A stretch of 5,326 nt of DNA from the IMG/VR virus record IMGVR_UViG_2713896785_000005; one strand, written 5' to 3'. This document shows positions 1 to 5,326 of this stretch, in pieces (positions within the stretch are counted from its first letter, which is position 1; each line of letters starts with the position of its first letter). The notes under the pieces are model-generated. The model made no database searches, had not been told where the DNA came from, and saw only the letters and a program-made list of their open reading frames with translations. A program made the translations under genes and the position numbers. Source of the DNA: a virus (taxonomy: Duplodnaviria; Heunggongvirae; Uroviricota; Caudoviricetes).

Positions 1-462
1 GACATTCTCGACCAGTTTCTGGATGAAAAGGAAGGTAACCACACCACGGCATACCGTGATGGCGCGGGTATCTGGACCATCTGTCGCGGTGCCATTCTGG
101 TGGATGGTAAACCTGTCGTCCCGGGCATGAAGTTGTCGAAGGAGAAATGCGACCAGGTTAACGCCATCGAACGTGATAAGGCGCTGGCATGGGTGGAGAA
201 AAACATCAAAGTGCCATTGACCGAACCCCAGAAAGCGGGGATCGCGTCATTCTGTCCGTACAACATTGGTCCCGGTAAGTGTTTCCCGTCNACGTTTTAC
301 AGACGAATTAATGCNGGTGATCGNANNGGNGCNTGNGAGGCGATTCGCTGGTGGATTAAGGACGGTGGCAGAGACTGCCGTATTCGTTCAAACAACTGCT
401 ACGGTCAGGTATCCCGTCGTGACCAGGAGAGCGCGCTGGCGTGCTGGGGTATCGACAGATAA
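1..462 (+). CDS. R: Phage endolysin (T4-lysozyme-like, GH24-type), 5'-truncated by the window edge
   Basis: Frame 1 is open from base 1 to TAA 460-462. Translation DILDQFLDEKEGNHTTAYRDGAGIWTICRG... shows the E-x8-D-x5-T catalytic triad spacing of lysozyme-type endolysins and ends ...CWGIDR. From memory it closely matches the endolysin of E. coli lambdoid/Stx-type prophages. Ambiguous bases at 291-336 give X residues. The N-terminus (about 30 aa, likely a signal-anchor) is outside the window. Confidence 0.9.
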   Translation, partial: DILDQFLDEKEGNHTTAYRDGAGIWTICRGAILVDGKPVVPGMKLSKEKCDQVNAIERDKALAWVEKNIKVPLTEPQKAGIASFCPYNIGPGKCFPXTFYRRINXGDXXXXXEAIRWWIKDGGRDCRIRSNNCYGQVSRRDQESALACWGIDR

Positions 463-551
463 GCAGAATATTTTGCTGAAAAATAAGGCATGGCCACGCG
501 GGCGGATAACATGAAATCCTGCGAACTGGCAAAATGTAAGTGAGTAAAAGT

Positions 552-591
552 AAAAACCCCGTTTGTTGGCAGCAAGCGGGGTTTTGTTTTT
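552..591. terminator. Rho-independent terminator, apparently bidirectional
   Basis: Stem 557-565 (CCCCGTTTG) pairs with 573-581 (CAAGCGGGG), one G-U pair, 7-nt loop 566-572. A5 run 552-556 upstream and TTTTGTTTTT 582-591 downstream, so a U-tract follows the hairpin on either strand. Lies about 90 nt after the endolysin stop. Confidence 0.7.
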
Positions 592-656
592 ATGGCAGTA
601 AGCTATGGGAGGCTGCCTTGATTGATTTTAGCAAACTGATTAGGGAGTTGCGACTC

Positions 657-752
657 ATGATTAGTCAATTACCAAACTGGAAATTTTTGCTGGTCTGGAG
701 CATCCCTTTTTTATGGGTAGTATCCCAGTTAATTGTGGCAATTAAGGGGTAG
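657..752 (+). CDS. Small hydrophobic peptide 1 (31 aa), hypothetical
   Basis: ATG 657 with GGGAG (643-647) 9 nt upstream; MISQLPNWKFLLVWSIPFLWVVSQLIVAIKG, stop TAG 750-752. Trp-rich, one predicted transmembrane segment. C-terminal half weakly resembles the C-terminus of peptide 3. The longer tabulated ORF 540-752 would run through the terminator hairpin, so the internal ATG is preferred. Confidence 0.3.
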   Translation: MISQLPNWKFLLVWSIPFLWVVSQLIVAIKG

Positions 753-754
753 CT

Positions 755-886
755 ATGTCAGACAAACTCATAACGCCGGCAAAGGTCCTGTGTGTGATTG
801 TCGGTATTTCATTTTCACTAATGCTGGTTGCTCTTTTTCTGTCCCTCGCCTGGGTGATGTTGTCTTCGTCGGGGCTGCTGGGGTGA
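755..886 (+). CDS. Small hydrophobic membrane peptide 2 (43 aa), hypothetical
   Basis: ATG 755 with AAGGGG (744-749) 5 nt upstream; MSDKLITPAKVLCVIVGISFSLMLVALFLSLAWVMLSSSGLLG; stop TGA 884-886 overlaps GTG 883 (GTGA). N-terminus MS(D/A)(K/E)LI and the IV-x-I motif are shared with peptide 4. Below the length cutoff of the supplied ORF track. Confidence 0.45.
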   Translation: MSDKLITPAKVLCVIVGISFSLMLVALFLSLAWVMLSSSGLLG

Positions 887-1005
887 CAGTGACTGATGAC
901 ATCAGCAGAGCGCTGGCTTTTGCTATTAAGTGGGTGGCTGTTGGTATTGCTGTGTCTCCGATGCTGTATGGGCTGGCAAAACTGGTCATTGCGCTGAAAT
1001 CGTGA
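883..1005 (+). CDS. Small hydrophobic membrane peptide 3 (about 40 aa), hypothetical; start uncertain
   Basis: Frame 1, ...DISRALAFAIKWVAVGIAVSPMLYGLAKLVIALKS, stop TGA 1003-1005. The frame is supported by codon-by-codon comparison with peptide 4: differences are mostly third-position (gcg/gca, gct/gcc, gtg/gtc, aga/cgg both Arg). Start could be GTG 883 (overlapping the peptide 2 stop) or GTG 889; peptides 2 and 3 could be one roughly 83-aa protein split by a sequencing frameshift. Confidence 0.45.
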   Translation: MTVTDDISRALAFAIKWVAVGIAVSPMLYGLAKLVIALKS

Positions 1006-1016
1006 ACTTTAAAAAG

Positions 1017-1103
1017 ATGAGTGCTGAACTTATTCGGGCAATGGCATTTGCCATTCGTATTGTGGCCATTGCTGTTCTGGTCTGGGCAATCCGTTGGTGG
1101 TGA
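1017..1103 (+). CDS. Small hydrophobic membrane peptide 4 (28 aa), hypothetical paralog of peptide 3
   Basis: ATG 1017; [28 protein letters not shown]; stop TGA 1101-1103 is one nt before the Rz ATG at 1105. Core [15 protein letters not shown] aligns with ALAFAIKWVAVGIAV of peptide 3 with synonymous codon changes. No obvious SD; A-rich leader (CTTTAAAAAG). Confidence 0.45.
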
Positions 1104-1104
1104 T

Positions 1105-1410
1105 ATGAACCGTGTTCTGTGTGTGGTGATTATTGTCCTGCTGGTAGCCTGTGGTGTGCTTAGTCTGGGGCTGAATCATTACCGTGATAACGCCATAACC
1201 TACAAAGCGCAGCGCGATAAAAAAGTCAGTGAGCTGGAGCTGGCAAATGCAACCATTACTGATATGCAGCNNNNNNNNNNNNNNNNNNNNNNNNNNNNNN
1301 NNNNNNNNNNNNNNNNNNNNNNNNNNNNNNNNNNNNNNNNNNAAGGGGCACAGGACTATATCCGCACTCAGTGTACTAAGCAGGCTTTTTATTATCCGGA
1401 GGATGTATGA
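1105..1410 (+). CDS. Rz: Rz i-spanin (inner-membrane spanin subunit); central part unresolved (72 N at 1271-1342)
   Basis: ATG 1105; [55 protein letters not shown] has an N-terminal TM helix and the [16 protein letters not shown]...LANA-ITDMQ block I recall from lambda Rz. After the N-run the C-terminus [21 protein letters not shown] resembles the lambda Rz C-terminus (...GTQKYINEQCR). Stop TGA 1408-1410. The visible length (101 codons) is short versus about 150 for lambda Rz, so the N-run probably under-represents the real sequence. Confidence 0.85.
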
Positions 1411-1631
1411 AGAAATTACAGGTAACGGTAAAACCTTTTCAGGGAACAATTCCGTTCCGTGTTTTGCAACATGGCCGTGTTCTGCTTGAAGAGGTGTTCA
1501 GAGGTAAATGCACTGAATGTTATTCACGAACATATGAAGTGAATGCCACGCATGAAGAATTCACCGTTGAGTGTGTGATGAATACTGATAAATGCCGAAT
1601 GGTATCCGCTGAATTACAGCCAGTGTGTTGA
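1407..1631 (+). CDS. Hypothetical small Cys-containing protein (74 aa), possible zinc-ribbon-like
   Basis: ATG 1407 overlaps the Rz stop (ATGA); GGAGGA at 1398-1403. [74 protein letters not shown] has CxxC at residues 35-38 plus Cys 56, 62 and 74. No family recognised from memory. Confidence 0.5.
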   Translation: MKKLQVTVKPFQGTIPFRVLQHGRVLLEEVFRGKCTECYSRTYEVNATHEEFTVECVMNTDKCRMVSAELQPVC

Positions 1632-1652
1632 GCGACCTTATTATCCATGCGC

Positions 1653-1674
1653 GGTATTGTCGCCGTATTCCTGC
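1653..1674. repeat. Direct repeat copy 1 (GGTATTGTCGCCGTATTCCTGC)
   Basis: Exact 22-bp match to 1725-1746; the two copies flank a 50-N run (1675-1724), period 72 bp. Confidence 0.8.
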
Positions 1675-1724
1675 NNNNNNNNNNNNNNNNNNNNNNNNNN
1701 NNNNNNNNNNNNNNNNNNNNNNNN

Positions 1725-1746
1725 GGTATTGTCGCCGTATTCCTGC
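1725..1746. repeat. Direct repeat copy 2 (GGTATTGTCGCCGTATTCCTGC)
   Basis: Exact 22-bp match to 1653-1674, immediately after the N-run; consistent with a collapsed or unresolved tandem duplication. Confidence 0.8.
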
Positions 1747-1909
1747 ATTAACAGAGACCGCAGCCCGACAGGGAGACTCCTCTGCGAGAGTGTGCGGGGA
1801 TAATCAAAAACGATACACACCGGGGTTTACCGCGTAAACGGAGCGCGGCGTTCTCCCCTCATGGTCGCCCGTCCGGTGCGATGGTGGAAGAAACTGGAAT
1901 CTGTTCAAT

Positions 1910-1939
1910 AAAAAAACTGCCGTGTTGGAGTCACAGCAG
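1910..1939 (-). terminator. Rho-independent terminator for minus-strand transcription (3' of the reverse small gene)
   Basis: Hairpin 1917-1924 (CTGCCGTG) with 1932-1939 (CACAGCAG), 8 bp with one mismatch, 7-nt loop. On the minus strand it is followed by a U-run (plus-strand A7 at 1910-1916). About 135 nt downstream of the minus-strand stop at 2072-2074. Confidence 0.55.
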
Positions 1940-2071
1940 TAATGTACTGATTGGGTAGAAGATTATTATTGTTATGCTTTATTTTTATTCTATATGGCTG
2001 ATTATTTCAATTCGGAATTAATACAGCTAATGTCTGTGATTTTTTATAAATTCAGCAATATAAAGAAATAG

Positions 2072-2299
2072 TTATATGAACAGCCATCGCAGAGCATACT
2101 GTGTATCATTCTTTTTTATAGTCAACTGACGGGCATATTTTATGTCTGCTGCCAGCTCCCGGCGGCAAGATTCAATGACCCACGCAGAAAAATTTTCTGA
2201 ACCTTTCTGGTCAAGAGCGATGTTAATTTGTTCAATCATCTGGTTTGGAAATCGGATGTTGCGGGTTGTTGTTCTGCGGGGCCGGTTTTTCGATGACAT
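2072..2299 (-). CDS. Small ribbon-helix-helix-like DNA-binding protein (75 aa); probably DUF3950/YlcI-type prophage protein
   Basis: Minus-strand ATG (plus 2297-2299) with GAGGAAAG Shine-Dalgarno about 6 nt upstream on the minus strand. MSSKNRPRRTTTRNIRFPNQMIEQINIALDQKGSENFSAWVIESCRRELAADIKYARQLTIKKNDTQYALRWLFI has a basic N-terminus, a short beta-strand-like RNIRFP and two helices (RHH-like). The NFS motif matches what I recall of the DUF3950 family; not verified. Sits in an AT-rich stretch with its own terminator. Confidence 0.6.
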   Translation of the reverse strand: MSSKNRPRRTTTRNIRFPNQMIEQINIALDQKGSENFSAWVIESCRRELAADIKYARQLTIKKNDTQYALRWLFI

Positions 2300-2340
2300 T
2301 TTCTTTCCTCTGGTGACAAGCTATATGGCGAGGATTTTAC

Positions 2341-2706
2341 ATGGCTGTGCTTCGTACGTTACCGGGCAGAATCAAAACTCTGAATACCCGGCGGGTGAAT
2401 GTCCTGAAGGGTGAACAGCGTCGGGTCAGTGGCAGTGCCCGGGTTTCCCTCAAGCGTCGTATCTGGCTGAGGGATGCCGGGCAGTGCTGTCTCTGTGGTC
2501 GTGTGGTTGACCTCTGTGACAGTGAACTCGATCACCGAATTGCACTTCAGTTCGGTGGTGGTAATGAGGAGACGAATCTCTGGACGCTCTGTACCGAATG
2601 CCATCGACAAAAGTCTGCTCGTGAAGCGGCGGGTGGTATGCCGGACCCGACGCTGCCGGAGGTGTCCGGAGGTAGTGGCAGAGCGGACGACATCATCGGA
2701 CTGTAA
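2341..2706 (+). CDS. HNH endonuclease (phage terminase-associated HNH)
   Basis: ATG 2341 with AGGA 2331-2334. The translation contains CCLCG-x-VVDLCDSELDHRIALQFGGGNEETNLWTLCTECHRQKS: paired Cys (zinc-finger-like), the His in DH, an Asn (NL) and CH, i.e. an HNH motif. Position directly upstream of the cos-like region and terminase matches HK97-type packaging modules. Stop TAA 2704-2706. N-terminal extent uncertain. Confidence 0.85.
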   Translation: MAVLRTLPGRIKTLNTRRVNVLKGEQRRVSGSARVSLKRRIWLRDAGQCCLCGRVVDLCDSELDHRIALQFGGGNEETNLWTLCTECHRQKSAREAAGGMPDPTLPEVSGGSGRADDIIGL

Positions 2707-2796
2707 CCCGACCGGGGGGGTATCATTCGGCGTAAAAAACGATCGCTCCGGACACCGCCCCCCCTCTCACGCAGAGAAAAAATTCCCGTTTCAGGG

Positions 2797-2924
2797 CAGT
2801 TAACATGTTAACTGGCTGTCCGGGCATTTTTGCGGTTTTTATCTTTATTATTCAGTTTGTTGTGCGGAAAAAATGTTAACTGGCTTTTTCAGCAAATGTT
2901 AACCAGGCAGCAGTTAACATTTGC
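2797..2924. promoter_or_regulatory. Cluster of GTTAAC-core palindromes and repeats upstream of terminase; candidate terminase-binding (cosB-like) or operator region
   Basis: Perfect 18-bp palindrome CAGTTAACATGTTAACTG at 2797-2814; 13-bp direct repeat ATGTTAACTGGCT at 2805-2817 and 2873-2885; inverted repeat GCAAATGTTAAC (2892-2903) / GTTAACATTTGC (2913-2924) with a 9-nt spacer. Five GTTAAC cores within about 125 bp. Confidence 0.4.
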
Positions 2925-2994
2925 GGCATGAGACGCCGGGAAAAATGGGCTGAACCATACCCGGCTGAGTGCGTTCTGGACCCGGGAGGAGGCT

Positions 2995-3558
2995 GTGCTG
3001 ACAACGCAAAAACGAAAATTTGCGCTGGCGCTCATGTCCGGGAAAAACAAAACAGCGTCAGCCATTGCCGCTGGTTATTCGGCGAAGACCGCCAGGGTTA
3101 AAGGCTCGCAGCTGGCAAAAGATCCGGAGGTGCTTGCGTTTATAGCCCGTAAACAATGCGAGACGGTGGAGGTGGATGAGGTTCCTGTTTACCGGCAGAA
3201 AAAATCAGAGCAGGAGGATAAACCCCGTCGCCGTGAGGCGGCTGCAATACCACAGCCGGACGAAAACAATCCGGAGATGCCACCGTCCGCGGTGATGTCT
3301 CCTGGTATTGAATATATGGAGGATGGTCTTCCCGATCCGGTGAAAGCGATGGGGCGTCTTCTGGTGGAGAACATTAATACCGACCCCAGGCTGGCGCTGG
3401 ATGCGGCTTATAAGCTGGCGCAGTTCACGCACCATAAAAAAGGGGATGCCGGTAAAAAATCGGCAAAAGGTGACGCGGCGAAAAAAGCGGCTAACCGTTT
3501 TGCGGTGCCACCACCACCCCGCCTGGTGGTGAATAATGATAATGAGGGCAACGGATGA
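2995..3558 (+). CDS. Terminase small subunit (TerS), HTH-containing
   Basis: GTG 2995 preceded by GGGAGGAGG (2984-2992). N-terminus LTTQKRKFALALMSGKNKTASAIAAGYSAKTARVKGSQLAKDPEVLAFI fits the small-terminase N-terminal HTH pattern (AGYS-x-KTA). Stop TGA 3556-3558 overlaps the TerL ATG (ATGA). Lys/Ala-rich low-complexity C-terminal tail. Confidence 0.8.
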   Translation: MLTTQKRKFALALMSGKNKTASAIAAGYSAKTARVKGSQLAKDPEVLAFIARKQCETVEVDEVPVYRQKKSEQEDKPRRREAAAIPQPDENNPEMPPSAVMSPGIEYMEDGLPDPVKAMGRLLVENINTDPRLALDAAYKLAQFTHHKKGDAGKKSAKGDAAKKAANRFAVPPPPRLVVNNDNEGNG

Positions 3559-5216
3559 TACCTGTGTGGAGCACGGCCTGCCCGGACTGGGCAGAGCGCC
3601 TGAAAAAGGGGCTGTCGATTATTCCGGCTCCGATTTATCCGGACCAGGCTGCACATGCACTGGCGATTTTTAAACAACTGCGAATTGTGGATGCACCGGG
3701 TAGCCCGACATTCGGGGAGTCCTGTGCACCGTGGGTGTTTGACCTGGTGGCGGCCCTGTTTGGCTCCTACGATGCGCAGACCGGTGTTCGCCATATCAAG
3801 GAAGTGTTTATCCTTATCCCCAAGAAAAACAGTAAGTCCACGCTGGCTGCGGGGATCATGATGACGGCGCTGTTACTGAACTGGCGGCAGGCGGCGGGCT
3901 ACACCATTCTGGCCCCGACCGTGGAGGTGGCGGCTAACGCCTTCAACCCTGCCAGGGATATGGTACGACGGGACGATGATCTGGATGACCTCTGTCAGGT
4001 GCAGACACATATCCGGACCATCACCCATCGGGTGACGGACACCACCCTGAAGGTGGTGGCAGCCGATCCGAATACGGTGTCCGGTATCAAGTCCGTGGGG
4101 ACACTGATTGATGAACTGTGGCTGTTTGGCAAGCAGTACAAGGCGGAAGACATGCTACGTGAAGCCATCGGCGGGCTTGCCTCCCGTCCGGAAGGGTTTG
4201 TGGTGTATACGACCACCCAGTCGAATGAACCGCCCGCCGGGGTGTTCAGACAGAAACTGCAGTATGCCCGGGATGTCCGTGACGGCAAAATTCATGATCC
4301 GCACTTTCTGCCGGTGATTTTTGAGCATCCTCCTGAAATGGTGGAAAGCGGGGCTCACCTGCTGATGGAAAACCTCGCCATGGTTAACCCGAATCTCGGT
4401 TATTCGGTGGATGAGGCTTTTCTGTACCGGGAGTACCGTAAAGCCCGGGAGGCTGGTGAGGAAGCATTTCGTGGCTTCATGTCAAAACATGCCAATGTGG
4501 AAATTGGTCTTGCCCTGCGTTCTGACCGCTGGGCGGGTGCGGATTTCTGGGAGCAGCAGGGCAGGCGCGTCAGCCTGGACGATATCCTGCAGCGCGCTGA
4601 TGTGGTGACGGTGGGGATTGACGGCGGGGGCCTGGATGATCTGCTGGGAATGTACGTGATTGGCCGTGACAGGGAAACCCGCGAATGGCTGGGCTGGGGC
4701 CATGCCTGGGCGCATGAAACCGCGGTGGTCAGACGGAAGAGTGAGGCATCCCGTTTTCAGGATTTTGTGGCCTGTGGAGACATGACGATTGTCCGTCGGG
4801 TCGGGGATGACACGGCGGAAGTGGCGGAGTATGTGCGTCGTATTCATGAGGCTGAGTTACTGGAGCATATCGGTATTGACCCGTCAGGTGTGGGGCAGAT
4901 TCTGGATTCACTGGCGGAAGCCGGGATCCCCGACGGAATTGTTGTGGGGATAAGCCAGGGCTGGAAGCTGGGCGGGGCCATAAAAACCACCGAGCGCAAA
5001 CTGGCTGAGGGAGTACTGGTGCATGGTGGTCAGCCACTGATGGCCTGGTGCGTTGGCAATGCCCGGGTGGAGCCTAAAGGTAACGCCATTCTTATCACCA
5101 AACAGGCCAGCGGACGGGGAAAAATTGACCCGCTGATGGCGCTCTTCAATGCGGTGTCCCTGATGTCCCTGAATCCGGAACCGAAAAAGAAAGCGTATGA
5201 GGTTTTTTTCATATAA
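3555..5216 (+). CDS. Terminase large subunit (TerL), ATPase plus nuclease domains
   Basis: 553-aa ORF. N-terminal region has a Walker-A-like PKKNSKST motif; C-terminal region has VVTVGIDGGGLDDLLGMYVIGRD typical of the terminase nuclease domain. Start overlaps the TerS stop. Stop TAA 5214-5216. Confidence 0.92.
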   Translation: MIPVWSTACPDWAERLKKGLSIIPAPIYPDQAAHALAIFKQLRIVDAPGSPTFGESCAPWVFDLVAALFGSYDAQTGVRHIKEVFILIPKKNSKSTLAAGIMMTALLLNWRQAAGYTILAPTVEVAANAFNPARDMVRRDDDLDDLCQVQTHIRTITHRVTDTTLKVVAADPNTVSGIKSVGTLIDELWLFGKQYKAEDMLREAIGGLASRPEGFVVYTTTQSNEPPAGVFRQKLQYARDVRDGKIHDPHFLPVIFEHPPEMVESGAHLLMENLAMVNPNLGYSVDEAFLYREYRKAREAGEEAFRGFMSKHANVEIGLALRSDRWAGADFWEQQGRRVSLDDILQRADVVTVGIDGGGLDDLLGMYVIGRDRETREWLGWGHAWAHETAVVRRKSEASRFQDFVACGDMTIVRRVGDDTAEVAEYVRRIHEAELLEHIGIDPSGVGQILDSLAEAGIPDGIVVGISQGWKLGGAIKTTERKLAEGVLVHGGQPLMAWCVGNARVEPKGNAILITKQASGRGKIDPLMALFNAVSLMSLNPEPKKKAYEVFFI

Positions 5217-5241
5217 CCCTGCTCACCCTGTAACCATCATG

Positions 5242-5262
5242 AACCGCTGCGGCGGTTTTTTT
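5242..5262 (+). terminator. Rho-independent terminator-like hairpin downstream of TerL
   Basis: AACCGC (5242-5247) pairs with GCGGTT (5252-5257), 4-nt loop TGCG, followed by a T-run (5256-5262, TTTTTTT then ATTTT). About 26 nt after the TerL stop. Confidence 0.55.
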
Positions 5263-5279
5263 ATTTTCAGGAGGCTGAT

Positions 5280-5326
5280 GTGACTCTTAAACGGGCCTGT
5301 TCCCTGCTGACGGTGAAATCCTTCAG
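5280..5326 (+). CDS. Start of next late gene (possibly portal, by synteny), 3'-truncated by the window edge
   Basis: AGGAGG at 5269-5274, GTG 5280 five nt downstream (the ATG at 5278 is immediately followed by TGA). Open frame MTLKRACSLLTVKSF to the window end. Only 15 codons visible, so identity is by position only. Confidence 0.35.
   Translation, partial: MTLKRACSLLTVKSF

Follow-up and report, generated by a model that had tools for sequence, protein, structure and literature searches.

In the K-12 prophages DLP12 and Qin, the endolysin gene R and the spanin gene Rz overlap by 4 nt and no curated small genes lie at their junction, in agreement with the premise of the original prediction that these two genes are normally adjacent. 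In the E. coli prophage analyzed here, for which a 5,326-nt stretch of DNA, referred to as the window, is available, the endolysin stop at 462 and the Rz start at 1105 are 642 bp apart, and the gap holds four tightly linked small ORFs of 44 or 31, 43, 40 or 38, and 28 aa (Table 1). This arrangement raises the questions of whether the small ORFs are genes, how they came to lie between R and Rz, and what function their products might have.

Layout and coding evidence

The sequence of the window is a draft interrupted by runs of N, in which 72 N stand in for 261 nt of Rz. The endolysin part that it contains matches the lysozyme WP_001092850.1 of NZ_CP027544.1 at 100%, the complete protein has a SAR (signal-anchor-release)-like N-terminal segment (MNTKIKYGLSAAVLALIAAGA), and the holin of the same prophage is of the phage 21 S21 pinholin type (class II, PF04971). 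The array between them and the spanin gene is an operon-like chain of four single-transmembrane-helix peptide genes: the TAG stop of ORF1 is followed after 2 nt by the ATG of ORF2, the TGA of ORF2 shares bases with a GTG start of ORF3 (GTGA), 11 nt separate the ORF3 stop from the ATG of ORF4, and 1 nt lies between the ORF4 TGA and the Rz ATG. Each peptide has one hydrophobic helix, with a 19-residue stretch that has a Kyte-Doolittle mean of 1.9-2.9, and the C-termini are KG, LLG, KS and RWW. The original prediction of three to four small ORFs in a gap of about 640 bp, each encoding a single-pass membrane peptide and together feeding into Rz, describes the region well.

Table 1. Features of the endolysin-Rz region, numbered from the first position of the window
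Feature	Position	Strand	Remarks
Endolysin R, 3' part	1..462	+	SAR-type lysozyme, R21/933W type; gene start upstream of window
Intrinsic-terminator hairpin	553..592	+	15-bp stem, GC core, T tract; from terminator scan
ORF1, long form, 44 aa	618..752	+	MIDFSKLIRELRLMISQLPNWKFLLVWSIPFLWVVSQLIVAIKG; TTG start; matches phrog_6632
ORF1, short form, 31 aa	657..752	+	Internal ATG at codon 14; candidate second start
ORF2, 43 aa	755..886	+	MSDKLITPAKVLCVIVGISFSLMLVALFLSLAWVMLSSSGLLG; ATG start; PGAP WP_001280935.1; phrog_4906, E = 4.5e-21
ORF3, 40 aa (GTG 883) or 38 aa (GTG 889)	883..1005	+	(MT)VTDDISRALAFAIKWVAVGIAVSPMLYGLAKLVIALKS; phrog_1115, phrog_3246, phrog_4493
ORF4, 28 aa	1017..1103	+	ATG start; PGAP WP_032140280.1; phrog_4493, E = 3.8e-6
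Rz i-spanin, embedded Rz1	1105..1410	+	PGAP 'lysis protein' WP_044683506.1, 495 nt in identical genome

All four peptides are already present in databases as 'hypothetical' proteins (RefSeq entries identical in sequence are WP_001280935.1, WP_042004856.1 and WP_032140280.1), and PGAP calls three of the four ORFs, missing ORF1. The lengths originally predicted hold for ORF2, ORF3 and ORF4, but ORF1, which had been given 31 aa, more likely has 44. Its most likely start is TTG 618 rather than ATG 657, because TTG 618 has a GGGAGG Shine-Dalgarno 5 nt upstream and the resulting 44 aa equals the length of homologs in other genera (44-45 aa in Salmonella, Providencia, Citrobacter, Enterobacter and Klebsiella); ATG 657, which has its own AGGGAG 9 nt upstream, is a conserved internal candidate. 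For ORF3, the candidate starts are GTG 883, which overlaps the ORF2 stop, and GTG 889, and the PGAP call of 51 aa from CTG 850 is unlikely.

The four small ORFs are genuine genes and not random ORFs. In every family, pooled dN/dS is lowest in the named frame (0.13-0.39, from a sample of few, short and partly non-independent sequences), which is free of stops in diverged copies, whereas the other sense frames have values of 0.6 to >1 and contain stops; antisense frame -1 also has a low dN/dS (0.28-0.48), as would be expected from shadowing by the sense frame. The pooled value is 0.13-0.15 for ORF3, 0.32 for ORF4 and 0.39 for ORF2 (versus ~1 in its other sense frames); within ORF1, the N part has 0.23 and the C part 0.17-0.29. 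Among near-identical four-ORF haplotypes, the changes within the ORFs are 4 synonymous and 1 nonsynonymous, the latter a singleton, and the upstream spacer has 16 variable sites. The protein-level selection that had been proposed for these frames is thus supported. A scan of IMG/VR by ORF2 alignment adds little divergence, because the loci returned all had ORF2 proteins that were 98-100% identical, and a 73-aa minus-strand ORF (768-989), which is not hydrophobic and is without database support, was treated as an artifact.

A homolog of ORF2 in Sakai, XECs191, has been recorded by RIBOseq in LB with an RPKM of 12.6 and a ribosomal coverage value of 0.43 (PMC5597208), a low signal that comes from uninduced cultures and from reads that may map to several prophages. 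Apart from this catalog entry, literature searches on the R-Rz interval and lysis-cassette small proteins, which covered few subscription journals, returned no account of the genes. In addition, the peptides fit no named family, in line with the original prediction, which had matched them to none: no Pfam family was found at E <= 1 for any of them (including toxin, holin or DUF2730 families), no Rfam family at E <= 1, no relevant match in NCBIfam and no informative match in PDB sequence searches. The PHROGs that hold the same proteins (phrog_6632, phrog_4906 and phrog_1115/3246/4493) are all listed as 'unknown function'.

A gapped draft could also give rise to apparent small ORFs if a single known gene were broken by frameshifts or sequencing errors. 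The probability of this is practically negligible, since many complete genomes contain the region with 100% identity, its modules occur intact both alone and in different orders, the longer spanning proteins among 5.8 billion sequences are alternative start calls only, the Pfam, NCBIfam and PDB searches gave no match, and the ORF2/ORF3 junction has no slippery site. E2348/69 and an ST131 strain, for example, match positions 590-1110 of the window at 100%. In these searches the ORFs corresponded neither to a broken known gene nor to fragments of a lysis gene. A programmed -1 frameshift that would fuse ORF2 to ORF3 was also rejected, as there is no slippery heptamer at the junction and the two genes are found in the reverse order elsewhere.

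Relationships and distribution of the modules

The original prediction treated the ORFs as one tandem family. This was not borne out: sequence comparison indicates that ORF1, ORF3 and ORF4 are one mosaic family, in which two N-terminal types are combined with two C-terminal types, and that ORF2 is a separate family (phrog_4906). The ORF3 and ORF1 families are related by hhalign (P = 3e-4 over 24 columns), and ORF4, as judged from its alignment, is a paralog of the N-half of ORF3. The proposed paralogy of these two ORFs is reflected in a local alignment score of 47 versus 22-23 +/- 4.4 for shuffles (p <= 0.001) and in the matching of phrog_4493 and phrog_3246 by both (the best PHROG HMM for ORF3 has E = 6.4e-25). 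The accompanying claim that their codons differ mainly at synonymous positions was overstated, because 10 of 19 residues differ; over the 19 aligned codons, pS is 0.69 and pN is 0.35, and six of the nine identical residues use different codons.

The relatives of each family also differ in their range and constraints. ORF3 relatives (n=69, E. coli and Salmonella) have an invariant core and variable N-termini, and ORF4, in which a C-terminal 'IRWW-stop' adjoins the Rz start, has homologs in loci L007, L010, L011 and L013 and in phage GER2. Nearly all of the 103 ORF2 relatives are from E. coli, and their length of 43 aa is almost fixed, even at 65% identity; in 933W the ORF2 homolog lies directly before Rz, and its lost start codon is offset by an ATG upstream. 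The possibility that ORF2 is a duplicated Rz N-terminal helix (KVLCVIV versus RVLCVVI) was not significant (p = 0.12). For ORF1, a 70-aa call matches phrog_6632 with an HMM E of 1.2e-12, in the long form an amphipathic helix at the N-terminus precedes a transmembrane helix (helices 4-16 and 21-43 in an AlphaFold2 model, pLDDT 79), and the gene is interrupted by a premature stop in one locus.

By sequence, the mosaic family seems to go back to one ~45-aa gene (MIDFSKLIRELR...IRWW), and in H-19B, SPN3UB and Enterobacter prophages a gene of this type is the sole occupant of the R-Rz interval. We propose that the founding module would have consisted of an intrinsic-terminator hairpin, a Shine-Dalgarno and this ~45-aa gene, the product of which would contain an amphipathic N-terminal helix (DFSKLIRELRxM...), a transmembrane helix and a C-terminal IRWW-stop beside Rz. 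In this prophage, the founding module may have been split and expanded via insertion and recombination, such that ORF1 would be the 5' half of the founding gene with a new C-terminus, ORF4 its retained 3' end, ORF3 an N-half of the ORF4 type joined to a C-half of the ORF1 type, and ORF2 an unrelated cassette in the array. In this respect the locus is a clear natural example of the birth and diversification of small membrane-protein genes, in which recombination occurs inside a small gene and the pieces are under purifying selection.

The peptides belong to a recombining pool of short genes for membrane peptides, which is found at endolysin-spanin junctions in the late operons of Enterobacteriaceae prophages. 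At least one module is present in 1944 of 5426 complete E. coli genomes, 589 of which contain the full array, and the insert is variable in both presence and composition. For example, the arrangements found include R-1-2-3-4-Rz, R-1-2-Rz and R-3-2-Rz; R-ant-2-Rz and R-ant-1'-2-Rz, with an ant gene; and R-3-hybrid(1/4)-Rz and R-x-3-y-4-Rz, the last of these in L007, where x and y are two more unannotated small ORFs. In four cassette types with unrelated holins/endolysins, the modules occupy a late-operon site tied to lysis, and this position is preferred but not obligatory, because the ORF1-type module is also found amid tail or baseplate genes (Citrobacter, Klebsiella and a Pseudomonas phage). 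Databases split the mosaic family into several clusters, some of which include over-long start calls (70 aa and 90 aa). Many functional lysis cassettes, among them those of lambda, DLP12 and Qin, lack these peptides, and none of the homologies detected ties a peptide to lysis.

Expression and candidate functions

About 30 nt lie between the terminator hairpin and the first small ORF, which follows it. Across six distinct genomic contexts, each ORF1-like gene has a similar hairpin ahead of it, as does an ORF3-like first gene in L005. RNAalifold predicts 13 pairs, 5 of which have compensatory changes. Between 400 and 1300, no plus-strand promoter-like site was found, and the terminator scan detected no terminator before Rz; an additional regulatory RNA fold in the stretch from the hairpin to ATG 657 was rejected, as it was no better than shuffles (z = -0.7). 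The presence of a terminator upstream, the lack of a credible promoter after it and the spacing of each ORF stop 0-11 nt from the next start lead us to conclude that the array is probably expressed late and in a Q-dependent manner. The hairpin would silence the peptides in the lysogen, and their sole source would be the Q-antiterminated late transcript, on which coupled translation continues into Rz.

Such coupling could itself be the purpose of the chain, which would then carry ribosomes to the Rz start after insertions had parted R and Rz and encode peptides of little function. This reading would account for the last ORF ending 1-11 nt before Rz in every array composition, for the Rz ribosome-binding region within the 'IRWW-TGA' end, and for the 4-nt overlap of R and Rz where the insert is absent. 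We regard it as distinctly unlikely, since it would leave the amino-acid sequence unconstrained, yet dN/dS is 0.13-0.15 in the ORF3 core, conservation of the ORF1-family N-terminal helix extends from E. coli to Pseudomonas, and the module is found away from Rz too.

The original prediction also noted a likeness to type I toxins, and one could propose that the peptides, or at least ORF1, are membrane toxins curbed by an antisense RNA that terminates at the hairpin. The peptides are small and hydrophobic, the hairpin is potentially bidirectional (its A tract upstream and T tract downstream could end a leftward transcript), one minus-strand promoter-like site is present at 761-732, and DNA-level conservation across genera is unusually high in the first 39 nt of ORF1. 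Nevertheless, this explanation is very improbable: the single promoter-like site between 400 and 1300 equals the number expected by chance (1 versus 1.0) and is not clearly conserved in L104, no toxin family was matched in Pfam and no family in Rfam at E <= 1, the ORFs are chained into Rz behind a terminator in a late operon, and the conserved charged N-terminal helix is atypical of such toxins.

From their sequence and setting, we infer that the products would function as accessory inner-membrane peptides of the late/lysis program, and the role in lysis timing that had originally been suggested is a reasonable conjecture. The peptides would enter the inner membrane at lysis as dispensable accessory factors and tune its membrane steps, namely when or how efficiently the holin or spanin acts or the endolysin is released, via helix-helix contacts and whatever the holin or endolysin type the phage carries. 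To the joint explanation, which combines a recombining module pool, Q-gated late expression and accessory lysis-tuning membrane peptides, we give about an even chance.

It is also possible, although unlikely, that the modules are moron-type cargo with a benefit to the lysogen or infected cell apart from lysis, such as superinfection exclusion at the inner membrane or modulation of a host membrane protein, and that they occupy the R-Rz site merely because this junction tolerates insertions. The junction does take unrelated cargo, namely ant/KilAC antirepressor genes, the ORF1-type module lies between tail genes in three phages, presence across E. coli genomes is patchy and the RIBOseq signal is low without induction. 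On the other hand, a classical moron has the order promoter, gene, terminator, whereas here the terminator comes directly before the genes and is followed by no promoter; the ORFs run on into Rz, the modules were mostly encountered between endolysin and spanin genes, and the PADLOC defense models yielded 0 families at E <= 1, a result that also leaves the abortive infection or defense role raised earlier without support.

Within the lysis-tuning proposal, a more specific and unlikely version is that the ~45-aa gene behind ORF1 and ORF4 encodes a hitherto unrecognized, holin-type-independent lysis regulator, a dual-start, terminator-gated 'lysis clock'. Two start candidates, each with a Shine-Dalgarno-like motif, occur in all nine ORF1-family copies read, and the long-form start is GTG or TTG in eight of them. 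In the enterobacterial copies (8/8), the internal ATG is at codon 14 with a GGGAG-type motif 9 nt upstream; the Pseudomonas phage copy has an ATG at codon 13 with a weaker GAGG, and M14 is invariant in the ORF1-family alignment (A2). The long form, from a weak GTG or TTG, would have a charged amphipathic cytoplasmic helix and the short ATG form would be close to a bare transmembrane helix, so that the two might act against each other or in a graded manner on when the membrane is permeabilized or on spanin/endolysin activation. The module's own upstream terminator would gate it, such that only Q-modified polymerase expresses the ~45-aa gene, and E. coli prophages would have diversified the module by intragenic insertion into ORF1-4 arrays.

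The peptides lie within lysis cassettes of phages that release Shiga toxin (933W, H-19B and the Sakai prophages), and more than one in three complete E. coli genomes has at least one of their modules, yet they are unannotated in classical records and otherwise 'hypothetical'. Should the peptides influence when lysis occurs or events at the membrane, burst size and the release of toxin would be affected, and they would constitute a new class of component beside the holin-endolysin-spanin scheme; if the 'lysis clock' were correct, Stx and related phages would have tunable lysis and hence tunable toxin release. Even if the peptides are dispensable, annotation (start sites and missed genes) is corrected for thousands of genomes.

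Comparison with known systems

The peptides are too short to be spanins (Rz/Rz1 or u-spanin) and have no lipobox Cys context, and a bona fide Rz follows at 1105. They resemble type I toxins (Hok, Ldr, Ibs, TisB, ShoB and ZorO) in size and hydrophobicity, but are operonic, translationally coupled and encoded in a phage late operon with no known antitoxin RNA, and no known type I toxin family (Hok, Ldr, Ibs, TisB, ShoB, Fst and others) was matched in Pfam or NCBIfam. Like the lambdoid morons (lambda bor and lom), the array consists of patchy, mobile extra genes between otherwise adjacent genes; the moron promoter/terminator layout is absent from it, as its terminator is upstream and a promoter of its own was not found.

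The S21 pinholin/antiholin and the peptides are both small inner-membrane proteins of lysis cassettes, and S21 acts via interactions of transmembrane helices. In addition, the two candidate starts of ORF1 recall the dual-start motifs of holins, although they are 13 codons apart compared with 2-3 in holins. The peptides have one transmembrane helix and no charged C-terminal tail, whereas the S21 type has a SAR TMD1, a pore-lining TMD2 and a charged tail. The ORF3 helix (KWVAVGIAVSP) aligns to the pinholin TMD2 (QWVAIGVLGSL) with a score of 40 versus 21 +/- 4.4 for shuffles (p = 0.003, uncorrected for ~24 comparisons), and there is one holin::ORF3 chimera, P0062, on a single 554-bp contig. Homology to holins or antiholins, to which the original prediction had likened the peptides, was not supported, as hhalign of the ORF3 family against the pinholins of this prophage group gave a probability of 3.8% over 11 columns; mimicry of pinholin TMD2 by ORF3 was set aside on this basis, and because the ORF1-type gene accompanies unrelated holins, and is kept as a low-probability idea.

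A further comparison is with the Mu gp25 'releasin' (DUF2730/PF10805), a non-holin accessory single-pass membrane protein needed for release of a SAR endolysin, which has 99 aa, an N-out/C-in helix and a 73-aa cytoplasmic domain (PMC9239132). Unlike gp25, the peptides have 28-45 aa, do not match DUF2730 and also occur with GH19 and M15 endolysins. The gp25 gene lies a few genes from those for the SAR endolysin and spanins, and so provides a precedent for extra membrane factors encoded within a lysis cassette.

Setting and layout of the R-Rz interval

The interval between the endolysin gene (R, a lysozyme) and Rz contains real, selected and modular small membrane-peptide genes that follow a conserved terminator and form a chain leading into Rz. 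The window comes from a lambdoid E. coli prophage and represents its late region, in which Rz is followed, in order, by a 74-aa ORF and genes for an HNH endonuclease and the small and large terminase subunits. Positions 440-1260 are 100% identical to NZ_CP027544.1, from a human stool isolate, and 590-1110 alone occurs at 100% identity in many further complete genomes, EPEC E2348/69 and ST131 strains among them. In the matching genome the lysozyme N-terminus is SAR-like and an S21-type class II pinholin lies upstream, the same layout as that reported for the pinholin and SAR endolysin of Stx phages (PMC8136144).

Features of the window and of compared loci
Feature	Record	Position	Start	Length
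Single n	window	291-336		
Lysozyme, 3' part	window	ends 462		
R-Rz interval	window	after 462		642 bp
Non-coding stretch past the endolysin stop	window	463-548		
Intrinsic-terminator hairpin (15-bp GC-cored stem, then T tract)	window	553-592		
ORF1, favoured form	window	from 618	TTG	44 aa
ORF1, originally predicted form	window	657-752	ATG	31 aa
ORF2	window	755-886	ATG	43 aa
ORF3	window	883 or 889-1005	GTG	40 or 38 aa
ORF4	window	1017-1103	ATG	28 aa
Antisense open frame	window	768-989 (-)		73 aa
Rz	window	starts 1105	ATG	
N run	window	1271-1342		72 N
Cys-rich ORF	window	1407-1631 (+)	ATG	74 aa
N run	window	1675-1724		50 N
Cys-rich ORF, recurrence	L005	2259-2483		
Cys-rich ORF, recurrence	L010	1920-2165		
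ORF4-type peptide region	L010, L011, L013	about 1377-1782		
Unannotated small gene directly 5' of Rz	L003 (933W, NC_000924.1)	27438-27580		
Unannotated small gene directly 5' of Rz	L108 (H-19B, AF034975.3)	17557-17685		
Unannotated small gene directly 5' of Rz	L110 (SPN3UB)	45559-45693		
Extra membrane ORF	L007 (NZ_CM129854.1)	1314-1466		50 aa
Extra membrane ORF	L007 (NZ_CM129854.1)	1631-1780		49 aa
ORF1 homolog with premature stop	L004 (NZ_CP027435.1)	1529-1660		

The four genes lie where the original prediction placed them, each encodes one strongly hydrophobic stretch, and the tight linkage it described was also found (TAG-2 nt-ATG, overlapping GTGA, stop-11 nt-ATG, and TGA-1 nt-ATG into Rz). 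Its premise that endolysin and Rz are normally adjacent is fair, since the two genes overlap by 4 nt in the K-12 prophages DLP12 and Qin. PGAP had already called three of the four ORFs, as hypothetical proteins; ORF1 has no call, and the CTG start at 850 assigned to ORF3 is implausible.

For ORF1, the upstream TTG is favoured as the start by its homologs, by the PHROG profile and by a Shine-Dalgarno sequence (GGGAGG) 5 nt upstream; the longer form is annotated in E2348/69. An internal ATG is present in all nine ORF1-type copies whose DNA was read: as codon 14 (ATG 657 in the window), with GGGAG 9 nt before it, in the eight enterobacterial copies, and as codon 13, after a weaker GAGG, in the Pseudomonas phage copy. 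Eight of the nine copies have GTG or TTG as the upstream start, and the first 39 nt are nearly invariant in DNA across genera. Judged from sequence, this could be a candidate dual-start arrangement.

The source is a gapped draft. According to an identical complete genome, the first N run replaces 261 nt of Rz/Rz1; the second is a scaffold-join artefact, because the same 22-mer (ggtattgtcgccgtattcctgc) stands on both flanks and no sequence corresponds to the run. The Cys-rich ORF begins with an ATG that overlaps the stop codon of Rz (ATGA). This ORF matches phrog_2571 (function label there: unknown) and in other cassette types recurs 3' of genes for spanins or lipoproteins. The non-coding stretch past the endolysin stop is 82-91% conserved even in loci with different inserts, is partly kept (463-522) in M15-type cassettes, and is the most variable part of near-identical haplotypes; it may be a recombination boundary of the variable insert.

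Coding evidence

The coding status of all four ORFs is well supported. When diverged copies gathered from E. coli genomes and phages were compared, pooled Nei-Gojobori dN/dS in the named frames was 0.39 for the ORF2 family, 0.13-0.15 for the ORF3 core, 0.32 for ORF4 and 0.23 for the N-terminal 26 codons of ORF1; for the C-terminal part of ORF1, pairwise values of the window against loci L014 and L008 were 0.17-0.29. The remaining sense frames contain stops and have values of 0.6 to >1. Low values also occur in the antisense frame with the same wobble positions, as expected for a shadow of the sense frame. One such frame is open opposite ORF2/ORF3 and is probably a shadow ORF, since it is not hydrophobic and lacks database support. 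Near-identical four-ORF haplotypes differ by 4 synonymous changes and 1 singleton replacement across the ORFs, and by 16 sites in non-coding 463-548. This strong amino-acid constraint weakens the proposal that the array is a mere translational relay to Rz, which we regard as improbable.

With 103 database clusters, essentially confined to E. coli, the ORF2 family holds its 43-aa length down to ~65% identity, and in 933W, where its ATG has mutated to ATA, an ATG one codon upstream substitutes. The Sakai homolog of the 933W-type ORF2 is the novel gene XECs191, a predicted inner-membrane protein with a weak signal in uninduced LB cultures (RNA RPKM 30.0, RIBOseq RPKM 12.6, ribosomal coverage value 0.43, coverage 0.55; Hücker et al. 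2017, PMC5597208).

Modularity and family relations

Across the E. coli genomes and phages compared, the R-Rz interval is a mosaic. R-ORF1-2-3-4-Rz occurs in 589 of 5426 complete genomes, and 1944 of them carry at least one module. Other arrangements include R-ORF1-2-Rz, R-ORF3-ORF2-Rz (inverted relative to the window), R-ORF3-hybrid-Rz, R-ant-ORF2-Rz (933W, P13374 and most Stx phages) and R-KilAC antirepressor-truncated ORF1-ORF2-Rz, to which PhiR5_1 adds ORF3 and ORF4. These many arrangements rule out a single gene split by frameshifts; there is next to no chance of a broken gene. The L007 array has two further hydrophobic ORFs lacking PGAP calls, the second ATGA-coupled to an ORF4 homolog, so the peptide pool is larger than the window's four. 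In L004, a prophage flanked by IS elements, a TTA to TGA change ends the ORF1 homolog 7 codons short.

The predicted paralogy of ORF3 and ORF4 was borne out: their N-terminal halves score 47 vs 22-23 +/- 4.4 for shuffles, both match phrog_4493 and phrog_3246, and 9/19 aligned residues are identical, six of these nine with different codons. Longer homologs show the relation more clearly (GKYKRILLRLTMKNGLELKAPVTDDISRALAFAIKWVAVG... aligns with GKYKRFFLRLSIMKGIEVETPASLDLTRAAAFAIRLVAVAV...), and the database protein P0048 has an ORF3 body with an ORF4-like N-terminus. The ORF1 family (~45 aa, M(I/V)DFSKLIRELRxMxEKLPNWKFLLIW...(I/V)RWW) occurs in Salmonella, Providencia, Citrobacter, Enterobacter, Klebsiella and, more distantly, Pseudomonas phages, with just 38 representatives at 50% identity in a set of 1.84 billion proteins; AlphaFold2 predicts a helix at the N-terminus (4-16) joined by a short loop to a long one (21-43), with pLDDT 79. 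Its members end either in '...IRWW', as does ORF4, or in '...L(I/V)(V/I)A(I/L)K(G/S)', as do ORF1 and ORF3, whose C-terminal halves are linked by hhalign (P = 3e-4, probability 40%). The shared halves therefore make ORF1, the Enterobacter 45-mer, ORF3 and ORF4 the four combinations of two N-types and two C-types; ORF2 is unrelated to this group.

In H-19B, SPN3UB and Enterobacter prophages a 45-mer of the ORF1 family, unannotated in the first two, is the sole gene between endolysin and spanin. In locus L009 an ORF3-type insertion replaces its 5' end and MAEKLSTWKF...IRWW remains. The simplest reading is that the window array arose by insertion and recombination inside a single 45-mer gene. P0062, from one 554-bp ENA contig, joins a pinholin N-terminal half (to ...VSPSQW) to an ORF3 C-terminal half (VAVGVAVSPMLYGLAKLVIALKS). 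This chimera either arose by natural recombination at a short motif common to both or is an artefact of assembly.

Expression, role and known systems

A hairpin of the same design, with differing stem sequences, lies 30-40 nt 5' of every ORF1-type gene examined (six different contexts) and, in L005, 5' of an ORF3-type first gene; RNAalifold gives 13 pairs, 5 with compensatory changes. The window hairpin is potentially bidirectional. A promoter scan found no plus-strand promoter-like site between it and Rz. From these two features we infer that the array would be expressed only by terminator-resistant, Q-modified late transcription, with the hairpin insulating it in lysogens. The peptides would be made late only, by coupled translation.

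ORF1-type modules lie 3' of the endolysin and 5' of spanin genes in cassettes of four types that are unrelated to one another: pinholin with SAR lysozyme; Phage_holin_8 and holin_3_7 with either a GH19 endolysin or an M15 peptidase; and holin_3_1 with a 161-aa enzyme, then a DUF2514 Rz. They also occur among tail/baseplate genes of Citrobacter, Klebsiella and one Pseudomonas phage, so what these contexts share is a late operon, within which the endolysin-spanin junction is strongly preferred. The peptides may serve as accessory factors for the membrane events of lysis, independent of holin type; a moron or exclusion function is rather unlikely. In the M15 peptidase cassettes of L010, L011 and L013, what comes after an ORF4-type peptide (37-61 aa, RWW end) is a lipoprotein of 49-63 aa (lipobox LVGC) in place of an Rz-type spanin, and the outer-membrane lysis step of these prophages looks atypical.

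RefSeq, UniProt and PHROGs already list the peptides as hypothetical proteins, and a RIBOseq catalogue includes one homolog. Searches of Pfam, NCBIfam, PADLOC, Rfam and PDB with them were empty, and a type I toxin is a very improbable reading. A likeness of the ORF3 helix to pinholin TMD2 was lost on profile comparison. The searchable literature yielded no description of the mosaic family structure, of a single ancestral gene between R and Rz in classical Stx phages, or of the conserved upstream terminator with candidate dual start. In function, Mu releasin sets a precedent for additional membrane factors encoded in a lysis cassette, but it is a 99-aa DUF2730 protein unrelated to the window peptides. 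We would group the array with the accessory membrane proteins found in late or lysis modules of phages.

Follow-up and report, generated by a model that had tools for sequence, protein, structure and literature searches.

What kind of gene lies directly behind the spanin genes of an Escherichia coli lambdoid prophage, in an open reading frame of 74 codons (hereafter ORF74) that a sequence-only reading had taken for a small metal-binding, zinc-ribbon-like cargo protein probably made together with the lysis proteins? The DNA that raises this question is a 5.3-kb stretch, called the window in the following whenever its full length is meant, and it comes from a lambdoid prophage of E. coli that belongs to the Stx-converting, H-19B type, of which it covers the late-region junction. 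The part from 1100 to 2000 matches Stx2a-, Stx2c-, and Stx1a-converting phages at 98-99% identity (megablast). The window is laid out as follows.

100-462 (as listed among the open reading frames): 3' part of the phage lysozyme gene (Pfam Phage_lysozyme)
Between lysozyme and Rz: three small hydrophobic open reading frames
1105-1410, plus strand: Rz (i-spanin) gene, the stop of which overlaps the ORF74 start
1398-1403, plus strand: GGAGGA Shine-Dalgarno sequence, 3 nt before the ORF74 ATG, read from the sequence
1407-1631, plus strand: ORF74, 74 amino acids, ATG start, from the open reading frame listing
1632-1882, no strand: non-coding block that accompanies ORF74 in the prophages of E. coli
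After ORF74 and before the YlcI/YnfO gene: about 440 bp without a convincing gene
2072-2299, minus strand: YlcI/YnfO (DUF3950) gene
2341-2706: HNH endonuclease
2995-3558: small terminase
3555-5216: large terminase

Two runs of N interrupt the window, and phage Stx2_EH2201 (locus L001), whose copy is unmasked, served as the reference. The run at 1271-1342 (72 N) replaces 261 bp of the middle of Rz, including all of the embedded Rz1. Unmasked, the Rz homologue covers L001 positions 3506-4000 (164 amino acids, Pfam Phage_lysis, 7.6e-50), and Rz1 lies wholly inside it at 3726-3911 (61 amino acids, Pfam Rz1, 1.7e-21). The second run, at 1675-1724, is a scaffold-gap artefact flanked by a duplicated 22-mer (1653-1674 and 1725-1746), which is present in a single copy in L001.

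It is virtually certain that ORF74 is a real gene. Re-reading of the sequence confirmed the frame at 1407-1631 with its 74 codons, the GGAGGA upstream, and the ATG inside an ATGA at 1407-1410, which combines the ORF74 start codon with the TGA stop of Rz (1408-1410). Among 75 loci of the IMG/VR database there are 18 distinct DNA alleles; none of them interrupts the frame, and stops abound in the other two frames. The reading frame is conserved in related phages. Pairwise Nei-Gojobori comparisons between diverged ORF74 alleles gave dN/dS values of 0.2-0.45, and among close alleles the N-terminal half of the protein is nearly invariant. An identical 74-amino-acid protein has been annotated in Stx-converting phages (BCI49735.1) and in RefSeq (WP_000736096.1), and the exact protein is recorded on ~1000 contigs. 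Megablast located ORF74 in roughly one in eight complete E. coli genomes (~700 of 5426), and these matches split into two identity classes, one at 99% or above and one at 80-90%. The sequence of the classic phage H-19B (AF034975) stops inside ORF74, and for this reason the gene was never annotated there. The possibility that the frame belongs to an extended Rz or Rz1 was rejected, since Rz terminates at 1408-1410 in a different frame and the ORF74 product has neither a hydrophobic segment or lipobox nor a match to Phage_lysis or Rz1.

The overlap with the Rz stop had suggested translational coupling and expression together with the lysis genes, and this proposal held in part. ORF74 lies on the same strand as Rz and has a Shine-Dalgarno sequence, which is kept as GGAG(A/G)A in each of the 74 IMG/VR loci that reach far enough upstream to cover it. 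A consensus scan, which is weak evidence either way, found no plus-strand sigma-70-like promoter near ORF74 and no plus-strand terminator after it, the two signals that would flank an autonomously expressed moron. These observations, together with the overlap in the window, argue for co-expression, but the ATGA overlap itself is allele-specific: it occurs in 20 of 75 loci, and in 54 loci Rz is terminated by a TAG 23 nt further upstream. The distance between Rz and ORF74 is 24 nt in Salmonella, and ~107 nt precede gp60, the family member of phage mEp237 discussed below. Expression from the late transcript seems the simplest reading of this arrangement. ORF74 would then be translated from the Q-dependent late transcript directly after Rz/Rz1, and in the allele of the window the ATGA might couple its translation to that of Rz.

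The suggestion of a zinc-ribbon-like, or otherwise cysteine-dependent, metal-binding protein was based on a CxxC pair and three further cysteines. Four of the cysteine positions given (C35, C38, C56, and C74) are correct; the one placed at 62 is actually at 63. C35 and C38 are predicted to sit at a hairpin turn, a feature shared with CxxC knuckle proteins, and the window's allele has C56, C63, and C74 in addition. However, the cysteines are not conserved. Only C35 is invariant in the E. coli/Salmonella clade, with C56 nearly so; C38 is replaced by Leu in the commonest E. coli allele (55/75 loci) and by Ser in another, and C63 and C74 are limited to the sub-clade of the window. Distant relatives have between zero and three cysteines, none of them aligned. 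They carry T, A, V, L, I, or S at position 35, mostly P at position 38, and often H at position 56. No conserved cysteine column was present in 18 distant relatives, nor in 26 distinct relatives taken from loci of the partner gene described below, 10 of which lack cysteines altogether. The alternation between Cys in the close clade and His in distant relatives at position 56 is the sole residual hint of metal binding that the alignment may contain, and no other ligands are conserved. Four conserved metal ligands in two CxxC/CxxH knuckles, as in zinc ribbons, are absent from the ORF74 family: there is no second knuckle, the single CxxC varies even among close alleles, and the predicted fold is a different one. 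ORF74 has no zinc-finger or zinc-ribbon match in Pfam. Two marginal profile matches, to a C2H2 zinc-finger repeat protein (P0053) and to a protein with 26 HYR-4C repeats (P0062), were judged to be spurious multi-repeat matches. Since the confidently predicted fold, described next, would need no metal, we consider a metal-binding function highly improbable, and this negative result on the cysteines is new.

As to the fold, an AlphaFold model based on a 15-sequence alignment contains seven strands and one short helix over all 74 residues (pLDDT 87, pTM 0.73), and the ORF74 product is therefore very probably a beta-sandwich and not a zinc ribbon. The positions conserved family-wide (M1, K2, V6, F17, Q21, G33, K34, Y43, V45, and A68) are mostly residues of the strand core, together with one G-K loop. 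ORF74 matches the profile phrog_2571 at E=1.2e-28, with residues 1-73 aligned to profile positions 100-172 of 291, and four relatives (P0033, P0037, P0049, and P0111) match the same profile. A profile search of 1.84 billion representatives returned 42 proteins, of which the true relatives came from Yersinia, Xenorhabdus, other E. coli prophages, and metagenomes, and the PHROG 2571 family is confined to Enterobacterales prophages. Scanning of genome contigs with the family alignment gave 11 stretches with the pattern, none of which was confirmed by tblastn. The family includes long proteins, the 286-amino-acid protein of Escherichia phage PhiR46_1 (XSB42772.1) and 280-amino-acid proteins of E. 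coli prophages, in which this domain spans about residues 100-170 and the genes of which likewise lie between Rz and Nu1; ORF74 differs from them in being the domain alone, without their helical N-terminal region or the ~115 residues at their C-terminus. A model of the 286-amino-acid long form P0111 was unusable (pLDDT 46). A comparable phage protein is gp60 of Enterobacteria phage mEp237 (YP_007111433.1), a family member by hhalign (probability 99.6%, E=3.9e-24) that is encoded just after an Rz-like spanin and before the right end of the genome; it differs from ORF74 in its low identity (~21%), its lack of cysteines, and a 9-residue insertion.

Searches beyond the family were negative. ORF74 had no match in Pfam or NCBIfam, a PDB profile search with a 24-sequence alignment returned nothing even at E=10, and Foldseek gave no match at E<=0.001 against PDB or BFVD. 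PADLOC, the models of which describe defence and not anti-defence systems, gave no match for ORF74 and three relatives save one at chance level (E=0.035), a result that speaks neither for nor against a counter-defence role. No catalytic or metal-binding signature was recognized in ORF74. Its N-terminus has no hydrophobic core, signal peptide, or lipobox, nor is there a transmembrane segment, which suggests that the ~8-kDa protein resides in the cytoplasm. In a literature search we found no paper that mentions the protein or its family, nor experimental evidence for a function; the protein is already in the databases as a hypothetical protein, in an unnamed PHROG.

The predicted fold resembles, at the level of the fold class only, small jelly-roll and CBM-like sandwiches such as CBM35/6/36, the PA-IIL lectin, the hemocyanin C-terminal domain, and a domain of the lambda tail-tip protein J. 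This raises the possibility of a glycan-binding or virion-associated accessory protein, a lectin-like or tail-tip-like sandwich made late, which would decorate particles or bind envelope polysaccharide at release. The points in its favour are sub-threshold fold and Pfam hints, and all of these matches remain under significance or family thresholds, with 5-19% sequence identity to ORF74. When compared with the CBM- and lectin-like sandwiches, no conserved ligand-binding residues could be identified in ORF74. Moreover, ORF74 is not part of the structural module, lambda and most lambdoid phages lack it, its product carries no export signal, and the Yersinia relative is encoded in an early region, all of which makes such a role quite unlikely.

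The genomic surroundings of the family bear on the question whether ORF74 belongs functionally to the lysis genes. In E. coli, homology extends as one block from lysozyme through Rz and ORF74 to ~250 nt downstream (around position 1882 of the window), where the homology to prophages with other packaging modules stops. This block is joined either to HNH/TerS/TerL, as in the window, or to Nu1/gpA packaging modules, and the 60-mers that follow downstream are almost the same in 73 of 75 loci. Within the block, sliding identity between L001 and three other loci (L019, L020, and L016) was 77-86% at the nucleotide level for ORF74, against 89-99% upstream and 94-98% downstream. For the ~250 nt downstream of ORF74, no RNA element was indicated by Rfam matches or by folding z-scores (-0.2 for the plus and -1.5 for the minus strand), and an overlapping frame of 46/91 amino acids in this block was dismissed because it is not conserved between L001 and L019. 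In Salmonella, ORF74 retains 80-87% nucleotide identity, while the adjacent Rz is only ~55% identical and the downstream region is unrelated, therefore ORF74 forms its own mosaic unit. Across the family, the PHROG 2571 gene usually occupies the stretch between Rz and the terminase genes; other positions are upstream of holin and in an early region, and it can also form the middle domain of a protein of 286 residues. The last case is that of phage PhiR46_1, in which it forms the central domain of a protein encoded between Rz/DUF4406 and Nu1. One relative follows an unrelated 204-amino-acid protein with a 4-nt overlap and precedes an Acb2/Tad1-hairpin gene and Nu1, a Xenorhabdus relative lies upstream of holin and adjoins PixA, and a Yersinia prophage relative is located in the early region among S24 repressor, Ser/Thr kinase, ParDE, and ERF genes. 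The description of ORF74 as a cargo-type gene is thus well founded, given its movement as a separate mosaic unit and, in relatives, its place among accessory genes.

Also in agreement with the sequence-only reading, ORF74 occupies the slot after Rz in which lambda carries bor. Like ORF74, bor lies directly downstream of Rz/Rz1 in a non-essential region. It differs in that it is expressed from the prophage, is encoded on the opposite strand, and specifies an outer-membrane lipoprotein, whereas ORF74 is co-oriented with the late operon. A Bor-like lipoprotein was rejected for ORF74 for want of a signal peptide, lipobox, Pfam match, or sequence relation. Lambda has no homologue of ORF74 or of the partner gene.

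Because of the linkage to Rz, and with small accessory proteins of other lysis cassettes as a parallel, ORF74 could be a lysis accessory or regulator that is made with the spanins and modulates the action or timing of holin, endolysin, or spanins from the cytoplasmic side. Several observations speak against this. The overlap with Rz is missing in 54 of 75 loci, ORF74 is found beside unrelated Rz alleles, and relatives are located upstream of holin, in the early region, or after DUF4406 or other genes instead of Rz. Lambda, which has no homologue, lyses normally. Rz and Rz1 have their functional domains in the periplasm, whereas the ORF74 product is probably cytoplasmic, and a match to XepA was no better than those to dozens of generic sandwiches. 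A lysis function is therefore unlikely in our view, and the genomic behaviour of ORF74 fits a mobile accessory gene and not a component tied to spanin function.

In many relatives, the PHROG 2571 member is followed at 50-70 nt by a second small gene of ~70 codons. Its product matches phrog_4280 and has the pattern MFVxxGLKxDPDNxGWVLGW...PWHLVGVYATK...YGSHRxGSDDF. The pair of PHROG 2571 and PHROG 4280 genes was seen in a Salmonella prophage locus (L085), a Xenorhabdus contig (L097), two sets of short contigs from public assemblies, and mEp237, where gp60 is followed by the partner gp61 (YP_007111434.1). A strong intrinsic terminator follows the gp60/gp61 pair, and a consensus scan, weak evidence either way, detected no promoter. 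When IMG/VR loci were fetched with the partner as query, an ORF74-family gene was located directly upstream on the same strand in 63 of the 80 loci, and where the neighbours were recognizable, most pairs lie between Rz and Nu1/gpA. In these loci the partner is the more conserved of the two, with a mean identity of 72% against 48% for the ORF74-family gene, and this held for 98% of locus comparisons. The partner also occurs alone, without an ORF74-family gene, in Pseudomonas phages; in one of these, YMC11/02/R656, the gene that precedes the partner homologue was considered as a family member and rejected (hhalign probability 0.1%). To recognize these two genes as a pair is new.

The window itself differs from mEp237, where the partner and a terminator follow, in having no partner gene. 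A tblastn search with four partner proteins gave no match, either to the window or to any of the 75 E. coli loci of the same type, and a degraded partner gene in the downstream block was rejected for lack of a tblastn signal. Since relatives keep the partner, including an E. coli allele that is 66% identical to ORF74 and much rarer (~32 complete genomes), while the window type lacks it, the gene in the window appears to be a partner-less derivative. The ancestral arrangement of the family would accordingly have been a two-gene cassette with the more conserved ~70-amino-acid PHROG 4280 partner, and the window's allele, probably a derivative of it, is still under purifying selection. The C-terminal third of this allele has gained C63 and C74. 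One could also regard ORF74 as a functionless, decaying remnant of a cassette that has lost its partner gene, kept through linkage to the lysis genes, in line with the ~200 bp of non-coding DNA found in place of the partner in the window and all 75 loci. A decaying gene is, however, hard to reconcile with a frame that is intact in all alleles, a dN/dS of ~0.3 between partner-less alleles, the carriage by ~700 complete genomes (megablast), and the nearly invariant N-terminal half, and we regard this explanation as very unlikely.

ORF74 is more diverged than both of its flanks, and so is the ORF74-family gene compared with the partner in loci that have both. Between the close alleles L019 and L102 there are 14 amino-acid replacements against one synonymous codon change, an excess with a binomial P of 5e-5 against a background omega of 0.28 and of 0.06 against neutrality, which is suggestive of fast evolution, at the level of one allele pair and with an omega that is not significantly above 1.

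Taken together, our preferred explanation is that ORF74 is a true gene with an accessory, non-structural role in lambdoid prophages (Stx-type, H-19B-like), the product of which, a probably late-expressed cytoplasmic protein of ~8 kDa, would consist of a single seven-strand beta-sandwich domain. This domain may act as a stand-alone binding module on a macromolecule of the host or of a competing phage in late infection, in an accessory, conflict-type role such as counter-defence or exclusion, and would take no part in the disruption of the envelope. For this explanation as a whole we estimate a probability of roughly 0.4. A conflict role is favoured because of the mobility of the gene independent of its neighbours, its accessory, toxin-antitoxin, or anti-defence-like surroundings in relatives, its faster evolution compared to its flanks and partner, and the absence of a catalytic or metal-binding signature. 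That ORF74 encodes an accessory binder with such a role is nevertheless a tentative proposal. Counter-defence genes are more typically early, whereas ORF74 lies in the late operon, its linkage to Rz is tight in every E. coli locus examined, which would also fit a lysis-related role, and adjacency to anti-defence or toxin-antitoxin genes amounts to guilt by association. More speculatively, and rather doubtful at present, PHROG 2571 and PHROG 4280 could together make up a hitherto undescribed cassette of two genes, placed where lysis and packaging modules meet in Enterobacterales lambdoid phages. The fast-evolving beta-sandwich protein would then provide target recognition for counter-defence or inter-phage exclusion, and the very common Stx-prophage allele seen in the window would have become partner-independent, with extra C-terminal cysteines.

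ORF74 is best filed with the familiar small accessory genes that lambdoid prophages carry in their Rz-to-cos slot. Its carriers include Stx1-, Stx2a-, and Stx2c-converting prophages and the classic phage H-19B, and every database label still reads "hypothetical". If the gene turns out to do nothing measurable, it will be one more small prophage open reading frame, and the expected pay-off is modest. The analysis nonetheless turns an anonymous open reading frame into a defined target, a selected and foldable protein of a mobile accessory family that is often accompanied by a second conserved small gene. Should ORF74 prove to be a counter-defence or exclusion factor, this would support the view that the Rz-to-cos region is an accessory hotspot in the lambdoid phages of pathogenic E. 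coli.

A run of 72 N at window 1271-1342 stands in for 261 bp of Rz, which is why this gene appears 63 codons too short, and the entire embedded Rz1 lipoprotein gene (3726-3911 in L001, the reference copy from Stx2 phage EH2201) falls within the masked part. Further single N bases are scattered over 291-336 in the lysozyme gene and indicate low-quality base calls of the source assembly. At 1653-1746, an exact 22-bp duplicate, GGTATTGTCGCCGTATTCCTGC, flanks a 50-N run (1675-1724). Since related phages hold one copy of this 22-mer, a biological repeat is ruled out and the duplicate is a scaffold-gap artefact.

Between lysozyme and Rz come three ORFs, all short (28-43 aa) and hydrophobic:
657-752, short hydrophobic ORF
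755-886, short hydrophobic ORF, matching phrog_4906
1017-1103, short hydrophobic ORF, the C-terminal part of the listed ORF 930-1103, which matches phrog_4493
Similar short ORFs are labelled hypothetical proteins in RefSeq.

The close alleles of ORF74, the 74-aa ORF following Rz, at 4001-4225 in both L019 and L102 (two other prophage loci) are separated by 14 amino-acid replacements and a single synonymous codon change. The resulting omega of about 2.6 is far from the family's background value of ~0.28, and its excess over 1 is not significant. ORF74-family genes (PHROG 2571) recurrently form a cassette in which they come first and, after a gap of 50-70 nt, a gene of ~70 aa belonging to PHROG 4280 follows, with the conserved pattern MFVxxGLKxDPDN...PWHLVGVYATK...GSDDF. 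The cassette was found in:
2696-3264, phage mEp237 (L098), gp60-gp61, followed by a strong terminator
5001-5471, Salmonella prophage locus (L085)
1430-1951, Xenorhabdus contig (L097)
L106-L168, loci fetched by partner query
The pairing was seen in 63 of the 80 partner-fetched loci, and within the cassette the PHROG 4280 partner is better conserved than the ORF74-family gene. The window holds no PHROG 4280 partner gene.

Directly downstream of ORF74, the non-coding block 1632-1882 is 94-98% conserved among E. coli prophages, compared to 77-86% for ORF74 itself, and stops at the point where the packaging modules diverge. Neither a conserved ORF nor an Rfam match turned up in this block, and its folding signal was not significant. 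It may serve as a recombination linker or have a regulatory role. Sequence tracts and repeats lie between the HNH and small-terminase genes:
2714, G7 tract
2758, C8 tract
2796-2924, five repeats centred on GTTAAC, AATGTTAAC(TGG), occurring in either orientation
The repeats, together with the stretch 2714-2765 that holds both tracts ahead of them, probably mark the cos or terminase-binding region of the window's HK97-like packaging module.

Several other genes, and one terminator, lie in the slot between Rz and the terminase genes, in the window or in other loci:
1916-1940, minus strand, intrinsic terminator with a stem of 9 bp and then T7
2072-2299, minus strand, DUF3950 YlcI/YnfO-family gene
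L019 4555-4896 and L102 4557-4898, putative lipoprotein of 113 aa whose C-terminal domain is of the TonB type (Pfam TonB_C, 1.4e-14)
L082 5314-5598 and L097 3699-3941, Acb2_Tad1_hairpin genes (Pfam match)
Because the terminator lies just downstream of it, the DUF3950 gene looks like an oppositely oriented cargo gene that is independently terminated. In the ORF74-carrying prophages L019 and L102, the putative lipoprotein gene forms an insertion, with the conserved downstream block on one side and the DUF3950 gene on the other, and is further cargo within the same slot. The Acb2_Tad1_hairpin is an anti-CBASS/anti-Thoeris sponge fold, and both loci with such genes hold distant ORF74 relatives. 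The location of these genes suggests that the Rz-to-terminase slot collects anti-defence cargo.

Follow-up and report, generated by a model that had tools for sequence, protein, structure and literature searches.

What does the interval at positions 2707–2994 of an Stx-converting prophage do, and which protein reads the repeated GTTAAC motifs that it contains? The window, by which we mean the entire 5,326-bp stretch analysed, is a Pankowvirus-type Stx-converting lambdoid prophage with HNH, TerS and TerL, its genes running in the order lysozyme, Rz-like ORFs, HNH, the interval in question, TerS and TerL (Table 1). The interval sits between the end of the lysis/late region and terS-terL, as a cos site should, and the same HNH-cos-TerS-TerL order is seen in relatives. 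It is non-coding, since the N-terminus of TerS is alignable to its relatives from the GTG at 2995. A small ORF at 2805–2879 (MLTGCPGIFAVFIFIIQFVVRKKC) was rejected, its counterpart in the variant array L087 having 24 codons but the L084 version ending after 14, and no Rfam family matched the 2707–2994 interval. The element was found in 1250 of 5426 complete E. coli genomes, with a maximum of seven copies per genome, and among the eight matches listed from such genomes none carries an annotated feature at this position.

Table 1. Features of the interval and of the flanking genes, in window coordinates; offsets (+) are from the cut.
Feature	Position	Strand	Remarks
DUF3950/RHH gene	2072–2299	-	~500 bp upstream of units
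HNH endonuclease gene	2341–2706	+	Pfam HNH PF01844, 29.6 bits (cut-off 21.4); HK97 gp74-like position
G-run, G7 in window	2714–2720		conserved upstream cos element, ~45 nt upstream; cosQ-like in position
GGACAC, left flank of cut site	2750–2755		invariant in 63 distinct family sequences; conserved across genera and satellites
Cohesive-end sequence CGCCCCCCCT, 10-nt 3' overhang	2756–2765	+	PhageTerm result for Lys8385Vzw (PMC7946995)
Right flank CTCACGCAGAG-AAAAAATT-CCCG	2766–2790		A6TT at +12 to +19, then C run
Units 1 and 2, palindrome CAGTTAAC-AT-GTTAACTG	2797–2814		ancestral site, judging by relatives, whose TerS start codon it overlaps
T-tract-rich spacer	2815–2870		T runs at +62, +71, +79; possibly bendable
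Unit 3, AAATGTTAACTG	2871–2882	+	position +108 common to the three array variants
Units 4 and 5, inverted pair GCAAATGTTAAC-N9-GTTAACATTTGC	2892–2924		12-nt arms 2892–2903 / 2913–2924
TerS, Terminase_2 family, predicted N-terminal SF6-like HTH	2995–3558	+	Pfam PF03592, 35.8 bits (cut-off 26.1)
TerL	3555–5216	+	Pfam TerL_ATPase and TerL_nuclease

The position of the cut is known from phage Lys8385Vzw (MT225100), which is identical to the window over 2739–2950, that is, across the cut site and the whole array. The last base of the MT225100 record corresponds to window position 2765 (...GGACACCGCCCCCCCT) and its first base to 2766 (CTCACGCAGAG...), and therefore the cohesive end occupies 2756–2765, within the C7 tract. 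These record ends agree with a 10-nt 3' overhang, the polarity and length of which come from the Lys8385Vzw report, where CGCCCCCCCT is given as the sequence of its 3' cohesive ends (PMC7946995); the termini were mapped by PhageTerm only, and in Lys8385Vzw rather than in the window prophage. The termini of this phage, identical here, show the top-strand cut to fall at 2765|2766, and the bottom strand would be cut at 2755|2756. The cut site is already published, and the GC-rich cut site expected by the original prediction is borne out by virion ends that fall in the C tract.

The G7 and C7 (2758–2764) tracts do lie 37 nt apart as first noted, but their proposed role as a dyad that marks the nicking site has to be given up. 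Only the C tract belongs to the cohesive end, and the G-run is a separate element. A hairpin or dyad cutting signal made of the two tracts was rejected: most relatives have a broken C tract, C7 not being conserved in a family where CGCGCCCCCT is the commonest cohesive end and CGCCCCCCGT also occurs, and the length of the G-run varies within the family. What relatives share is a cleavage core, whose nucleotide sequence is conserved in Salmonella phage SP-016 and in 19 genomes belonging to other enterobacterial genera; of 98 further viral loci, all distinct, 91 matched it in a regular-expression check, and it is recognisable in a Burkholderia phage. Its right flank (2766–2790) is nearly invariant across genera and occurs in a Burkholderia phage as well, and a run of G5–G9 stands at an equal distance from the cut site in 19 other-genera genomes, SP-016, satellites and 97 of the 98 further viral loci. 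The G-run may have a cosQ-like role in termination or positioning. An upstream copy of GTAAACAT is found at -33 in SP-016 and many relatives and is degenerate in the window (GTAAAAAAC). A 14-nt inverted repeat (2658–2671 / 2746–2759) was set aside, since SP-016, whose HNH 3' end differs, has no matching left arm.

Downstream of this core, the repeats described by the original prediction were all recovered where it had placed them: five GTTAAC cores (starting at 2799, 2807, 2875, 2898 and 2913), a perfect 18-bp palindrome (CAGTTAACATGTTAACTG, 2797–2814), a 13-bp direct repeat (ATGTTAACTGGCT, 2805–2817 and 2873–2885) and an inverted repeat with 12-bp arms. GTTAAC occurs seven times in the window against 0.93 expected, a count of at least seven being reached in none of 200 shuffles, and five of the seven occurrences fall within 120 bp. 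Because GTTAAC is itself palindromic, the true unit is one of ~12 bp, A(A/C)ATGTTAACTG, with orientation set by the flanks. Allowing two mismatches or fewer, the 12-mer AAATGTTAACTG has five matches (0.40 expected; 0/200 shuffles), all inside the interval and in the orientations -, +, +, +, -. The array appears to be undescribed in the literature: searches on cosB together with Stx, and on CGCGCCCCCT, returned nothing useful, while Genome Research 2025 and SfIV/SfI papers deal with other cos types.

As for the reader, TerS is the candidate best placed by comparison. The AlphaFold model of TerS is confident for residues 1–50 (pLDDT 92–96, helices 4–14, 19–25, 30–41 and 44–55), the monomer being modelled with low confidence beyond residue 55, and the PF03592 match covers residues 2–57 only. 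Foldseek gives as the best fold matches 4zc3, the DNA-binding domain of SF6 G1P, and 2cmp (TM 0.81–0.84, rmsd 1.6–2.5 Å, 30% identity); for 4zc3 the TM-score is 0.84 at an rmsd of 1.6 Å. The Foldseek E-value is just 0.02, and searching PDB chains by sequence yields E about 1e-3. The Terminase_2 profile scores above its curated cut-off, and the N-terminal domain is predicted to be an SF6-like HTH, in which residues 32 and 35 fall within the modelled recognition helix (30–41).

Residues 25, 32 and 35 co-vary with the core of the unit, T32 going with GTTAA, S32 with GTTTA, and a satellite-type TerS with GTTACAC. Proteins with A25/T32/V35 pair with GTTAAC (the window, P0014 and P0034) and those with E25/S32/C35 with GTTTA(T/C) (P0024, P0019 and P0033). 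Outside the HTH, P0033 is closest to the GTTAAC-type P0034 (70% identity), and therefore the units track the HTH and not the remainder of the protein. Relatives from other genera, more than 100 of them, have a single near-palindrome, GT(A/T)AAC-ATGTTAAC, at +34 to +47 over the TerS start codon. In the comparison across genera, its half-site free of coding constraint reads GTTTA(C/T) in 15 of 16 S32 loci and in all 94 K31/S32 viral loci, and GTTAA(C/T) in four other-genera T32 loci (L007, L021–L023). Three GTTAAT loci with S32 break a simple residue-32 rule, having N31 in place of K31 (L012, L344 and L412), and the covariation as a whole represents few independent events, perhaps three to five, among related sequences. 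Viral-contig scans with P0024 and P0034 as queries returned window-type loci only, and a single-protein scan of genome contigs gave nothing useful. Units that co-vary with TerS HTH residues beside a constant cut-site core point to an array that is most likely a cosB-like set of TerS sites rather than a set of RHH operators.

Could the units instead be read by another protein (HNH, TerL or a host architectural protein), or be a matter of DNA shape, bendable DNA winding about the TerS ring without its bases being read, as has been proposed for SF6/SPP1? The HNH protein, like TerS, differs with the array type (80% identity from the GTTAAC to the GTTTAT lineage) and on phage data alone could be the reader, and the SF6 DNA-binding domain is non-specific and thought to select DNA conformation (PMC4737164). 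The T runs of the spacer, moreover, keep identical offsets in three diverged arrays, and A/T-tract periodicity is significant in L084 and L338 (reached by 2 and 10 of 1000 shuffles, respectively). However, it is not significant in the window (66/1000) or L087 (251/1000), with L336 at 131/1000, and this equivocal result is the reason why no intrinsic bend is claimed; nor does shape predict a concerted A-to-T change in every unit that is matched to recognition-helix substitutions. Another reader is opposed by TerL, 97% identical between the two lineages, by the absence of any IHF consensus (one mismatch or fewer) from 2707–2994, and by satellite elements that encode their own TerS, have no HNH or TerL, and still possess their own units. 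Both versions of this explanation are accordingly considered unlikely.

If TerS is the reader, the comparison with relatives also suggests where the array came from. Units 1 and 2 are positionally homologous to the GT(A/T)AAC-ATGTTAAC of relatives, in which the ATG is the TerS start, and the first palindrome is on this sequence evidence the ancestral TerS start-codon site. In its ancestral form the element would have had one near-palindromic pair over the terS start codon, and in the Stx lineage ~180 bp carrying three further units would have displaced the start of terS to 2995. In the relatives, terS codons 2 and 3 (TTA ACA) are almost invariant, and codons 5, 7, 8 and 9 vary synonymously, a pattern that counts in favour of TerS as the reader.

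This derivation raises the possibility that the extra units are inert relics of repeated duplication of, or illegitimate recombination at, the 5' end of terS, ATGTTAAC encoding Met-Leu-Thr, and that only the cleavage core matters. The homology of the first palindrome to the ancestral terS start is what such an origin predicts, the units do begin ATG-TTA-AC, and a single site suffices in most relatives. Relics should nevertheless decay independently, and yet a comparison of the kind for which the original prediction had called shows that, of 109 distinct family sequences with the window's TerS type, 108 retain every one of the five 8-mers, and variable positions within the family number 4 of 54 inside the units against 50 of 175 outside (Fisher p=0.0009). 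In variant arrays all five units change together with their positions fixed (+34, +40, +108, ~+132 and ~+149; in the window and L084, units 4 and 5 lie near +131 and +148). Five GTTTA units replace GTTAAC in L084–86, GTTTAT/GTTTAC stands at every unit position in L084 and L338, and L084, L338 and L335 have an identical alternative core in every unit, matched to an altered HTH; L087 keeps GTTAAC with new flanks, one extra core and a last unit at +158. Satellite L336, finally, has an independently built array of ~190 bp with a third unit type. That the extra units are mere relics is therefore very unlikely.

That the units are operators for a dimeric regulator, be it the nearby DUF3950/RHH protein (the alternative named in the original prediction) or some other regulator, of phage or host origin, acting on the late or head operon, is hardly credible, for although palindromic or inverted units are common in operators, a DUF3950 gene lies upstream, and the units themselves make up a single weak promoter-like match on the minus strand, no convincing promoter or terminator was found in the interval, the whole HNH gene intervenes between the DUF3950 start and the units, which are not at the DUF3950 promoter, L084 to L086 have the full array with no DUF3950 gene called, satellites have their own units beside their own TerS and no RHH gene, the unit core tracks the TerS HTH residues, and in relatives the site coincides with the start codon of terS, within the cos core that is conserved.

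Returning to TerS as the reader, we regard as probable an explanation in which the interval is a cos site for packaging in the HK97 manner, composed of a cleavage core and a cosB-like array read by TerS. TerL and the HNH protein would make the 10-nt 3' cohesive ends on a first module (~2712–2790) comprising the G-run, a 29-nt spacer, GGACAC, CGCCCCCCCT and CTCACGCAGAG-A6TT-CCC, a core common to all relatives, phage satellites included, and presumably the TerL/HNH substrate, with its top strand cut at 2765|2766. The second, cosB-like module (2797–2924) has five ~12-bp units, the first two head to head, the third standing alone beyond a T-rich spacer and the last two forming a spaced inverted pair, and the HTH domains of the TerS ring would most likely read these sequence-specifically, TerS then positioning TerL/HNH on the core so that packaging may start. 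The repeats foreseen as small-subunit sites do behave as TerS-specific units in sequence comparisons, the unit itself being longer than the GTTAAC core. A fuller reading, to which we give somewhat less than even weight, is that of a multi-site cosB recognised base-specifically through an SF6-type HTH TerS by a simple code, residues 25, 32 and 35 reading bases four and six of the core (GTTAAC versus GTTTAT), in a module bolted onto an HK97-type TerL/HNH core, with small E. coli satellites hijacking Stx-converting phages by means of an identical cleavage core, their own TerS and their own units (AAAAGTTACAC). Such hijacking, if true, would amount to packaging piracy by TerS swap, with Shiga-toxin phages as its target.

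The element controls how a major group of Shiga-toxin-converting phages is packaged, and knowledge of the cut site and of the likely TerS docking units should correct prophage maps and virion ends, help predict co-packaging or cross-mobilisation of prophages and satellites, and be of use in designing cos plasmids or packaging blocks for these phages. It also makes E. coli a tractable setting for the study of an HTH-type small terminase by which repeated units appear to be read, in contrast to the sequence-independent binding reported for SF6 and threading in HK97, and the natural residue-to-base covariation points to mutants able to test such reading.

Among known packaging systems, the cos of Lys8385Vzw (MT225100; Zhang et al. 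2021, PMC7946995) is the same element, with a TerS 99.5% identical; the accessible part of that paper gives the cohesive-end sequence only, and no G-run, conserved core or GTTAAC array is described there. Lambda cos (cosQ-cosN-cosB, with R3, I1, R2 and R1 bound by gpNu1) shares with the window an upstream element, a cut site, and repeated candidate TerS sites in mixed orientation with a spacer, followed by terS. The lambda-type layout originally proposed fits the anatomy as regards repeated units between the cut site and terS, but not as regards the ends, which are of HK97 type (a reported 10-nt 3' overhang adjoining an HNH gene). Lambda has a 12-nt 5' overhang, no HNH, gpNu1 as a winged-HTH TerS and an IHF site between R sites, whereas the window has no IHF consensus, a PF03592 TerS and unrelated unit sequences.

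The likeness to HK97 is closer as far as the core is concerned. As in HK97, where cos is HNH gp74-assisted, an HNH gene lies directly upstream of cos (50 nt separate the HNH Pfam match of the window from the cohesive end) and TerS and TerL directly downstream, the cohesive end is C-rich with a reported 10-nt 3' overhang, and TerL is a distant homologue of HK97 gp2 (BLASTP, 23% identity over ~480 residues, E=2e-11). A G-run followed by ATCA stands 42–45 nt before the end, the G9 run of HK97 being 42 nt before its right end, and an A/T tract and C:G run follow 12–30 nt after the cut. HK97 TerS gp1 binds an A/T-tract and C:G element at +15 to +29, and the A6TT/C-run of the window at +12 to +23 does no more than resemble it, the TerS being of different families: gp1, to which the window TerS is unrelated (E=1.2), has no HTH and takes DNA through its ring by threading, at a single 15-bp site, while the window combines an SF6-like HTH TerS with five units repeated between +34 and +157. 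The HNH proteins of HK97 and the window show no significant pairwise similarity.

Satellites provide a further parallel. The E. coli PICI EcCICFT073, with Rpp, keeps the helper cosQ and cosN, has a different cosB and redirects packaging (Fillol-Salom et al. 2019, PMC6739421), and the satellite-like elements found here, an island in GCA_012987925.1 for example, resemble it in keeping the G-run and cut-site core with different units (AAAAGTTACAC). EcCICFT073-type islands exploit lambda/phi80 helpers, and their Rpp remodels the helper TerS (PMC6739421); the present elements, unlike EcCICFT073, appear from sequence alone to have the gene for a complete TerS homologue whose HTH differs.

With SPP1/SF6 pac, lastly, the window shares the TerS family (G1P, PF03592), the HTH fold, and repeated boxes that flank the cleavage site beside the terS start. 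The SF6 G1P DNA-binding domain, the closest solved homologue, binds pac DNA weakly and with little sequence preference; the SF6 repeats were without importance in vitro, the boxes being dispensable for binding by this domain, and the ring of HTH domains has been proposed to engage ~100 bp of bendable DNA (PMC4737164). SPP1 and SF6 are headful (pac) Bacillus phages, whereas the window belongs to a cos phage, and the covariation of its units with residues of the recognition helix speaks for base-specific reading.

Comparison with a near-identical phage places a cos site in the interval separating the HNH and TerS genes, and there is good support for reading the interval as a cos site plus a cosB-like module. 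The virion ends of Escherichia phage Lys8385Vzw are reported as 3′ cohesive ends, mapped with PhageTerm (PMC7946995), and its GenBank record, MT225100, ends in ...GATCGCTCCGGACACCGCCCCCCCT and starts with CTCACGCAGAGAAAAAATTCCCGTTTCAGGGCAGTTAACATGTTAACTGG.... This phage shows no difference from the window at 2739–2950, a stretch comprising the cut site and the entire array of GTTAAC-core units, and its TerS is 99.5% identical. Since the record ends match the window there, the top-strand junction lies between positions 2765 and 2766 and the cohesive end at 2756–2765, within the C7 tract, in agreement with the original prediction of a cos region. The bottom strand would be cut between 2755 and 2756 for a 10-nt 3′ overhang, an end of HK97 style rather than of the lambda-type architecture first proposed. 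Both the existence and the position of the cut site are already published for the near-identical phage. A 14-nt inverted repeat (GGAGGTGTCCGGAG at 2658–2671, CTCCGGACACCGCC at 2746–2759, 93% complementary), also present in Lys8385Vzw, has one arm in the 3′ coding end of HNH and the other abutting the cohesive end; no match to the left arm was seen in Salmonella phage SP-016.

Genes surrounding the cos interval, with positions in the window
Feature	Position	Strand
Phage lysozyme gene	100–462	
Small ORFs, lysis region	between lysozyme and DUF3950 genes	
DUF3950 gene	2072–2299	minus
HNH endonuclease gene	2341–2706	
Interval, 288 bp	between HNH and TerS genes (2707–2994)	
TerS, Terminase_2-family small terminase gene	2995–3558	
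TerL, large terminase gene	3555–5216	

The 94 phage records matching window 2300–3600 (90–99.9% identity) are almost all Stx1a-, Stx2a- or Stx2c-converting phages, including BP-4795, 2851, 1717 and YYZ-2008, and one record assigns the group to the genus Pankowvirus. The interval is present in 1250 of 5426 complete E. coli genomes (2953 copies, at most seven per genome), and none of the eight matches listed from such genomes carries an annotated feature over it. The DUF3950 gene, which faces the opposite way to the late operon and has a very AT-rich stretch behind it (1930–2070), is called in the related loci L081 and L082 and not in L084–L086, and looks like an optional, moron-like insert beside cos. 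Runs of N occupy 1271–1342 and 1675–1724, with scattered N at 291–336; the second run, bordered on either side by the 22-mer GGTATTGTCGCCGTATTCCTGC, suggests an artefact of assembly or masking.

The G7 and C7 tracts had been proposed to form a dyad. Among 63 distinct upstream sequences of close relatives the commonest cohesive end is CGCGCCCCCT, with CGCCCCCCCT and CGCCCCCCGT as minority forms, and in other genera it is again mainly CGCGCCCCC; C7 is therefore no conserved partner of G7. The G-run itself is found at a constant distance in 19 genomes of other enterobacterial genera, in Salmonella phage FSL SP-016, in satellite elements and in 97 of 98 further distinct viral loci, and would represent a separate, presumably functional, upstream element of the cleavage core. 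Across genera this core is kept at the nucleotide level (G-run ... GGACAC-CGC(G/C)CCCCCT-CTCACGCA(C/G)AG-AAAAAATT-CCC), far better than the flanking genes. It is recognisable in Burkholderia phage vB_PR2a (TerS 35% identical) after joining of the record ends (L172, L173); the joined sequence, ...CGGGGGTG...GACCGCACGTTCC-CTCACGCGCAGAAAATTTCCCC...GTTAATGGCTTTAAC, from a phage of beta-proteobacteria, is recognisably that core with the inverted repeat at the terS start. In LC567818.1 (L171 2440–2520), representing PPompW prophages H93–H99, the IS110-family element ISEc20 abuts the G-run, here shortened to CGGGGG. These prophages retain cos, TerS and TerL, and the lysis cassette and HNH gene are absent between their Q/tRNA region and cos; HNH-assisted cutting has probably been lost.

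Sequence inspection and a repeat check showed the positions originally predicted for the two tracts, the palindrome and the repeats to be correct throughout. The window has seven copies of GTTAAC where 0.93 would be expected; seven was not reached in any of 200 shuffles, and five of these copies fall at 2799–2918. With up to two mismatches allowed, the 12-mer AAATGTTAACTG gives five matches against 0.40 expected, every one inside the interval. The actual repeat unit spans about 12 bp, A(A/C)ATGTTAACTG, in five copies oriented −, +, +, +, −. All five 8-mers are intact in 108 of 109 distinct window-type sequences. Between the cut site and terS in this family, 4 of 54 unit positions are variable versus 50 of 175 elsewhere (p=0.0009), counts drawn from related sequences. 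Within the window-type family, then, sequence conservation indicates that the units are protected.

The array appears to have grown from a site at the terS start codon. In 20 of 20 other-genus relatives terS begins ATG-TTA-AC about 40 nt past the cut, preceded by GT(A/T)AAC, so that a near-palindrome, GT(A/T)AAC-ATGTTAAC, is formed at +34 to +47 from the cut site, and the same arrangement recurs in 97 of 98 further distinct viral loci. In the relatives' terS, synonymous changes are seen at codons 5, 7, 8 and 9 but hardly any change at codons 2 and 3 (TTA ACA), a pattern that points to constraint on the DNA itself. Judged by position, the window palindrome (2797–2814) is the homologue of this site. 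Homology with the relatives ends at about 2812 and restarts at 2995 with the present terS start, GTG-CTG-ACA; the intervening ~180 bp, holding units 3, 4 and 5, belongs to the Stx-phage lineage only. A 24-codon hydrophobic ORF (MLTGCPGIFAVFIFIIQFVVRKKC, 2805–2879) runs from the ancestral terS start codon into unit 3, where it ends; its counterpart in L087 also has 24 codons, that in L084 stops after 14, and the T-rich spacer probably gives rise to this ORF incidentally.

Three further array types link the units to the DNA-binding domain of TerS. Loci L084–L086 and L338 (TerS P0024, P0019) have five units at the same offsets with all cores GTTTAT or GTTTAC, as are the cores of L335 (P0033), while L087 (P0034) retains GTTAAC with the flanks of units 1–3 changed jointly from TGGC to CACC. 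GTTAAC arrays accompany A25, T32 and V35 in TerS, and GTTTA arrays E25, S32 and C35. P0033 has E25/S32/C35 in common with P0024, yet over the rest of its sequence it most resembles P0034, a TerS of GTTAAC type (70% identity); the units thus track the helix-turn-helix (HTH) and not what lies outside it. Across genera, where the upstream half-site was compared as free of coding constraint, GTTTA(C/T) occurs in 15 of 16 S32 loci of a first set and in 94 of 94 distinct K31/S32 viral loci, and GTTAA(C/T) in all four other-genus T32 loci (L007, L021–L023). The S32 exceptions, three GTTAAT loci (L012, L344, L412), also carry N31. This covariation, which comprises few independent co-changes, perhaps three to five, supports the earlier reading of the repeats as probable TerS-binding sites. 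AlphaFold predicts four helices for the TerS N-terminal domain (pLDDT 92–96), including 19–25 and 30–41, and residues 32 and 35 lie in this model within the predicted recognition helix. The best structural matches of the modelled domain are the DNA-binding domain of SF6 G1P (TM 0.84, rmsd 1.6 Å; Foldseek E-value only 0.02) and the PaP3 and NV1 small terminases.

TerS homologues P0059 (a cluster of 243 member sequences) and P0053, 46–49% identical to the window TerS, occur in small integrative elements and not in phages. One type carries an integrase, small ORFs, an AAA_25 or D5_N/DUF5906 replication protein, a cos block, terS and a 307-aa capsid-like gene, and a reduced type AlpA and terS only; satellite-like loci are L174 (E. 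coli GCA_012987925.1, AATOBA010000003.1, 56090–74578), L088–L090 and L336–L337. Both types retain the G-run and GGACACCGC...TCTCA core of the Stx-phage family, and their units downstream differ, reading AAAAGTTACAC (two copies in L088; about six in L336 over ~190 bp, including an inverted pair). Outside the HTH, satellite TerS is nearer to Stx-phage TerS than the enterobacterial P0072 type is (48–59% versus 39% identity), and its HTH differs from the Stx-phage one. Gene calling finds neither TerL nor HNH in these elements, so the units private to them travel with TerS alone, the strongest argument that TerS, and not HNH or TerL, would read the units.

On the phage comparisons alone the HNH protein is a possible reader, being 80% identical between array types against 97% for TerL, but the satellites speak against it. 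An intrinsic bend in the array is not established, periodicity tests having given mixed results, and action of a host bending protein finds no IHF consensus there. The original alternative, that the repeats are operators for the DUF3950/RHH protein, is unlikely: arrays occur where no DUF3950 gene is called, satellites have no DUF3950/RHH gene, the entire HNH gene lies between the units and the DUF3950 start, and no convincing promoter was found. That the extra units are inert duplication relics is contradicted by their preservation and concerted change.

With TerS as the reader, HTH domains of its oligomer would bind the units, pairs of adjacent subunits perhaps sitting on head-to-head units 1/2 and spaced inverted units 4/5 while the T-rich spacer lets the DNA bend or wrap. 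Bound TerS would anchor TerL/HNH on the core for staggered cuts, and the side first reached on finishing a packaging run would be that of the G-run. In the open-access papers searched we found no description of the cut-site anatomy (G-run, and core common to HK97-like and Burkholderia phages), of the array's origin from a terS-start-codon site, of covariation between units and TerS recognition helix, or of the satellite unit variants.

Among known systems the window is HK97-like in its cohesive ends, in the HNH gene adjoining cos and in a TerL distantly homologous to HK97 gp2 (23% identity, E=2e-11). In HK97, G9 then ATCA precedes the right end by 42 nt (L340, HK97 39000–39732), and in the window (2714–2765) G7 then TATCA precedes the overhang end by 45 nt; a G-run with ATCA may, by this likeness, be an upstream cos element common to HNH/TerL-type packaging systems. 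The literature drawn on for HK97 cos does not discuss a role for G9; in position the window's G-run is comparable to lambda cosQ. The HK97 TerS site is an A/T tract with a critical C:G at +15 to +29, and in the window A6TT with a run of C after it occupies +12 to +23, which is treated as a resemblance only because the TerS proteins are unrelated (E=1.2). Since the SF6 domain binds pac DNA weakly with almost no sequence preference (PMC4737164), and HK97 TerS threads DNA through its ring, base-specific reading of the units is plausible but unproven. The satellites, keeping the core and changing the units, parallel the known strategy of PICI islands, in which cosQ and cosN are kept and cosB is changed (PMC6739421), and may, through a swap of TerS, live as parasites of Stx-converting phages.
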